DNA of 64,000 bases from Acidobacteriota bacterium (GTDB lineage: Bacteria; Acidobacteriota; Vicinamibacteria; Vicinamibacterales; CAVVIG01), in the NCBI GenBank assembly GCA_043743165.1, contig JAYTXA010000012.1, positions 66,357-130,356 on the forward strand, in the 5' to 3' direction. Below the pieces are notes generated by a model. That model was not told the DNA's origin. It saw only the letters and a program-made list of their open reading frames with translations, and did not search any database. The position numbers were made by a program, and so were the translations under genes. This document shows positions 1 through 64,000 of this stretch, one piece after another. The stretch's first letter is position 1, and each line of letters begins with the position of its first letter.

Positions 1-98
1 TCGGCATCGTCCTTCGTGAGTAACAGCGGGATGACCGCGAGCGGCCAGAGGTAGGCCAGCACGAGCATCGTTGCACGGCTCGGCGCGCCGTCGGTCAT
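1..98 (-). CDS. hypothetical membrane protein, 5' end only (continues beyond window start)
   Basis: ATG at 98-96 (minus) opens MTDGAPSRATMLVLAYLWPLAVIPLLLTKDDA, which includes a hydrophobic helix. Runs off the window, so it is absent from the ORF track. Confidence 0.3.
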   Translation of the reverse strand, partial: MTDGAPSRATMLVLAYLWPLAVIPLLLTKDDA

Positions 99-155
99 TC
101 GCGCGAGTGTAGCATTTCTTGTTCGTGGCCAGCCAAAGCCGATACCATTTGAACT

Positions 156-1238
156 ATGGCAGTTGAACACGCAGCGGTGCTGGATGCGCTGAAAATTGTG
201 CGCGATCCGGATCTCAACCGCGACATCGTCAGCCTCGGCTTCATTAAGAACCTGTCGATCGACGGCGGCCAGGTCGCGTTCATGATCGAACTCACGACGC
301 CGGCGTGTCCCGTCAAGGATCAGATGCGCGATCAGGCGCGCGCTGCCGTGCTGCAGCTCGCCGGCGTGACCGGCGTCGACGTGACCCTCGGCGCGCGAGT
401 GCGCGAGGCAGTGGGTGGCGAAAGCGGCAAGCAGCCGCTCGCGGGCGTGAAGAACATCATCGCTGTCGGCGCCGGCAAGGGCGGCGTCGGCAAGACGACG
501 CTGTCGGTGAACCTGGCCATCGCGCTGTCGAAGTTGGGCAGCCGCGTCGGCATGATCGACGGCGACATCTACGGGCCGAACGTGCCGATCATGCTCGGCA
601 TGAAGACGCAGCTCGCCACGGACGGCGAGAAGATCATCCCCGCTGAGAAGTACGGCCTGCAGGTGGTGTCGATGGGCTTCCTTACCGAGGACGATGCCCC
701 GATCATCTGGCGCGGGCCGATGCTCCACAGCGCGCTGCAGCAGTTCTTCCGCGAGGTTCGCTGGCTCGACCTCGACTACCTGATCATCGACATGCCGCCC
801 GGCACCGGCGACGTGGCGCTCAGCCTCGGGCAGATGGTGCCGGTGGCCGGCGCAATCGTCGTCACGACGCCGCAGCAGGTGTCGCTGGCCGACAGCACGC
901 GCGCCATCGCGATGTACAAGAAGCTCAATATCCCCACCCTCGGCATAATCGAGAACATGAGCTACTTCATCTGCCCCGGATGCCAGAAAGAGTCCGACAT
1001 CTTCGGCACCGGCGGCGGTGAGACGATGGCTGCGAAGCTTGGTGTGCCGTTCCTCGGCCGCATTCCGCTCTACCAGCCCATTCGCGAAGGTGGCGACAGC
1101 GGCGTGCCGCTGCTGATCGCCGAGCCCGACGCACCGGCGGCGCGCGCCATCGTGTCGGCGGCGGAGCAGCTCGCGGCGCAGGTGTCGATCGCGAGCTTCT
1201 CGCGGATGCCGACGATTCCGCTCACCCTGGTCCGATGA
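156..1238 (+). CDS. apbC: Mrp/ApbC/NBP35-family Fe-S cluster carrier ATPase
   Basis: 360-aa ORF with DUF59-like N-terminus, P-loop GKGGVGKTT and a CPGC motif. Confidence 0.9.
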   Translation: MAVEHAAVLDALKIVRDPDLNRDIVSLGFIKNLSIDGGQVAFMIELTTPACPVKDQMRDQARAAVLQLAGVTGVDVTLGARVREAVGGESGKQPLAGVKNIIAVGAGKGGVGKTTLSVNLAIALSKLGSRVGMIDGDIYGPNVPIMLGMKTQLATDGEKIIPAEKYGLQVVSMGFLTEDDAPIIWRGPMLHSALQQFFREVRWLDLDYLIIDMPPGTGDVALSLGQMVPVAGAIVVTTPQQVSLADSTRAIAMYKKLNIPTLGIIENMSYFICPGCQKESDIFGTGGGETMAAKLGVPFLGRIPLYQPIREGGDSGVPLLIAEPDAPAARAIVSAAEQLAAQVSIASFSRMPTIPLTLVR

Positions 1239-2542
1239 ATATCTCCTTCAGCAAGCACACGCTGGCGAATGGTCTCGACGTCCTCATCCACGAGGACCGT
1301 TCGTGCCCGATCGTCTCGGTGAACATCTGGTATCACGTCGGCTCGAAGAACGAAGTGCCAGGCCGCACCGGCTTCGCGCACTTCTTCGAGCACCTGATGT
1401 TCGAGGGGTCCGAGCACCACGACAAGGGCTACTTCCAGCCGCTTCAGGGCGCCGGTGCACTGCTGAACGGGTCGACGAACGCCGACCGCACCAATTACTG
1501 GGAAGTGGTGCCGACCAACGCCTTCGAGCTGGCGCTCTGGATGGAATCGGACCGCATGGGCTACCTGTTGCCCGCGCTCACGGCCGCCAAGTTCCAGAAC
1601 CAGCGCGATGTCGTCCTGAACGAGCGGCGACAGAGCTACGAGAACCGGCCCTACGGCCTGGCGCCGATGGCGATGCTGGCGGCGATCTATCCGCCGGACC
1701 ATCCGTATCACTGGCCCACCATCGGTCAGATTGCCGACCTGCATGCGGCCCGCGTGGAGGAAGTGCGCGAGTTCTTCGCCACCTACTACCACCCGGCCAA
1801 TGCGTCGATCGCGATCGCCGGCGACGTCGACACCGGGGAGGCGCTCGCCCAGGTGCGCCGCTACTTCGAAGGCATCGCACCAGGTCCGGCGGTGGCACCG
1901 GTGAAACCCGCCGACCCGCAGCTGGCCGGCGAAACGAGGGTGCTGATCGAGGACCAGGTCGAACTCCCGCGCCTCTACCTGGCGTGGGTGACGCAGGCGA
2001 TGTTCGCCCCCGACGATGCCGAGCTCGACCTGGCGGCCGACATCCTGGCGAACGGCAAGACCTCGCGCCTGTACAAGCGGCTCGTCTACGAGATGCGTGC
2101 CGCCACCGACGTATCGGCCGCGCAGAACTCGCGCGAAGCCGGCGGCTTCCTGCAGATGGCGGCGACCGCCGCGCCGGGGCACACACTCGCGGAGATCGAC
2201 CGCGTCATCCTCGAAGAGATTGCGCGCCTCGCCGCCGATGGCCCGACCGAGGACGAGATCGATCGCGGGCGGGTCCAGGCCGAAGCGCAGTTCATGTATC
2301 GCCTGCAGACGGTGGGCGGATTCGGCGGCAAGTCCGATCAGCTGAACGCCTACAACATGTTCCTGAAGGACCCCGGCTACTTCAGCCGCGACCTCACCCG
2401 ATACACCGCCGTGACGGCCACGTCGCTACGCGATGCGGTGCGCCGGTACCTGGCGAATTCCAACCGGATCGCCCTCAGCATTGTCCCCAAGGGCAAGACC
2501 GTCTTCGCCCTGGCGGGCTCGGTCCCGTCGCTCGTTTCATGA
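1235..2542 (+). CDS. M16 (pitrilysin/insulinase) family zinc peptidase, catalytic subunit
   Basis: 435-aa ORF with inverted zinc motif HFFEH (HxxEH). ATGA overlap with the apbC stop. Confidence 0.9.
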   Translation: MNISFSKHTLANGLDVLIHEDRSCPIVSVNIWYHVGSKNEVPGRTGFAHFFEHLMFEGSEHHDKGYFQPLQGAGALLNGSTNADRTNYWEVVPTNAFELALWMESDRMGYLLPALTAAKFQNQRDVVLNERRQSYENRPYGLAPMAMLAAIYPPDHPYHWPTIGQIADLHAARVEEVREFFATYYHPANASIAIAGDVDTGEALAQVRRYFEGIAPGPAVAPVKPADPQLAGETRVLIEDQVELPRLYLAWVTQAMFAPDDAELDLAADILANGKTSRLYKRLVYEMRAATDVSAAQNSREAGGFLQMAATAAPGHTLAEIDRVILEEIARLAADGPTEDEIDRGRVQAEAQFMYRLQTVGGFGGKSDQLNAYNMFLKDPGYFSRDLTRYTAVTATSLRDAVRRYLANSNRIALSIVPKGKTVFALAGSVPSLVS

Positions 2543-2552
2543 AAGTGCGCCC

Positions 2553-3914
2553 ATGACCGTAGACCGCAGCCGGCTGCCCGTTCCGGGGAAGACGCCGCCC
2601 TTCCACTTTCCCGCGATCGAGCGCTCGACGCTGCCGGGCGGCCTTCGCGTGTGGAGCGTCCGTCACACGTCGATCCCGGTTGCGACGGTGATGCTGCTGG
2701 TGCGCCGCGGGTCGGCCGACGACCCGCCTGGCAAGGAAGGGCTCTCGGCCATCACGGCCGACATGCTTGACGAGGGTACCGGCACGCTGTCGTCGATCGA
2801 AATCCACGAGAAGCTGGCACACATCGGTGCCCAGCTCGATTCCGACATCGGACCGGATGCGACGCTGTTCACGGTTACGGTGTTGAGCCGCTTCCTGCCG
2901 CCGGCGGTGTCGCTGCTGGCCGACATGGTGGTGCGTCCCTCGCTGCGCGAGGAAGACTTTGCGCGCGTGCGGCAACTGCGCCTGCATCGGTTGATGCAGC
3001 TGAAAGACATGCCGGGGGCGGTCGCCGATCGTGCCTTCATGCGACTGCTCTACGGCCAGCAGCCCTACGGTCACACGCCGCTTGGCAACGAGGCGTCGCT
3101 CACCGCCCTCACGGTCGACGATGTGCGTGCGTTTCACGCCGCCAACGTGCGCCCTGGCGATGCCACGCTGGTGGTGACAGGCGACTGCGTGCACGCGGAG
3201 GTCGAGGCGCTGGCCGCCTCGTTCTTCGACGGCTGGACGGCCGGCACCGGCACGCCGCTGCCGGTGGCGGGGAAGCCGACGACACCGCCGCGCCTGAACA
3301 TCATCCCGCGTCCTGGTGCGCCGCAGTCCGAACTGCGCATCGGCCACGTTGGCGTCGCCCGCAACACGCCGGACTACCACGCACTGGTGGCGGCGAACAT
3401 GGTGCTCGGCGGACAGTTCGTCAGTCGCATCAACCTGAATCTGCGCGAGGACAAGGGCTTCACCTACGGTGCGCGCACGTCGTTCGACTTCCGGCGGTTG
3501 CCAGGCCCGTTCTCGCTGCAGGTGAGCGTGCAGACGGCGGCGACGGTCGAGGCCATTCGCGAGTCGATGCTCGAGATTGCCGCCATTCGCGATGCGCGTC
3601 CGGTGTCGGTCGATGAACTGTCGCTCGGCGTGGCGGCCCTTACGCGTGGCTACGCCCGCAACTTCGAGACGGCCGAGCAACTCGCGCGCGCGGCCACTCA
3701 ACTCGCGCTATACGACCTGCCCGACACCTACTTCGATGAGTTCGTCTCGCGCGTCGAGGCGGTGACGGTGGACGACGTGACGCGTGTGGCGCAGCGGCAC
3801 CTGTCGCCCGATCGCCTGACCACGCTCATCGTTGGCGACTACAGTGCCGTATCGAGCGGTCTGCTGACGCTCGGCCTTGGCGCGCCGTCGATGCTCGCGG
3901 CCGACACGTTCTAG
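2553..3914 (+). CDS. M16 family peptidase, non-catalytic partner subunit
   Basis: Track ORF 2433-3914 trimmed to ATG 2553 (MTVDRSRLPV), just after the upstream stop. M16 fold pattern but no HxxEH. Paired-gene arrangement typical of M16B. Confidence 0.85.
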   Translation: MTVDRSRLPVPGKTPPFHFPAIERSTLPGGLRVWSVRHTSIPVATVMLLVRRGSADDPPGKEGLSAITADMLDEGTGTLSSIEIHEKLAHIGAQLDSDIGPDATLFTVTVLSRFLPPAVSLLADMVVRPSLREEDFARVRQLRLHRLMQLKDMPGAVADRAFMRLLYGQQPYGHTPLGNEASLTALTVDDVRAFHAANVRPGDATLVVTGDCVHAEVEALAASFFDGWTAGTGTPLPVAGKPTTPPRLNIIPRPGAPQSELRIGHVGVARNTPDYHALVAANMVLGGQFVSRINLNLREDKGFTYGARTSFDFRRLPGPFSLQVSVQTAATVEAIRESMLEIAAIRDARPVSVDELSLGVAALTRGYARNFETAEQLARAATQLALYDLPDTYFDEFVSRVEAVTVDDVTRVAQRHLSPDRLTTLIVGDYSAVSSGLLTLGLGAPSMLAADTF

Positions 3915-3953
3915 CGGTTTGCCGGTACGGTATCTTCTGAGGGAGCAGGCATT

Positions 3954-4157
3954 GTGCGATACGAACGTATCGGGCTCAGCCTGTTTGGGGCGGTCGCACT
4001 GCTGGTCGTAGTGGTGGCGGTGGCCACCATCTGGCTGTTCCTGACCAATCCGGTGACCGTGGCAACGGCCGTGAGCGAAGGCGAAGTCTCGCCGTTCGTA
4101 CGCGACCTTGCCGACGTGCTCCTGCAGGCCCTGCAGGGCCTCCTGAAATACCTGTGA
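3954..4157 (+). CDS. small hypothetical membrane protein
   Basis: 67-aa ORF with GTG start. One strong TM helix (LSLFGAVALLVVVVAVATIWLFL). Its stop overlaps the next start (TGATG). Confidence 0.45.
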   Translation: MRYERIGLSLFGAVALLVVVVAVATIWLFLTNPVTVATAVSEGEVSPFVRDLADVLLQALQGLLKYL

Positions 4158-4693
4158 TGAACGAAGAGCCCACACCCCAGGACGTCGTCGGCCAGCTGGC
4201 GGCACGCAAGGCCGACGCGGTCCAGAGCATCGAGACGCTCCGCGCGCTTCGCGCCACGGTGGTCGAGGAGTCGGCGAAGTTCGAGAATCCGCAGGCGGTG
4301 CTCGAGTACGTCGACTTCTTCCTGTCCGGGTTCGAAGAGGTGGTGGCGGCGTGCGACACGCTGTCTGGCGAGGTCGTGGTGAAGGTGCAGCGGGCGCACA
4401 TCGACCTGCTGCGTCAGATTGCGGCCAACTGCCGCGTCGAACAGCGCCGCTGCCTCGTGTTTCGCGACAAGTGCATCAATCGCCCGCTGCCGCACGAGAC
4501 GATGCGTCCGCTGCTCAACGACATTTCAGTGACGACGCGCGACCAGCTCACCGCGTTCTACGACCTGAACAACGCCGCGGCCAAGCTCGAGCGAATCATC
4601 AACACGATGGAGCCCGAACCCGAACCGAAGCGGGTGATGGGGCGGCGTCAGCTGTTCTCGAACCTGGTCAAGCCGCTCAAGGACAGGCTGTAG
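4157..4693 (+). CDS. hypothetical protein (predicted helical, no recognisable motif)
   Basis: 178-179-aa ORF (GTG 4154 or ATG 4157) with GC3-rich codons, coupled to the upstream small ORF. Confidence 0.6.
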   Translation: MNEEPTPQDVVGQLAARKADAVQSIETLRALRATVVEESAKFENPQAVLEYVDFFLSGFEEVVAACDTLSGEVVVKVQRAHIDLLRQIAANCRVEQRRCLVFRDKCINRPLPHETMRPLLNDISVTTRDQLTAFYDLNNAAAKLERIINTMEPEPEPKRVMGRRQLFSNLVKPLKDRL

Positions 4694-4704
4694 GCGCCAG
4701 ACGG

Positions 4705-4732
4705 GCTTCGGGCTCCAGGCTTCGGGCTCCAG
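4705..4732. repeat. perfect tandem 14-mer x2 (GCTTCGGGCTCCAG)
   Basis: Units at 4705-4718 and 4719-4732 are identical. An inverted, diverged pair lies at 5108-5135. Confidence 0.85.
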
Positions 4733-4801
4733 ACCCCCAGCGCGCTACCGCCGCGTCCACCGAGACACACGAATCGCGCAAAATTACACATCGAGGTGCC
4801 G

Positions 4802-5011
4802 GTGCGGACCAACATTGAAATCGATGACAACCTGATGCGCGAGGCGATGCGGGCGAGCGGCGACGCGACCAAGCGCGCCGCCATTGAACGGGGCCTGCGC
4901 CTTGTGATCGAAACAGGGAGGCAACAGGGCATCCGCCGCGTGCGGGGAAAGGTCGCCTGGACCAGCGACCTGAGTGCAAGCCGGAAAAGCCGCACGGCAG
5001 CCGCCCGCTGA
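4802..5011 (+). CDS. vapB: VapB-type (DUF2191-like) type II antitoxin
   Basis: N-terminus (MP)VRTNIEIDDNLMREAMRASG matches the common VapB opening MRTNIEIDDxLxxEA. GTG at 4802 (or 4796) follows GAGG. Confidence 0.75.
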   Translation: MRTNIEIDDNLMREAMRASGDATKRAAIERGLRLVIETGRQQGIRRVRGKVAWTSDLSASRKSRTAAAR

Positions 5012-5012
5012 C

Positions 5013-5072
5013 ATGGTCATCGTCGATACCTCCGTCTGGATCGACTATCTGAACTGCTGCACCTCGAAGTGA
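5013..5072 (+). pseudogene. vapC: vapC (PIN-domain toxin) remnant, 19 codons only
   Basis: ATG 2 nt after the vapB stop encodes MVIVDTSVWIDYLN, the canonical PIN N-terminus with the first acidic residue. It then diverges (CCTSK) and hits a stop. Only 72 nt remain before the next gene. Confidence 0.6.
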
Positions 5073-5107
5073 TTCACCCGTAGTCCTACGAGCGACGTCC
5101 CAGCCAA

Positions 5108-5135
5108 GAGCCTGCAGCCCAAAGCCTGGAGCCGG
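5108..5135. repeat. inverted, diverged copy of the 14-mer pair
   Basis: The reverse complement CCGGCTCCAGGCTTTGGGCTGCAGGCTC matches 4711-4732 at 20 of 22 positions. Confidence 0.7.
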
Positions 5136-5144
5136 AACAGGTCT

Positions 5145-7922
5145 TCACCTCTCGAGCAGCGATTGCCAGTTCAGGATGACGTTCACCGGCTGCGGCGCGT
5201 CGGTGGACGGCACAATCATGAGGAAGCGTTGGCCGTCAGGGGCCGCATCGAACTGGGTGTAGCTCTGCAGGCTTCCTGGATCGATGCTGGTCCGGAACAG
5301 CTTCTGCGGCGTCCCGACGCTCAGCGTGGGCGTCAGCGTGATGGGCACAGTCATCAGATCGCCGTCGTGTGAGACGTAGAACAGTTCCTTGCCGTCCCGC
5401 CGCCAAACGCCGCGGAGGCCCCCACCTCGGGACACCTGCTGTTTGTTGTCGCCGGCGGGAAACGATCGGACGTAAATCTCCGGCGAACCCGTTTCGTTGG
5501 ACTGGTACACGAACCACGCGCCATCGGGCGAGAAGCGCGCCGACGATTCACTCGCGGGCGACGACAGCACGGAGCGCTCCTCGGCCCGGCCTCCAAGGCT
5601 GTGCAGCGCGATATCATAATTGCCGTCGGGTCTGGTGCGCGTATACAGGACGCCCTTGCCATCGGGAGCGAGGTCGGGCAGAACCACGACGTCTGCTCCT
5701 GGTGGAACGACGACGCTCTGCGCCGCGCCTTCGGCCGGCGCCATCCGGACCAGCATCGAACCCTTCGCCGACACGCTGGCGAAGACAATCGCAGACTGGT
5801 CGCGCGCCCAGGAGCTCATGAAGGCCGTGCTGCCGTACGTCAACTGCGACGTCGTCTGCCGACCCAAGTCGACCAGCATCAGGTCGTAGACCCGACTGGC
5901 CTCGTTGAGCCGGGACACCGTTGCGCGCGACCCGTCGGGGGAGATCCGAACGTCACGCAGAGAGCCGCTCACCGGTGCCGCTTCACCGAGGATCTGCCCC
6001 TGGCGACTCACCCACACCAGGCGGCTGGCGCCGTTCGCACTGCTGACGTAACTCAGCACATCGTCCTGAACGGAGAACGTCGTAGTGCCGCCACCTGCAA
6101 CAGCAGACACCGACTGAGCCAGGGGCTGTGGCTCGCCGACAATTTGCGCCGTCTCCCCGTCCAGGCCCATCGCGAACAGGGTCGCCTCGCGCACGAAGAG
6201 TAGATGACCGTGACTCGTGCCTCCAGGCCTGAGCCAGGGGGCATGAATGACGCCTCTCAACGCCGCCGCCGTGAGCGCCTGGCTCGTCGCTCCATCGGCC
6301 GAGCCAATCCGCAGGGACGAAGCGCCGAAGCTATTGGTGCCGTAGATGAATCGACGGCGGTCCCGCAGGAACCCTGCCAGCGATTGCGAGATCTCATTGG
6401 TGGCGTCGAACGGCGCGGCTGGAACTGACGCTCCCCCCGACGCGGAGACTCGGCGCAGTGGGCCAGCGGATGGCGGAAAGATAATCGTGTCATCCGCCCA
6501 GATGCCAGGTCCGCCCACATTGCCGGCCGCTGTCACATCCTGGAGTGTGCCGGTCGCAAGGTCCACGGTCTTGAGCCTGCCGTCCGCAAAGAACCCCATC
6601 TTCGTGCCGTCGGTGGACCAGAAGGGATATACGGCCCGATCTGTCCCGCGTACACTCTGCGCCGACAGGCTGTTGAGCGGGCGGATGTAGACCAGACGCT
6701 TGCCTGATGCCTGATCGATGCCGACGATCGCAATGCGCGTCCCGTCAGGCGACACCGCCGGCGGCTGTCCCCGCACCGGCGTCACATCATCGGGCAGCGT
6801 CAGCTGAAGACGAACCACCGGCTTCGCGTCCGCCACCGCCGCGCGCGGCCGGAGCAATGGAATCAGGACGCCAGCCGTCAGCACGGCGCCCACCAATAAC
6901 GCCGCCACAACACGCCATGGACGCGGCGACGTCCCGACGGCGACCGCAGTCGCAGATGCAAGCCCAGACCCGCTGCTGATGCTCGACGAAGACAGAGCGT
7001 CCAGCGCGAACGCCAGGTCGCCAGCCGACATGAACCGCCCACTGGGACTCTTCGCCAGGCAGCGATCGACGATGAGCGCCAGAGCCGGCGCGGATTGCCG
7101 CAGGTCGGCCGGCAGTTCCGGCGGCTCCTCCTTCAGAATCGCCGTCATGACGTCGGCCGAGGTATCGCCGGCGAATGCTCGACGCCCCGCCAGCATCTCG
7201 TAGAGCACCGCGCCCAGCGCGAAGATGTCGGCGCGTTGGTCAACGGCCAGCCCGCGCACCTGTTCGGGCGCCATGTAGCCCACCGTGCCCAGCACCATCC
7301 CGGGCGTCGTCTCCGGCGCCGTCGTCGGCATCTGCGTGTCCGTCCCGTCCGTCCCGTCCGTCCCACCCGCCCCGCCCGCCCCGCCCGCCCCGCCCGCCTG
7401 GCCTGCCCCGCCTGCCCGTTCCGCGAGCTTGGCCAGCCCGAAGTCGAGAATCTTCACGCGGTCGTCGGTGGTGATGAAGACGTTCTCCGGCTTCAGGTCG
7501 CGGTGGACCAACTGCCTCTCGTGCGCGGCGGCAAGCCCGCGCGCGATCTGCACCGCGTACTCGACCGCTTTTCGCGTCGTGAGAGGCCCGGCCGCCAGCC
7601 GCTCGCGCAACGTCTGGCCGTCGAGCAGCTCCGACACGATGTAGGGCCCGGTGGCCTGCGCTGAGCCGACCGATGTATCTGCGTGTCCGATGTCGAAAAC
7701 GGCGAGGATGTTGGGATGATTCAGGCTGGCGACGGCGCGCGCTTCCAGCTCGAATCGACGCAGCCTTTCCGCGTCCGCGGCCACGTCGGCGTGGAGCACC
7801 TTGATGGCGACATCCCGCACGAGCCGCCCATCGTGCGCTCGGTAGACTTCGCCCATGCCGCCGGCCCCGAGGGCGGAGACGATCGCATAGGGGCCGAGTC
7901 GGGTGCCAGGAGTGAGCGCCAA
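5145..7922 (-). CDS. Ser/Thr protein kinase with TM helix and C-terminal TolB-like (PD40/WD40-like) beta-propeller
   Basis: 925 aa with GAGGMGEVY glycine loop, AIK, HRDLKPEN, DFG and GYMAPE. TM segment WRVVAALLVGAVLTAGVLIPLL. Repeated xSPDGxxxxF/Y propeller blades. Confidence 0.9.
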   Translation of the reverse strand: MALTPGTRLGPYAIVSALGAGGMGEVYRAHDGRLVRDVAIKVLHADVAADAERLRRFELEARAVASLNHPNILAVFDIGHADTSVGSAQATGPYIVSELLDGQTLRERLAAGPLTTRKAVEYAVQIARGLAAAHERQLVHRDLKPENVFITTDDRVKILDFGLAKLAERAGGAGQAGGAGGAGGAGGTDGTDGTDTQMPTTAPETTPGMVLGTVGYMAPEQVRGLAVDQRADIFALGAVLYEMLAGRRAFAGDTSADVMTAILKEEPPELPADLRQSAPALALIVDRCLAKSPSGRFMSAGDLAFALDALSSSSISSGSGLASATAVAVGTSPRPWRVVAALLVGAVLTAGVLIPLLRPRAAVADAKPVVRLQLTLPDDVTPVRGQPPAVSPDGTRIAIVGIDQASGKRLVYIRPLNSLSAQSVRGTDRAVYPFWSTDGTKMGFFADGRLKTVDLATGTLQDVTAAGNVGGPGIWADDTIIFPPSAGPLRRVSASGGASVPAAPFDATNEISQSLAGFLRDRRRFIYGTNSFGASSLRIGSADGATSQALTAAALRGVIHAPWLRPGGTSHGHLLFVREATLFAMGLDGETAQIVGEPQPLAQSVSAVAGGGTTTFSVQDDVLSYVSSANGASRLVWVSRQGQILGEAAPVSGSLRDVRISPDGSRATVSRLNEASRVYDLMLVDLGRQTTSQLTYGSTAFMSSWARDQSAIVFASVSAKGSMLVRMAPAEGAAQSVVVPPGADVVVLPDLAPDGKGVLYTRTRPDGNYDIALHSLGGRAEERSVLSSPASESSARFSPDGAWFVYQSNETGSPEIYVRSFPAGDNKQQVSRGGGLRGVWRRDGKELFYVSHDGDLMTVPITLTPTLSVGTPQKLFRTSIDPGSLQSYTQFDAAPDGQRFLMIVPSTDAPQPVNVILNWQSLLER
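7339..7419. repeat. in-frame tandem 9-nt repeats inside the kinase gene
   Basis: (TCCGTCCCG)x3 then (CCCGCCCCG)x3-4 plus degenerate units. On the coding strand this encodes GGAGQAGGAGGAGGAGGTDGTDGTD. Confidence 0.85.
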
Positions 7923-7959
7923 TGTGTGCGTGATTATACGGTCGAGCCCGGCCGTCCTG

Positions 7960-9006
7960 TCAGTCCGCGAGCAGCGCGCGCTTCAGGAACCGGCTCAGGA
8001 TCAGCCCGTCCACGAACTTGAACGGCGTCACACCGGTCGTGTAGTGCCCGCACCGCAGCACCGCCACTTCGTGGGGGATCCCCTGCTTCTCGAATTGACG
8101 CACAAGGTCGCGCGACAGATCGACCGGGAACGTCAGGTCGTAGCGTGCGTACACCAGCAGCGTCTTGCGGTCGCGCAGCCGCTCGAGGAAGTTCGCCGGG
8201 CTGAGCGGGTTCCAGAGCTTGCGCAGCAGGTCGAGTTCGATGTGGCCGTCGAGTCCTTCACGAACGTGTGAGGTCGAGATGCCGCGCCACACGACGTCGG
8301 CGAAGTAGGGCGAGATATGGTTCAGCGCCTGGGCTCGCACCAGCGGCTCGTGAGCCGTGGTGAGGAGCGACAGGCACGACCCGAGGCTCGACCCCAGGAT
8401 GCCGATGCGGTCGTAGCCCTGCGCGTGCAGCCACGCAATCGCCCGGCGCGCATCGAGCACCGCCTGCCGGCACACCTGCAGCGTGCGCACGATGTTGGCG
8501 GACACGATGTAGTCGGCACGCCGCAGCTCCGGCGGCATGCGGAGGTCGTGATAGGGCAGGCTCATTCGCAAGGCCGTGAGCCCGTGCATCGTGAGCAACT
8601 TGCAGAGGCCGACATGGCCGCCGGCATCCGAATTCCACTGCGGCAGCACCACGACGGCCGCCCGATGCGTGCGTGCCGGGTCGTCCTTCGGGTGAAACAG
8701 GCGGCCGTAGACCGTGTTGTTCTCGGCGTGCGGCGTGTCGAGCGCGCTCGGAAACGTGAGCAACTGCTCGCCGGCCTCGACGCCGGAGCCGAGCGTGTAT
8801 GCAGTCGTGGCAGGCGGCGTGTAGAAGGCGTCCGTGTCCGTCATGACCTCGGCCACCCAGTCGTCGATCAGCGCGTGAGGCGGGTCACCAGCCGCCGCGT
8901 GGCGGTGAGACATCCAGTCGAGACCCCAGTCGAAGGGACGAACGACGCGGTCCGTGGTGACCGACGCAAGTCGGCGTTCCCATGCGTGGAAGAGCGCTTG
9001 AAGCAT
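7960..9006 (-). CDS. alpha/beta-fold hydrolase
   Basis: 348 aa with nucleophile elbow GSSLGS and a downstream His (CGHY). Confidence 0.75.
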   Translation of the reverse strand: MLQALFHAWERRLASVTTDRVVRPFDWGLDWMSHRHAAAGDPPHALIDDWVAEVMTDTDAFYTPPATTAYTLGSGVEAGEQLLTFPSALDTPHAENNTVYGRLFHPKDDPARTHRAAVVVLPQWNSDAGGHVGLCKLLTMHGLTALRMSLPYHDLRMPPELRRADYIVSANIVRTLQVCRQAVLDARRAIAWLHAQGYDRIGILGSSLGSCLSLLTTAHEPLVRAQALNHISPYFADVVWRGISTSHVREGLDGHIELDLLRKLWNPLSPANFLERLRDRKTLLVYARYDLTFPVDLSRDLVRQFEKQGIPHEVAVLRCGHYTTGVTPFKFVDGLILSRFLKRALLAD

Positions 9007-9025
9007 CGAATCCCCATGCTATACT
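8998..9025 (+). promoter_or_regulatory. sigma70-type promoter of the asd operon
   Basis: TTGAAG (8998-9003), 16-nt spacer, TATACT (9020-9025). Lies in the divergent region next to the start of the hydrolase gene. Confidence 0.5.
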
Positions 9026-9149
9026 CTCCGGGCTTTGATGGCTCTCACCTCCACGACTCGAAAGTGCACCGATCGAAAGCGGGTCCACCGTGTCGAAGGA
9101 GTTGTGCTCGGATGCTAGTCACCTAGAGACCATTCACGAGCTGAACCCT

Positions 9150-9183
9150 GCCGACACGGTTGAACCGCGTCGGCTTTTTTTTT
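9150..9183 (+). terminator. intrinsic terminator inside the asd 5' leader (attenuator)
   Basis: GCCGACACGG / TTGAA / CCGCGTCGGC (one A.C mismatch) followed by T9, 20 nt before the asd ATG. Confidence 0.65.
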
Positions 9184-9202
9184 GGAGAAACGAAGGCTTC
9201 TT

Positions 9203-10246
9203 ATGGCGTCCATTCCTGTTGGAATCCTTGGCGCGACCGGCATGGTCGGTCAGCAGTTCATCGCGTTGCTCGCGAACCACCCATGGTTCAAGGTCGCGTA
9301 CCTGGGTGCCAGCGAGCGGTCCGCCGGGAAAGCGTTCAAGGACGCCGCCGCCTGGCGCCTGCCGAACCTGCTGCCAGACGACGTCGCCAACCGCATCGTC
9401 GAGAAGGCCGCACCCGGCACGGCACCGAAGCTGGTGTTCTCCGGACTCGATTCGTCGGTCGCCGGCGAGATCGAGGCCGAGTTCGCCAGAGCCGGCCACA
9501 TCGTGGTGAGCAACTCGCGCAACTACCGCATGGTCGACACCGTGCCGCTGCTCATCCCGGAAGTGAATCCCGAACACCTGCAACTGCTCGACCTGCAGGG
9601 CGACGCGCAGGGCTGGAAGGGACGCATCATCACCAACCCGAACTGTTCGACCGTGGCCATCACGATGGCGCTCGCGCCGCTCCGGCAGTTCGGCATCGAG
9701 AAGGCGATGGTCACCACGCTGCAGGCCATCTCGGGCGCCGGCTACCCGGGCGTGCCTTCGTGGGACATCCTCGGCAACATCATCCCGTTCATCTCGGGCG
9801 AAGAAGAAAAGATCGAGACCGAGACGCGGAAGATCCTCGGCACGCTCGGCACCGGCAAGGTGCTCGACCACCCGGTGCGCGTCAGCGCAACGGCTACGCG
9901 CGTGCTCGTGCGCGACGGCCACAGTTGCTCCATCTCGGTGGCGCTCGCACAGAAGCCGACCCCGGAGGCGATGATCGACGCGTGGCGCTCGTTCCGCGGA
10001 CGCCCGCAGGCACTCGACCTGCCGACTGCACCAAAGCATCCCGTCGTCTACCTCGAGGAGGCGAACCGGCCACAGCCGATGCTCGACGCCGGCCGCGAAG
10101 GCGGGATGGCGGTGAGCGTGGGACGCCTGCGTCACTGCTCGCTCTTCGACTACAAGTTCATGGCGCTCGGACACAACACCATTCGCGGCGCGGCTGGCGT
10201 GGCCATCCTCAATGCCGAACTGCTCCAGGCGGAGGGGCGGCTGTGA
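9203..10246 (+). CDS. asd: aspartate-semialdehyde dehydrogenase
   Basis: Track ORF 9182-10246 trimmed to ATG 9203. MASIPVGILGATGMVGQ Rossmann N-terminus, active-site NCST context, and pathway neighbours. Confidence 0.9.
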   Translation: MASIPVGILGATGMVGQQFIALLANHPWFKVAYLGASERSAGKAFKDAAAWRLPNLLPDDVANRIVEKAAPGTAPKLVFSGLDSSVAGEIEAEFARAGHIVVSNSRNYRMVDTVPLLIPEVNPEHLQLLDLQGDAQGWKGRIITNPNCSTVAITMALAPLRQFGIEKAMVTTLQAISGAGYPGVPSWDILGNIIPFISGEEEKIETETRKILGTLGTGKVLDHPVRVSATATRVLVRDGHSCSISVALAQKPTPEAMIDAWRSFRGRPQALDLPTAPKHPVVYLEEANRPQPMLDAGREGGMAVSVGRLRHCSLFDYKFMALGHNTIRGAAGVAILNAELLQAEGRL

Positions 10247-11625
10247 ACGTCATCATGAAGTTCGGCGGCACCTCGGTGCAGGACGCCGACGCGATGAACC
10301 GTGTCATTGCCATCGTTCGCAATCAGTGGGCGGCGAACTCGGCGGCCCGGCCGCCGGTGGTGGTGGTGTCGGCGATGTCGAAGGTGACGGACCGCCTGGT
10401 CGAGACCGGCCGGCTGGCCGGCGACCGGCAGACGAGCCAGGCCACTCAGATCATTGCCGACCTCCTGACGCGTCATCTCGGCGTGGCCGCCACGCTCGTG
10501 CAGGGGCCGGCACTCGATGAACTGAACACGCAGCTCACGTCGGACTTCAACGCGCTGCAGGCCGACGTCAAGACGTGGGCCGAGGCCGGCGAGGTGACGC
10601 CCGCGGCTGGCGACGTGCTGCAGGCCATGGGCGAACTGGCGAGCAGCCGGATTGTGGCCGCCGCCTTTCGCCAGCAGGGCGTGAACGCCGCCTGGGTCGA
10701 CTCGCGCCAGGTGCTGGTGACCGACGCGGAGTTCTCGGCCGCGCTGCCCGACATGGATGCCACCGCCGAACGCGCACAGGCGATTGTGGCCACCAAGACC
10801 GCGACCGGCCAGGTACCGGTGATGGGCGGCTTCATCGGCGCCACCGCCACCGGCATCACGACGACACTCGGTCGCGGCGGCAGCGACTACTCGGCCGCCA
10901 TCTTCGGCGCGTGCCTGGACGTCGACGAGATCCAGATCTGGACCGACGTCGACGGCATGCTCACCGCCGACCCGCGGGTTGTGTCGGTCCCGGTGCTCGT
11001 GCCGGAGCTGTCATTCGACGAAGCGTCGGAGCTGGCGTACTTCGGCGCGAAGGTGCTGCACCCGAGCACCATCCTTCCCGCCGTGGCGAAGAACATCCCG
11101 GTTCGCATCCTCAACTCGAGGCGTCCCGAGGTGAGGGGCACGATGATCACCGCGAAGGGGCGGGGTGATGGCCACACCCTGACGGCGCTGGCCTGCAAGC
11201 GCGACGTGACGGTGATCGACATCACCTCATCGCGCATGCTGATGGCCTTCGGCTTCCTGCGCCGGCTGTTCGAGGTGTTCGAACGCTTCCGGACGCCGGT
11301 CGACGTAGTCACGACGTCCGAGGTGAGCGTGTCGGTCACCGTCGACAACACCCGCCGGCTCGACGACATCATCCGCAACCTGCGCAATTTCGCGGAGGTC
11401 TCGACTGAACCGAGCATGGCCATCGTCTGCATCGTGGGCGAGAACCTGCGGTCGGATCCGGCGCTGTTCGGCCGTGCCGTGAACGCGCTTGCGTCGGTGC
11501 CGCTGCGGCTGGTGTCGCAGGCCGGGTCGCGCCGCAACATCACGTTCGTCATGCGCGACGAGGATGTGGTGTCGGCGATGAACCTGCTGCACGACGAATT
11601 CTTCGGAGTGAAGGTAGGCGCCTGA
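10243..11625 (+). CDS. lysC: aspartate kinase
   Basis: The 821-aa track ORF is upstream read-through. GTG 10243 overlaps the asd stop (GTGA) and gives MNVIMKFGGTSV, the kinase signature. C-terminal ACT-like region. Confidence 0.9.
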   Translation: MNVIMKFGGTSVQDADAMNRVIAIVRNQWAANSAARPPVVVVSAMSKVTDRLVETGRLAGDRQTSQATQIIADLLTRHLGVAATLVQGPALDELNTQLTSDFNALQADVKTWAEAGEVTPAAGDVLQAMGELASSRIVAAAFRQQGVNAAWVDSRQVLVTDAEFSAALPDMDATAERAQAIVATKTATGQVPVMGGFIGATATGITTTLGRGGSDYSAAIFGACLDVDEIQIWTDVDGMLTADPRVVSVPVLVPELSFDEASELAYFGAKVLHPSTILPAVAKNIPVRILNSRRPEVRGTMITAKGRGDGHTLTALACKRDVTVIDITSSRMLMAFGFLRRLFEVFERFRTPVDVVTTSEVSVSVTVDNTRRLDDIIRNLRNFAEVSTEPSMAIVCIVGENLRSDPALFGRAVNALASVPLRLVSQAGSRRNITFVMRDEDVVSAMNLLHDEFFGVKVGA

Positions 11626-12332
11626 TGCGGATTCTGCTGGTTGGCTACGGCAAGATGGGACGGCTCGTCGGCGAACTGGCCCCCGGCTACGACTGCGACG
11701 TGGCTGGTGTCGTCGACCCGCTGTCGAAGGCGCACACCGCCGCGCTCGATGATCCGCGCTGGAAGGGCAACGTCGACGTCGCGATCGACTTCACGATGCC
11801 GGATGCCGTCGTGTCGAACGTGGCCACGCTCGCCGCCCAGGGGATCAACATCGTGCTCGGCACCACCGGATGGGGCACGCACGAGGCGGAGTTGAAGCGG
11901 CTCACCGCCGCCGCCGGCATCGGCATCGTCGCCGCCCCGAACTTCTCGACCGGCGTCGTGCTGTTCGACGCGGTGCTGGCGCGAGCGGCCGAGATGTTCG
12001 CCGGACAGCCGGAATTTGCAGCCTACCTGCACGAGTCGCATCACGCGGCCAAGAAGGATGCGCCGTCTGGCACGGCCCTGAAGCTCAAGCAGACAATGGA
12101 GGCCGCGGGCTACAACCGGCCCATTGATGTGGCCGCTACCAGGGCAGGCTACATTCCCGGCACCCACACGATCGGCTTCGACGGACCCTCGGAATCGATT
12201 ACGCTGACACATACCGCTCGCGACCGCGGCGGCTTCGCTCGCGGCGCGCTCACGGCGGCGAGGTGGGTGAACGGGCGCAGCGGCTGGTTCAGCATGAAGG
12301 ACGTTCTCGGGATTGCGAATCGTTATGACTAG
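11625..12332 (+). CDS. dapB: 4-hydroxy-tetrahydrodipicolinate reductase
   Basis: 235 aa, MRILLVGYGKMG dinucleotide fold and HHxxKxDxPSGTA motif (ESHHAAKKDAPSGTA). TGATG junction with lysC (1-nt overlap). Confidence 0.87.
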   Translation: MRILLVGYGKMGRLVGELAPGYDCDVAGVVDPLSKAHTAALDDPRWKGNVDVAIDFTMPDAVVSNVATLAAQGINIVLGTTGWGTHEAELKRLTAAAGIGIVAAPNFSTGVVLFDAVLARAAEMFAGQPEFAAYLHESHHAAKKDAPSGTALKLKQTMEAAGYNRPIDVAATRAGYIPGTHTIGFDGPSESITLTHTARDRGGFARGALTAARWVNGRSGWFSMKDVLGIANRYD

Positions 12333-13227
12333 ACCATTCACCGGAGTCGGTACCGCGCTCGTCACGCCGTTCACGTCGTCCGGCGAGCTCGATGAGAAGG
12401 CCGTGCGCCGGCTCGGACGCCGCCAGATCGATGCCGGCATCCACTTTCTGGTGCCGTGCGGCACGACGGGCGAGAATCCGACACTGACCGACGCGGAACG
12501 CGTCCGGATGGTCGAGATCCTCGCCGACGAAGCCGCGGGGCAGACGCCAATCCTCGCTGGCGCCGGCGGCTACGACACGAAGGAAGTGATGCACCTGGCC
12601 GGCCTGATGAAGAAGGCTGGCGCCACAGGCCTCCTCTCCGTCACCCCCTACTACAACAAGCCGACACCGGAAGGGCTCTACCTCCACTACAAGGCAGTGG
12701 CCGAGAGCACGGACCTGCCGATCGTGGTCTACAACGTCCCCGGTCGCGCCGGCGTGAACGTCGAGCCGAAGACGCTGGCCCGCATTGCCACGCTGCCGAA
12801 CATCATCGGGGTGAAGGAAGCGTCGGGCAATATCAGCCAGATGGTCGAGATCTGCCAGCTCCTGCCCGAGGATTTCATCGTTCTCTCGGGCGATGATGCG
12901 ATCACGCTGCCGTTGATGGCCATCGGCGGCCGCGGCGTCATCTCGGTGGCCTCGAACGAGATTCCGGCCGAGATGGTGGCGATCGTGACCGCGGCGGCTC
13001 GCGGCGACTTTGCCGCGGCGCGCGCGGTGCACAACCGCATGCTGCCGTTGATGCAGATCAACTTCGTCGAGGCGAACCCGGTGCCGGTGAAGTCGGCGAT
13101 GGCGATGATGGGGCTGCTCGAGGAGGTCTACCGCCTGCCGATGTGTCCGCCGTCGGACGGCGCGAAGGAGAAGATCCTTCGCGTGCTGAACGAGCTGCAG
13201 CTCCTGAAGCCGGCCTACGTCCAGTAG
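12325..13227 (+). CDS. dapA: 4-hydroxy-tetrahydrodipicolinate synthase
   Basis: ATG 12325 gives MTRPFTGVGTALVTPF. GTTGE motif and YNxP (VVYNVPGR). Confidence 0.9.
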   Translation: MTRPFTGVGTALVTPFTSSGELDEKAVRRLGRRQIDAGIHFLVPCGTTGENPTLTDAERVRMVEILADEAAGQTPILAGAGGYDTKEVMHLAGLMKKAGATGLLSVTPYYNKPTPEGLYLHYKAVAESTDLPIVVYNVPGRAGVNVEPKTLARIATLPNIIGVKEASGNISQMVEICQLLPEDFIVLSGDDAITLPLMAIGGRGVISVASNEIPAEMVAIVTAAARGDFAAARAVHNRMLPLMQINFVEANPVPVKSAMAMMGLLEEVYRLPMCPPSDGAKEKILRVLNELQLLKPAYVQ

Positions 13228-13269
13228 CCCGATGCGACCGGCGAGCGACGACACGAAGGAGAGCGGCAC

Positions 13270-14301
13270 GTGGAACCTGGGATGAACGGTACGGTCGATC
13301 TCGTTGGGCTGACGCGCGCGCTGGTCGACATCGACTCGACGACCGGTCGCGAAGGCGCTGCTGCAGCGTTCCTGTCGCGCCGCCTCCAGGAGATTGGCTT
13401 CGTCGTCGACGAGCAGCAGGTCGACGACCACCGCTTCAACGTCTTCGCCACGCCCACCGGCGAGCAGCCCACGGTCGTCTTCTCCACTCACTTCGATTGC
13501 GTGCCGCCGTTCTTTCCGAGCCGGCTCGAGAACGGGCGCATCTATGGACGCGGCTCGTGCGACGCCAAGGGGATCCTAGTCGCGCAGGTGGCGGCCGCGG
13601 ACATCCTGCGGAACGAGGGCGAGACGCGCGTCGGCCTGTTGTTCGTCGTGGGCGAGGAGCGCGGCAGTGAAGGGGCCAAGCGCGCAAACCTCGACCTGCG
13701 CGCCGCCGGCTGTCGATATCTCATCAACGGCGAGCCGACCGATCGGCGCCTCGGCCTGGCGACGCGTGGCATCCAGCGTGTGGTGCTGAAGGCGACGGGA
13801 CGCGCCGCGCACTCGTCCTTCCCCGAATTGGGCGAGTCGGCCATCGACAAGCTGATCGACGTCCTGATGGAGCTGCGGCGGGTCGACTGGCCCGCTGATG
13901 CGCTGCTCGGCAAGACGCACTACAGCGTCGGCCTTATCTCGGGCGGCGTTGCGCCGAACGTCGTGTCACCGATGGCGCAGGCCGAGCTGATGTTCCGCAC
14001 GGTGAGCGATGCTGCGCTCGTGATGGACATCCTGCGTCGCTTCGAGCCGCGCGTCATGATCGAGCCGGTGCTCGAGGTGCCACCGGTGAAGATGGCCACG
14101 GTGGACGGGTTCGACGCCGCCGTGTTCCCGTATACGACCGACGTGCCGTTCCTGCGCAAGTGGGGGCAGCCGCTGCTCTTCGGCCCCGGCTCCATTCACG
14201 TGGCGCACACCTCCGACGAGTTCATGGCCATCGACGAGCAGCAGGCGGCTGTGGCCGACTACGCGGCGCTCGCCCGCGAACTGGTCGCGAGAGCCGGCTA
14301 G
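13270..14301 (+). CDS. M20 family metallopeptidase (ArgE/DapE type; DapE-like by context)
   Basis: 343 aa with THFDCVP and GRGSCDAKG motifs. AAGGAG 8 nt upstream of the GTG. Last gene of the dap cluster. Confidence 0.7.
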   Translation: MEPGMNGTVDLVGLTRALVDIDSTTGREGAAAAFLSRRLQEIGFVVDEQQVDDHRFNVFATPTGEQPTVVFSTHFDCVPPFFPSRLENGRIYGRGSCDAKGILVAQVAAADILRNEGETRVGLLFVVGEERGSEGAKRANLDLRAAGCRYLINGEPTDRRLGLATRGIQRVVLKATGRAAHSSFPELGESAIDKLIDVLMELRRVDWPADALLGKTHYSVGLISGGVAPNVVSPMAQAELMFRTVSDAALVMDILRRFEPRVMIEPVLEVPPVKMATVDGFDAAVFPYTTDVPFLRKWGQPLLFGPGSIHVAHTSDEFMAIDEQQAAVADYAALARELVARAG

Positions 14302-14310
14302 GCCGGACGC

Positions 14311-16101
14311 GTGACCCGTTCCGACCCCCAAGCGGCCTATACCGAGCGCATCGCGCGCCTCGACGTTCGCCTCGCTGCAGGTGAACGCCAGCATCAGCGC
14401 ATCTCGAACCTGCGTCTGGCCCTGTTCGCCACCGGCGCCGCCGTCGCCTGGGCCGCCTTCATCCGCACGTGGCTCAGCCCGGCGTGGTTGCTGCTGCCCG
14501 CCACGGCGTTCCTGGCGCTGCTGGTGGCCCACGCGCGCGTGTTGAACCGCAACGAGCGGCTGCGGCGGGCGCGTCGCTACTACGAGCGCGGGCTGTCGCG
14601 GCTCGACGGCACGTGGTCCGGCACCGGACCTGACGGCGCCCGCTTCCTCGGCGAACACCGCTACGCGCGCGACCTCGATGTGTTCGGACGGGGCTCGCTG
14701 TTCCAGCTGATCGACACCGCCCGCACCGAGGCGGGCGAAGAGACGCTGGCCGACTGGCTGCGCGTGCCCGCCGGTGTCGAGGAGGTGCTGGCGAGGCAGG
14801 CGGCAGTGGCTGAACTACGCGAGCGGATCGACTTTCGCGAAACGCTCAACGTCCTCGCGGCCGAGGCGCACGTCTCGCGCACCGGCGTGCTGACGTCGTG
14901 GGCCGCCGCAACCCCGGTCGGATTCGGCGCGACCGAGGCCCGGCTCTTCGCGGTGTGTGCCGTGGTCACCGGACTCCTGGTGGCGGCGATGTCGGCCGGG
15001 TGGGTGTCGAGCATCGCGGTGGTGCTCTGGCTGGTTGTGCCAGGCGGCGTGGCACTGGCGCATCGCGTCCGCGTGTGGCAGGTGATTCGCCGCGTCGACG
15101 CGGCGGCAGACGACCTCTCGCTCCTCGAAGCGCTGCTGTCCAGGCTCGAGCAGGAAGCCTTCACTGCGCCGAAGCTCACGGCACTGCATGGCCGCCTCGA
15201 TGCCGCCGCGGTCATCCGGCCATCGGCTCGCATCGCGCAGTTGCGCCGCTACATCGCCGCGCGCGATGCGCTGCGCAACGAGTTCGTCCGGCCTTTCGGT
15301 CTCCTGCTCCTCGTGCGCAGCCAGGCCGCCGTAGCCATCGACCGCTGGCACGCGGCGCACCGCCGCTCACTTGCCGCGTGGCTGACCGCAGTCGGCGAAT
15401 TCGAGGCGCTCGCATCGCTGGCCACCTACGCGTTCGAGCACCCACGCGATCCGTTCCCGTCCATCGAACCCGAAGGGCCGTGCTTCACGGCGACTGCCCT
15501 CGCGCACCCGTTGATCGCGGGAGGCGCCGCAGTGGCGAACAGCCTGTCGCTCGGCGGCAGCGCCCCGAAGGTACTCGTGATCAGCGGGTCGAACATGTCC
15601 GGCAAGAGCACGCTGCTGCGGGCGGTCGGCGCGAACACGGTGCTGGCGCTGGCCGGCGCCCCGGTTCGCGCGGAGCGACTGGCGCTGTCGCCGATGGCAA
15701 TCGGAGCCACGATCCGTGTCGAAGACTCGCTGCAGGAAGGCCACTCGCGCTTCTACGCCGAGATCCTGCGCATTCGCGACATCGTGGCGCTCACCGAGGG
15801 GAACGCGCCCGTGCTCTTCCTGCTCGATGAGATTCTCCACGGGACGAACTCGCACGACCGCCGCATCGGCGCGGAAGCGGTGGTGCGTGCGCTGCTCGAC
15901 GCCGGCGCCATCGGCCTTGTGACGACTCACGATCTGGCCCTGACGGCGCTGGCCACCAGCCTGGAACCGCTCGCGAAGAACGTGCACTTCGAGGACCGCA
16001 TCGAGCAGGGGCGGATGGTGTTCGACTACACCATGCGCGACGGCGTGGTGGAGCGCAGCAACGCCCTGGAATTGATGCGCGCGGTCGGGCTGAAGGTCTG
16101 A
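14311..16101 (+). CDS. MutS-related ATPase (domain V only) with membrane-spanning N-terminal half
   Basis: 596 aa. Walker A GSNMSGKSTLLR, LLDEILHGTNSHDR, TTHD. Four hydrophobic helices in the first ~250 aa. No mismatch-binding domain. Confidence 0.8.
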   Translation: MTRSDPQAAYTERIARLDVRLAAGERQHQRISNLRLALFATGAAVAWAAFIRTWLSPAWLLLPATAFLALLVAHARVLNRNERLRRARRYYERGLSRLDGTWSGTGPDGARFLGEHRYARDLDVFGRGSLFQLIDTARTEAGEETLADWLRVPAGVEEVLARQAAVAELRERIDFRETLNVLAAEAHVSRTGVLTSWAAATPVGFGATEARLFAVCAVVTGLLVAAMSAGWVSSIAVVLWLVVPGGVALAHRVRVWQVIRRVDAAADDLSLLEALLSRLEQEAFTAPKLTALHGRLDAAAVIRPSARIAQLRRYIAARDALRNEFVRPFGLLLLVRSQAAVAIDRWHAAHRRSLAAWLTAVGEFEALASLATYAFEHPRDPFPSIEPEGPCFTATALAHPLIAGGAAVANSLSLGGSAPKVLVISGSNMSGKSTLLRAVGANTVLALAGAPVRAERLALSPMAIGATIRVEDSLQEGHSRFYAEILRIRDIVALTEGNAPVLFLLDEILHGTNSHDRRIGAEAVVRALLDAGAIGLVTTHDLALTALATSLEPLAKNVHFEDRIEQGRMVFDYTMRDGVVERSNALELMRAVGLKV

Positions 16102-16131
16102 GCGGTTCGTTCCTTGCAGCCGTGAGGGGCC

Positions 16132-16281
16132 ATGCAGGAACAACCTCCGCAGCCAAGCGACCCGCGTCCCCCGGACGTCATCGATCCGCTCCCGCCGGAC
16201 ATCGGCACGATTCCGCCGCCGAGCATTCCCCAACAGCCAGGGCTGCCTAACAACCCTGCTGTGCCGGAACCCGCCGGCTGA
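16132..16281 (+). CDS. possible small proline-rich protein (49 aa)
   Basis: ATG preceded by GAGGGG. Encodes MQEQPPQPSDPRPPDVIDPLPPDIGTIPPPSIPQQPGLPNNPAVPEPAG. Fills the convergent gap. Weak evidence. Confidence 0.25.
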   Translation: MQEQPPQPSDPRPPDVIDPLPPDIGTIPPPSIPQQPGLPNNPAVPEPAG

Positions 16282-16297
16282 GGCGTGTGGCGTCGAG

Positions 16298-17650
16298 CTA
16301 TCGCCCTAACGCCATTTCCACGCCTCGTGCGGTGCTGAGCAGTGCGTCTGTATGCCCGAGCAGACCGGCGAGCTGCAGGCCGCACGGCAGGCCTGACGAC
16401 GACGTGCCGCAGGGCATAGTGATGGCCGGGTGACCGGTGAGGTTGAACAGCTGCGTCAGCCGAAGCATCACAGTGCGCACTGGCTCCTGCGTCGAGCCGA
16501 CCTGAACCGTGACTGCGCCGATCGGCGGCGCCACAATCGGCAGGGTCGGCAGCAGCAGCGCGTGGTGCCCGTGCAGCGCTGTGTCTACCTGACGCCTGAG
16601 TAGACGTCTGGCGTCCAGCGCGCGGACATAGTCTTCCGCAAGGACGTATCGCGCCATCTCGAGCCGCATGCGCACGTTCGGTGTGTACTTCTCGGGCATC
16701 ACGTCCAGCGTATCGGCGTGATACGCAGCCGCGTCGCCAAACACAATGTGCAGGTAGGCGGGTGCGATGAGTGACGCGTCGGCGATGTCGACGTCGACGA
16801 TCGTGGCTCCTTGTTGTCGGAGCGTGTCGACCGCAGAATCGAACGCTCGCCGCACATCGTCGTCCAGCAGGTCGCAGAAATAGCGCCGCGGCACAGCCAG
16901 GCGCAGCTCGCTGGCCTCGGCGGCAGGGAGTGGCGTCCGCGCGGTCTTCCCACGCAGCGCATGCAGGAGGTGCCAGGCGTCGGTGACCGTTGCTGCGAGC
17001 GGACCAACATGATCGACGGTGCGCGACAGCGGCACCGCGCCGCTCGTCGGCAACTCGTCGTAGCCGGGCTTCAGGCCGACGATGCCGCAGGCAGCGGCGG
17101 GGATACGAATGGAACCGCCGGTGTCGCTGCCGAGGGCGCCGAGTGCCATACCGGTGGCGACGCTGATTGCCGAACCTCCGCTGGAGCCGCCTGGGGAGCG
17201 GGTGTCATCGAGCGGATGGTGGGCGGCACCGAAGGCCGAGTCCTCGTTGGTCGTGCCGAGGGCGAACTCGTGCAGGTTGGTCTTGCCGATGATCACCGCG
17301 CCGGCGCGTCGCAGCTGGGCCACGACCTCGGCGTCTTCACCAGCCACGAGTTCGTCGCGCACGCGCGAGCCGGCGGTCGTGACCGTTCCCTTGACGTCGA
17401 ACAGATCCTTCACCGAGATCGGCACGCCGTGCAGCGGGCCACGGTCGATGCCGTTGGCCAGTTCGAAGTCGCACCGCTTCGCCGCGGCGCGGGCCTCGTC
17501 GGCCATGACGAGGATGAACGCGTTCAGGCGCGCATTGTCGGCCGCGATGCGGCTGAGGCAGTCGGTCACAAGCTCAGCGGCGCTGACCTCGCGAGCGCGC
17601 AGCCGGCGCGCAGCCATGTCAATGCTGAGCAGGGCCATGCGCCTCTCCAC
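16298..17650 (-). CDS. amidase-signature family enzyme (GatA-like amidase)
   Basis: 450 aa with the GGSSGGSA signature and the conserved Lys/Ser-cisSer context. Start is GTG 17650 or ATG 17638. Confidence 0.85.
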   Translation of the reverse strand: MERRMALLSIDMAARRLRAREVSAAELVTDCLSRIAADNARLNAFILVMADEARAAAKRCDFELANGIDRGPLHGVPISVKDLFDVKGTVTTAGSRVRDELVAGEDAEVVAQLRRAGAVIIGKTNLHEFALGTTNEDSAFGAAHHPLDDTRSPGGSSGGSAISVATGMALGALGSDTGGSIRIPAAACGIVGLKPGYDELPTSGAVPLSRTVDHVGPLAATVTDAWHLLHALRGKTARTPLPAAEASELRLAVPRRYFCDLLDDDVRRAFDSAVDTLRQQGATIVDVDIADASLIAPAYLHIVFGDAAAYHADTLDVMPEKYTPNVRMRLEMARYVLAEDYVRALDARRLLRRQVDTALHGHHALLLPTLPIVAPPIGAVTVQVGSTQEPVRTVMLRLTQLFNLTGHPAITMPCGTSSSGLPCGLQLAGLLGHTDALLSTARGVEMALGR

Positions 17651-17774
17651 CTGGCTGCACCGTGCGCAGCACCGTCGTCGCCTGTGCCAGCCCCTCGAGC
17701 AGCGGCTTCAACTCGGGCAGGCCACGCCGTTCGGCGTCCTCGACGGCGGCCTTCAACCAGCGCTCAATCGTCAT
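17619..17774 (-). CDS. unannotated 51-aa protein translationally coupled to the amidase
   Basis: ATG 17774 preceded by GAGGTG with a 6-nt spacer. Encodes MTIERWLKAAVEDAERRGLPELKPLLEGLAQATTVLRTVQPGGEAHGPAQH. Its stop overlaps the amidase start region. Below the 60-aa track cutoff. Confidence 0.5.
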   Translation of the reverse strand: MTIERWLKAAVEDAERRGLPELKPLLEGLAQATTVLRTVQPGGEAHGPAQH

Positions 17775-17811
17775 AGCAACCACCTCATGATCAACGACCA
17801 GCGACCAACGA

Positions 17812-18465
17812 CTATCCCGTCTTCTTCACCGAAATCGCGACCCCGTCCCTGAGCGGCACGATCGAGGTCAGAAGTTGCGGATGCGAGGCGAGTCGTTCGT
17901 TGTACTCGATGATGGCCCGCGTGTCGTCCGGGTTCTTCGCCGGCGAGCTCGTGAAGCCGGGCACCACCTCGCCGTCCCACAGTACGTTGTCGGTCACCAG
18001 CAGTCCGCCTGGGCGCAGGAGTGCCACCAGCGGATCGAGCAGCGTGTTGTAGAGCGGCTTGTGTCCGTCCTGGAAGATCAGGTCGAATGGTCCGGATACC
18101 TTGACGATCTTCAGTGCCGCGTCGCCCACCATGACGCTGACGCGGTCGCTCAGCCCGGCGCGCTCGAAGTTCGCCTTGGCGATGGCCGCGCGCACGGCGT
18201 CTTTCTCCATCGTGATGAGCATGCCGCCCTTTGGCAGCGCACCCGCGAGCCAGATGCCCGAGTAGCCGATGCAGGTCCCGATCTCGAGGATGCGTGTGGC
18301 GCCGACCGACAGCGCCAGCACGCGGAGCAGTGCACCCACTTCCGCGTCGACCAGCGGAAGGTGCGAGGCGTCGCCGTACTGGGCGATCGCATCCAGCACG
18401 GCATCGGGTGCGTGGTTGAGTCCGCTCAGGTAGCGTTCGATGAGGTCTGGAACGATCTGGCCCAT
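17812..18465 (-). CDS. class I SAM-dependent O-methyltransferase (family 3, caffeoyl-CoA OMT-like)
   Basis: 217 aa with SAM motif ILEIGTCIGYS. DLIFQDGHK and LLVTDNVLW are typical of the family. Confidence 0.85.
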   Translation of the reverse strand: MGQIVPDLIERYLSGLNHAPDAVLDAIAQYGDASHLPLVDAEVGALLRVLALSVGATRILEIGTCIGYSGIWLAGALPKGGMLITMEKDAVRAAIAKANFERAGLSDRVSVMVGDAALKIVKVSGPFDLIFQDGHKPLYNTLLDPLVALLRPGGLLVTDNVLWDGEVVPGFTSSPAKNPDDTRAIIEYNERLASHPQLLTSIVPLRDGVAISVKKTG

Positions 18466-18481
18466 AATGAAGAAAGTCTAC

Positions 18482-19891
18482 ATGCGCCAGACGAAGATCA
18501 TTGCGACCGTCGGCCCCGCCTCCGACACCGACGCTCTGCTCGACGCCCTCATCGCCGCTGGAACCGACATCGTCCGGCTCAATTTCTCGCACGGCACGCA
18601 TGCGTCGCACGCCGCGACGTTCGCCCGCGTGCGGGCGGCGGCGGAGCGCGCCCGTCGTGAGGTGGCCATCCTGCAGGACCTGGGAGGGCCGAAGATCCGC
18701 ACCGGGTTGCTGGAAGGTGGGCGACCCATCCGGCTCGAAGCGGGCGACGTGCTGCGAATTGTCACGGGTGACGAACTCGGACGTGCGGGGAGCATCTCGA
18801 CCGCGTTCGAGGGGCTGGCGCGCGGCGTGCAGCCTGGCGATCACCTGCTGCTGTCCGACGGCACCATCGAACTGCAGGTGATCGACTCGGACGGCTCGAC
18901 GATCCGGACGACCGTGATCGAGGGCGGCATGCTCGGCGAGCACAAGGGGATAAACGCCCCTGGCGTGGCGCTGCCCACCTCTGCCATCACGCTGAAGGAT
19001 GTCGACGATCTGCAGTTCGGGCTGTCACTCGGCGTCGATCTCGTGGCGCTCAGCTTCGTCCAGAGCGCCGACGACATGCGGCGGGCCCGCCAGATCGTGC
19101 GCGAGAACGACGGCGACGTGCCGCTCATCGCCAAGATCGAGCGGCCGCAGGCGCTCGAGAACCTCGATGAAATTCTCGATTGCTCCGACATGGTGATGAT
19201 TGCCCGCGGCGATCTCGGGCTCGAGATGCCGCTGCAGCGCGTGCCGCTGGCGCAGAAGACGATTACCCGCCGTGCCCGGGCGCGCAAGATTCCGGTGATT
19301 CTCGCGACGCAGGTGCTCGAGTCGATGACCATCGAAGGGCGCCCGACGCGGGCGGAGGTCAGCGACGCGGCCAATGCGGTGGAGGATGGCGTCGATGCCA
19401 TCATGCTCTCGGGGGAGACGGCCTCCGGCACCCACCCGGCCCGTGTGGTGCAGACTCTGGATGCCATCATTCGCGAGGCTGAGTCCGCGCTGACGCCGCA
19501 CCATCCACTCTCACGCCGCGCTGAGGACGGTGATCATGCGCAGGCGATCTGCGAGGCCGCGGTCGCGCTGGCGGAACGCGCGAATGCACGGGCGATCGTC
19601 GCCGTCACCCGCGGCGGCGGCACCGCACGCCGGCTGTCCGCGCTCCGGCCGCGCGTGCCGATCTTTGCTACGACCGACCGGCCGGATACGGCGCGGCGCC
19701 TGGCGCCGTTCTTCGGCGTCACGCCGATCTGCACCGAGATCGCCGAGAACGTAAGCGCCGCCGGGCTCCTCATCGGCCAGCAATTGGTGCGACGCACGCT
19801 GGTGGCGCCTGGCGACAGCGTGGTGCTCGTCAGCATCAATCCCGATCTGTCGCGGACGGACGCGAACTACCTCAAGATCCAGACGCTGTGA
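18482..19891 (+). CDS. pyk: pyruvate kinase
   Basis: Trimmed to ATG 18482 (MRQTKIIATVGPAS). RLNFSHG, MIARGDLG and the ATQVLESM motif. Confidence 0.92.
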   Translation: MRQTKIIATVGPASDTDALLDALIAAGTDIVRLNFSHGTHASHAATFARVRAAAERARREVAILQDLGGPKIRTGLLEGGRPIRLEAGDVLRIVTGDELGRAGSISTAFEGLARGVQPGDHLLLSDGTIELQVIDSDGSTIRTTVIEGGMLGEHKGINAPGVALPTSAITLKDVDDLQFGLSLGVDLVALSFVQSADDMRRARQIVRENDGDVPLIAKIERPQALENLDEILDCSDMVMIARGDLGLEMPLQRVPLAQKTITRRARARKIPVILATQVLESMTIEGRPTRAEVSDAANAVEDGVDAIMLSGETASGTHPARVVQTLDAIIREAESALTPHHPLSRRAEDGDHAQAICEAAVALAERANARAIVAVTRGGGTARRLSALRPRVPIFATTDRPDTARRLAPFFGVTPICTEIAENVSAAGLLIGQQLVRRTLVAPGDSVVLVSINPDLSRTDANYLKIQTL

Positions 19892-20952
19892 TGCCGGAGT
19901 ACGTCCTCACGCTGCTCGCCATCGTTGCGGCCTTCGCGGCGGCAGCGCTGGTCGTGGCCGTCGCCCATGCGGTTGTGCACCGCGCCCTCGACACCATGGA
20001 CGTGGTGTCTCCGGAGAGCCGCGCGGCGCTGCAGGCTCGCGCCGTCGGGTTGATGCGGGCCTTGCGCCTGCTGGCGTTCGGGGTGGCGGCCTTCGGCAGC
20101 GTGTCGTTCGGACTCGCGCGATTCGGCATTACTGAACAGACCTGGGATCCGAAGTCGCTCGTCCGGTGGCTGCTCACGCACGGCGTGAACCTCGTCGTCA
20201 TCGTGGCCGGCGCCGCCATCGTCATTCGCGCAGCAAACCTGGCCATCGCGCACCTGCAGCAGCGACTGTCGCACCGACACACGCAGGCCGACCTGGAATG
20301 GCAGCGCCGCGCCAGCACCCTTGGCGGCATCCTGACGAGCCTCGTCACCGTCACCGTGTGGTTCGTCTCGGTGCTGATGCTGCTGCGCGAGCTGTCGATC
20401 GACGTCCTGCCGATTCTCACCGGCGCCGGCATTGCCGGGCTCGCCATCGGCTTCGGTGCCCAGAACCTCGTGCGCGACGTCATCTCCGGCTTCTTCCTCA
20501 TTCTCGAAGACCAGGTGCGCATCGGCGACATCGCGCGCATCAACGGTGTCAGCGGCGTGGTGGAGCAGATCAACCTGCGCACAATGGTGCTGCGTGACGC
20601 CGAGGGGGCCGTGCAGGTGTTCCCGAACGGCACGGTGAATACGCTCGCCAACTTGAGCAAGCAGTTCGCGTACGCCGTGGTCGAGGTGAAGGTGCTCTAC
20701 AGCGAAAACCTCGACCGCGTGTTCAACACCATACGGGAGGTCGGCGCCTCCATGCAGGAAGACCCGAAGTGGACGCCGGTGCTGGTCGAGGCGATCGAGA
20801 TCCCGGGCGTGGTGTCGATCGCGGATGGCCACGCGACGGTGTTGGTGAAATTCAAGGCGTTGCCGCTGAACCAGGCGCGTGTGGCCAACGAGCTGCGCCG
20901 CCGGCTGCTCGGCGCCCTCGCGGGCCGCGGCATTCGGCCCTACGCAGGCTGA
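19891..20952 (+). CDS. MscS-family mechanosensitive channel
   Basis: About 353 aa with N-terminal TM helices and a GFGAQNLVRDVISGFFLILEDQVRIGD core. Start GTG 19888 or ATG 19891 overlaps the pyk stop. Confidence 0.85.
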   Translation: MPEYVLTLLAIVAAFAAAALVVAVAHAVVHRALDTMDVVSPESRAALQARAVGLMRALRLLAFGVAAFGSVSFGLARFGITEQTWDPKSLVRWLLTHGVNLVVIVAGAAIVIRAANLAIAHLQQRLSHRHTQADLEWQRRASTLGGILTSLVTVTVWFVSVLMLLRELSIDVLPILTGAGIAGLAIGFGAQNLVRDVISGFFLILEDQVRIGDIARINGVSGVVEQINLRTMVLRDAEGAVQVFPNGTVNTLANLSKQFAYAVVEVKVLYSENLDRVFNTIREVGASMQEDPKWTPVLVEAIEIPGVVSIADGHATVLVKFKALPLNQARVANELRRRLLGALAGRGIRPYAG

Positions 20953-20956
20953 GACG

Positions 20957-20995
20957 AATTTCCAATCTGCAATCTCCGATCTGCAATCTGAAATT
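20957..20995. repeat. AATCTGCAAT-type intergenic repeat
   Basis: ATCTGCAATCT at 20965-20975 and 20979-20989, flanked by inverted GAATTTC / GAAATTC. Same motif family as 55409-55512. Confidence 0.8.
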
Positions 20996-20999
20996 CCTT

Positions 21000-21638
21000 A
21001 TGGTGTCCCCGAACGACTATCACTTCCTCACGACCTGGCGTGTCGACGGGACCACCGGCGAAGTGGCCGACGTGCTGCGCGACCCGCTCGATCTGGTGCG
21101 CTGGTGGCCGGCGGTCTACCTGGGCGCGGAGGAACTCGACAGCCCAGACCTGCGTGGCCTCGGCCAGCGCGTGCGCCTGCACACCAGGGGGTGGCTGCCG
21201 TACACGCTGTGGTGGGAGTTCGTCGTCACCGAAAGCCGCTACCCGGAGCGCTTCGGTTTCGACGTGACGGGCGACTTCCGCGGACACGGCCTCTGGACGC
21301 TCGAGCAGGACGGAGCGCACGTCAACGCGACATTCGACTGGCGGATTCACGCGGAGAAGCCCTTGCTGCGCAGGCTGGCGCCGCTGCTGCGGCCGCTGCT
21401 CGAGGCGAATCATCGCTGGGCGATGGCCCAGGGCGAGCAGAGCCTGCGGCTGGAGCTGCTCCGGCGGAGGGCAGCCACGCCCGACGCACGGCGCAGCGTG
21501 CCGCCGCCACCCGGACCCATCACCTACGCGGCGGTGGGGATTCTGGCTGGTGCGGCGGTCATCGGCGGCAGCCTCGGCTGCCTCGTGCTCCGGCAGCGAC
21601 GACGGGCGAGAGCGCGCCGTAACGCGGCGGATGAATAG
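21000..21638 (+). CDS. SRPBCC (polyketide cyclase/START-like) family protein with C-terminal TM helix
   Basis: Trimmed to ATG 21000 (MVSPNDYHFLTTWRV). Pattern of the cyclase/dehydrase superfamily. C-terminal AAVGILAGAAVIGGSLGCLVL. Confidence 0.65.
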   Translation: MVSPNDYHFLTTWRVDGTTGEVADVLRDPLDLVRWWPAVYLGAEELDSPDLRGLGQRVRLHTRGWLPYTLWWEFVVTESRYPERFGFDVTGDFRGHGLWTLEQDGAHVNATFDWRIHAEKPLLRRLAPLLRPLLEANHRWAMAQGEQSLRLELLRRRAATPDARRSVPPPPGPITYAAVGILAGAAVIGGSLGCLVLRQRRRARARRNAADE

Positions 21639-21647
21639 GATTGTGGC

Positions 21648-21703
21648 GTAGCCGCAAACCTTCACGTTCGCCAGACCGGGCCGACCTGAAGGTTGGCAGC
21701 TAC
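21648..21703. repeat. REP-like element, inverted pair
   Basis: GTAGCCGCAAACCTTCACGTTCGCC, then AGACCGG, then GCCGACCTGAAGGTTGGCAGCTAC. Two copies of the GTAGC(C/T)GC..ACCTTCAGGT..GCC motif in inverted orientation, between convergent genes. Confidence 0.8.
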
Positions 21704-21717
21704 GTGCAGTTCGCGCG

Positions 21718-23367
21718 CTAGAAGTCGTCGACGCGCAGCACGATGTCCGCGTCGTTCCACGAGTCCTGCCAGCGGCGACGCACCACCAGCGTGTTCGGCA
21801 CGTCACCGTCCTGCGCGCGCAGTACCTGCCAGCGTCCCCACAGCGACCGGCCGTTCCCCGGATTCCGCTCGAGGTCCTCACGGAAAATCAGGTCGGATGC
21901 TTCGTAGCGTTTCAGCTTCAGCAGCGCTCCGCCGAGCGACTCGCGCGTCGGGTAGAACCAGTCGGGCGGCTCGTTGTAAGCGAGAGTGTCCTCGGCTTCA
22001 ATTGCCCGTTTCCACGCGGCCAGCATCGCCTCGGTCTGTCCCTTCGCCGCGGCGATGCGGGCGCTGAGCACGGCGTCCGTCACCGCGAGAATCGTTGACG
22101 CCGGGTTCAGGTTGTACAACGTGTCCGCCGGTACCATCGCCGCCGCGGCGAGGTAGGCGGCTCGCTCCTGCTCGGCCTCGGCGACCGCGCCAAGCGCGGC
22201 CTGCGCCGTGCCGCGCCCGAAATGATAGAGCGCCGTCAGAATCGTGGCGTGCTCCGCAGGCTTCGGCAGGGCAAGCAGCTCCTTCCACTTCGCGAAGCGC
22301 AGCTGCACGAACATCGTCTTGGCCGCGAAGGGCTCGAGCATCGGCATGTCGGCCAGCATCGGCGTGACGTTGGCCGTCAGCTCCTGTGCCGCGGCGAGCG
22401 CGATTTTGTACTGGCCGGCCATCATCGCGGCCGAGGCCAGGAAGTCGAGGTTGTGGTTGAAGTACATCGCCGGGTAGAACCCGGTCGCACTGTTGTCGGC
22501 GATGTACTTGCGGTCCACCTCGACGGCCTTCGCGTTCGCGGCGGCAGCAGCGACGTAGTTGCCGGTGCGCATGTAGGTGTGCGACGGCATGTGCACGAGG
22601 TGGCCGGCCGCCGGCACCAGCGTCTCGAGCTTCTTCGCGCTCTTCAATCCGCGTTCGGGTGTCAGCGACGCTTCGGTCGCGTGGATGTAGTAGTGGTTGG
22701 CGCCGACGTGGTCGGGCTCGCGCTCGAGCACGCGCTCGAGGACCTCGACGATCTCGTTCGTGCCGTCGACCGGGGCGCCGTCAGCGCTGTAGAGCGTCCA
22801 CGGCCGAAGGTCCATCAGGCTTTCGGCATACAGCGTGGCGGCGTGGGTGTCGTTCGGGTAGGTGCGCGTCAGCTGGCGCATCGCGTCCTTGTAATCCACC
22901 GCCAGCGCCTTGAGATTGGCGGCCGGATCGGCCGAGTAGCGCCGGGCGAGCGCGCTGACGTAGGCCCGTTCCTTGGCAGGGGCGCGGACCGCCAGCTGCA
23001 CCGCGCGCTGCACGGCCTCGTACGCTTCCTTCTCGCGCGCCGGGTCGACGTCGAGGTTGATGTTGGGACCAAGCGCCAGAGCGACGCCCCACCACGGCAT
23101 GGGCGATGCCGGGTCGATCTCGGCGGCACGCCGGAACGAGCGGATGGCCTCGTCGTGATTGAAGGCGTAAATCAGGGCCAATCCCTGATTGAAGAACTGC
23201 TGCGCCTCTTCCCGCCGAGTGGAAATGGGAAAGGTCACTCCCTGGATGCCGGGTATCAGCGTGGCTGGCCGCGAGTTCGCCGCCGGCATCGCGTGCTCCG
23301 GCGTCGCGGGTTGCTGCCCGGTCGTCCCGGCCAGCGCCACCGTCATCATCAGGGTGGTGAACAGCAT
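21718..23367 (-). CDS. secreted tetratricopeptide-repeat protein
   Basis: Trimmed to ATG 23367 (MLFTTLMMTVALAGTTG signal peptide). Helical A/Y/L-rich TPR-like repeats throughout. Confidence 0.7.
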   Translation of the reverse strand: MLFTTLMMTVALAGTTGQQPATPEHAMPAANSRPATLIPGIQGVTFPISTRREEAQQFFNQGLALIYAFNHDEAIRSFRRAAEIDPASPMPWWGVALALGPNINLDVDPAREKEAYEAVQRAVQLAVRAPAKERAYVSALARRYSADPAANLKALAVDYKDAMRQLTRTYPNDTHAATLYAESLMDLRPWTLYSADGAPVDGTNEIVEVLERVLEREPDHVGANHYYIHATEASLTPERGLKSAKKLETLVPAAGHLVHMPSHTYMRTGNYVAAAAANAKAVEVDRKYIADNSATGFYPAMYFNHNLDFLASAAMMAGQYKIALAAAQELTANVTPMLADMPMLEPFAAKTMFVQLRFAKWKELLALPKPAEHATILTALYHFGRGTAQAALGAVAEAEQERAAYLAAAAMVPADTLYNLNPASTILAVTDAVLSARIAAAKGQTEAMLAAWKRAIEAEDTLAYNEPPDWFYPTRESLGGALLKLKRYEASDLIFREDLERNPGNGRSLWGRWQVLRAQDGDVPNTLVVRRRWQDSWNDADIVLRVDDF

Positions 23368-23369
23368 CT

Positions 23370-23855
23370 TTACCTCTCCAGCAACATCTTCAGCACGCCG
23401 AGTGCCTGCTGCCACTGAGTGGTAGCGAGGCCGAGGTAGCGCTTCCAGCGCACGCCGTCGTCGAACCCGGTCATGACCACACGGACCAGCGTGGAGGCTC
23501 GGCCGTCGGGCGTCGCACTCGACGTGAACGTCATCTGGACCGAGAGCGGACCGAGCGGACCGGCGTCAGGCGGCAGCCAGAATGCATCGGCCAGGAAGAC
23601 GTGGTCGTTCGGCTCGATATGCATCACCGTTGCACGGAACACGCCGCCCATCCGACCGAGCACCTCGTCGCGCTCAGCCGACGGCGGCCACTCGAGTACG
23701 TACGGTCCGAGGAGGCGCGGGATCGCAATCGAACGCGACGTGTTGTGCCAGGCGCCGAGCGCCGGCGCATCGAAAAACGCCTGGAAGACGAGTTCCACGG
23801 GCGCGGTGATGTCGAGCGAGACATCGAGTTTCAGCGGTTGTTCCTTGACGGCCAT
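23370..23855 (-). CDS. SRPBCC/AHSA1-like domain protein
   Basis: Trimmed to ATG 23855 (MAVKEQPLKLDVSLDITAPVELVFQAF). Its stop lies 2 nt before the TPR gene start. Confidence 0.65.
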   Translation of the reverse strand: MAVKEQPLKLDVSLDITAPVELVFQAFFDAPALGAWHNTSRSIAIPRLLGPYVLEWPPSAERDEVLGRMGGVFRATVMHIEPNDHVFLADAFWLPPDAGPLGPLSVQMTFTSSATPDGRASTLVRVVMTGFDDGVRWKRYLGLATTQWQQALGVLKMLLER

Positions 23856-23946
23856 CGGTCTGTGCGGGCGGCCCCTGTGCGGGGCGAATCGTGTGCTTGC
23901 CGTGGAAAATCGGGATTCTAGCATTCTGCTAGAGTGACAAACGGTC

Positions 23947-24807
23947 ATGTCCCAGCAGCCGCTCGCCTACCTCTATCCAGAATTCCTCGAGAGCCCGGAT
24001 GGGCGCCCTATCCGTATTCTCGCCGAATACCTCGAACCGCTTCGCCGTTTCCGTGAGGCGCGGATTCAGGACACCGTGGTCTTCTTCGGCTCGGCGCGGG
24101 TCGATAGCCGCGAGCGGGCCGAGCGCGCGCTCAAGACGCTGCGGGCCAGGGGCGTCCCCGGAGCCGACCAGCACTACGAAGCCGAGCTGAAGAAGAGCCG
24201 CAAGGCGCTCGAGTGGGCGCGCTACTACGAGGAGGCACGCGAACTGTCGCGCATGCTGACGACCTGGAGCCGCACGTTGCAGTCCGACAACCACCGCTTC
24301 GTGGTCACTTCAGGCGGCGGTCCCGGCATCATGGAGGCAGCCAACCGTGGCGCCCGTGAAGCCGGCGGCAAGACCATCGGCCTCAACATCCGGCTGCCGT
24401 TCGAGCAGGGCGCCAACCCCTACATCACCGACGGACTCCACTTCGAATTCCACTACTTCTTCATGCGGAAGTTCTGGTTTGCCTACCTCGCGAAAGCGTT
24501 GGTCATCTTTCCGGGCGGCTTCGGCACTCTGGATGAGCTCTTCGAAGTGCTGACGCTGGTCCAGACCGACAAGCTCTCGAAGAAGATCGGCGTCATCCTC
24601 TACGGCCGGCAGTACTGGGACGAGATCCTGAACTTCGGTCCGATGTCCGAGTGGGGCGCCATCCACGAGCAGGATCTCGAATTGCTTCAGTACGCCGACA
24701 CGCCGGTGGAAGCGTTCGAGTCCTTGCGCAGCCACCTCATGGAGCACCACCTGCAGCCGACCGCGCAGGAAGCAGATGCGCCGGGTATCGCCCGCACCCG
24801 CGGCTGA
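23947..24807 (+). CDS. LOG-family (TIGR00730, lysine-decarboxylase-like) nucleotide phosphoribohydrolase
   Basis: 286 aa with GGGPGIMEAANRGA and PGGFGTLDELFE motifs. Confidence 0.85.
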   Translation: MSQQPLAYLYPEFLESPDGRPIRILAEYLEPLRRFREARIQDTVVFFGSARVDSRERAERALKTLRARGVPGADQHYEAELKKSRKALEWARYYEEARELSRMLTTWSRTLQSDNHRFVVTSGGGPGIMEAANRGAREAGGKTIGLNIRLPFEQGANPYITDGLHFEFHYFFMRKFWFAYLAKALVIFPGGFGTLDELFEVLTLVQTDKLSKKIGVILYGRQYWDEILNFGPMSEWGAIHEQDLELLQYADTPVEAFESLRSHLMEHHLQPTAQEADAPGIARTRG

Positions 24808-24822
24808 CCGACCGCAGTTGCC

Positions 24823-24847
24823 GTAGCCGCGAACCTTCAGGTTCGCC
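24823..24847. repeat. REP-like element, single copy
   Basis: GTAGCCGCGAACCTTCAGGTTCGCC contains the palindrome GCGAACCT-TC-AGGTTCGC. Lies 15 nt after a stop codon. Confidence 0.85.
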
Positions 24848-24863
24848 CTGGGAGACACCGCGC

Positions 24864-25352
24864 ATGGACCGCGAGACGCGACAGCAGCTCATCGACACGT
24901 ACAAGGAGGGCTACCGGGTCGTGGCCGACGCGCTGGCCGGCGCCAAGGAACATGAACTGGACACGGCGCCCGGAGAAGGGAAGTGGACGATTCGGGAAAT
25001 CGTCCATCACCTTGCCGACAGCGAGATGACCTCGGCGATTCGGCTGCGGCTGCTCATTGCCTCGGTCAATCCGCCGATCTCGGGCTACGACCAGGAAGCG
25101 TTCGCGCAGAAGCTCTACTACGCCGATCGGCCGATCGCGGCGTCGCTCGACGCATTCAATGCTGCGCGCCGGTCGACCGCCGAAATCCTCGATCGCCTCT
25201 CCGAGGCCGAATGGCTCCGCGAAGGGACGCACACCGAGCACGGCCGCTACAACGTGCACAAGTGGCTCGAGATCTACGCGTCGCATGCGCACGCGCATGC
25301 CCAGCAGATCATCGTGGCGCGCGACGCAGCGAAGAAGGCACGGCTCACGTAA
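24864..25352 (+). CDS. DinB-family (four-helix metalloenzyme-like) protein
   Basis: Trimmed to ATG 24864. WTIREIVHHLADSE and the C-terminal HAHAHAQQI histidines are typical of DinB/YfiT. Confidence 0.8.
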   Translation: MDRETRQQLIDTYKEGYRVVADALAGAKEHELDTAPGEGKWTIREIVHHLADSEMTSAIRLRLLIASVNPPISGYDQEAFAQKLYYADRPIAASLDAFNAARRSTAEILDRLSEAEWLREGTHTEHGRYNVHKWLEIYASHAHAHAQQIIVARDAAKKARLT

Positions 25353-25360
25353 CGACGGTC

Positions 25361-25385
25361 GTAGCCGCGAACCTTCAGGTTCGCC
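25361..25385. repeat. REP-like element, single copy
   Basis: 25-mer identical to 24823-24847. Sits between the DinB-family stop (25352) and the convergent stop (25388). Confidence 0.85.
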
Positions 25386-25387
25386 CG

Positions 25388-26551
25388 TCAGTAGATCAAA
25401 AACGGCTTCCGCAGTGCCATGAACGCTGACACGCTCGGTTCCCACGACCGGGCAATCTGCTCGGTGGCCACACCGGCTTCGAGCTGCTCGCGCGTGGCCG
25501 CAGTGCCGCAGAGGATGTCGAACGGCAGCAGCGTGTATTCGTACTCGTAGGGCGGCTGACGCCATGCGAAGGCGGACGGTCCGGCGTGCCTGAACGCCTC
25601 GGTGAGCAGCACGCCCGCCTGCACGGCGGGAAACACCGCGCGGTTCGTCACGTGAATCTGCACCCCGCCGCAACTGGTGGCGGCGTGCTTGTGGAAGGTC
25701 GGTTCGAACAGCGCCGGCCGGAAGTGCACGCCCGGCAGGTCGCGCGCATTCAGCGCGTCGGCGAATCGCTCGTCGGTCACCCACGGCGCACCGGCCAACT
25801 CGAACGGTCGCGTCGTGCCGCGCCCCTCCGAGACATTCGTCCCCTCGAACAGCACGGTGCCCGGATAGACGATGGCGGTGTCGAGCGTGGGCATGTTCGG
25901 CGACGGCATCACCCACGGCGCCCGCGCATCGTCGTGGTACATGCCTCGCGTCCACCCCGTCATCGTGAGCACCTCGAGGTTGGCGCCGATACCGAAGTGA
26001 TCGTTGAAGAGACGGGCGAGCTCGCCGATGGTCATGCCGTGACGCATCGGAATCGGATAGAGGCCGACGAACGACTCGAAGCCCTTCTCGAGCATCGGCC
26101 CTTCCACCTGTGTGCCGCCAATCGGGTTGGGGCGGTCGCACACGATCACCTTCACGCCGTCGCGCTTCGCGGCGGTCAGGCAGTAGGCCATCGTGTAGAT
26201 GTAGGTGTAGATGCGGGTGCCGACGTCCTGGAGGTCGATGACCAGCACGTCGATGCCAGCCATCATCTCCGGCGTCGGGATGCGCGTGTCGCTGTAGAGC
26301 GAGTAGACCGGCACACGGCGCCGCGTGTCCTCGGCGTGGCCGCTCTCGATCATGTTCTCCTGCACGTCCGAGCGGAACCCGTGCTGCGGTCCGAAGATGG
26401 TGGCCAGCGTCACGCCCGGCAGGGCAGCGATCCGGTCGGCAATGTGGCCGAAGCCGTGGTCGACCGACGCCGGGTTGCAGACCACGCCGACCCGCTTGCC
26501 CAGAAGGGCGGAAGAGGCCAGCAGACGTTCGGAGCCAAGAGCGATGGACAT
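25388..26551 (-). CDS. DUF1343 family protein (NamZ-like exo-N-acetylmuramidase family)
   Basis: 387 aa. N-terminal GKRVGVVCNPASV..IFGPQHGF and the rest of the sequence fit the DUF1343 pattern. Confidence 0.8.
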   Translation of the reverse strand: MSIALGSERLLASSALLGKRVGVVCNPASVDHGFGHIADRIAALPGVTLATIFGPQHGFRSDVQENMIESGHAEDTRRRVPVYSLYSDTRIPTPEMMAGIDVLVIDLQDVGTRIYTYIYTMAYCLTAAKRDGVKVIVCDRPNPIGGTQVEGPMLEKGFESFVGLYPIPMRHGMTIGELARLFNDHFGIGANLEVLTMTGWTRGMYHDDARAPWVMPSPNMPTLDTAIVYPGTVLFEGTNVSEGRGTTRPFELAGAPWVTDERFADALNARDLPGVHFRPALFEPTFHKHAATSCGGVQIHVTNRAVFPAVQAGVLLTEAFRHAGPSAFAWRQPPYEYEYTLLPFDILCGTAATREQLEAGVATEQIARSWEPSVSAFMALRKPFLIY

Positions 26552-26588
26552 GGCCTCCGATTATTCCCTACCTGCTACGATCGCCACC

Positions 26589-27035
26589 ATGCTGACACCC
26601 GAACTCCACGCAGACCTCCTGCGGTTCATGAAGTCGCACCGCTGGGCCGTCGAGGCCACCGCCACGCCAGACGCCAGGCCGCAGGCCGCCCTGGTCGGTT
26701 TCGCCGTCACCCCGCAGCTCGAGGTGGTGTTCGACACGCTGACCTCGACCCGGAAGGCCGCCAACCTGCGCGAGAACCCGCGCGTGGCGCTGGTCATCGG
26801 CGGTTGGACCGACGGCGAGATGCGTTCGTTGCAGTACGAAGGGGTGGCCGACTTTCCCGAGGGCGCCGAACTGGAGCGCCTGCAGGCCGACTACTTCGAC
26901 GCCTTCCCCGACGGCCCCAGCCGCCTGTCGTGGCCGGGCATCACCTACGTTCGCATTTCACCCACATGGATGCGGCTCAGCGACTTCAGCACGGTCCCTC
27001 CAACCATCGTCGAACTGACGATGGCCCACCACTGA
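26589..27035 (+). CDS. pyridoxamine 5'-phosphate oxidase-like FMN-binding family protein
   Basis: Start taken at ATG 26589 (alternative 26550). Split-barrel pattern with TSTRKAANLRENPRVALVIG. Confidence 0.65.
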   Translation: MLTPELHADLLRFMKSHRWAVEATATPDARPQAALVGFAVTPQLEVVFDTLTSTRKAANLRENPRVALVIGGWTDGEMRSLQYEGVADFPEGAELERLQADYFDAFPDGPSRLSWPGITYVRISPTWMRLSDFSTVPPTIVELTMAHH

Positions 27036-27038
27036 GCC

Positions 27039-27272
27039 GTGTCGGACCTGCCGCCGCTGCCGCACGCGCCGCTCGGGCGATACCGTCACTACAAAGGGAA
27101 CGACTACGAGCTGCTCGGCGTGGTCCGCCACAGCGAGACGCTCGAACCGCTGGTGCTCTACCGTCCGCTCTACAACGACTCCGGCCTGTGGGTGCGTCCC
27201 TACGCCATGTTCTTCGAGCAGGTCGACGTGAACGGCGTGCGCACGCCGCGGTTCGCGCCGATCTCGGCCTGA
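27039..27272 (+). CDS. DUF1653 domain protein
   Basis: 77 aa with GRYRHYKGNDYELLGVVRHSETLEPLVLYRPLY, characteristic of DUF1653. Confidence 0.8.
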   Translation: MSDLPPLPHAPLGRYRHYKGNDYELLGVVRHSETLEPLVLYRPLYNDSGLWVRPYAMFFEQVDVNGVRTPRFAPISA

Positions 27273-27329
27273 GCGGTGCGTGCGTCTGTGCGTGCACCAT
27301 CGGCTGCGCCTATACTGCGGCGCAGTCCG

Positions 27330-28847
27330 ATGCTGCGCCCCGCCGTCCGTCTGCCGAGCACGCTGCTCACTGTCCTCGTCCTGGCGAGCATGACGGTGCC
27401 TGCAGCCGCGCAGCCGTCGGCGCAGCCCTTTCGCTGGGCGGGCGATCCGGAAGGTGGCGCGCCCTACGTCGAGGCAAATCCCGACCGTCCAGATGAACTG
27501 GTTGGCTTCGACGTGGAGATCGCCGACCTGCTCGCGACGCGGCTCGGTCGCAGCGCGCAGTTCGTCTTTGTCACCTTCGCCTCCATCGACCAGTCGGTGG
27601 CCCGCGGCGATGCCGAGATTGGCCTCAGCGGCATCGAGGACACGCCGGCGCGCCGCGCCACGATGTCGGTCACGGTGCCGTACTACGAGTTCCGCGAGGT
27701 GCTGGCCGTCCGCGACGGCGACGCGGCGCGCTTCACCAGCCTGGCGGCGCTGGCGGGCCGGCGCGTCGCCACGCTCGGCGGCACCATTGCCTACGAAATC
27801 CTGATTCAAGCCCAGACCGACCACGGCGTCATTCCGGTGTCGTACGACGACGACGTGCATCCGTACGAAGACCTGGTGAACGGCCGTGTTGACGCCGTGC
27901 TGCTCGACAACGTCCTGGCCTTCCGCCGCGCGAAGACGGTGGCCGGGTTCACCGTGCAGCCGGCCAGTGTGGCGATCGGTCACTACGTCGGCGTGTTGTC
28001 AGCGGGCAACACAGCGCTGCGGAATCGGTGCAACGCCATTCTCCAGGCGGCGATGCAGGACGGCAGCATCGAACGGATCATGCGCAGGTGGCAGGTCTGG
28101 AACGAGGACCAGCCGTCCCTGCACCGCAAGGTGCTGGCCGGCGAAACTGTCGAGGCAATCGTCGGCCTCGACACCAGCCGCGCCGTGGCCGGCGTGTCGC
28201 GCTGGGAGGCGGCGAAACGCTACCTGCCGTCGCTCTTCCGCGCCGCGCTCGTCACCATCGTGCTGTCGTGCCTCTCGATGGCGCTGGCAGTCGCGCTCGG
28301 CATGCTCATCGCGAGTGGTCGCGTCTATGGCCCGCCGCTGGTGCGGGCGCTGCTCACCGGCTACGTCGAGCTGACGCGCGGCACGCCGATCCTGCTGCAG
28401 CTTTTCGTCCTCTACTACGGCATCGCCGCCGCCATCCGCCTGCCGGCGTTCGTCGCCGCCTTCCTGGGCCTGGCCCTGAACTACGCCGCGTACGAGAGTG
28501 AGATCTATCGTTCGGCGCTCGAGGCGATTGGACGCGGCCAACTCGAGGCGGCGCGCACGCTCGGCTTCACCGAGTGGCAGATTCTCCGGCTCGTTCGCGG
28601 CCCGCAGGCGTTCCGACTGGCGCTGGCCCCGATGACCAACGACTTCGTCGCGCTGCTGAAGGATTCGTCACTGGTCTCGGTGCTGACCGTCGTCGAGCTG
28701 ACAAAGCAGACGCAGATTTTTGCTACGAACCTGGGAAGCTGGGTCGTGCCGGGTGCGCTGTGCGCGGCGCTGTACCTGGCGATGTCGTTGCCGCTCTCGT
28801 CGCTGGCGCGGAGGCTCGAGGACCGATGGAAGCAGCCGACCGCATGA
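27330..28847 (+). CDS. amino-acid ABC transporter, fused periplasmic substrate-binding domain and permease
   Basis: Signal peptide MLRPAVRLPSTLLTVLVLASMTVPAAA (alternative GTG 27276). Type-3 SBP domain followed by a His/Glu/Gln/Arg-type permease with an EAA-like loop (EAARTLGFTEWQILRLV). Confidence 0.85.
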   Translation: MLRPAVRLPSTLLTVLVLASMTVPAAAQPSAQPFRWAGDPEGGAPYVEANPDRPDELVGFDVEIADLLATRLGRSAQFVFVTFASIDQSVARGDAEIGLSGIEDTPARRATMSVTVPYYEFREVLAVRDGDAARFTSLAALAGRRVATLGGTIAYEILIQAQTDHGVIPVSYDDDVHPYEDLVNGRVDAVLLDNVLAFRRAKTVAGFTVQPASVAIGHYVGVLSAGNTALRNRCNAILQAAMQDGSIERIMRRWQVWNEDQPSLHRKVLAGETVEAIVGLDTSRAVAGVSRWEAAKRYLPSLFRAALVTIVLSCLSMALAVALGMLIASGRVYGPPLVRALLTGYVELTRGTPILLQLFVLYYGIAAAIRLPAFVAAFLGLALNYAAYESEIYRSALEAIGRGQLEAARTLGFTEWQILRLVRGPQAFRLALAPMTNDFVALLKDSSLVSVLTVVELTKQTQIFATNLGSWVVPGALCAALYLAMSLPLSSLARRLEDRWKQPTA

Positions 28848-29539
28848 TCTCGCCGTCGCCGCCCGTCGTGCGGCTGCGCGACCTGCACCTGCGCCGCGGC
28901 ACGAGAACCGTGCTCGACGGCGTGTCGCTCGAGGTGTCGCGCGGGCAGGTGGTGGCACTGATGGGCGCTTCAGGGTCGGGCAAGACGACGATTTTGCGCA
29001 CGATGGCCGGGCTCGAGCCGTTCGAAGGCGGGCAGGTCGACGTGGACGGCGTCGTGTTGGCCAACGGAGCCCCAGTTCCGGCAACCCTGCGCCTGCTGCG
29101 GACCAAGGTCGGCATGGTCTTCCAGTTCCACTGTCTGTTCGAGCACCTGACCGCGATGCAGAACGTCTGTTTGGCGCAGGTGCATGTGCACGGACGCTCC
29201 GCCGCCCAGGCGGAGGCCCGCGCGCGCGAGCTGTTGAGCCAGTTGGGCGTCGAGCACCGCGCCAGTGCCCTGCCGCGCGAACTGTCAGGCGGCGAGGCAC
29301 AGCGTGTCGCCATCGCCCGAGCGCTGGCCACTGACCCGCCGGTCCTGCTGATGGACGAGCCAACCGCGTCGCTCGACCCAGAGCGCCGCGACGAACTGGC
29401 GCTCATCGTTCGCGAGCTGGTAACGCGCGGGCGGACGATTATCGCCGCCACGCACGACGAAGATTTCGCCGAGCGCGCCGCCACGCGCGTGGTCCGGATG
29501 GTGAACGGACGTGTTGGGGAGGGGGCCGACCTGGGCTGA
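28844..29539 (+). CDS. amino-acid ABC transporter ATP-binding protein
   Basis: ATGA overlap with the permease stop. Walker A GASGSGKTT, signature LSGGEAQRV, Walker B LLMDEPT. Confidence 0.9.
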   Translation: MISPSPPVVRLRDLHLRRGTRTVLDGVSLEVSRGQVVALMGASGSGKTTILRTMAGLEPFEGGQVDVDGVVLANGAPVPATLRLLRTKVGMVFQFHCLFEHLTAMQNVCLAQVHVHGRSAAQAEARARELLSQLGVEHRASALPRELSGGEAQRVAIARALATDPPVLLMDEPTASLDPERRDELALIVRELVTRGRTIIAATHDEDFAERAATRVVRMVNGRVGEGADLG

Positions 29540-29576
29540 CCCGGCTGGGCCTTGCCCCGTTTTTGGGCCGAATTCC

Positions 29577-29604
29577 TTGATCTGCTCTGGAAGGGTTGTA
29601 TACT
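29577..29604 (+). promoter_or_regulatory. sigma70-type promoter of the RRM-protein operon
   Basis: TTGATC (29577-29582), 16-nt spacer, TATACT (29599-29604). Implies a 5' UTR of about 125 nt. Confidence 0.55.
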
Positions 29605-29736
29605 ACGCCGGTCTGGTGGCTATTCCCGCCTGCTTCGCCCGCGCCGAGAGCCGATCGAGCCTGCGTTCCTGTCTCGTTCTCTCCTGCACGTTCATGCCGA
29701 GCCGACGAGTACGCCACTTTTGTGTGAGGAGCCAGT

Positions 29737-30069
29737 ATGGGTCGCAGGCTTTACGTTGGGAATCTCCCCTACAGCGCGGGTGAACCGGAGCTCAAGGAGC
29801 TCTTCAGCCAGGCTGGGGATGTCGAATCGGTGCGTGTCATGATCGATGCCGCCACGGGCCGCGCCCGCGGCTTTGCGTTCGTCGAGATGGCCACTGACGA
29901 GCAGGCAGCGAAGGCAGCCACCGATCTCAACGGCGTCGAGATGGGCGGACGTGCCCTGACGGTCAACGAAGCGCGTCCCAAGCCCGAAGGCGGCTTCGGT
30001 GGTGGCGGCGGCTACGGTGGCAATCGTGGTGGCGACAGTGGCGGCGGACGCCGTGAGCCTCGCTGGTAA
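29737..30069 (+). CDS. RRM-type RNA-binding protein with glycine-rich tail
   Basis: 110 aa. RNP2 LYVGNL, RNP1 RGFAFVEM, C-terminal GGFGGGGGYGGNRGGDSGGGRR. GAGGAG 6 nt upstream of the ATG. Confidence 0.9.
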   Translation: MGRRLYVGNLPYSAGEPELKELFSQAGDVESVRVMIDAATGRARGFAFVEMATDEQAAKAATDLNGVEMGGRALTVNEARPKPEGGFGGGGGYGGNRGGDSGGGRREPRW

Positions 30070-30314
30070 TGGCACCAAAATCCTGGGCCAAGACCGATCG
30101 TGTCGTGCAGCCGACCTACGGCGCCGGCACCATCGTCGAGTACAACGAACATCACGTCGTCATCGAGTTCGACGAGGCGGGGAAGAAGACCTTCTCCACG
30201 CGCCTGGTCACCCTCCAGACGACGAGCGAACCTGCACCGGCGAAGGCGGCGCGCAAGCGCGCGCCGCGCAAGACCAAGAAGAAGGAAGTCGAAGTCGAAG
30301 CCGAGGACGAATAG
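30069..30314 (+). CDS. small protein with a Tudor/DUF3553-like N-terminal half and a Lys/Ala-rich basic tail
   Basis: 81 aa with TAATG overlap to the RRM gene. VVQPTYGAGTIVEYNEHHVVIEFDEAGKKTF resembles the xFGxGxV..V.F module. Tail KAARKRAPRKTKKKEVEVEAEDE. Confidence 0.55.
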   Translation: MAPKSWAKTDRVVQPTYGAGTIVEYNEHHVVIEFDEAGKKTFSTRLVTLQTTSEPAPAKAARKRAPRKTKKKEVEVEAEDE

Positions 30315-30347
30315 CCTCGGGTTCGGCAGGCACTTCGCCAGATACAC

Positions 30348-30378
30348 GGCGGACCTCAGGGTCCGCCGTTTGTCGTTT
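30348..30378 (+). terminator. intrinsic terminator after the RRM operon
   Basis: GGCGGACC / TCAG / GGTCCGCC followed by GTTTGTCGTTT. Confidence 0.6.
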
Positions 30379-33300
30379 CAGGCCCCGCCTTCCACCCGCT
30401 CCGCCCCTCGCGTCAGCGACAGCATCACCGGCACGAACACCAGCGTCACCAGCGTCGACACCGTCAACCCGCCGATTACCGCCAGCGCCAGCGGGCGCTG
30501 CATCTCCGCTCCGGGTCCGAGCCCGAGTGCGAGTGGCAGCAGACCGAACAGGGTGCACAGGGTCGTCATCAGGATGGGGCGCAGGCGCGTTCCCCCGGCG
30601 CGCAGTAACGCTTCGCGCCAGGCGACGCCGTGCCGGGACAGCAGCAGCGCATGGTCCACCAGGATGATGCCGTTCTTCACGATCAGGCCGATCAGCAGGA
30701 TCAGTCCCATGAACGACGACAGGTTGAGCGGCGTGCCCGTGAGCAGCAGCAGCCCGAATGCCCCGGCCAGCGACACCGGCGCCGCCGACACGATGATGAA
30801 GGCCGCGGTGAAGCGACGGAACTGCGCCACCAGCAGGCCGAACACCAGCAGCAGCGCCAGGGCCGCCACCGCGAGCAGCGAGCGGAACGACGCCTGCTGG
30901 CTTTCGTACTGCCCGCCGATCTGGTAGCTGTAGCCCACCGGAAGCCGCTCTGCCTCGAGCGCTGTCCTCACGTCGTTCACCACCGCTCCCAGCCCACGCC
31001 CTTCCAGCCGTCCCGAGATCGGCAGCATCTGCTTCAGGTCCTCGCGATACAACTGCGCGGTCCCTTCCACTGGCTGCACCTCGGCGAGCGCCTCGAGCGG
31101 CACGACCAGGCCGGCATCGGTCGTAAGCGGGAAGGTGCGAACCCAGGCCGGGTCGAACCGGTACTTGTCCGGATAGCGCACGCGCAGGTCGATCAGTCGA
31201 TCGCCCCGGCGGACCTCGGAGGCCACCACACCCAGCATGCCGGCCGACAGCTGCGACGTGACCCGCTCCGGTGTGAACCCTGCGCGCGCTGCACGTGTGG
31301 CGTCGATGTGCACCTGCAGTTCGGGATTGCCCAGGCGCGGACCGACCACGTCCACCAGCCCGTCGATCGAGCGCAACCGCTCGGTCATGTGCTGCGCGAT
31401 CCGCAGCAGCGTCGGCAGATCGTCGCCGAACACCTTCACTTCGATCGGCTCGGGATTGCCCTCGAGGTCGCCCAGCATGTCCTGCAGCAACTGCACGAAC
31501 TCGATCTCGACGCCCGGCACCTCGCGCGCGAACCGCGCCCGCTGGTCGCTGATGACCTCGTCCGACCGTCGAGTGCGCTCGGCTTCAGGCTTCAGCCGCA
31601 CGACGAAGTCGCCGGTGTTCTGCTCGGTGGCGAACAACCCCAGTTCCAGCCCGGTACGCCGCGTGAATCCCAGCACATCGTGGTCCTGCTGCAGGATCGC
31701 TTCCACGCGCCGCAGCATCGCGTCGGTGTCCTGCAGCGACGTGCCGGCCGGTGTCGCGTAGTCGATGACGTAACCACCTTCATCCATCTCCGGCAGGAAC
31801 CCGGTGTCGAGCCTGGCGAACAACACCGTGCCCAGCGCAGCCACCGCGACGGTGCCGGCGATCACGAGCCACGGCCGCCCCAGCGCCCCGGCCAGCCACC
31901 GTTCGTAGGTCTGCGCCATCCACCCCTCTGGCACACCACCGGTCACCGCGCGCGGCGACCGCAGGAACCTGGCCGCTGGCAGCGGGATGAAGAGCAGCGC
32001 ATAGACGAGCGACAGCAGCACCGCCGCCGACAGGGTCAGTGAGAGTGCCGAGAAGAACTGGCCGACGATGCCCGACAGCAGCGACAGGGGAATGAAGACC
32101 ACGACGGTCGTCAGCGTCGAGCCGACCACCGCGCCGACAAGTTCGTCCGTGCCACGCTGCGCCGCGATGAGCGGCGTGGCGCCGGCCGCGAGGTGACGAT
32201 GGATGTTTTCCACCACCACGATCGCGTCGTCGATCACGAGGCCGATGGCAATGGCCAGGCCACCCATAGACATCAGGTTGATCGTGCCGCCGGTGAGGGC
32301 GAGGATGCCGAACGTACCGAGGATGGTCAGTGGCAGCGCCAGTGCCGCCACGGCCGTAGCCCGCCAGTCACGGAGGAACACCAGCAGCACCAGCACCGCG
32401 AGGATGCTGCCGATGATGATGGCGTCGCGAACGCTGCGCACCGACTCGCGGACGAATGTCGCTAGATCGTAGACCCGTTCGATCCGCAGCGCCGGCGGCA
32501 GTGCGCGCGCCTGCTCGCGCAGGGTCCGCTCGACGTCGTCGGCGATCTGGATGATGTTGCCGCCGATCTGGCGCGAGACGTTCACTACGGCGGCCGGGTG
32601 TCCGCTGCCGCTGATGAGCGTGGTGCGGTCGAGTGTGCCCTCGCGCACCTCGGCGATGTCGCCGACGTAGATCGGCGTGCGCCCATGCACAGCCACCACA
32701 ACCTTCTTCACATCGTCCGGTGTGGCGAGCTCCGAGAGCGACAGCACCAGGTACTGACGATGGTCGGTGGGCAGCCGTCCGACCGATGCCACCTGGTTCC
32801 CGGCTCTCAGGGCTGTGCTCACCTGCTCCAGCGTCAGGCGTGCCGCGTTGAGCCGTTCGGGATCGACGATGACCGACACCTCGCGCTCGTCGCTGGCGGC
32901 AACGTCGACTCGGCCGACACCGGGAATGCGCGAGAGCATCGGGCGGAGATCGAAGCGTGCGATGTCGGCCAGATCGACAGCCGGCATCTGCCCCGTGAGG
33001 TTGTAGCTGAGGATGGGGAAGACCGTCGGCGTCATGCGCTCGATCACGATGTCCGTGCCTGGCGGCAGGTTCTGGCGAACTTCGTCCACCCTGCCCTGCA
33101 TCAACGGCAGCGCCTGCTGCATGTCGGCATCGGCGTCGAAGAGCACCGAGATCTCGGTCGCGCCGCGAATGGTCTTCGAGCGCACGCGCCTGGTGCCGGG
33201 CACGCCGCGCGCGGCTTCCTCCAGCGGGCGCGTTACGCTCACCGTCATCATTTGCGGCGAGAGGTCGCCCGCACGCGCGATCACCGCAATACGCGGGAAC

Positions 33301-33422
33301 TCGGCCTCGGGGTAGATCCCGCTCGGCAGCACGGTGATGGCGTAGATGCCGGCCAGCGTAGCGAACAGGACGCCGACCAGGATCACGCGTGCGTGGTGGG
33401 CGGCAAAGGCGGCGATCTTCAT
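30378..33422 (-). CDS. RND efflux transporter permease subunit
   Basis: The 1357-aa track ORF is read-through. ATG 33422 (MKIAAFAAHHARVILVGV) overlaps the MFP stop (ATGA). 1014 aa with 12-TM RND architecture. Confidence 0.9.
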   Translation of the reverse strand: MKIAAFAAHHARVILVGVLFATLAGIYAITVLPSGIYPEAEFPRIAVIARAGDLSPQMMTVSVTRPLEEAARGVPGTRRVRSKTIRGATEISVLFDADADMQQALPLMQGRVDEVRQNLPPGTDIVIERMTPTVFPILSYNLTGQMPAVDLADIARFDLRPMLSRIPGVGRVDVAASDEREVSVIVDPERLNAARLTLEQVSTALRAGNQVASVGRLPTDHRQYLVLSLSELATPDDVKKVVVAVHGRTPIYVGDIAEVREGTLDRTTLISGSGHPAAVVNVSRQIGGNIIQIADDVERTLREQARALPPALRIERVYDLATFVRESVRSVRDAIIIGSILAVLVLLVFLRDWRATAVAALALPLTILGTFGILALTGGTINLMSMGGLAIAIGLVIDDAIVVVENIHRHLAAGATPLIAAQRGTDELVGAVVGSTLTTVVVFIPLSLLSGIVGQFFSALSLTLSAAVLLSLVYALLFIPLPAARFLRSPRAVTGGVPEGWMAQTYERWLAGALGRPWLVIAGTVAVAALGTVLFARLDTGFLPEMDEGGYVIDYATPAGTSLQDTDAMLRRVEAILQQDHDVLGFTRRTGLELGLFATEQNTGDFVVRLKPEAERTRRSDEVISDQRARFAREVPGVEIEFVQLLQDMLGDLEGNPEPIEVKVFGDDLPTLLRIAQHMTERLRSIDGLVDVVGPRLGNPELQVHIDATRAARAGFTPERVTSQLSAGMLGVVASEVRRGDRLIDLRVRYPDKYRFDPAWVRTFPLTTDAGLVVPLEALAEVQPVEGTAQLYREDLKQMLPISGRLEGRGLGAVVNDVRTALEAERLPVGYSYQIGGQYESQQASFRSLLAVAALALLLVFGLLVAQFRRFTAAFIIVSAAPVSLAGAFGLLLLTGTPLNLSSFMGLILLIGLIVKNGIILVDHALLLSRHGVAWREALLRAGGTRLRPILMTTLCTLFGLLPLALGLGPGAEMQRPLALAVIGGLTVSTLVTLVFVPVMLSLTRGAERVEGGA

Positions 33423-34516
33423 TGCGGTGCCGCGAGTGTGACGGCCGGTCCAAGTCCGTGGACGCCGCTCACGAGGACCCGTTGTCCGTCGGCGACGCCG
33501 GTCAGCAGTTCGATCCGGCCATCTTGCTCGAGGCCTGTCGTGACGGCCGTACGTGTTGCCGTGGAGCCGTTCACGACGTAGACAGCGGCGCCGGCGTCGT
33601 CGCGCACGAGAGCCGCGGTCGGCACCAGCAGCGCCGCGGTGTGCTCGGCCAGGCGCAGGCGAGCCTCCGCGAACATGCCGACCTTGAGCGCGTGATCGCG
33701 GTTCTCGAGACGGATGCGCACGAGTGCCGTGTTCGTGGCGGGATCGACCGCCGGGGCGATCGCCACGACCCGTCCAGTCATCGTGCGATCGGCGTAGGCC
33801 TCGGTCGTGACGCGCACCGGTTGGTCGACGGCCACATGTGATAACTGCGCAGCCGGCACCGCCGCGGCCAGCTCGACGATGTCGAGGTTGGCCACCTGGA
33901 CGATCGGCTGTCCTGCCGTGCCGTCCACCTGCTCGCCGACGCTGACCATGCGGGCCACCACCTGTCCGGCGATCGGACTCCGCACCGTGGCTCGCTCCAG
34001 CTGCAGGCCGACGCTGTTCAGTGCGGCATCCGCCTGTTCGACGGCGGCGTGCGCCAGCGCCAGTGCCGTCGTCGCATCCTCGACTTCCTTGCCGGCGGCA
34101 ATGCCCCTGGCGAACAGCTGTTCGTTGCGCGTCTTGTTCAGCTGCGCATTCTCGAGCTGTGACAGGGCCTGCGCTTTTGCCGCCTGCGCCTGGCGCTGCT
34201 GGTCCAGGACGGCGCGGGTGTCGATGCGGGCCACGACCTGTCCCTGCCGCACGCTGTCGCCCTCGGCCACGGTGACCGCGTCGACACGGCCGGCTATCAA
34301 CGCGCTGATTCGCACGTCGTCGTTCGGGCGGGCTGTAATGGTGCCGCGGATGACCAGGTCGTCGCCGATGGTGGCGCGAGCAACCGTGCCGACGTCGGCC
34401 GCGATCGTCGGCGTCACCTCTGCGGTGTCGCCGACTGGCGCCGGGGTGCACGCTGCGACGCTGGCGGCCAGCGCCAGCGCGGCGACCAGGTGCGGGCTAC
34501 GGCAGCGGCGTTCCAA
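33419..34516 (-). CDS. efflux RND periplasmic adaptor (MFP) lipoprotein
   Basis: Best start is TTG 34516, giving MERRCRSPHLVAALALAASVAAC (signal peptide ending in a Cys lipobox). Barrel-sandwich/hairpin pattern. Start codon uncertain. Confidence 0.8.
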   Translation of the reverse strand: MERRCRSPHLVAALALAASVAACTPAPVGDTAEVTPTIAADVGTVARATIGDDLVIRGTITARPNDDVRISALIAGRVDAVTVAEGDSVRQGQVVARIDTRAVLDQQRQAQAAKAQALSQLENAQLNKTRNEQLFARGIAAGKEVEDATTALALAHAAVEQADAALNSVGLQLERATVRSPIAGQVVARMVSVGEQVDGTAGQPIVQVANLDIVELAAAVPAAQLSHVAVDQPVRVTTEAYADRTMTGRVVAIAPAVDPATNTALVRIRLENRDHALKVGMFAEARLRLAEHTAALLVPTAALVRDDAGAAVYVVNGSTATRTAVTTGLEQDGRIELLTGVADGQRVLVSGVHGLGPAVTLAAPQ

Positions 34517-35732
34517 GCAGGTCCTCCAGTTCCGCGAGCGCCAGTTGCAGGTCGAGCCCGGCCTGCACCGCGTCGCGCGACAGGTCGCGCAGGCTACGCT
34601 GCGCATCGAGCAGGCCGAGCACCGACGTGCGTCCGGCCCGGTAGCTGTCCTCCGACAAGGTTTCGAGTTCGGTGGCCACGGGAAGCAGTCGTCGCGTGAA
34701 GGTGTCCACCCTGCGGAGCGCGGCATCGACGCGGGTCGACGCGGCGAAGACGGCCGTTTCCACGCGGCGCCGGGCCACCTCGCGCTGGGCACGCAGCTGC
34801 GCGGTCGTGGCAATGGACGCCGCAATCTCGCCCCGGTTGCGGCTGAAGAGTGGAAGCCCGACGTTCACCGACGCGGCAGGCGCCGCGGTGAAGTCGCCCG
34901 GCGAGTTGAACAGGCCGGAGACGGAGAAGACCGGCACCGGCGAGCGGCCGGAACGCAGCAACGCGAGCCTGCTGGCTTCCACGTCGATCTGGCGATCGAG
35001 GCCAACCAGGTCGGTGTTGGTGGTCGAGGCGCTGGCGAGGGCGGCGTCGTAGGTGGGTGCCGACGCGTGGTCGCGCAGCGTGCCTTGCAGCGTCAGCGGC
35101 TGGCGCGGCGGGAGGCTGAGGACGCCGTTCAGCAATGCCTGCGCCGCAGCCCTGGCACTGCGCGCCGCGTCGAAGTCGGACTCGGCGCGGCTGACACCCA
35201 GGTCGGCCTGCATCACCTCGAGTCGCGGCACGGCACCGGCCTCGAAGCGCCGCTGCGCTGCGTCGCGGACCCGCGTCGCGATCGCCAGGATCGATTCGGA
35301 CAGACGGAGTTGTTCGTCGGCGGCAAGCAGACCGAAGAACTGTTCGCGCAGCTGACGTCGCACCACCCGCCGGCTGGCCTGCACGTCGAGGTCGGCGAGC
35401 GCGAGTTCGCCCTGCGCCACCTCGATGCGCCGCCGCCGTTGGCTGCCGAACTCGATCGGCACATCGAGCGTGAGCGTCTGATGCGGGGAGTCGCGCGATA
35501 TCTCCGCGCCGACAGCCGGGTTGGGTCGCTGTCCTGCCGCGCGGATAGCCGCTTCCCGGATCGCGAGTCCACGCCTGACGGCATCCACGCCGAGGTTGTG
35601 CGCGTCGGCGAAGGCGCGTGCCGCATCAAAGCTCAGTGGCGTGGGCACCTGCTGGTCAACCTGCGCGTCGCTGCGCGACGGCCAGACGATGAGCGCGACA
35701 CACACCACCGCGGTAAGCGACCGCATGAACAT
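34497..35732 (-). CDS. TolC-like outer membrane efflux protein
   Basis: Trimmed to ATG 35732 (MFMRSLTAVVCVALIVWPSRSDA signal). Two OEP repeats. Confidence 0.85.
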   Translation of the reverse strand: MFMRSLTAVVCVALIVWPSRSDAQVDQQVPTPLSFDAARAFADAHNLGVDAVRRGLAIREAAIRAAGQRPNPAVGAEISRDSPHQTLTLDVPIEFGSQRRRRIEVAQGELALADLDVQASRRVVRRQLREQFFGLLAADEQLRLSESILAIATRVRDAAQRRFEAGAVPRLEVMQADLGVSRAESDFDAARSARAAAQALLNGVLSLPPRQPLTLQGTLRDHASAPTYDAALASASTTNTDLVGLDRQIDVEASRLALLRSGRSPVPVFSVSGLFNSPGDFTAAPAASVNVGLPLFSRNRGEIAASIATTAQLRAQREVARRRVETAVFAASTRVDAALRRVDTFTRRLLPVATELETLSEDSYRAGRTSVLGLLDAQRSLRDLSRDAVQAGLDLQLALAELEDLLGTPLP

Positions 35733-35811
35733 GGCGAGTAGTGTAAGGGCGCAGCGCACGCCCGCCACTTGCGAGTTGCTTATGCGCGCCGATATCTTCG
35801 TAGTATCCGGC

Positions 35812-35840
35812 TTCAGCCGGACCGCCATCGGCCCTAGAAT
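35812..35840 (+). promoter_or_regulatory. candidate promoter giving a leaderless cytochrome mRNA
   Basis: TTCAGC (35812-35817), 17 nt, TAGAAT (35835-35840). The ATG follows 7 nt later and there is no SD. Confidence 0.35.
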
Positions 35841-35847
35841 ATCGTCC

Positions 35848-37104
35848 ATGAAATCCGTGCTGTTCGCGACCATCCTGTTGACGAGCGGCATGGCGCTGCT
35901 GGCCCAGCCCGCGATTACCGGTCAGGCGCCCACGGCCGCACCTGCAGGCACACAGACACCAGCGCAACGCGGCGCCACCTACGTCGGGTCGACGAGGTGC
36001 CAGCGGTGCCATGCGGAGACCTACTCCCGTTGGTCGAAGACGCGGATGGCCAACGTCGTCGCCGACCCCAAGGTGAACCCTCAGGCCATCCTGCCTGACC
36101 TGAGCAAACCGGATCCGCTGCTGACGTTCACGCTGAGCGACATCGCGTTTGCCTACGGCAGCAAGTGGAAGCAGCGCTATTTCACGAAAGTGGGGAACGA
36201 CTACTTCCCGCTCTCCGCGCAGTGGGACGTGCAGAACCGGGTGTGGCGCCCCTACATGGTGCAGCCGAACACCGACTGGTGGGTGTCGCACTATCCGGCC
36301 GACAACATGAAGCGGCCAACCGGGCCGCTCTGTGACGGCTGCCACTCCGTGAACTACGACGTCACCACGAAGAGCGTTACCGAGTGGAACGTCGGCTGCG
36401 AGAAGTGCCACGGCCCAGGCAGCCTGCACGTGCAGAACCCATCGAAGACCAGCATCGTCAACCCCGCGCGGCTCGACTTCGTGCGCGCGAACGACGTCTG
36501 CATCCAGTGCCACTCGCAGGGGCAGCCGCTGACCAACCCGATTGCCGGGCAGTACTACGACTGGCCGGTTGGCTTCAAGGTGGGGCTGGATCTGAAGGAC
36601 TTCTGGACGCTCGAAGAGCACAAGCTGGGCGAAACCAACTTCATGCACTACGCCGACGGCTCAGCTCACAAGAACCGGATGCAGGGTAACGACTTCGTGC
36701 AGAGCGTCATGTACACGCGCGGCGTCACCTGCTCCAGTTGCCACGACGTGCACGGCACCGCGCACAACGCCGACCTGATGAAGCCGGCAGCCGACATCTG
36801 CGCCACCTGCCATCGCGGGAACTCGCCGGCCGGGCCGCATACGAGCACCGTCGACGAGCACACGCATCACGCGGCAGGGAGCGCCGGCAGTGAGTGCGTC
36901 GCCTGCCACATGCCGAAGATCGCGCCGGAAATCGCCAACGTCAACGTCCGCTCGCATACCTTCCGCTTCATCACGCCGAAGACGAGCGACACGTTCGGGA
37001 TGCCCAATGCCTGCGTGCAGTGCCACACCGACAAGACGAACGCGTGGGCGACGACGGCGTTGCGGACGTGGACGGCGCACTCACCCTGGCGGCTCGAGCA
37101 GTAA
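35848..37104 (+). CDS. octaheme c-type cytochrome, secreted
   Basis: Trimmed to ATG 35848 (MKSVLFATILLTSGMALLA signal). Eight CxxCH motifs: CQRCH, CDGCH, CEKCH, CIQCH, CSSCH, CATCH, CVACH, CVQCH. Confidence 0.85.
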   Translation: MKSVLFATILLTSGMALLAQPAITGQAPTAAPAGTQTPAQRGATYVGSTRCQRCHAETYSRWSKTRMANVVADPKVNPQAILPDLSKPDPLLTFTLSDIAFAYGSKWKQRYFTKVGNDYFPLSAQWDVQNRVWRPYMVQPNTDWWVSHYPADNMKRPTGPLCDGCHSVNYDVTTKSVTEWNVGCEKCHGPGSLHVQNPSKTSIVNPARLDFVRANDVCIQCHSQGQPLTNPIAGQYYDWPVGFKVGLDLKDFWTLEEHKLGETNFMHYADGSAHKNRMQGNDFVQSVMYTRGVTCSSCHDVHGTAHNADLMKPAADICATCHRGNSPAGPHTSTVDEHTHHAAGSAGSECVACHMPKIAPEIANVNVRSHTFRFITPKTSDTFGMPNACVQCHTDKTNAWATTALRTWTAHSPWRLEQ

Positions 37105-37111
37105 TCCGGCC

Positions 37112-37576
37112 TCAGGCGCGCTCGGACTCGATCGTGTAGTCGTACCACTCCACGATCTTCCCGTCCTTGACCAGGAACACCCCGACGCCGTGCCAGCTTT
37201 TCAGCTGGAAACTGGTGAAGCGATCGATCCGTTCGTTGACGACCATCGGGCCGCGCGCCCAGGTATCGAGGATCTCGAACCCGGTGACGTTGTTGATGAT
37301 CATCTTGATGCGCGCGACGAGCGCGTCGCGCCCTTTGGTCGGCTCCATCGTCTCGGTCATCCGGTACGAACCGGTATCGGCGAAGAACGACAGGATGCGG
37401 TCGAGGTTGTGACTCGGCCACGCGGCGCAGAAGTCTTTCACCACCTGGATGTTCGCCGTTTCGGACGCCGTCGGTGCCGCCTGCACCCCGACGCCGATCC
37501 CCGCTGCCGCTGCCACACCAAGACCGGCAGCAAGGAAGCCCCGCCGGTCGACGCCGCCCTGTTCACTGTTGCTCAT
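37112..37576 (-). CDS. Tat-exported NTF2-like (SnoaL / limonene-1,2-epoxide hydrolase-like) protein
   Basis: Trimmed to ATG 37576. Twin-arginine signal DRRGFLAAGLGVAAAAG. NTF2-like core of about 120 aa. ATGA overlap with the upstream gene. Confidence 0.6.
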   Translation of the reverse strand: MSNSEQGGVDRRGFLAAGLGVAAAAGIGVGVQAAPTASETANIQVVKDFCAAWPSHNLDRILSFFADTGSYRMTETMEPTKGRDALVARIKMIINNVTGFEILDTWARGPMVVNERIDRFTSFQLKSWHGVGVFLVKDGKIVEWYDYTIESERA

Positions 37577-38823
37577 TGTTCGCCTTTCGTTGTCAGTCCG
37601 CGTGCGGCGGTCGCCGCACTGGCCCACGCCCACTGGAAGTTGAACCCACCCAGCCGTCCGTCCACGTCGAGCACCTCACCCACGAGGAACAGGCTGGGAC
37701 AGACGCGCGACTCCATCGTCTTCACATTGACCTCCTGCAGCGCCACGCCGCCGGCGGTCACCTCGGCGTAGTTATACCCGCGCGATCCGACGACCGGCAG
37801 CGTCCATTCGGCCAGCGCATGGGCGAGCCGCTTCCGCCCGTCGCGGGTCAGGGCACCGGCCGGCATCGCGACGTCGAGCTGCAGTGCCTGCAGCATCGCC
37901 GCCACCAGCGCCGCGGGCAGGTCGTGCGACAGCACCGTTTGCAGCGTCGCGCGAGGGCGCGCCGCGAGGAGGGCTACCAGATGGGTGTCGGCCGTGTCGA
38001 AGGTCAGCCCAGGGTAGACGCTGAGGGTGAGTGCCACCGTGCGTCCTTCCTGCACGGCGCGCGTCCAGTGGCGCGACACGTCGAGCGCTGCCGGTCCGCT
38101 GAGGCCGAAGTGGGTCCAGAGCAGCGCGCCCTGCACGCGTGCCGTGACCCGCCCGTCGACCCACACCGCAATCTCGGCGTCGTGAGCCACGCCCGAGAGG
38201 GTGGCATGCGGCAGGCGTCCATTCGCGTCCAGCAATAGCGGCACAAGCGCCGGCACCGGCGGCACGACGTGATGCCCACGCGCGCGGGCCAGTGCGTAGC
38301 CGCTACCGTCGCTGCCGCTCTTCGGCAACGATTGCCCGCCGGTGGCCAGCACCACCTGGCTTGCATGGATGACCCCCTGCGAGGTGTCCAGCGCGAACCG
38401 ATCGGGTTCGCGCGTCAGCGCCCGCACGCGGCAGTCGTCGAGTCGCTCGACGCCGAGCTGTGCGCACGCGGTCAGCAGCGCCTCGAGCACATCGCGCGAT
38501 CGGTTCGAGTTGGGAAAGAGCTTGCCGCCCGGCTCTTCGTGCAGGGGCACGCCGAGGTCCGCAAAGAACTGCACCGTCTGCGCCACGGGCAAGGCGCGCA
38601 GCACCTGCCTGATGGCCGCGCGTGAGCCGCCATGGAAGTCGTGTTCGGTGACCTCGGCGTTGGTGACGTTGCAGCGGCTGCCGCCGCTGACCAGAATCTT
38701 GGCGCCCGGCCGTCGGGCGCCATCGATCAGGCGCACACGGGCAGCGCGATCGTGCCGGCGAATGAAGATGGCGGTGGCCAGGCCGGCCGCTCCGGCTCCG
38801 ACGATGGCGATGTCGCGTGACAC
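37573..38823 (-). CDS. HI0933/BaiN-family FAD-dependent oxidoreductase
   Basis: 416 aa. IAIVGAGAAGLATA dinucleotide fold, GGSRCNVTN, and the C-terminal GEVLDVDGRLGGFNFQWAW motif typical of the family. Confidence 0.85.
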   Translation of the reverse strand: MSRDIAIVGAGAAGLATAIFIRRHDRAARVRLIDGARRPGAKILVSGGSRCNVTNAEVTEHDFHGGSRAAIRQVLRALPVAQTVQFFADLGVPLHEEPGGKLFPNSNRSRDVLEALLTACAQLGVERLDDCRVRALTREPDRFALDTSQGVIHASQVVLATGGQSLPKSGSDGSGYALARARGHHVVPPVPALVPLLLDANGRLPHATLSGVAHDAEIAVWVDGRVTARVQGALLWTHFGLSGPAALDVSRHWTRAVQEGRTVALTLSVYPGLTFDTADTHLVALLAARPRATLQTVLSHDLPAALVAAMLQALQLDVAMPAGALTRDGRKRLAHALAEWTLPVVGSRGYNYAEVTAGGVALQEVNVKTMESRVCPSLFLVGEVLDVDGRLGGFNFQWAWASAATAARGLTTKGEQ

Positions 38824-38831
38824 GGGAGGGT

Positions 38832-39026
38832 TCAGCGCTTACGGCGCGTCAGGAAGGCGAGGACCAGAAGTGCGGCGCCGATGGCCAGCCAGGTGTTGCG
38901 ATTGACGTCGCGCAGGCCGTCGACCAGTTCGTTGCCAATCGTTGCCATCGAATCCGAGATCGACGTTGCCGTCGATCCGAGGCCGCCATATTCGAGCAGC
39001 GATTGCGCCAGCAGCAGCGGGGTCAC
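38832..39026 (-). CDS. small hypothetical protein with C-terminal TM anchor and basic tail
   Basis: 64 aa with GTG start and GC3-rich codons. C-terminus WLAIGAALLVLAFLTRRKR. Stop lies 8 nt before the flavoprotein start. Confidence 0.45.
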   Translation of the reverse strand: MTPLLLAQSLLEYGGLGSTATSISDSMATIGNELVDGLRDVNRNTWLAIGAALLVLAFLTRRKR

Positions 39027-39131
39027 GTCCGCATAGTGCCCTGACTATGGCCCGCGCGCCAGCACTATTCTCCCGCGGCATGCCCCGGCCGGGCCGGGCG
39101 GACGTGCTCGACGCGCTATGATCAGGGCGCG

Positions 39132-40451
39132 TTGAATCGGCTCGACTCCCCCTTCTTCATCGCCTGGCTGTTCAGGGCTGCGGCGTGGACGTGTGTCGCC
39201 TGGCTGCTTGGCTGGCGTGGTGTGCTGGTGCTGGCGGTCATGGCCCTGCTCACGCACGCGGCGGCGCTCGCTGCCTATCAGCGGCGCGCCCACGCGTCGC
39301 AATCCGCCGCCATCGTCTTCGGCGCGGTGACAGCTCACGTTGTGCTCTTCCTGACGGTGCTGCGTCCTGGCGTGTGGCCCATGGCGATGCCGGCCGGACT
39401 TGGCGTCTTCCTCTGCCACGCCGTGTCGTACCTCGTCGATGTGCGACGCGGCATCGTCGATCCGCGGCGTCACCTGGCGGCGCTGCTCTTCCTATTCCAG
39501 CTTCCGATCTTTCCGTCAGGGCCGCTGTCACGGTTCCACGACTTCAACCACCAGCTGGCACGCACCGACGTCAGCATGGCCGGCTTCTCGTACGGGGTTC
39601 GGCGCATCTCGCAGGGGCTGACCAAGGTTTACCTCGTGGCCGGTCCGCTCGGGTCGGTGGCCGGGCGTATCTTCGCGCTGCCGGTTACCAAGCTGTCGAC
39701 CGACAGCGCCTGGCTTGGTGCGGTCTGCGTCGCGCTCGAGATCTACTTCTACCTCTCGGGCTTCTCCGACGTCGGCATCGGCCTCGGCAAGATACTCGGC
39801 CTGCGTTACCAGGAGAACTTCAGGCGCCCCTACACCGCCGACTCGATCCGGGAATTCTGGCGGCGCTGGAACATCACGCTCATCACCTGGCTGCGCGACT
39901 ACGTCTCGTTGCCGATCGCGGGGCACGAACGCGGCAACCGCCGCCTGTTCGCCCGCACCATCTGCGGCTTCGTGCTGGTCGGCCTGTGGACCGAGGCGTC
40001 GTGGAGCGTGCTGCCGTGGGCGGTGTACTGCGCCACCTGGCTGGCGATCGAGGCCGCCGGACTCGGTGCTCTGCTGCCGCGCGTGCCACGCGCGCTGCGG
40101 CACGCCTACGTGTTGCTGGTCGTGCTCCTGGGGTGGGTGCTGTTGCGGGCGAGCGGGCCGGGGCCGTTGCTTGGCTATCTCGAGGCGATGGTGGGCGCGT
40201 CGATCGCGCCGTTCGGCGCGTCTGCGGGGTACTTCACGCTCGGCTTCAGCACAGCGCTCGGCTGTGCGCTCATCTTCGCGGGGCCGCTGGTCGGCAATCT
40301 CAGCCGGTGGCGCGTGTCGGTCGACTCGGCGGTGGCTTCGCTGCTGATGATGTTCGCGGCGACCGGCATCCTGCTCTGGCACGCGGCAAACGGCGTGCGG
40401 CGTCTCTACGAGCTGGCCGCCGGCACCAGGCCAGGCCGCCCCAGGCCCTGA
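39132..40451 (+). CDS. MBOAT-family (AlgI/DltB-like) membrane protein, atypical
   Basis: 439 aa with TTG start. SYLVDVRRG, FPSGPLSR, FSDVGIGLGKILG and EFWRRWNITLITWLRDYV align to AlgI-type motifs, but with Asn and Thr where His is expected. Confidence 0.8.
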   Translation: MNRLDSPFFIAWLFRAAAWTCVAWLLGWRGVLVLAVMALLTHAAALAAYQRRAHASQSAAIVFGAVTAHVVLFLTVLRPGVWPMAMPAGLGVFLCHAVSYLVDVRRGIVDPRRHLAALLFLFQLPIFPSGPLSRFHDFNHQLARTDVSMAGFSYGVRRISQGLTKVYLVAGPLGSVAGRIFALPVTKLSTDSAWLGAVCVALEIYFYLSGFSDVGIGLGKILGLRYQENFRRPYTADSIREFWRRWNITLITWLRDYVSLPIAGHERGNRRLFARTICGFVLVGLWTEASWSVLPWAVYCATWLAIEAAGLGALLPRVPRALRHAYVLLVVLLGWVLLRASGPGPLLGYLEAMVGASIAPFGASAGYFTLGFSTALGCALIFAGPLVGNLSRWRVSVDSAVASLLMMFAATGILLWHAANGVRRLYELAAGTRPGRPRP

Positions 40452-40536
40452 GCGTCGTTCGCTGGACTCTGCTTGCCGCTTGGGCGTCTAATGAGCGGAG
40501 GAGCGCACCGACCCGCGCCCGAGGACGGAATCCATC

Positions 40537-40920
40537 GTGCCCATTGCCATTGCCAGGGATGACGAGCAGCGCCAGATCACGGTGACCGTGTCAGACCCGT
40601 GGAGTGTCGAGGAAATCGCGATTGCGGTCGATCGTCAGCTTGCCGAGCAGGTGTGGAGCTACGGCACGCTCTACGATCTACGCGGCAGCAACTGGGTGCC
40701 TTCCGAGGCCGACGTGCTCTGGCTCGTGAAGCGCGGCCAGCAGCAGGTGGCGCGGCACGGCGCGCGCGGCCCGGTGGCCGTGCTGCTCGATGCCAATAAC
40801 CAGGCGGCTTTGTTGCGGAAGTACGCCGAGTACGGCGGCGAACACAGCCATGTCACTGTCGCGGTCTTCGACGACCCAGCGGCAGCCGGGCCATGGCTGG
40901 CCGCTCACAGGCACAGCTGA
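40537..40920 (+). CDS. hypothetical protein
   Basis: 127 aa with GTG start after GAGGACGG. No recognisable motif. Confidence 0.5.
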   Translation: MPIAIARDDEQRQITVTVSDPWSVEEIAIAVDRQLAEQVWSYGTLYDLRGSNWVPSEADVLWLVKRGQQQVARHGARGPVAVLLDANNQAALLRKYAEYGGEHSHVTVAVFDDPAAAGPWLAAHRHS

Positions 40921-40948
40921 CGCGCCCGCCGGCGGTCGCCCAACAAGC

Positions 40949-40975
40949 AAAAAGCCCGGATGTCTCCGGGCTTTT
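40949..40975. terminator. bidirectional intrinsic terminator
   Basis: AAAAA-GCCCGGA-TGTC-TCCGGGC-TTTT between convergent genes. Confidence 0.65.
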
Positions 40976-41004
40976 CGAGCGTACGCGACGAGTTGCGCCG
41001 ACGT

Positions 41005-41091
41005 TCAGTTGAACAGGAACAGGGCGAAGATGACGGCGACAATCCCCGCAAAGCCCACATGAATCCACAGCAGTCCGAAGTGATCGTCCAT
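41005..41091 (-). CDS. possible 28-aa hydrophobic micropeptide
   Basis: MDDHFGLLWIHVGFAGIVAVIFALFLFN forms a single TM helix. Lies between tRNA-Leu and the terminator. Weak purine-rich upstream sequence. Confidence 0.35.
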   Translation of the reverse strand: MDDHFGLLWIHVGFAGIVAVIFALFLFN

Positions 41092-41119
41092 GTCTCTCGT
41101 CCTGAAGAATTGAAAAATC

Positions 41120-41206
41120 TGGTGCGGAAGGGGGGACTCGAACCCCCACGATATTGCTACCGCCAGCCCCTCAAGCTGGTGCGTCTGCCAATTCCGCCAC
41201 TTCCGC
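41120..41206 (-). tRNA. tRNA-Leu (anticodon GAG), CCA encoded
   Basis: GCGGAAGTGGCGGAATTGGCAGACGCACCAGCTTGAGGGGCTGGCGGTAGCAATATCGTGGGGGTTCGAGTCCCCCCTTCCGCACCA. 7-bp acceptor stem, long variable arm, loop TTGAGGG. Confidence 0.93.
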
Positions 41207-41221
41207 AAGTGGTGCGAGGAC

Positions 41222-41638
41222 TTACTTCGCGTCTGGTGCTGGCGTTGCCGGAGCGGCCGGAGCCGTCGCCGGTGCTGCAGCCGGAGCCGCGGCCGGCGCG
41301 GTCTGACCAGCAGCCGGAGCCGCCTGCTGACCTGCTGCCGGAGTGCCCGCAGGAGCGACTGGCGCCGGAGGAGGCGCGCTGCTGCTGAGGACCGAACCAG
41401 AACCACCGCGCTGACCCATGATCGCGAGGCCGAGCGCGCCGAGCATGAAGACGATTGCCATAGCCGTGGTCGCCTTCGACAGGACGGTGGCACCGGCGCG
41501 GGCGCCGAAGGCCGCCTGGCTGCTGCCGCCGCCAAAGGCACTCGCCATATCGCCGCCCTTGCCTTGCTGCAGCAGGATGACCAGCAGCAGCACGAGGCAC
41601 GACAGCACGTAAATTGTTGTGAGCAAGTAGTAGAGCAT
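41222..41638 (-). CDS. secG: preprotein translocase subunit SecG with Ala/Pro-rich C-terminal extension
   Basis: Trimmed to ATG 41638. MLYYLLTTIYVLSCLVLLLVILLQQGKGGDMASAFGG is the SecG signature. A second TM helix is followed by about 55 aa of A/P/G-rich tail. Confidence 0.85.
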   Translation of the reverse strand: MLYYLLTTIYVLSCLVLLLVILLQQGKGGDMASAFGGGSSQAAFGARAGATVLSKATTAMAIVFMLGALGLAIMGQRGGSGSVLSSSAPPPAPVAPAGTPAAGQQAAPAAGQTAPAAAPAAAPATAPAAPATPAPDAK

Positions 41639-41661
41639 CAGGAGGCTTTCGGAAACACCGA

Positions 41662-42429
<768 letters not shown>

Positions 42430-42441
42430 AGGGCCTCAGAT

Positions 42442-43632
42442 CTACGTGTCGCCGAGCGCCGCAACACCGGGCAGGACGCGCCCGCCGAGGAACTCGAGCG
42501 AGGCGCCGCCGCCCGTGGAGATATGCGTGATGCGGTCGGTCATGCCCGACTTCCGGATGGCCGAGATCGAATCGCCGCCGCCGACGATGGTGGTGCCGTG
42601 CACCTGCGCCACCGCCCTGGCGAGAGCGTTGGTGCCGCCTGCGAACGCATCAATCTCGAAGACCCCCATCGGGCCGTTCCAGACCACCGTGCGCGCATCC
42701 TTCAGCAGCGCCTCGTACTTCGCGATGGTGAGCGGACCGATGTCCACACCCATCCGGTCGCCAATCGACGCATCATCGATGGCAAGTACCTCGTGCGGCG
42801 CGTCGGCAGAGATGGCGGTCGTCACCACGTGATCAACCGGCAGCGCCAGCTCGACGCCTTTGGCTGCCGCATCGGCCGTGATGGTGCGGGCCTCCTCGAG
42901 CTTGTCGTCCTCGACCAGCGAGGTGCCGATCGGGATGCCGCGTGACTTCAGGAACGTGTAGGCCATGGCGCCGCCGATGATCAGGCGGTCGACCTTCCCC
43001 AGCATGTTCGCGATCACCTCGATCTTGTCCGACACCTTCGCGCCGCCGAGAATGCCGACGAACGGCCGCTCGGGCGCCTCGAGCACATGGCTCAGGTACT
43101 TCAGCTCCTGCTCCATGAGCAGGCCGGCCGCCGGCTTCGGGAAGTGGTGCGTGATGGCCTCGACCGAGGCGTGCGCGCGGTGCGCCGCCCCGAAGGCATC
43201 GTTCACGTAGTCGTCGGCCACATCGGCGAGCTGCTTCGCGAACGTCTCGTCGTTCTTCTCTTCGGCCGCGTGGAAGCGGAGGTTCTCGAGCAGCACGACG
43301 CCGTTGGCGCGCCGCGCCTCCTCCACTGCCCGGTCCACGTCGGGACCGACGCAGTCGGACGCAAAGCTCACCGGGCGCCCGAGCAGTTCCTGCAGACGCG
43401 CCGCAACCGGCGCGAGCGTGTACGCCATGTTCGGCGCGCCATTCGGACGTCCGAGGTGGCTGGCGATGATCGGCAGGGCGCCCGAGTCGAGCGCGAACTG
43501 GATGGTTGGGAGCGACGCCCGGATGCGGGTGTCGTCGGTGATGACGCCGTTCTTGATGGGGACGTTGAAGTCGACGCGGATGAAGAGCCGTCGTCCGTGC
43601 AGGTGCAGGTCGCGAATCGACAGTTTGGCCAT
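42442..43632 (-). CDS. pgk: phosphoglycerate kinase
   Basis: Trimmed to ATG 43632 (MAKLSIRDL..RVDFNVP). SHLGRP and the GGGDS..A motif. Confidence 0.93.
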   Translation of the reverse strand: MAKLSIRDLHLHGRRLFIRVDFNVPIKNGVITDDTRIRASLPTIQFALDSGALPIIASHLGRPNGAPNMAYTLAPVAARLQELLGRPVSFASDCVGPDVDRAVEEARRANGVVLLENLRFHAAEEKNDETFAKQLADVADDYVNDAFGAAHRAHASVEAITHHFPKPAAGLLMEQELKYLSHVLEAPERPFVGILGGAKVSDKIEVIANMLGKVDRLIIGGAMAYTFLKSRGIPIGTSLVEDDKLEEARTITADAAAKGVELALPVDHVVTTAISADAPHEVLAIDDASIGDRMGVDIGPLTIAKYEALLKDARTVVWNGPMGVFEIDAFAGGTNALARAVAQVHGTTIVGGGDSISAIRKSGMTDRITHISTGGGASLEFLGGRVLPGVAALGDT

Positions 43633-43643
43633 CGGCGCCTCGG

Positions 43644-44651
43644 TTACAGACCTTTCTTCACGAGCAACCGCAGCAGGTCGACGCAGCGGCTCGAGTAGCC
43701 CCACTCGTTGTCGTACCACGAGAGCAGCTTCGCGAAGTCGCCGTCCATCACCTTGGTGTAAGCCGAGTCGACGATCGACGAGTTCGGGTTACCGCGGAAG
43801 TCGATCGACACCAGCGGATCGTCCGAGATGGCGAGGATGCCCTTCAGAGGTCCCTCGGCCGCCGCCCGCAGGGCGGCGTTCAACTCTTCTGCGGTGGTCT
43901 TCCGGCCAAGCAGCACGGAGAGGTCGACGACCGAGACGTTCGGTGTCGGCACACGCATCGAGAAGCCATCGAGCCGCCCCTTCAAGGCGGGCAGCACCTC
44001 GCCCACCGCGGTGGCCGCGCCGGTGGTGGTGGGGATCATCGACAGGGCAGCCGCGCGCGCACGGCGCAGGTCCTTGTGCGGCAGGTCGAGCAGGTTCTGG
44101 TCGTTGGTGTAGGAGTGGATAGTGGTCATCCAGCCGCGCTGGATGCCGAAGACCTCGTGGATGACCTTGGCGACCGGAGCGAGGCAGTTAGTGGTGCAGG
44201 AGGCGTTCGAGATGATGTGATGGGTGGCGGCGTCGTAGAGCTCGTCGTTCACGCCCATCACGATGCTCACGTCCGGACCCTTGGCCGGCGCCGTGATGAT
44301 CACCTTCTTCGCGCCTGCCGTCAGGTGCTTCGCCGCATCGTCGCGCTTGGTGAAGTGGCCGGTGCCCTCGAACACGACGTCGACGCCCAGGTCCTTCCAC
44401 GGCAGCGTTGCCGGATCCTTTACCGACAGCACCTTGAACGCGTCGCCGTTCACCGTGATGCCGTCACCCTCTGCCTTGACGCTCGCGTCGAGGTTGCCCA
44501 TCACGGAGTCGTACTTGAGCAGATGCGCGAGGGTTGCCGCGTCGGTGAGGTCGTTCACCGCCACGAAATCAATGCTCGTGTCGCCGAGTGCGGCCCGCAT
44601 GATGTTGCGGCCAATGCGCCCGAATCCGTTGATGCCAACTCGTACCGCCAT
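43644..44651 (-). CDS. gap: glyceraldehyde-3-phosphate dehydrogenase
   Basis: Trimmed to ATG 44651 (MAVRVGINGFGRIGRN). Active site SNASCTTNC. AAGGAG upstream. Confidence 0.93.
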   Translation of the reverse strand: MAVRVGINGFGRIGRNIMRAALGDTSIDFVAVNDLTDAATLAHLLKYDSVMGNLDASVKAEGDGITVNGDAFKVLSVKDPATLPWKDLGVDVVFEGTGHFTKRDDAAKHLTAGAKKVIITAPAKGPDVSIVMGVNDELYDAATHHIISNASCTTNCLAPVAKVIHEVFGIQRGWMTTIHSYTNDQNLLDLPHKDLRRARAAALSMIPTTTGAATAVGEVLPALKGRLDGFSMRVPTPNVSVVDLSVLLGRKTTAEELNAALRAAAEGPLKGILAISDDPLVSIDFRGNPNSSIVDSAYTKVMDGDFAKLLSWYDNEWGYSSRCVDLLRLLVKKGL

Positions 44652-44700
44652 GAAAGCGCTCCTTTGCGCCGAGTCCGATGCCGACTCGAACAAACACGTA

Positions 44701-44730
44701 AGTGTAATGAACGCGCTTGCGGGGGGTCAA
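44701..44730 (-). promoter_or_regulatory. candidate promoter of the gap-pgk-tpiA-secG operon
   Basis: On the minus strand: TTGACC (44730-44725), 18 nt, TACACT (44706-44701). Confidence 0.45.
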
Positions 44731-44746
44731 ACCGTCCAGATATACT
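44717..44746 (+). promoter_or_regulatory. candidate promoter of the waaA-lpxK operon
   Basis: TTGCGG (44717-44722), 18 nt, TATACT (44741-44746). Back-to-back with the gap promoter. Confidence 0.4.
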
Positions 44747-44770
44747 GCCAATCTCGTAAATCATTGGCAG
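44745..44770. promoter_or_regulatory. perfect 8-bp inverted repeat (operator-like)
   Basis: CTGCCAAT-N10-ATTGGCAG, starting inside the TATACT box. Confidence 0.4.
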
Positions 44771-44801
44771 AGACGGTGTTATCTCCGTTTCGTCCCATTC
44801 A

Positions 44802-46130
44802 ATGTATCTCGCGTACAGCATCCTCTCGCTACTCGGCCTGCTGCTCGTCTCACCGTACTTCCTCTACCAGGCCGTCCGGTACAAGAAGTATGTCGGCAGT
44901 CTGTCCCAACGGCTGGGATATCTGCCGATTACGCTGAATGTCGACGGTGAGTCCTCCATCTGGATTCACGCCGTCTCGGTGGGCGAGGCGCTGACCGCGA
45001 AAGCGCTCATTGCCGACCTGCGTGCCCAGTACCCGCGGTTGCGGCTGTTCCTCTCGACCACCACGATTGCCGGCCAGCAGGTGGCGAAGAAGAACCTGCA
45101 GCAGGTGGACGGGGTCTTCTACTTCCCGTTCGACTGGGGCTTCACGGTGCGTCGCGTGCTGAACATCGTGAAGCCGCGGATGTTCGTGATGATGGAAACC
45201 GAGATCTGGCCCAACCTTCTCAAGGAGTGCCGCGCCAGAGGCATCAAGACGATGGTCATCAATGGGCGCATCTCGGCGCGCTCGTATCCGCGCTACCGGC
45301 TGGTGCGCCCGCTGTTCCGCAGGGTGCTCGCCGATATCGATCGCTTCTGCATGCAGAGCGACGAGTCGGCGCGCCGCATCATCGACCTCGGTGCCGACCC
45401 GGCGCGTGTCACGGTCACCGGCAGCCTGAAGTTCGACTCGCTCCAGGCGCCGGTCCCGGTCTCGCACGGGCGTCCGCGCGAACTGGTCCTTCGCCACTTC
45501 CGCCTCTCGCCGAGCCGCGTCGTGGTGGTTGCCGGCAGCACGATGCGACCCGAGGACACGGTGGTGCTGCGCGCCTTCGCCCGCGTCAAGTCGATCGCGC
45601 CCGGCGCACTGTTGATCATTGCGCCGCGGCAGCGCGAACGATTCGCCGAAGTGGAAAAGCTGGCCATCGCGGACGGCTTCTCGGTGTCGCGCCGGTCGAA
45701 CCTGGCGATCGATGACGAGCCGAGAACCGACGTCGTGGTCCTCGACACCTTCGGCGAACTCGCGCACGTCTACCAGTTGGCGACGGTGGTGTTCGTTGGC
45801 GGCAGCCTCGCCGACTACGGTGGGCACAACATCCTCGAGCCGGCGATCGTCGGCAAGCCGATCGTCGTTGGCCCGCACATGCACAACTTCCGCGAGATCA
45901 CGGACACCTTCCTGGCGAGCCGCGCCGTCGTCCAGGTCCGCACCGAGCGTGAGTTCGAGGAGGAGCTGCGCAACCTGGTGACCGATCCCGTCCGTCGTGC
46001 CAGCCTCGGCGCGGCGGCGCGTGCGCTGGTCGAGGCCAACCGCGGTGCGAAGGACAAGACCATGACGGTCGTGTCCGACCTGCTGCCCGCACCGGGCGGC
46101 GTTGTCCGGCCGTTCCGACTGGTTCAGTGA
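44802..46130 (+). CDS. waaA: 3-deoxy-D-manno-octulosonic acid (Kdo) transferase
   Basis: 442 aa with an N-terminal membrane helix. WIHAVSVGE and the C-terminal GGSL..GGHNILEPA motif. Confidence 0.88.
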   Translation: MYLAYSILSLLGLLLVSPYFLYQAVRYKKYVGSLSQRLGYLPITLNVDGESSIWIHAVSVGEALTAKALIADLRAQYPRLRLFLSTTTIAGQQVAKKNLQQVDGVFYFPFDWGFTVRRVLNIVKPRMFVMMETEIWPNLLKECRARGIKTMVINGRISARSYPRYRLVRPLFRRVLADIDRFCMQSDESARRIIDLGADPARVTVTGSLKFDSLQAPVPVSHGRPRELVLRHFRLSPSRVVVVAGSTMRPEDTVVLRAFARVKSIAPGALLIIAPRQRERFAEVEKLAIADGFSVSRRSNLAIDDEPRTDVVVLDTFGELAHVYQLATVVFVGGSLADYGGHNILEPAIVGKPIVVGPHMHNFREITDTFLASRAVVQVRTEREFEEELRNLVTDPVRRASLGAAARALVEANRGAKDKTMTVVSDLLPAPGGVVRPFRLVQ

Positions 46131-47140
46131 TCGTGGAGGCGCTCAGCGCGGTGTATGGCGCCGCCGCGACGTGGCGCCGGCGCTGGTATGCCGCCAGTGC
46201 CGCTCGCACCCGCCACCTCCGGCAACCGGTGGTCAGCATCGGCAACCTGCGCGTCGGTGGCACTGGCAAGACGCCGACGGTTGCGAGCCTGGCGCGCCTG
46301 CTCGTCGAACGCGGCGAGCGCCCGGTCATTCTCAGTCGAGGCTACGCCCGCCAACAGCCGAGTGCAGGCGTCACGGTGGTGTCCGACCGCGCACGCGTCC
46401 TCGCCGACGTGGCGCACGCCGGCGACGAGCCGCTCCTGCTCGCGCGAGCGTTGCCCGGCATACCGGTGCTGGTCTGCGCGGACCGCCACGCCGCCGGACT
46501 GATTGCCGAGGCGCAGCTCGCGGCGACGGTGCACCTGCTCGACGACGGGTTTCAGCATGTGAAGCTGGCGCGCGACATCGATCTCCTGCTGGCCGACGAA
46601 CACGATCTCGACGACCGTGTGTTGCCGGCCGGCCGCCTGCGCGAACCGCTTGCCAACGCGTCGGTCGCACACGCGCTGATCGTTCCCGGCGGCAACGCCG
46701 ACTCGGCGAGACACGTGGCGTCGCGACTCGGCATCGCCGACGCGTTCTGGACCGTGCGTGAACTCGGCACCATCACCATGCTATGTGCAGGCGACCGGGC
46801 GCTAGAACCTGGAGACGGCCTCTTCGCCGTGGCGGGCATCGAACGCCCCGAACGTTTCTTCGCCGACCTCCGTGCCGCCGGACATCGGCTGCTCGGCACC
46901 CGGGTGTTCCGCGATCATCACGTCTACACGACCGCTGATCTCGCCGCCATCGACGTGGCCGCCCGAGCCGCCGGCGCCGCTGCCGTCGTCACCACCGAAA
47001 AGGACGCCGTGCGGCTCGAAGAGCTCGCGCCGTCCGGGCTGCCCATCGCGTCGGTCGGACTGCACACGCGTATCGAGCCGGCCGAGTCCTTCGCCGCCTG
47101 GCTGCTGGCGCGGCTGGCACACGCGCGCGGAGCGCACTGA
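46127..47140 (+). CDS. lpxK: tetraacyldisaccharide 4'-kinase
   Basis: 337 aa with P-loop GNLRVGGTGKTP, SRGY and DDGFQH. GTGA overlap with waaA. Confidence 0.88.
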   Translation: MIVEALSAVYGAAATWRRRWYAASAARTRHLRQPVVSIGNLRVGGTGKTPTVASLARLLVERGERPVILSRGYARQQPSAGVTVVSDRARVLADVAHAGDEPLLLARALPGIPVLVCADRHAAGLIAEAQLAATVHLLDDGFQHVKLARDIDLLLADEHDLDDRVLPAGRLREPLANASVAHALIVPGGNADSARHVASRLGIADAFWTVRELGTITMLCAGDRALEPGDGLFAVAGIERPERFFADLRAAGHRLLGTRVFRDHHVYTTADLAAIDVAARAAGAAAVVTTEKDAVRLEELAPSGLPIASVGLHTRIEPAESFAAWLLARLAHARGAH

Positions 47141-47145
47141 CGCCC

Positions 47146-48099
47146 ATGCTCAGGCATCGTCTCGAATACGTCGGTGTGCGCGCGCTCATCGGCGCCGTAC
47201 GGGTCATGCCGTCCGCCGTGGTCGACGCCTGTGGTTCGGCGCTCGGACTGATGTTCTACACGCTCGACCGCTCGCACCGCCGCGTGGCCGAGCGCAACGT
47301 CGCCGCGGCGTTTCCGACCCGCACGCCGACAGAGCACACAGCGATCGTCCGTGGTGCCTTCTCACACTTCGGGCGGTTGCTGTTCGAACTGCTGAAGTTC
47401 AGTACGCTCACCACCGACCAAATGCTGGCGCGGGTCGAGTTCGAAGGCGAGGAACGGGTGCGGTCGGCCTACGCGCAGGGCAAGGGTGTCCTGTTCGTCA
47501 CCGGGCACTTCGGCTACTGGGAGTTGCAGGCGCTGGTGCACGGCCTGCGTTTGCCGCCGATGGCGGTGATGGCCCGCGCGCTCGACAACCCCGGCCTGCA
47601 CCGGCTGCTCGAGCAGATGCGCACGCGCACCGGCAACAGCGTCATCTATCGGCAGGGGACGATTCGGCGCGCGATGCGGGTGCTGCAGGACGGCCAGGGC
47701 GTCGGCATCCTCATCGACCAGCACATCTCGAGCCGCGACGCCATTCATGTCGACTTCTTCAACCGGCCGGCGGCAACCACCCCGATTGTCGCGGCGCTCG
47801 CCATGCGCACCGGGGCGCGCATCGTGCCGCTCTTCGCGCTGCCGCTCGGCGGCGGGCGCTACAAGATGATCTACGAGCACGCCATCGAGCCGCCGCCCGA
47901 GGGCACCGAGGATCCGATCCACGAGCTGACGCAGCGTTGTACCGACGTGCTCGAGATGTACGTCCGCAAGCATCCCGACCTGTGGCTGTGGATGCACCGG
48001 CGCTGGCGCGAGCCGGAGGGCCAGCCGACCGCGACGCTCGAACCCGAACGTTCGATGTTCCCAGCGGGCGCGCCTGAGGGAACCGACGACGTCGTCTGA
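47146..48099 (+). CDS. LpxL/HtrB-family lipid A late acyltransferase (LPLAT superfamily)
   Basis: 317 aa with the HFGYWE (Hx4E/D) catalytic motif and PDLWLWMHRRW near the C-terminus. Confidence 0.8.
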   Translation: MLRHRLEYVGVRALIGAVRVMPSAVVDACGSALGLMFYTLDRSHRRVAERNVAAAFPTRTPTEHTAIVRGAFSHFGRLLFELLKFSTLTTDQMLARVEFEGEERVRSAYAQGKGVLFVTGHFGYWELQALVHGLRLPPMAVMARALDNPGLHRLLEQMRTRTGNSVIYRQGTIRRAMRVLQDGQGVGILIDQHISSRDAIHVDFFNRPAATTPIVAALAMRTGARIVPLFALPLGGGRYKMIYEHAIEPPPEGTEDPIHELTQRCTDVLEMYVRKHPDLWLWMHRRWREPEGQPTATLEPERSMFPAGAPEGTDDVV

Positions 48100-48100
48100 C

Positions 48101-48177
48101 GTAGCCGCGGACCTTCAGTACGTAGCTGCGGACCTTCAGGTCCGCCAGACGGGGCCGACCTGAAGGTCGGCAGCTAC
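48101..48177. repeat. REP-like element cluster (one partial copy, one direct copy, one inverted copy)
   Basis: GTAGCCGCGGACCTTCAGTAC, then GTAGCTGCGGACCTTCAGGTCCGCC, then AGACGGG, then GCCGACCTGAAGGTCGGCAGCTAC. Starts 1 nt after a stop codon. Confidence 0.85.
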
Positions 48178-48194
48178 AGCAGGTTCGGCACGCA

Positions 48195-49841
48195 TCAGAC
48201 CTCGTAGCGCGCGGCGATTGGCATGCGCCAGCCGGTACCGAAGGCGCGGTCGGTCACCTTCAAGCCTGGCGCTGCCTGCTTGCGCTTGAACTCGGCGCCG
48301 CGCACCAGGCGCAGCACGCGGTGCACGGTCGTGGCGTCGAAGCCGGCCGCGATGATGGCGGCGGCGGGTTCGTGGTGTTCGACGTGCCGCTGCAGGATGT
48401 CGTCGAGGATGTCGTAGGGCGGCAGCGAATCCTGGTCGGTCTGGTCCGGCCGCAGTTCAGCCGACGGCGCCTTGGTGAGCACCGCCGTCGGGATGATCGC
48501 CCGCTGCTCGCGGTCGTTCAGCCAGTGCGCGACGCGGTACACCATGGTCTTGGGCACGTCGGCGATCACGCCAAGGCCGCCCGACATGTCGCCGTAGAGC
48601 GTGCAGTAGCCCACCGCCAGCTCCGACTTGTTCCCCGTGGTCAGCAGCAGCGCGCCGCGCTTGTTGGAGAGCGCCATCAGCAGGTTGCCGCGGATGCGTG
48701 CCTGGATGTTCTCCTCGGTCACGTCGCGCGCCGTTCCCGCGAACGTCGCCGCCAGCGTCTGCTCCATCGCGATCATCGCCGGTTCGATCGGCAGCGTCAG
48801 CGTCTCGATGCCGAGGTTGACCGCGAGTTCGAGCGAGTCGTCGATGCTGCCGCGACTCGAGAACCGCGACGGCATCAGCACGCCGAGTACGTGCTCGGGG
48901 CCGAGCGCGTCGGCGGCGATGGCCGCGGTGAGCGCGGAGTCGATACCGCCGGACAGGCCGAGCACCACCCGCGTGAAGCCGCACTTGCGCGCGTAGTCGC
49001 GCGTGCCCAGGACCAGCGCCCGCCACACTTCGGACTCGGCCACCAGATCGGTGGCGGCGCCAATCGCGACAGTGGACGACAGGTCGCACAGCACCACGTC
49101 GGCGTCGAACGACCGTCCGCGGGCAATGGCGGCGCCCGCGGCATTGAAGCCGCAGCTACGGCCGTCGAACACGAGGTCGTCGTTGCCGCCGTACTGGTTC
49201 ACGTAGACGAACGGCACGTCGTACTTCCGCGCCATGCTGCTCAACATCTCCTCGCGCCGCTTGTGCTTGCCGACGCTGAAGGGCGATGCCGAGAGGTTCA
49301 CGATGGCGGTGGCGCCGGCGCGCACCAGCTCCTCGACCGGGTCGTGGTGGTAGCGCCGGCGCTTCCAGAAGTCGCGGTCGTTCCAGATGTCCTCGCAGAT
49401 GCTGATGCCGAGCCGCGTACCGCCCACGTCAAGCACTTGCGCGCCCTGGAACGGTTCGAAGTAGCGATCCTCGTCGAAGACGTCGTAGGTGGGCAGCAGT
49501 GCCTTGCGGAAGCGCTGCTCGACGCGTCCACCCCGCAGCAGCGCGGCGCTGTTGTAGAGCGGGCGCCCGTCGTCGGACGGATTGGGTTCGGGCAACCCGA
49601 CCAGCACCGGCGGGCCGTCGGCGAGTTCGCGCGCCAGCGCCTCGAGCTGCACCCAGCCCTGGGCCACGAAAGTCGCCGACAGCAGCAGATCGCGGGGCAG
49701 GTAGCCGACCAGCGCGAGTTCGGGCGTCACCGCCAGGTCGGCCCCCGCCACGCGAGCCTCGATCGCGGCCGCGGCAATCAGCGCGGCGTTGCCGGCGATG
49801 TCGCCGACGGTCGGATTGATCTGCAGCAGGGCGATCTTCAC
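48195..49841 (-). CDS. nadE: glutamine-dependent NAD+ synthetase
   Basis: Trimmed to GTG 49841 (VKIALLQINPTVGD). N-terminal CN-hydrolase domain (ICEDIW) and a C-terminal synthetase with SGGIDS. Confidence 0.9.
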   Translation of the reverse strand: MKIALLQINPTVGDIAGNAALIAAAAIEARVAGADLAVTPELALVGYLPRDLLLSATFVAQGWVQLEALARELADGPPVLVGLPEPNPSDDGRPLYNSAALLRGGRVEQRFRKALLPTYDVFDEDRYFEPFQGAQVLDVGGTRLGISICEDIWNDRDFWKRRRYHHDPVEELVRAGATAIVNLSASPFSVGKHKRREEMLSSMARKYDVPFVYVNQYGGNDDLVFDGRSCGFNAAGAAIARGRSFDADVVLCDLSSTVAIGAATDLVAESEVWRALVLGTRDYARKCGFTRVVLGLSGGIDSALTAAIAADALGPEHVLGVLMPSRFSSRGSIDDSLELAVNLGIETLTLPIEPAMIAMEQTLAATFAGTARDVTEENIQARIRGNLLMALSNKRGALLLTTGNKSELAVGYCTLYGDMSGGLGVIADVPKTMVYRVAHWLNDREQRAIIPTAVLTKAPSAELRPDQTDQDSLPPYDILDDILQRHVEHHEPAAAIIAAGFDATTVHRVLRLVRGAEFKRKQAAPGLKVTDRAFGTGWRMPIAARYEV

Positions 49842-49857
49842 GGGCGTCCGGGTGCGG

Positions 49858-50571
49858 CTATTCGGTGAAGCGGTACTTGACCAGCACCCAGAGCGCCTCG
49901 ATCCCGGCGTGCCAGGTGATCTTCTTCCCTTCATCGTAGCCACGGCCGGCGTAGGTGATCGGGATTTCGTACACGCGGTAGCCGCGCTTGAAGATCTTGG
50001 CGGTGATCTCGGGCTCGATGCCGAAGCCGTTGGAGTCGAGCGTGAACGAGCGCAGCACATCCGTTCGCATCACCTTGTAGCAGGTCTCCATATCGTTCAG
50101 CGTCGTGTTGTAGAGGATGTTCGTGGCCAGCGTCACCACCATGTTGCCGAGGTAGTGCGTGAACATGAACACACGGTGCCGGCCGAGGAAGCGCGAGCCG
50201 TACACGACGTCGGCCTGTCCCTTGACGATCAGCTCGATGAGCTCGGGATATTCCTCGGGCGCGTACTCGAGGTCGGCATCCTGGATGATGACCATGTCGC
50301 CGGTGACCGCCGCAAACCCCTTGCGGAGCGCCGCGCCCTTGCCGGCATTGGCCTGGCGCAACAGCGTGAAACCGAGTTCGGGCTGCAAACGCTCGAGAAT
50401 GTCACCCGACCCATCCTTCGACCCATCGTCGACGACAATGAGTTGGATGCGCATCGGCACGGCGAGCACACGCCTGATGATCTCCTCGACCGTGGTACGC
50501 TCGTTGTACACGGGCATGACGACGGAGAGGACGGGATCCGAGGGAATCGGGGCTGGGCGCGGTGTGCTCAT
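49858..50571 (-). CDS. family 2 glycosyltransferase (polyprenol-phosphate sugar transferase-like)
   Basis: 237 aa with VVMPVYNE, VVDDGSKDGS and IQDADLEY (DxD). Confidence 0.85.
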   Translation of the reverse strand: MSTPRPAPIPSDPVLSVVMPVYNERTTVEEIIRRVLAVPMRIQLIVVDDGSKDGSGDILERLQPELGFTLLRQANAGKGAALRKGFAAVTGDMVIIQDADLEYAPEEYPELIELIVKGQADVVYGSRFLGRHRVFMFTHYLGNMVVTLATNILYNTTLNDMETCYKVMRTDVLRSFTLDSNGFGIEPEITAKIFKRGYRVYEIPITYAGRGYDEGKKITWHAGIEALWVLVKYRFTE

Positions 50572-50613
50572 CGACGCCCGAATCGTACCCGATCAGGTGG
50601 GCCGGAGTCAGGC

Positions 50614-51600
50614 ATGAGGCGGCGCCTCCTGATTTTCGCGCCGAACTGGCTTGGCGATGCGGTGATGGCGCTGCCGGCAGTAGCCGACGTGCGGTGCGGA
50701 CTGCCCGATGCCGTCATCGACATCGCCGCGCGCCCAACCATTGCGCCGCTCCTGCCCTTGGTCCCCGGCATCGGCCAGGCGGTGGTGTTCGGGACTGTGT
50801 CCGACAGCCTGGCCAGCATCCGCTCGGGCAACTACGACACGATTCTGCTGCTTACCAACTCCTTCAACACCGCGTGGCTGGCGCGGCGTTCGGGCGTCGG
50901 CGAGCGCTGGGGCTACCGGAACGAGTTCCGCTCGCTGCTGCTCACGCGGGCGGTGATGCCGCCCACCCGTGTGCATCAGGCGGCCTATTACCAGCACCTC
51001 ACTACCACGCTCGGTTTCGCACCCGGTCCGCTCGTGCCGACGCTCGACGTGCCGGGCGATCTGCGCGTAAACGGCGAGCAGCGCCTGGTGGACCAGCAGT
51101 GGGACGGCCATACGCCGCTGGTGGCCGTCGCGCCAGGCGCCGCCTTCGGGGGCGCCAAGCGCTGGCCGGCGGCGCACCTGGCGGCGACGGTCGACGCACT
51201 CGCCCGCGACGGTGTTCGCGCCGTGCTCATCGGTGCAGCGGCCGACGCGAAGGCTGGCGCCGAGGTGCTGGCGCTGGTGCACACGTCGCTGCGCCCCATC
51301 GACCTCATCGGCCGCACCGATCTGTCCACGCTCGCCGCAGTGCTGGTGCACTGTCACGGGCTCGTCAGCAACGACTCGGGCGCCATGCACTTCGCGGCGG
51401 CGCTCGGCATACCCGTGACGGCAGTGTTTGGCCCGACCCGCGAACACGAGACGCGTCCGCTCGGCACCGGGCGCGTCGCTGTTGTCCATACGAACGTCTG
51501 GTGCCGCCCCTGCATGTTGCGTGAGTGTCCACTCACGCACCGCTGCATGACGGGCGTGACGCCGGATGCTGTGCTGCGTGAAGTGAGGGCTGGCCTGTGA
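50614..51600 (+). CDS. GT9 ADP-heptose:LPS heptosyltransferase, WaaF-like
   Basis: The 603-aa track ORF was trimmed to ATG 50614 (MRRRLLIFAPNWLGDAVMALPA). C-terminal NDSGAMHFAAALG. Confidence 0.8.
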   Translation: MRRRLLIFAPNWLGDAVMALPAVADVRCGLPDAVIDIAARPTIAPLLPLVPGIGQAVVFGTVSDSLASIRSGNYDTILLLTNSFNTAWLARRSGVGERWGYRNEFRSLLLTRAVMPPTRVHQAAYYQHLTTTLGFAPGPLVPTLDVPGDLRVNGEQRLVDQQWDGHTPLVAVAPGAAFGGAKRWPAAHLAATVDALARDGVRAVLIGAAADAKAGAEVLALVHTSLRPIDLIGRTDLSTLAAVLVHCHGLVSNDSGAMHFAAALGIPVTAVFGPTREHETRPLGTGRVAVVHTNVWCRPCMLRECPLTHRCMTGVTPDAVLREVRAGL

Positions 51601-52163
51601 GCGCTGCAGTATTCCTTGATCGTGACGGCACCCTGATCGAAGAGGTCGGCTACCTCGATCGTCCCGAGCGGGTGGTGCTCTACCCGTTTGCCGTCGATGC
51701 CCTGCGTGCGCTGAACCGGGCCGGCATCCTCACCGTCATGGTGACCAACCAGTCGGGTGTGGCGCGCGGCTTCTTCGACGAGGGCATGGTCGTTCGGTGC
51801 CACCGGCACATTGCCGATCTGCTCGCGCGGGGCGGAGCGCACATCGACGCGTATTACCATTGCCCGCACCACCCCGACGGCCGGGTGCCCGAGTACGCCG
51901 TCCAGTGCGACTGCCGCAAGCCGGGGCGGGCGCTGGTGGACAAGGCCGTTCGCGAGCTGGGCGTCGACCCGGCGCGGTCCTTCACGGTGGGCGACCGCTG
52001 GGTGGACATCGGCCTGGCGCGCGCCGTCAACGCGCGCGGCGTGCTGGTGCGCACTGGCTACGGCGCCATTGCGGCACTGAAGCCGCCGGCTGGTATGCAC
52101 GCCGATGCGGTGGTGGACAACCTGGTCGCGGCTGCGAGCTGGATTCTCGCCAATCACCGCTAG
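51597..52163 (+). CDS. gmhB: D-glycero-D-manno-heptose 1,7-bisphosphate phosphatase (HAD-IIIA)
   Basis: 188 aa with FLDRDGT and the Zn-finger-like CPHHP..C.CRKP. GTGA overlap with the upstream gene. Confidence 0.85.
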   Translation: MSAAVFLDRDGTLIEEVGYLDRPERVVLYPFAVDALRALNRAGILTVMVTNQSGVARGFFDEGMVVRCHRHIADLLARGGAHIDAYYHCPHHPDGRVPEYAVQCDCRKPGRALVDKAVRELGVDPARSFTVGDRWVDIGLARAVNARGVLVRTGYGAIAALKPPAGMHADAVVDNLVAAASWILANHR

Positions 52164-52185
52164 ACCGACGACGGACTTCGAAGCT

Positions 52186-53205
52186 ATGGCCAACGCAGAA
52201 CGCGCGCGGCTCGCCGCGATCATCAACGTCTTTCCCTCGCGGCGCGTGCTCGTCGTCGGCGACCTGATCGCCGACGAGTTCATCTACGGCGAGGTGTCGC
52301 GTGTCTCGCGCGAGGCGCCGGTCCTCATCCTGAAGTACGACGCGACCGAGGTTGTGCCGGGCGGCGCCGGCAACGCCGCGAACAACGTGGCGGCGCTCGG
52401 CGCTCGCGCACTGCTCGCCGGCCTCGTCGGCACCGACGACCAGGGCAAGCGCCTGCTCGCGTCGTTCGGCAAGGGGGTCGACACGCGCCAGGTGGTGCGG
52501 GCCAGGCACTACCGCACGCCGGTGAAGACCCGCATTCTTGCCGGCGGCATCCACTCGGCCAAGCAGCAGGTGGTGCGCATCGACCGCGATACCGGCTGGC
52601 CGCTGTCGGAGGACGTCAGCGCCGCCTTCGCCGAGCAACTCGCGCCTGCGCTCGCCGAGTGCGACGCGGTGCTGCTGTCCGACTACGGCTCGGGGCTCGT
52701 CACCCCCGACCTGGCGCTGGCGATTCGCCGCGCCCTCGAGGCACGCACCCCGCGCCGCAGTGTCCCGATCGTGGTGGACAGCCGCTATCGCCTGCTCGAT
52801 TTCAAGGGACTGACCGCCTGCACGCCGAACGAGTCGGAAGTGGAGCAGGCGCTCGACGTCGAGATCGACGACGACCTCGATGTGCTCGAGACCGCTGGCC
52901 GCACGCTGCTGCGCCGCACCGGCATGCAGGCCGTGCTCGTCACGCGCGGCGGGCGCGGCATGGCGCTGTTCCAGCCGAAGCAGCCAACGGTGCACATTCC
53001 CATCCACGGCTCGGATGAAGTGGCCGACGTCACCGGCGCCGGCGATACCGTCATTGCCACCCTGACCAGCGCGCTCGCGGCCGGCGGCTCGTTCGAACAG
53101 GCAGCGCTCCTGGCCAACTACGCCGGCGGCCTGGTGGTGATGAAGCGCGGGACCGCAACCGTGTCATCCACGGAACTGATCGCTGCCGTCGAGGCGGGGG
53201 CGTAG
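52186..53205 (+). CDS. hldA: D-glycero-D-manno-heptose 7-phosphate kinase (PfkB family, RfaE domain I type)
   Basis: Trimmed to ATG 52186. VLVVGDLIADEF, GGAGNAANN and DVTGAGDTV motifs. Confidence 0.8.
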   Translation: MANAERARLAAIINVFPSRRVLVVGDLIADEFIYGEVSRVSREAPVLILKYDATEVVPGGAGNAANNVAALGARALLAGLVGTDDQGKRLLASFGKGVDTRQVVRARHYRTPVKTRILAGGIHSAKQQVVRIDRDTGWPLSEDVSAAFAEQLAPALAECDAVLLSDYGSGLVTPDLALAIRRALEARTPRRSVPIVVDSRYRLLDFKGLTACTPNESEVEQALDVEIDDDLDVLETAGRTLLRRTGMQAVLVTRGGRGMALFQPKQPTVHIPIHGSDEVADVTGAGDTVIATLTSALAAGGSFEQAALLANYAGGLVVMKRGTATVSSTELIAAVEAGA

Positions 53206-53211
53206 GGCGCG

Positions 53212-53688
53212 ATGGGCAGGGTGTTGACGGAAGCGGTACTGGCAGCGTCGGTGGCGGACGACCGTGCTGCGGGGCGGACGGTCGCGTTCGCCAACGGCTG
53301 TTTCGATCTCCTGCACGTCGGACATGTACGCTACCTGCAGGGCGCGGCCGCCGAGGCCGACCGCCTGATTGTGGCGGTGAACACCGATGCCTCGGTTCGC
53401 GGGCTGAAGGGGCCCGACCGGCCGGTGCAGCCGGAACAGGACCGGGCGGAACTGGTGGCGGCGCTGCGCGGCGTCAGCTACGTGGTGCTGTTCAGCGATC
53501 CCACCGTCGAGCGGCTGCTGTTGCTGCTGAAGCCCGACGTGCACTGCAAGGGGACCGACTACACCGTCGACACCGTGCCCGAGCGCGGCGTGGTGCTCTC
53601 CTACGGCGGCCGCACCGCCATCGTCGGCGACCCGAAGAACCACGACACCCGCGCGCTCATCGCGAAGATCGCCGGCACCGAGCCGTGA
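53212..53688 (+). CDS. hldC: D-glycero-D-manno-heptose 1-phosphate adenylyltransferase (RfaE domain II type)
   Basis: 158 aa with the cytidylyltransferase motif FANGCFDLLHVGHVRYL. Confidence 0.85.
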   Translation: MGRVLTEAVLAASVADDRAAGRTVAFANGCFDLLHVGHVRYLQGAAAEADRLIVAVNTDASVRGLKGPDRPVQPEQDRAELVAALRGVSYVVLFSDPTVERLLLLLKPDVHCKGTDYTVDTVPERGVVLSYGGRTAIVGDPKNHDTRALIAKIAGTEP

Positions 53689-53725
53689 CGCGCGCCGGAA
53701 CAGCCGTCTCCGCCGGCAACCACCT

Positions 53726-54766
53726 GTGAAGATCCTGATCGTTCGGCTCGGCGCGCTCGGCGACATCGTCCATGCCATTCCGGTGGCCGTGGCGCTTCGC
53801 CGTGCGTATCCGGACGCACGCATCGACTGGATCGTCAGCGCGAAGCATCGCGAGATCCTCGACCTCGTCCCTGTCCTCGACCACCGCATCGTCGTCGATC
53901 AACGCCGTGGCGGTGTGGACGGACTGTCGCTGCCGGCGGCTATCGCGCAGCTGCGCCGCACACACTACGACATCGCACTCGATCTGCAGGGGTTGTTGAA
54001 GTCGGCCGTGATGGCGCGGCTTTCCGGGGCGACGCGCGTCATCGGCTTCGCGCGCCGCTACGCACGCGAGTCGGCAGCCAGCCTGTTCTATTCCGAGCGC
54101 TATGACCCGGGCGGACCTGGTGCGCTCGACCCCACCGATACGCGGCACGTCGTGACCATCAATCTCGGGTTGCTGACGATGCTCGGCATCGCCCCGAGGG
54201 AAGCGGCGTTTGGCCTCGTGGCGCCGCGCTCCGGTGCGGTGTCTGGCGTGGTGGCTGCGGCCGGCGAACGGTTCGCGTTGCTCAATACCGGTGCCGCGTG
54301 GCCGAACAAGCGCTGGCCGGCGCCGCGCCTTGCCGACCTTGCGTCGCAACTGCGCGCGCGCCGCGGGCTTCGCTCAGTCGTGCTGTGGGGACCGGGGGAG
54401 CGTGCCCTGGCCGAGGAGGTCGTGGCGAAGGCTGACGGCGCCGCGCTCCTCGCGCCGCAGACCACCATTGCCGATATCGCCGCCCTGGCCGCTGCCGCGG
54501 CGGTGATGGTGTCGGGCGATACCGGCCCGGCACACATCGCGTCGGCCATGGGCACGCCGCTGGTCGGCATCTACGGTCCGACGCGTCCCGAACGCAACGG
54601 TCCCCTTGGCAACGACGATGTGTCAGTGTCGCGCGCGTCGATCTGTCAGTGCCACCATCTGCGACAATGCACGCTCGAACGCATGTGCCTTCTCGATATC
54701 GACGTTGCCGAAGTGCTGGACGCCGTCGAACGGCGCCTGGATGCCGCGGAGCGAAGCCGTGGCTGA
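53726..54766 (+). CDS. GT9 heptosyltransferase, WaaC-like
   Basis: 346 aa. MKILIVRLGALGDIVHAIPV and SGDTGPAHIASAMGTP. Confidence 0.8.
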   Translation: MKILIVRLGALGDIVHAIPVAVALRRAYPDARIDWIVSAKHREILDLVPVLDHRIVVDQRRGGVDGLSLPAAIAQLRRTHYDIALDLQGLLKSAVMARLSGATRVIGFARRYARESAASLFYSERYDPGGPGALDPTDTRHVVTINLGLLTMLGIAPREAAFGLVAPRSGAVSGVVAAAGERFALLNTGAAWPNKRWPAPRLADLASQLRARRGLRSVVLWGPGERALAEEVVAKADGAALLAPQTTIADIAALAAAAAVMVSGDTGPAHIASAMGTPLVGIYGPTRPERNGPLGNDDVSVSRASICQCHHLRQCTLERMCLLDIDVAEVLDAVERRLDAAERSRG

Positions 54767-55319
54767 TGTCATCCGGACGCTGGCGCGTCTCCGCGTGCCG
54801 CTCGGATTCCTGTTTGCGGTGCTGGTCATCGTCCTCGCGAAGCCTACGGGTTCGACGCTCGCCATCGGCGGGGCGATCGCCCTCGCGGGCGAAGCGCTGC
54901 GCATCTGGGCGGCCGGTCACCTGAACAAGTCGCGTGAAGTGACGCAGTCGGGGCCGTACCAGTACTTCGCCCATCCGCTCTACGTCGGCTCGTCGGTCAT
55001 GGGCATCGGCCTGGCGCTGGCCTCGGGCAGCATGTGGGTGGTCGTGCTCATCGTGCTGTACCTGGGATCGACCATCACTGCTGCGGTGAGGAGCGAGGAA
55101 GCCTTCCTACGGCAAAAGTTCGGCGACCAGTACGATCGCTATCGCCGCGGCGAGGTCGGATCAACGGACGCGGCCGCCGCCACGCGACGCTTCTCGGTGG
55201 CGCAGGCGAAGGCGAATCACGAGTATCGCGCGATGCTCGGCATGGTGCTCGCAGTTGTGCTGCTGTCTCTGAAGGCGGCGTATACTGGGGCGTTTTGGCA
55301 GGCAGCCGGAACGCCGTGA
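54741..55319 (+). CDS. ICMT/Ste14-like membrane methyltransferase family protein
   Basis: ATG 54741 or GTG 54759. 4-5 TM helices, GPYQYFAHPLY (family motif GPYxxxRHPxY) and an EEAFLRQKFGDQY tail. Confidence 0.7.
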   Translation: MPRSEAVADVIRTLARLRVPLGFLFAVLVIVLAKPTGSTLAIGGAIALAGEALRIWAAGHLNKSREVTQSGPYQYFAHPLYVGSSVMGIGLALASGSMWVVVLIVLYLGSTITAAVRSEEAFLRQKFGDQYDRYRRGEVGSTDAAAATRRFSVAQAKANHEYRAMLGMVLAVVLLSLKAAYTGAFWQAAGTP

Positions 55320-55328
55320 GAATCGGCC

Positions 55329-55404
55329 GGGCGGTTAGCTCAGTTGGTAGAGCACCGGCTTTACACGCCGGCTGTCAGGGGTTCGAGTCCCTTACCGCCC
55401 ACCA
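55329..55404 (+). tRNA. tRNA-Val (anticodon TAC), CCA encoded
   Basis: GGGCGGTTAGCTCAGTTGGTAGAGCACCGGCTTTACACGCCGGCTGTCAGGGGTTCGAGTCCCTTACCGCCCACCA forms a cloverleaf by eye. Confidence 0.93.
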
Positions 55405-55408
55405 CGCT

Positions 55409-55540
55409 CGAAATTGCAGATTGACGATTTCAGATTTCAGATTGGCGAACATCGTCGGGTTTGCTACACTCGGTGTTCTGTTCAATCTGCAATTCGCAAT
55501 CTGCAATTCGCCTTGCAGTTGAACGCCGCAGTTGAACGCC
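55409..55540. repeat. inter-tRNA spacer repeats
   Basis: Left arm GAAATTGCAGATTG..TTTCAGATTTCAGATTGG (55409-55449) is inverted relative to CAATCTGCAATTCGCAATCTGCAATTC (55483-55509). Followed by the tandem 13-mer GCAGTTGAACGCC x2 (55515-55540). Confidence 0.85.
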
Positions 55541-55542
55541 TT

Positions 55543-55619
<77 letters not shown>

Positions 55620-55693
55620 CTCACTCGGGTTCTCGAGTTGAGTGGCATCCCCCAGGCCTTGTCGCCCTCGCCGCTGATGACCCGCGCCTCTCG

Positions 55694-56242
55694 CTAACGC
55701 GCGCTGTCGCCGCACGTCGCCGCGAGCATCTTCACTTTGTCGACGTCCACCTTCCGCACCAGCACGCGGGCCTTCCGGTCCTTGTCGTCGCCGGGCGCTG
55801 CGAACACGGACGCATTCGGGACGTTCGCCTTCATCGTCCGCCCATCCGACTTCACCGTCAGCTCGGTCCATCGATCCTTGCGGTCCAGGGTGATCTGGCC
55901 GTCTTTCAGGTCGCCCTTCAGATCGCCGGTCACTTCCACCTGATGGCCGATGTTGGTCTTCAGCCCGTCGTCGCCATCGAGCCAGTAGAAGATCGACTCG
56001 AACCCGCCGGTCGTGCCGGCCGTGCCAGGCGCAATCCTCGCAGCGTCGGAGCGCTGCCAGTCGGGCTCGGCCGGCGTGTTGGTCAACAGGTAGCCAGCGC
56101 CGTCGCCTTCACCTTTCACAAGACATCCCCTCAAGGTCACCTCATCGGCGCCGCCCAGCACCGCCGCGCCGCTGACGAACGGGGCGCCAAGGCTCAGTGT
56201 GCAGGCGAGCAGGCCCGCCATCGTCCGAATTGTCGTGTGCAT
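55694..56242 (-). CDS. hypothetical secreted protein
   Basis: Trimmed to ATG 56242 with GGAGGG 7 nt upstream. Signal peptide MHTTIRTMAGLLACTLSLGAPFVSGAA. Confidence 0.6.
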   Translation of the reverse strand: MHTTIRTMAGLLACTLSLGAPFVSGAAVLGGADEVTLRGCLVKGEGDGAGYLLTNTPAEPDWQRSDAARIAPGTAGTTGGFESIFYWLDGDDGLKTNIGHQVEVTGDLKGDLKDGQITLDRKDRWTELTVKSDGRTMKANVPNASVFAAPGDDKDRKARVLVRKVDVDKVKMLAATCGDSAR

Positions 56243-56315
56243 TGCATTACCCTCCGCGACGGTCCAGTGCAGGAAGCGGGCCGCGGGTCGTGAGGCGTGC
56301 ATCACGTGAGGTGCG

Positions 56316-56648
56316 TCAGGTTGTGGGTGGCCTGAGGCGAGTCACGTCGGTGGTGGGCGAATGTTCTTCGCGAACCGCACCGGCGTCGTCGTGGGTGTAG
56401 CGGGCGATGGCGGGCGACACCTCATTGCCGTACAGATCGCGGCGGTCGTCGTCGCGCGGCGAGTCGTCGATGAGGGGTGTCGGAAGGGCAGACCAGCCTG
56501 ACGCGGGCGATTGTGGTGGTGGGGTGTCCGAGGTGTTGGCGCACACCGGCCGCAGGCGTGCGGACATCGACCGATGCCAGGCGCCCGCCGTCCAGCCTGC
56601 CACTGGGCACAGTGTAGCAATCAGGACGAGGCTGAGTCGTTTGTGCAC
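56316..56648 (-). CDS. possible small secreted protein
   Basis: 3' part of a shadow ORF. GGAGAA then GTG GTG. N-terminus (V)HKRLSLVLIATLCPVAGWTAGA is signal-like. Fills a 430-bp gap. Weak evidence. Confidence 0.3.
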   Translation of the reverse strand: MHKRLSLVLIATLCPVAGWTAGAWHRSMSARLRPVCANTSDTPPPQSPASGWSALPTPLIDDSPRDDDRRDLYGNEVSPAIARYTHDDAGAVREEHSPTTDVTRLRPPTT

Positions 56649-56738
56649 CACGGATTCTCCTGATGCCCGGAAGTGCAACCGAAATGCCAGACATTCCAGG
56701 GGGCCGACCTCTGGATCGCCCGTTGCAGGGCTTAGCGC

Positions 56739-59066
56739 GTGCAAACGATGCGTTCCCGACTGCAAGCCTGGCAGCGTGAATTCGACCAGATCCGAGGCGA
56801 ACACCCGCGGCTCGTGCGCGGCGTGCTGCTGACGTCCGCAGCTCTGCTGCTCGTTGCGAGTGTCACCAGCGGCTGGTTCGTGGTGTCGCTGCGGCGAGGG
56901 CTGCCGAACGTCGACGCGCTGCGGCGCATTGGCGAGATGGACCAGGCGACGGCGGTCTTCGACCGCAACGACCGTCTTGCCTTCACGATCTTCAAGGAAC
57001 AGCGCATCGACGTTTCGCTGGCGCAGGTGTCGCCGAATCTTACGAAGGCGGTGCTGGCCATCGAAGACCAGCGCTTCTACGACCACCGCGGCTTCGACAT
57101 GGTGCGCATGGGGTCGGCGCTCCTCGCCAACATCCGCCGCGGCCGGCTCGCGCAGGGCGGCAGCACCATCACGCAACAGCTGGCGCGCCAGAGCTTTCTC
57201 ACACCTGACAAAACCTATCGTCGCAAGCTGCAGGAGCTGATCCTCGCGGCGCGTATCGAACAGCTCTACACGAAGGACCAGATCCTCGAGATGTACCTGA
57301 ACAAGGTGTACTTCGGCGATGGCCTCTATGGGGTCGAGGCGGCGGCGCGCGGGTTCTTCGGCGCACACGCATCCGACCTGTCAGTGCCCCAGGCGGCGCT
57401 GCTTGCGGGTCTGGTCAAGTCGCCTTCGTCCTACGCGCCGACCGTCAGCATGGAGCGTGCGGTCGCGCGCCGCAACGTCGTGCTCCTGGCGATGGAGGAG
57501 TTCGGCGCGATCGACGCTGCGACGCGGCAGGCCGCGCGGGCGTCGAAACCGGTGCTGAGAGACATCCTCCGGTCGGAGGATCCGCACGGCCAGTACTTCC
57601 AGGAGCAGGTGCGCCGCGAGCTGGTCGATCGCTTCGGGTGGCAACGCGTCTACCAGGGCGGACTGCGCGTCTATGCCACCATCGACATGCCGATGCAGCT
57701 GGCGGCCGATGCGGCTGTCGCCGCTGGGCTGGCCGACCTCGACGAGCGGCGCGCGGTTGTTGCCCGGCGACGCAAGCAGGTGCCGGCAGCCGACGCGCCC
57801 ACCCTGCAGGCGGCGATTCTCGCGCTCGATCCCGAAACCGGCCACGTGCGCGCGATGACCGGCGGCCGCAATTTCGGCGCCAGCAGCTTCAATCGCGCCG
57901 TGCAGGCGCGACGCCAGCCGGGGTCGGCATTCAAGCCATTCGTGTACGCGGCGGCACTGGAAGCGGGCTACACGCCGGCGACGCTGATCAACAACCTCAA
58001 CGCGCCGATCGACACGCTGCAAGGCGCGTGGACACCGGAAGACGAACACTCCACCGCCGACTCGATGAGCCTGCGCACGGCGCTGCGCACCTCGAGCAAC
58101 CGCGCCGCCGTTCGTCTGCTGCAGGACGTTGGTATTCCAAAGACCGTGCAGTACGCCAAAGCGATGGGTGTGGGCGACGTGCCGAGCGTGCCGTCGCTGG
58201 CGCTCGGGTCCGGCGAGGTGACGCTGCAGTCGTTGACCGCGGCCTACGCCGCGTTCGCGAACCACGGCATCGTGCCCAGCCCGGTGTTGATTCGGCGCGT
58301 CGAGGACCGGGACGGCAGCGTGCTGTTTGCGGCCGAGGAACGCGGCACGCGCGCCATCAGCGACGTCACCGCCTACCTGATGTCGAACATGCTGGCCGAC
58401 GTCATCAACGCCGGCACCGGCGCCCGTGCCCGGTCGCTCGGCTTCACCCTGCCCGCGGCGGGCAAGACGGGTACGACCAACGACTACCACGATGCGTGGT
58501 TCGTCGGCTTCACCCCCTCGATTGTGACCGGTGTGTGGGTGGGCTTCGATCAGCCACAGACGATCCTGCCTGGTGGTTTCGCGGCCGACGTCGCCGTGCC
58601 GCTCTGGGCGTCGTTCATGAAAGCCGCCACCAAGGGTGACAAGGCGCGCTGGCTGACGCCACCGGCCGGCGTGGTCACCGCCGACGTCTGCCGGGTGTCG
58701 GGAAAGCTCGCCACTGAGGGGTGCGCACACGCGGATGTGATCGACGCCGATGGCCGGCTGACGCAGCGGTCGATGGTCTACACCGAGTACTTCGCGCGCG
58801 GCACCGTGCCGACGTCCACCTGCGACATCCATGCGTCGCGCGGCATCTTCGGTTCGATTGCCGCCGTGTTCACGGGCGGCGACAAGACACCTGCCACGCG
58901 CATGGAGGACAGCGGCATTCCGACGGCCACCGCCACGGCGGGCACGACCGCGGCTGAGCCGGCGTCAGACGACCCGCCAAAGAAGAAGAAACGAGGCTTC
59001 TGGTCGCGCGTGTTCGGCGTCGGCGACGACGAGGACCGCGGAAGGAAGAAAGACAAGGACCGGTGA
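56739..59066 (+). CDS. mrcA: class A penicillin-binding protein (PBP1A-type transglycosylase/transpeptidase)
   Basis: 775 aa. GT51 motifs EDQRFYDHRGFD and GGSTITQQLAR. Transpeptidase motifs SAFKPF (SxxK), SSN and KTGTTN. Confidence 0.92.
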   Translation: MQTMRSRLQAWQREFDQIRGEHPRLVRGVLLTSAALLLVASVTSGWFVVSLRRGLPNVDALRRIGEMDQATAVFDRNDRLAFTIFKEQRIDVSLAQVSPNLTKAVLAIEDQRFYDHRGFDMVRMGSALLANIRRGRLAQGGSTITQQLARQSFLTPDKTYRRKLQELILAARIEQLYTKDQILEMYLNKVYFGDGLYGVEAAARGFFGAHASDLSVPQAALLAGLVKSPSSYAPTVSMERAVARRNVVLLAMEEFGAIDAATRQAARASKPVLRDILRSEDPHGQYFQEQVRRELVDRFGWQRVYQGGLRVYATIDMPMQLAADAAVAAGLADLDERRAVVARRRKQVPAADAPTLQAAILALDPETGHVRAMTGGRNFGASSFNRAVQARRQPGSAFKPFVYAAALEAGYTPATLINNLNAPIDTLQGAWTPEDEHSTADSMSLRTALRTSSNRAAVRLLQDVGIPKTVQYAKAMGVGDVPSVPSLALGSGEVTLQSLTAAYAAFANHGIVPSPVLIRRVEDRDGSVLFAAEERGTRAISDVTAYLMSNMLADVINAGTGARARSLGFTLPAAGKTGTTNDYHDAWFVGFTPSIVTGVWVGFDQPQTILPGGFAADVAVPLWASFMKAATKGDKARWLTPPAGVVTADVCRVSGKLATEGCAHADVIDADGRLTQRSMVYTEYFARGTVPTSTCDIHASRGIFGSIAAVFTGGDKTPATRMEDSGIPTATATAGTTAAEPASDDPPKKKKRGFWSRVFGVGDDEDRGRKKDKDR

Positions 59067-59090
59067 TACGATGCGGGCGGTTGCTCCCGC

Positions 59091-60116
59091 ATGCCGTTCC
59101 GCACCATCATCGGACACCGAACGCTCATTGGCTTGCTCTCGCGATCCACCGCGCGACAGTCGCTGCCACCAAGCCTCATCTTCTCGGGTCCGTCCGGGAT
59201 CGGCAAGCGCATGGCGGCCATTGCCACCGCGCAGGCGCTGAACTGCCTCCAGCCGGTTGCCTTGGGCACAGTCGATTCGCCTGAGGTCGACGGCTGCGGC
59301 ACCTGCGCCGCCTGCACGCGCATCGCGAGGGGCGTCCATCCGGACGTGCTCATTCTTGAACCGAACGACAAGGGCAACATCAAGATCGACGCCGTGCGCG
59401 AGGCGGTCCAGCGCGCGGGCTATCGCCCCTTCGAGGGGCGCCGCCGCGTGACGATCATCGAGTCGGCCGACGGCCTCGAGACCTCGGCGCAGAACGCCCT
59501 CCTCAAGATGCTCGAGGAACCGCCGGCGTCGTCGGTCTTCATCCTGGTGACCGCGTTCCCCGACACCCTGCTCGTCACCGTCCGCTCGCGCTGCCCGCTG
59601 CTGCGCTTCCGCGCGCTCGCCACCGACGACGTCGTGAGCGTCCTGCAGCAGCAGCACGGGCTGGACGAACGCCAGGCGCGCCGCGCGGCGCTGCTGGCCG
59701 ATGGCAGCATCGGTGCCGCGTTGGCGGTCGCCGACACTGACGATGACGATCAGGACGTGCGCGACGTGGCGGTTCGGGTGCTGGTGCAGGCGGCGACATC
59801 CGACGATGGGCGCCGGCGGCTGGAGAGCGCGAAGGAACTGGTGGCGAAGAGTTCGTCGTCGATCAGTGAGCGCGACCAACTCGCGGTCTATCTGCGCGCC
59901 ATGTCGTCGCTCCTGCGCGACGTCGAGCTGATGGCCAGTGGCGGCGACGCGGCGACGCTGGCGAATCGTGATCTCCTGCCGGCACTCGATCGGTTGTCGC
60001 CGTTCGGCGGGACACGCGGCCGCGACGCGTTCATGGCGGTCGACCGCGCACTGGCGGCCGTCGACCGCTACGCCAATGCCAAGCTGGTGGCCGACTGGCT
60101 CGTCCTCCAGCTCTAG
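59091..60116 (+). CDS. holB: DNA polymerase III delta' subunit
   Basis: 341 aa with FSGPSGIGK, Zn module CGTCAACTRI and SRC (TVRSRC). Confidence 0.85.
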   Translation: MPFRTIIGHRTLIGLLSRSTARQSLPPSLIFSGPSGIGKRMAAIATAQALNCLQPVALGTVDSPEVDGCGTCAACTRIARGVHPDVLILEPNDKGNIKIDAVREAVQRAGYRPFEGRRRVTIIESADGLETSAQNALLKMLEEPPASSVFILVTAFPDTLLVTVRSRCPLLRFRALATDDVVSVLQQQHGLDERQARRAALLADGSIGAALAVADTDDDDQDVRDVAVRVLVQAATSDDGRRRLESAKELVAKSSSSISERDQLAVYLRAMSSLLRDVELMASGGDAATLANRDLLPALDRLSPFGGTRGRDAFMAVDRALAAVDRYANAKLVADWLVLQL

Positions 60117-60118
60117 CC

Positions 60119-60889
60119 ATGTCCGAGGTGACGCAGCCGCTGCGCTTCGTGTCGGTAAAGCTCTCCCCCGTTGGGCGCGTGCAGAGCTATGTCATCGACG
60201 ATGCCTCGTTATCGAAGCCGCGCGTCGGCGATCAGGTGATCGTCGACACGGAGCATGGCGCTGCCGTAGGTACCGTTTCGCCCACCATTCCGCAGATCGC
60301 GGCGAGGCGGGGAGCCGCCGACCCCTCGCATCGCCTGGTCCGGCTGGCCTCGCACGACGACATCGCGGCGCGCCGGCGCGATCAGCAGCGTGAGAAAGAG
60401 GCCTACCGGCTTGCGCTCCTGAAGATTCGCGAACGCGGGCTGGCGATGAAGCTCACGCGGGTAGAACAGGCGTTCGACGGTTCGACGTTGCTCTTCTACT
60501 TCACGGCGGACTCGCGCGTCGACTTCCGCGAACTCGTGCGGGAGCTGGCCGCCGAGTTCCGCACGCGCATCGAGATGCGCCAGATCGGCGTGCGCGACGA
60601 AGCGAAGGCGCTCGGCGGCTACGGCACGTGCGGTCGTCCGCTCTGCTGCACCACGTTCCTCACGTCGTTCGAAGCGGTCTCGATCAAGATGGCCAAGCAG
60701 CAGGACCTCAGCCTCAACCCGTCGAAGCTCTCCGGCCTGTGCGGTCGCCTCAAGTGCTGCCTGCGCTACGAGCTGCCGAACGCCGCGGGACAGGTACACG
60801 GCGGTTGCGGCAGTGAGGGCGGCTGCAACAATCCGTCTGGCTGCGGCACCGGCGGCTGCTCGACCGGCACATGCGGGTGCCGCGCCTGA
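60119..60889 (+). CDS. PSP1 domain protein (YaaT/RicT-like)
   Basis: 256 aa. PSP1 core with GRPLCCTTFL and CGRLKCCLRYE, plus a Cys/Gly-rich tail. Follows holB, as in Firmicutes. Confidence 0.85.
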   Translation: MSEVTQPLRFVSVKLSPVGRVQSYVIDDASLSKPRVGDQVIVDTEHGAAVGTVSPTIPQIAARRGAADPSHRLVRLASHDDIAARRRDQQREKEAYRLALLKIRERGLAMKLTRVEQAFDGSTLLFYFTADSRVDFRELVRELAAEFRTRIEMRQIGVRDEAKALGGYGTCGRPLCCTTFLTSFEAVSIKMAKQQDLSLNPSKLSGLCGRLKCCLRYELPNAAGQVHGGCGSEGGCNNPSGCGTGGCSTGTCGCRA

Positions 60890-61767
60890 AGCCGCGTCTC
60901 GCGCTCACGGTCGGCGACCCGTCAGGCATCGGCCCGGAGATCTGCGCCAGGACGCTGATCGATCCACGTGTCCTCGCGGTGTGCGAGCCGATCATCTACA
61001 TGCCGCCAGGCACGCAGCGATTCGAGCCCGGGGTGCTGTCGGCCGAAGCGGGACTGGCCGCGTACGACGTCCTGTTGCGCGCAGTGAAAGATGCGCAGAG
61101 CGGGGTGGTGGACGCCATCACCACCGCTCCGGTGAACAAGGAAGCGTTCAAGCTGGCCGGCCTGCACTGGGCCGGGCACACGGATCTGCTGGCACACCTC
61201 ACCGGCGCGCCGCGCGTGGCGATGATGTTCCATTCCGACGTGCTGCGGGTGGTGCTGGCGACGGTGCACATCGCGCTGGCTGACGTGCCGAAGGCGCTGA
61301 CGCGCGAGACGATGGCCGAAACCATCAGGCTCGTGGCGCGAGAACTGCCGCGCTTCGGCGTGGCCCAGCCGCGCATCGGCGTCGCCGGCCTCAATCCGCA
61401 CGCTGGCGAACACGGGCTGTTCGGCCGTGAAGAGATCGACGCGATCGGGCCGGCCATCGAGGAATGCCGAGCCGAAGGGATCGACGTCACCGGGCCGTTT
61501 CCCGGCGACACCATCTTCGTGCGCGCGACGCGTGGCGCGCACGACGTGGTCATCGCGTGCTACCACGACCAGGGCCTCATTCCAGTGAAGCTGCTGGCGT
61601 TCGGCCAGGCGGTGAACGTGACGATCGGCCTGCCGATCATCCGCACCTCCGTCGACCACGGTACGGCGTTCGACATCGCGGGCAAGGGCGTGGCCGACCA
61701 CGGCAGCATGGTGGCCGCCGTGCTGCTGGCGGCGAAGCTGGCACGCGGCACCCGCAATCCAACCTAG
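60871..61767 (+). CDS. pdxA: 4-hydroxythreonine-4-phosphate dehydrogenase
   Basis: 298 aa with GDPSGIGPEI, GLNPHAGE, YHDQGLIP and VDHGTAFDIAGKG. Confidence 0.88.
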   Translation: MRVPRLKPRLALTVGDPSGIGPEICARTLIDPRVLAVCEPIIYMPPGTQRFEPGVLSAEAGLAAYDVLLRAVKDAQSGVVDAITTAPVNKEAFKLAGLHWAGHTDLLAHLTGAPRVAMMFHSDVLRVVLATVHIALADVPKALTRETMAETIRLVARELPRFGVAQPRIGVAGLNPHAGEHGLFGREEIDAIGPAIEECRAEGIDVTGPFPGDTIFVRATRGAHDVVIACYHDQGLIPVKLLAFGQAVNVTIGLPIIRTSVDHGTAFDIAGKGVADHGSMVAAVLLAAKLARGTRNPT

Positions 61768-61814
61768 AATGATCGTCGTGGTCTTCGTGCCCTCGCGGCC
61801 GAAGACAACCTGCC

Positions 61815-62297
61815 ATGGCTGAGAAGACCGCGCGCGAACTGGCGCAGACCAACATCGCCGAGAACCGCAAGGCGTTTCACGACTACCACATCCTCGACAC
61901 CTGGGAAGCCGGCATGGTCCTGCTCGGGACCGAGGTGAAGTCGATCCGTGAAGGGCGTGTGAACCTGCGCGACAGCTTTGCCCGCATCGAGCGCGGCGAG
62001 GTCTGGCTGTACAACGTGAACATCAGCGCCTACTCGCACCGCGGCTATGCCGACCACGAGCCGCTGCGCCAGCGCAAGCTGCTGATGCACCGCGACGAGA
62101 TCCGCAAGCTGATCGGGAAGACCACCGAGAAGGGGATGACCATCGTCCCCACGCGCATGTACTACAAGAGCGGCCGCGTGAAGGTGGAGGTCGGGCTGGC
62201 GAAGGGCAAGAAGGACTACGACAAGCGCGAGACGATCAAGAAGCGCGAAACCGACCGGGAGACGCGCGCCGCGGTGAAGACGCGGCGGCAGGACTAG
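61815..62297 (+). CDS. smpB: SsrA-binding protein
   Basis: 160 aa with NRKAFHDYHI, GTEVKS and a basic C-terminal tail. Confidence 0.93.
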   Translation: MAEKTARELAQTNIAENRKAFHDYHILDTWEAGMVLLGTEVKSIREGRVNLRDSFARIERGEVWLYNVNISAYSHRGYADHEPLRQRKLLMHRDEIRKLIGKTTEKGMTIVPTRMYYKSGRVKVEVGLAKGKKDYDKRETIKKRETDRETRAAVKTRRQD

Positions 62298-62304
62298 GAG
62301 TTCC

Positions 62305-63456
62305 ATGACGCCCGTTCCGCTGCTCGACCTCGCGGCGCAGTACGCGCCGCTTCGCGAACAGATTCTCGCTACCATCACGCGCGTCTGCGACAGCCAGCGC
62401 TTCATCATGGGGCCGGAGATTTCGTCGCTCGAACACGAGCTGGCGACGCGCATCGGCGTGAAGCACGCGGTCGCCGTCTCGTCCGGCACCGACGCGCTGC
62501 TGCTGGCGCTGATGGCGCTCGATATCGGTCCCGGCGACGAAGTGGCCACCAGTACCTATTCGTTCTTCGCGACCGCTGGTGCCATCAGCCGCGTCGGCGC
62601 AACGCCGGTGCTCGTCGACATCGACCCGGTCACCTACAACATCGACCCCGAGGCGCTCGCGGCCGCCATCACGCCTCGCACCAGGGCCGTGCTGCCGGTG
62701 CACCTCTATGGACTCTGCGCCGACATGGACCCGATTGTGGCCATCGCCGCGCGGGCCGGTGTGCCGATCATCGAGGATGCGGCGCAGGCCATCGGCGCCA
62801 TCTACAAGGGGAGCCCGGCCGGCGGCATGGGCGCGTTCGGCTGCTTCTCGTTCTTCCCGAGCAAGAACCTCGGCGCCTTCGGCGACGCCGGTCTTGTCAC
62901 CACCAACCACCCGGCCCTCGCGAAGAAGGCGCAACTGCTGCGGATGCACGGCATGGAGCCGAAGTACATCCATCACCTCATCGGCGGCAACTTCCGCTGC
63001 GATGCCCTGCAGGCCGCCATCCTGCGGGTGAAGGCGCCGCACCTCGCCGCCTGGACCGAGGCGCGCCGCCTGAATGCACGCCGCTACACGACGCTGTTCC
63101 GCGACGCCGGGTTGCTCGACCGAGTGGTGTTGCCGGTTGAACCGCAGGGGAGCTACCACATCTACAACCAGTTCATCGTGCGCGTACCGCGCCGGGACGC
63201 ACTGAAGGCGTTCCTCGATGCGCGCGGCATCGGCAACGAGATCTACTACCCGGTGCCGTTCCACCTGCAGCCCTGCTTCGCGAGCCTGGGCTACGCCCGC
63301 GGCGCGTTCCCGCACGCCGAACTCGCGGCGAGCCAGACGATTGCCCTCCCGATCTACTCGGAGCTGTCGCTCGACCAGCAGCGGACCGTGGTGGGTGCCG
63401 TCGCCGAATTCATGGGCACGGACGGGCAGACGTCGTCGGCTGGGGCCGGACGGTGA
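62305..63456 (+). CDS. DegT/DnrJ/EryC1/StrS-family PLP-dependent sugar aminotransferase
   Basis: 383 aa with SSGTDAL and the FSFFPSKNLGAFGDAG lysine motif. Confidence 0.88.
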   Translation: MTPVPLLDLAAQYAPLREQILATITRVCDSQRFIMGPEISSLEHELATRIGVKHAVAVSSGTDALLLALMALDIGPGDEVATSTYSFFATAGAISRVGATPVLVDIDPVTYNIDPEALAAAITPRTRAVLPVHLYGLCADMDPIVAIAARAGVPIIEDAAQAIGAIYKGSPAGGMGAFGCFSFFPSKNLGAFGDAGLVTTNHPALAKKAQLLRMHGMEPKYIHHLIGGNFRCDALQAAILRVKAPHLAAWTEARRLNARRYTTLFRDAGLLDRVVLPVEPQGSYHIYNQFIVRVPRRDALKAFLDARGIGNEIYYPVPFHLQPCFASLGYARGAFPHAELAASQTIALPIYSELSLDQQRTVVGAVAEFMGTDGQTSSAGAGR

Positions 63457-64000
63457 CCCGGGCTGAGGCACGCCCCGTCGAATCGGCCGGTCGCCTCAGT
63501 GGTCCGGCGCGCATCTTCATCGGACTCACGCTCGGCATCGCCGTTGGCTACTTCTTCCCGACGTTCGCCGTCTCCATCCGCCCGCTGGCCGACATCTTCC
63601 TGCGGATGATCAAGATGATCGTCGCCCCGCTGCTGTTCTCGACCATCGTGGTCGGCATCGCCGGCAGCGGCGACCTGAAGTCGCTCGGGCGCATCGGCCT
63701 GAAAGCGATCATCTACTTCGAAGTGGCGACAACCGTGGCCCTGGTCATCGGGCTGGTGCTCGTGAACGTCTTCCAGCCGGGCGTGGGGCTGGCCGTGCCG
63801 CTCGGCGCCGACACGACCGCGGTGGCCGCCATGCCGCAGGCGCAGCAGCATGTGTGGGACATGCTCCTGCACCTGTTTCCGACGTCGGTCATCGACGCCA
63901 TGGCGCGCGGCGACATCCTGCAGGTGGTGGTCTTTGCCACCTTCTTCGGCGTCGCCGTGGCCGCCATCGGCGCGAAGGGCAAGGCCGTCTTCGACGTCAT
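63453..64000 (+). CDS. dicarboxylate/amino acid:cation symporter (DAACS, GltP/DctA-like), 5' part only
   Basis: GTG 63453 (GTGA overlap with the DegT-family gene). IFIGLTLGIAVGYFFP..FLRMIKMIVAPLLFSTIVVGIAG. No stop before the window end, so absent from the ORF track. Confidence 0.85.
   Translation, partial: MTRAEARPVESAGRLSGPARIFIGLTLGIAVGYFFPTFAVSIRPLADIFLRMIKMIVAPLLFSTIVVGIAGSGDLKSLGRIGLKAIIYFEVATTVALVIGLVLVNVFQPGVGLAVPLGADTTAVAAMPQAQQHVWDMLLHLFPTSVIDAMARGDILQVVVFATFFGVAVAAIGAKGKAVFDV

Follow-up and report, generated by a model that had tools for sequence, protein, structure and literature searches.

A putative leader-peptide attenuator with lysine codons upstream of asd-lysC-dapB-dapA in a Vicinamibacterales bacterium (Acidobacteriota)

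Introduction

The L-box riboswitch is the textbook case of RNA-level control of lysine biosynthesis genes. Leader-peptide attenuation reportedly controls the lysine cluster of Thermus thermophilus, which serves the alpha-aminoadipate pathway, and to our knowledge gene regulation in Acidobacteriota is almost uncharted. A survey of Actinobacteria placed lysine under riboswitches, not attenuators (PMC1262725). The enterobacterial attenuators trpL, hisL, thrL, leuL, pheL and ilvL were reviewed by Vitreschak et al. (2004), as cited in PMC10117765. The latter paper describes trpL of Sinorhizobium meliloti as leaderless and, ahead of the aspartate dehydrogenase gene of this species, lists SEP5, a putative leader peptide whose codons include six for Thr and three for Lys. 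The mycobacterial polycysteine sORFs are also leaderless short-ORF attenuators (Canestrari et al., bioRxiv 10.1101/834739).

Here we analyse the 5' leader of an asd operon, for which a preliminary description had proposed a terminator/antiterminator switch with a ligand-binding fold as sensor and leader-peptide attenuation as the alternative. The switch itself holds and is strongly conserved; regarding the sensor, the comparative data favour the alternative, given an intact ORF, invariant Lys codons and indels in multiples of three. We consider it probable that the leader is a ribosome-mediated (leader-peptide) transcription attenuator, most likely reporting the supply of charged tRNA-Lys. Literature searches yielded neither a description of this element nor a lysine-codon attenuator for these genes or for Acidobacteriota. 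As far as searched, the asd leader most likely represents a known type of switch, the ribosome-sensing attenuator, in new genes and a new phylum, and it leaves the known principles of attenuation unchanged.

Operon and target genes

The window, i.e. the whole stretch of 64 kb that was analysed, originates from a Vicinamibacterales bacterium (Acidobacteriota). The five aspartate/lysine-pathway genes announced for the region downstream of the leader were all found:

9203 to 10246, + strand: asd (aspartate-semialdehyde dehydrogenase), the first regulated gene, assigned by Pfam and NCBIfam
10243 to 14301, + strand: rest of the operon (lysC, dapB, dapA and a deacylase gene), overlapping or closely spaced
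GTG 10243 or ATG 10255 to 11625, + strand: lysC, resembling lysine-sensitive aspartokinase 3
11625 to 12332, + strand: dapB
12313 to 13227, + strand: dapA
13270 to 14301, + strand: ArgE/DapE-family deacylase gene, last in the operon

Control by lysine would suit these targets, which include an aspartokinase of the lysine-sensitive type, dapB and dapA.

Conservation and linkage to asd

The upstream regions of asd in relatives were compared, as had been proposed, and the terminator/antiterminator switch turned out to be strongly conserved. The leader was found upstream of asd in 38 related genomes and 28–29 metagenome contigs, and a further 18, more distant relatives have it with terminator and peptide sequences of their own. 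A Luteitalea MAG carries the same leader. A pattern scan of metagenomes returned 80 loci, comprising 29 true leaders and 51 chance matches in coding DNA; one unrelated gene recurred among the latter. In all 27 metagenome leaders having enough downstream DNA, asd follows, and the scan found no leader in front of any other gene. The promoter, the terminator and the antiterminator strand are far from chance.

This strict linkage to asd stands against the idea that the locus is not regulatory at all. In that view its product would be a small basic protein having a separate function, a short leaderless transcript or an sRNA, and the terminator ahead of asd would be just a leaky one. Action in trans is known for attenuator transcripts and leader peptides, for example rnTrpL/peTrpL of Sinorhizobium meliloti (PMC7298713, PMC6614838). 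Such an explanation nevertheless gives no role to the conserved, mutually exclusive pairings or to the Lys codons between regions 1 and 2 (see below), and we regard it as very unlikely.

Promoter and transcript start

The leader is preceded by the following elements:

8998 to 9003, + strand: -35 hexamer TTGAAG, found by promoter scan; also codons 2-3 of a divergent minus-strand gene
9017 to 9025, + strand: extended -10 element TGCTATACT, an upstream TG plus TATACT at 9020 to 9025

The hexamers and their spacing of 16 nt agree with the promoter given in the preliminary description, to which the upstream TG adds the extended -10. It is the sole sigma-70-like site within 8000–15000 (shuffle mean 0.5). 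TGNTATACT occurs once in 64 kb, with 0.07 occurrences expected, and TGCTATACT is unique in the window. All 38 genome leaders carry the extended -10, 148–212 nt ahead of the point where the T tract ends; it reads TGCTATACT in 33 of them and differs by one or two bases in the other five. In the -35 region, CTTGAAGCAT is kept among relatives.

The start codon of the leader ORF lies 9 nt past the -10 box in 26/38 genome and 22/29 metagenome leaders (48/67 in total), and no Shine-Dalgarno sequence is present ahead of it. This spacing suggests a 5' UTR of 0–3 nt (3–7 nt in the window), so that the leader ORF is predicted to be leaderless or nearly so. In E. coli, initiation is poor from a 5' UTR of 2–7 nt that lacks a Shine-Dalgarno sequence. 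The leader is probably a case of Shine-Dalgarno-independent, near-leaderless initiation in Acidobacteriota.

Leader open reading frame

The coding features of the leader are:

TTG 9035 or ATG 9038 to TAG 9116-9118, + strand: leader ORF encoding (L)MALTSTTRKCTDRKRVHRVEGVVLGC, starting 9–12 nt after the -10
9059 to 9064, + strand: CGA-AAG, a rare Arg codon followed by Lys codon 1 (9062-9064); AAG in 38/38 leaders
9074 to 9082, + strand: CGA-AAG-CGG, containing Lys codon 2 (9077-9079) followed by CGG; AAGCGG in 38/38 leaders

The 26-codon ORF at 9038-9118 had been noticed before and was recovered, with a further in-frame TTG at 9035 (26/27 codons). It is unbroken in all 38 genome leaders, which were selected by Asd homology alone both for this count and for scoring AAG/AAGCGG invariance, and in all 28 scorable metagenome leaders. 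The stop codon occupies one aligned position and is TGA in 17, TAG in 15 and TAA in 6 of the genome leaders. All indels in the ORF are multiples of three, and distances between nucleotide anchors shift solely by 9, 15 or 18 nt. Variation between the three stop codons and indels in multiples of three also hold across the 28 metagenome leaders. On sequence evidence, the leader ORF is maintained as a genuine coding frame.

Neither AAG Lys codon varies in the A1 leaders, nor does the CGG that follows Lys codon 2. The codons beside Lys change in whole-codon steps (CGA, CGC, CAT, CCT, CTG, AAA, CAG, TAT). Four Thr and two Lys codons early in the peptide had been pointed out as potentially regulatory; of these, only the Lys codons are invariant, and two positions ahead of Lys codon 1 relatives have T, A, I, M, N, S or V. 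Lys makes up 8.8% of leader residues compared to 2.2% in window proteins, and insertions in the ORF often bring further Lys codons. The invariant Lys codons are only two and lie apart, and Arg codons are even commoner; the sensed amino acid is therefore not certain.

Arg accounts for 18.6% of leader residues compared to 7.7% in window proteins. Arg codons usually stand on both sides of a Lys codon: CGA precedes 57 of the 93 leader Lys codons, although it makes up just 16 of the 272 Arg codons of window genes, and CGG follows 46 of the 93. KR dipeptides are recurrent among the 18 translated leader peptides of distant clades, and the operon ends with a gene of the ArgE/DapE family. An attenuator that senses charged tRNA-Arg, or Lys and Arg jointly, instead of Lys alone would account for these observations. 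At both sites, however, AAG is the only codon without variation; Lys may be preceded by TAT, CAT, CCT, CTG or AAA, and many leaders have Cys, Trp or His after the first Lys. GCGG, with which the invariant CGG overlaps, is able to pair with CCGC in the terminator 3' arm (region 4 below), so this codon may be under constraint at the RNA level. In addition, the operon makes precursors of lysine, not arginine. We consider a role of tRNA-Arg in sensing unlikely.

Terminator and alternative pairings

The RNA elements of the switch are:

9048 to 9058, + strand: region 1, anti-antiterminator strand, consensus CCUCCGACACG; in the window CCUCCACGACU, forming CUCC/GGAG plus CGAC/GUCG
9088 to 9101, + strand: region 2, shared strand CCGUGUCGAAGGAG, with region 1 or region 3 as partner
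9104 to 9143, + strand: hairpin around the leader stop codon, GCUCG 9106-9110 with CGAGC 9137-9141, TAG 9116-9118 in the loop
9147 to 9159, + strand: region 3, terminator 5' arm (GCCGACACGG plus flank), mimicking the region 1 sequence
9165 to 9174, + strand: region 4, terminator 3' arm (CCGCGUCGGC), hairpin energy -17.3 kcal/mol
9175 to 9183, + strand: U9 tract of the intrinsic terminator, T9 in most relatives

The terminator had been read as GCCGACACGG (9150-9159), TTGAA and CCGCGTCGGC (9165-9174) with one A.C mismatch, followed by T9 (9175-9183), and is present in exactly this form. It consists of a 10-bp GC-rich stem plus U9 (9150–9183), ends 19 nt ahead of asd and is kept in relatives. The T9 tract is the only run of at least six T in the window, both strands counted, and the fold of the leader has a z of -2.2. 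The conserved mismatch A9156.C9168 would weaken the 3:4 helix; because of it, a simple terminator scan passed over the hairpin.

As previously recognised, CCGTGTCG at 9088-9095 is the exact complement of 9152-9159. The antiterminator helix 2:3 joins 9088-9096 with 9151-9159 and is paired in 87% of cells; the value is 80–87% across the 1:2/2:3/3:4 architecture and 81–87% for region 2 with its two partners, compared to 22–50% in slid controls in each case. The consensus of region 1, CCUCCGACACG, is a mimic of the terminator arm GCCGACACGG, and region 2 complements both. The consensus 1:2 helix comprises 11 bp, and that of the window is weaker, having 4+4 bp on either side of an internal loop and a duplex z of -0.4. 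Of the fold drawn earlier around region 2, the outer pairing CACCTCC(9046-9052)/GGAG(9098-9101) survives as the conserved CUCC/GGAG helix. For the inner helix 9064-9070/9082-9088 there is no conservation, since pairing is seen in 55% of cells and in 59% for the slid control.

Positions 9056/9091/9156 covary three ways, being A/U/A in 27 leaders and G/C/G in nine; the latter belong to three peptide-sequence groups (grouped by peptide, no tree). Fisher p values for these positions are 6e-4 (1:2) and 2e-5 (2:3) and carry no phylogeny correction. A-U is replaced by G-C in 10 sequences at 1:2 and U-A by C-G in 10 sequences at 2:3. In column-shuffle controls no helix reached significance, 25–142 of 500 shuffles attaining the observed values, and the overall covariation is weak because nearly all paired columns are invariant. 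The structure is accordingly supported by the conservation of complementarity, the slid controls, the one position that covaries three ways and the architecture kept in distant clades. RNAalifold on the full alignment recovered the stop hairpin and the terminator only, with a covariation term near zero. The stop hairpin (-12.1 kcal/mol) is 97.6% paired in 66 sequences and is predicted to stack under the 2:3 helix within the antiterminator.

In a duplex search of the group-A leaders, the gap from the end of region 1 to Lys codon 1 was 0–3 nt in about half, window included, and region 2 started 9–10 nt past Lys codon 2 in 26 of the 38. In the distant clades, the best complement of the terminator 5' arm lies about 9–14 nt past the last Lys codon in approximately 13 of 18 leaders; the search for region 1 gave z values from -1.9 to +1.6.

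The overlap of codons and RNA strands also bears on a sensor acting through the nascent peptide. From within the exit tunnel, the basic peptide (RK..RKRV.RVGGVVL) might stall the ribosome when free lysine or some other metabolite is present, working as TnaC or SpeFL do, without tRNA charging. The peptide is fairly conserved in group A and has an RKR motif in common with the distant clades. However, the conserved C-terminal codons coincide with RNA strands that have equally conserved non-coding partners (GUGCUCG/CGAGC and CGUGUCGG/CCGACACG), and the C-terminal residues themselves vary (GGVVL, GVCVL, GECVL or AACVL, the last residue being R, H, C, S, T, D or P). Moreover, ribosomes that stall on the stop codon would promote termination, and switching on by the ligand is the opposite of end-product repression. 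We judge such a sensor to be highly improbable.

Lack of support for a riboswitch

The preliminary description had assigned the sensing role to the fold at 9046-9101, which would bind a small ligand such as lysine, DAP, threonine or SAM and lock the antiterminator strand away, so that the terminator forms. A terminator/antiterminator pair does precede lysine-pathway genes here, the outer CUCC/GGAG helix is conserved, and the same genes are under a lysine riboswitch in other phyla (Seliverstov et al. 2005, PMC1262725). Rfam searches nevertheless gave nothing relevant at the gathering score in the window or 18 related loci, and no relevant family at E<=10 on 8950-9260. The models of the L-box (RF00168; E<=10 for the leader) and the T-box (RF00230) matched neither the window nor the leader nor the 18 relatives, in agreement with the earlier judgement by eye, and the asd RNA motif (RF01732) and other cis-regulatory families of Rfam gave no match. 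The only hits in the leader, Qrr (E = 10) and an Aggregatibacter sRNA (E = 7), are at chance level and both lie on the terminator hairpin.

Three UCGAA(A/G)G motifs at 9058, 9073 and 9093 had been placed at the junctions of this fold. Their coordinates are correct; the copy at 9093 (UCGAAGG) is lineage-specific, relatives having UCGGAGG, and the supposed UCGAAAG junction motifs are in-frame Arg-Lys codons. C-GAAA-G was also considered as a GNRA tetraloop and rejected: by eye, the flanking bases are not consistently paired among relatives, and AAG stays fixed while the preceding triplet becomes CAU, UAU, CCU, CUG or AAA.

Apart from its unconserved inner helix and the coding nature of its junctions, the putative aptamer core tolerates insertions of 9, 15 or 18 nt, and as much as about 40 nt of additional sequence. 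A riboswitch leaves the reading frame, the stop-codon pattern and the three-periodic indels unexplained, and it is the ORF and its Lys codons, not the RNA sequence, that persist in the distant clades. A ligand-binding fold as sensor is thus not supported, and we regard it as very improbable.

Proposed mechanism

We infer that the leader responds to lysine as follows. Transcription would start a few bases past the extended -10, placing the ORF at the 5' end or about 3–7 nt from it, and the ORF would be translated without a Shine-Dalgarno sequence. With ample lysine, the ribosome would reach the stop codon (9116-9118) inside the small hairpin and occupy the would-be antiterminator apex. Behind it, region 2 (9088-9101) would re-pair with region 1 (9048-9058), the terminator (9150-9174 plus U9) would form and transcription would end at about 9183. 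An ORF left untranslated should likewise lead to termination, as 1:2 would be the first helix to form while the RNA is made. Under a shortage of Lys-tRNA, the ribosome would stall with its A site on AAG 9062-9064, perhaps also on AAG 9077-9079, and either cover region 1 or sit in the 1:2 loop. Region 2 would be set free to pair with the terminator 5' arm, giving an antiterminator (9079-9169, -44 kcal/mol), and RNA polymerase would continue into asd-lysC-dapB-dapA and the deacylase gene.

The predicted energies of 1:2 (-17 kcal/mol), the stop hairpin (-12 kcal/mol), the terminator (-17.3 kcal/mol) and the antiterminator are compatible with a kinetic switch in these models. With the RNA masked up to 9076, the minimum-energy fold is the antiterminator. 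If the ribosome sits at Lys codon 2 and its footprint is taken generously, with no RNA free before 9092, folding predicts the terminator, and Lys codon 1 may thus be the sole effective stall site.

The Arg-Lys-Arg context could tentatively be viewed as a dedicated stalling module, or as a means of integrating lysine and arginine supply, although we give this little probability. CGA is decoded by inosine wobble, and a P-site CGA could slow decoding of the next codon, which would make the ribosome unusually sensitive to Lys-tRNA. If this were true, the attenuator would be mechanistically distinct, in that two scattered sense codons suffice.

Comparison with known systems

Under the favoured reading of a lysine-codon attenuator, the leader suggests that Vicinamibacteria, an abundant soil class, employ a translated lysine-codon sensor where others use a riboswitch. 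At about 150 nt, and equipped with a canonical terminator where the genome is otherwise almost devoid of U-tract terminators, it offers a clean and compact test case. It also provides an annotation rule for many metagenome-assembled genomes: a KR-containing short ORF, then a terminator, upstream of asd.

Like the enterobacterial attenuators, the asd leader combines a short ORF containing codons for the pathway product with helices 1:2, 2:3 and 3:4, has its regulatory codons at or beside region 1 and places a U-tract intrinsic terminator just before the first structural gene. It differs in having two Lys codons, four codons apart, in an Arg-Lys-(Arg) context, in an ORF without Shine-Dalgarno sequence that starts 9–12 nt after the -10, in a stop codon located past region 2 in an extra conserved hairpin that forms the antiterminator apex, and in its host, a member of the Vicinamibacteria (Acidobacteriota).

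The Thermus thermophilus leader, likened here by description only, reportedly also has Lys codons in a short ORF controlling a terminator before lysine biosynthesis genes; it belongs to the AAA pathway, whereas the asd leader belongs to the DAP pathway, and genes and phylum differ. With the lysine riboswitch (L-box, RF00168), the leader shares the targets lysC, asd and dapA, the terminator/antiterminator output and the OFF logic for lysine. However, the riboswitch senses lysine by direct binding to an aptamer of about 180 nt, while the asd leader, at about 150 nt, is mostly coding.

The mycobacterial sORFs and S. meliloti trpL resemble the asd leader in a sensory ORF at or beside the 5' end and in the remodelling of downstream RNA by pausing at the relevant codons. 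The mycobacterial systems act on translation by unmasking a ribosome-binding site, whereas the asd leader has a canonical intrinsic terminator. In contrast to proven 5'-AUG systems, its 5' end is deduced from promoter spacing, which implies a UTR of 0–3 nt. Like SEP5, which was proposed from sequence and Ribo-seq (PMC10117765), the leader has a short ORF that contains codons of the aspartate family and lies in the 5' UTR of a gene from the aspartate pathway. SEP5 is dominated by Thr, and the passage describing it there mentions no terminator architecture; the asd leader is distinguished from it by gene, codon set and phylum.

Leader and operon

The sequence of 8700–9420 was read, and the coordinates that the preliminary description had assigned to the features of the leader all hold, including CCGTGTCG (9088–9095) as the exact complement of 9152–9159. 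The -10 hexamer is preceded by TG and is an extended -10 element. Downstream of the leader, asd, aspartokinase, dapB, dapA and a deacylase gene form a tight operon.

Features of the asd leader and operon (all on the + strand)
8998–9003, +, -35 hexamer TTGAAG, 16 nt before the -10 hexamer
9017–9025, +, extended -10 element TGCTATACT (TG and -10 hexamer)
9020–9025, +, -10 hexamer TATACT, preceded by TG
9038 to 9116–9118, +, leader ORF from ATG to TAG, with an in-frame TTG at 9035
9150–9159 / loop / 9165–9174, +, terminator hairpin GCCGACACGG / TTGAA / CCGCGTCGGC with one A.C mismatch (9156.9168)
9175–9183, +, T9 tract directly 3' of the terminator hairpin
9203–10246, +, asd, first gene of the operon
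start GTG 10243 (overlapping the asd stop) or ATG 10255, +, aspartokinase, closest to the lysine-sensitive type
11625–12332, +, dapB
12313–13227, +, dapA
13270–14301, +, ArgE/DapE-family deacylase

The promoter, TGNTATACT, the T9 tract and the leader fold are not background. Apart from the asd-leader promoter, 8000–15000 contains no sigma-70-like match, TGNTATACT occurs once in 64 kb (0.07 expected), no run of at least six T other than the T9 tract exists on either strand of the whole 64-kb window, and the leader fold is more stable than shuffled sequences (z = -2.2). Judged from the same 64 kb, canonical U-tract intrinsic terminators other than that of the attenuator seem to be almost absent from the genome.

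After a gap of 9 nt, the deacylase gene is followed by a gene for a MutS-domain ATPase of 596 residues (14311–16101, +), which may be part of the asd transcription unit; the protein scores under the cut-offs of MutS1 and MutS2 and resembles the KamC lysine-aminomutase reactivase ATPase weakly. The divergent gene (7960–9006, -) encodes a putative lactone hydrolase of the RcgR family. Its ATG (9004–9006, -) adjoins the -35 hexamer of the asd leader, which corresponds to hydrolase codons 2–3, and this overlap (CTTGAAGCAT) is conserved in relatives. Since only about 30 nt separate the start codons of the hydrolase and the leader ORF, an overlap of the hydrolase promoter with the leader is unavoidable. 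A Ser/Thr protein kinase of 925 residues with C-terminal PD40/WD40-like beta-propeller repeats is encoded upstream of the hydrolase gene (5145–7922, -).

Related leaders

A protein scan with Asd, using one genome per species, yielded 80 loci, nearly all from Vicinamibacterales or Acidobacteriota; the best matches (96% and 93% identity) place the window in Vicinamibacterales. A homologous leader was recognisable in 38 of these loci (group A), which were picked through Asd and not through the leader sequence. They share the extended -10 element (mostly identical), the terminator and much of the intervening sequence. About 18 more distant loci have another terminator (ACCCGCYG.../...CRGCGGGUUUU) and other sequences with the layout unchanged. 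Metagenome contigs, scanned by pattern, contributed another 29 leaders, 28 of them with a scorable ORF; the other 51 scan loci were chance matches within coding DNA. As asd follows in all 27 metagenome leaders with enough downstream DNA, the element is strictly an asd leader in the loci sampled.

One locus, L036 (about 2950–3000), retains a TTATACT -10 box and lacks leader ORF and terminator, with asd starting 24 nt after the -10 box; the attenuator has apparently been lost naturally here. The spacer between terminator and asd is expanded in many relatives (L017, L019, L024, L027, L029, L048, L071, L103, L107) by tandem repeats rich in purines, among them CACGAAGG, CACAAAGG and CACAGAAG, which might be ribosome-binding or protein-binding repeats. 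The window carries one ACGAAGG copy (9191–9197) just ahead of the asd start codon. Palindromic repeat elements (GGGCCTACG ... CCCGAGCTGAAGCTCGGG, and CCCGACCTGAAGGTCGGG) lie between terminator and asd in L008 and L022, moving the leader about 200 nt upstream in the latter.

No match to Rfam 15 was found at gathering score over the window or in 18 related loci, and a permissive search (E ≤ 10) of 8950–9260 gave chance alignments to the terminator hairpin only. Within the reach of covariance models, L-box, T-box and asd motif are thereby excluded, in agreement with the earlier judgement by eye that the leader is neither of the first two.

The leader ORF as a coding frame

A riboswitch had been preferred in the preliminary description, with leader-peptide attenuation via a 26-codon ORF as the alternative. 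The coding-frame evidence decides between the two in favour of the leader peptide. One frame is open over 24–39 codons in all group A leaders and ends at a single aligned position in different stop triplets (TGA 17, TAG 15, TAA 6). Measured to a TGCTCG anchor, the second AAG is 28 nt away in 33 leaders; the others have 37, 43 or 46 nt, every difference being a multiple of three. TGCTCG and stop are separated by 11 nt (36 leaders) or 8 nt (two). The 28 scorable metagenome leaders show the same pattern; stops in the 29 are TGA 13, TAG 12 and TAA 4, shifted by +9 nt in three. From this pattern of conservation, the ORF is a real coding frame.

The 35 invariant alignment columns include AAG 9062–9064, AAG 9077–9079 and the CGG after the second AAG. 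The triplet before the AAG codons varies by whole codons (CGA, CGC, CAT, TAT, CCT, CTG, AAA, CAG), and Arg, Cys, Trp or His is encoded directly after the first AAG. Three UCGAA(A/G)G motifs had been placed at helix junctions: whole-codon changes beside invariant AAG identify the first two as Arg-Lys codon pairs, and the third (9093) is peculiar to the lineage of the window, relatives carrying UCGGAGG. Lys accounts for 8.8% of leader residues compared to 2.2% in eight window proteins, and Arg for 18.6% compared to 7.7%. Where group A leaders carry insertions, these often add Lys codons, and the peptides of the distant clades (e.g. MFAKRKEMKIKRASLKRVPRA...) have two to five Lys codons each.

Exactly 9 nt separate the -10 hexamer from the start codon in 26 of 38 genome leaders and in 22 of 29 from metagenomes; distant clades, read by eye, mostly have 9–13 nt, up to 15. 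The window has TTG at +9 and ATG at +12. No Shine-Dalgarno sequence was found between -10 hexamer and leader start codon. This spacing places the predicted 5' end of the transcript at, or a few bases from, the start codon, and the promoter geometry thus implies a near-leaderless transcript.

Alternative pairing

The consensus of region 1 (9048–9058 in the window), CCUCCGACACG, lies inside the ORF, ends just 5' of the first Lys codon and nearly copies the terminator 5' arm (region 3). Region 2 (9088–9101), CGUGUCGGAGG, is complementary to both. A hairpin around the stop codon has the core GCUCG 9106–9110 / CGAGC 9137–9141 (97.6% paired, n = 66 sequences). For the terminated state (1:2, stop hairpin and terminator), 80–84% of cells are paired compared to 26–48% in a control with partner strands slid by 1–3 alignment columns, and for the antiterminator (2:3) 81–87% compared to 22–50%. 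The inner helix proposed earlier (9064–9070 / 9082–9088) is not conserved.

Column-shuffle controls were not significant for any helix because nearly all paired columns are invariant, so that statistical covariation is not claimed for whole helices. The one position that varies does so jointly in three strands: nt 9056/9091/9156 of regions 1, 2 and 3 are A/U/A in 27 leaders and G/C/G in nine (L028, L042 and the L107 group), with Fisher p = 6e-4 (1:2) and 2e-5 (2:3) when kinship among leaders is ignored. Such a pattern is expected of a single strand shared by two alternative partners. Among 66 leaders, the terminator mismatch 9156.9168 is retained as A.C in 33, compared to just 12 with G-C; since A9156 pairs with U9091 in the antiterminator, the conserved mismatch would bias the competition toward the antiterminator.

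Proposed mechanism

Taken together, the leader is probably a classical ribosome-mediated attenuator, most likely reporting the supply of charged tRNA-Lys. With abundant Lys-tRNA, the ribosome would proceed to the stop codon, which lies in the apex of the potential antiterminator; region 2 would re-pair with region 1 and the terminator would form. With scarce Lys-tRNA, the ribosome would stall at the AAG adjoining region 1, leaving region 2 to pair with region 3, and the operon would be transcribed. What the sequences show is the architecture, its conservation and the coding character of the ORF, whereas start of transcription, translation, stalling and response to lysine are inferred.

Predicted energies in the window are -17.0 kcal/mol for the 1:2 domain, -12.1 for the stop hairpin, -17.3 for the terminator and -44.1 for the full antiterminator (9079–9169). 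The minimum-energy fold is the antiterminator when RNA is masked to 9076 (Lys codon 1 in the A site) and the terminator when it is free only from 9131 (stop codon reached). With Lys codon 2 occupied and a wide footprint assumed, so that RNA is free from 9092, the terminator is again predicted, from which Lys codon 1 may be the main sensing site.

When the best-pairing strands were sought by duplex search, the end of region 1 fell 0–3 nt 5' of Lys codon 1 in about half of group A, window included; in the remainder the search ran it over Lys codons or further upstream. Counted from the first base of Lys codon 2, region 2 starts after 9–10 nt in 26 of 38 group A leaders. In about 13 of 18 distant leaders the best complement of the terminator 5' arm lies about 9–14 nt after the last Lys codon, within the 3' portion of the ORF, z mostly lying between -1.6 and -3.3.

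Arg codons outnumber Lys codons in the leader ORFs. CGA is rare, making up 16 of the 272 Arg codons of eight window genes, yet precedes 57 of 93 leader Lys codons (9059–9061 and 9074–9076 in the window), and CGG follows 46 of 93. Dual sensing of Lys and Arg, or an effect of codon context on decoding, is possible. CGG may be constrained by pairing, because GCGG 9079–9082 can pair with CCGC 9165–9168 in an extended antiterminator. A GNRA tetraloop as the cause of CGA before AAG was rejected, as the flanks do not support it.

Comparison with known systems

Our literature search found no description of a lysine leader peptide before asd or lysC, nor of any attenuator in Acidobacteria. A lysine-codon leader peptide was reportedly described by Tsubouchi et al. 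in 2005 for the alpha-aminoadipate lysine cluster of Thermus thermophilus. In other systems, RNA-level control of lysC, asd and dapA is usually exerted by the L-box (PMC1262725), which the asd leader is not. Leaderless sensory ORFs are represented by polycysteine ORFs of mycobacteria, which exert translational control (10.1101/834739), and by trpL of Sinorhizobium (PMC10117765).

The asd leader appears to work like the trp, his and thr attenuators, and it has every sequence-level feature that defines their class. Its mechanism would belong to a known class. Its interest resides mainly in the poorly studied phylum and in its use as a clean experimental system.
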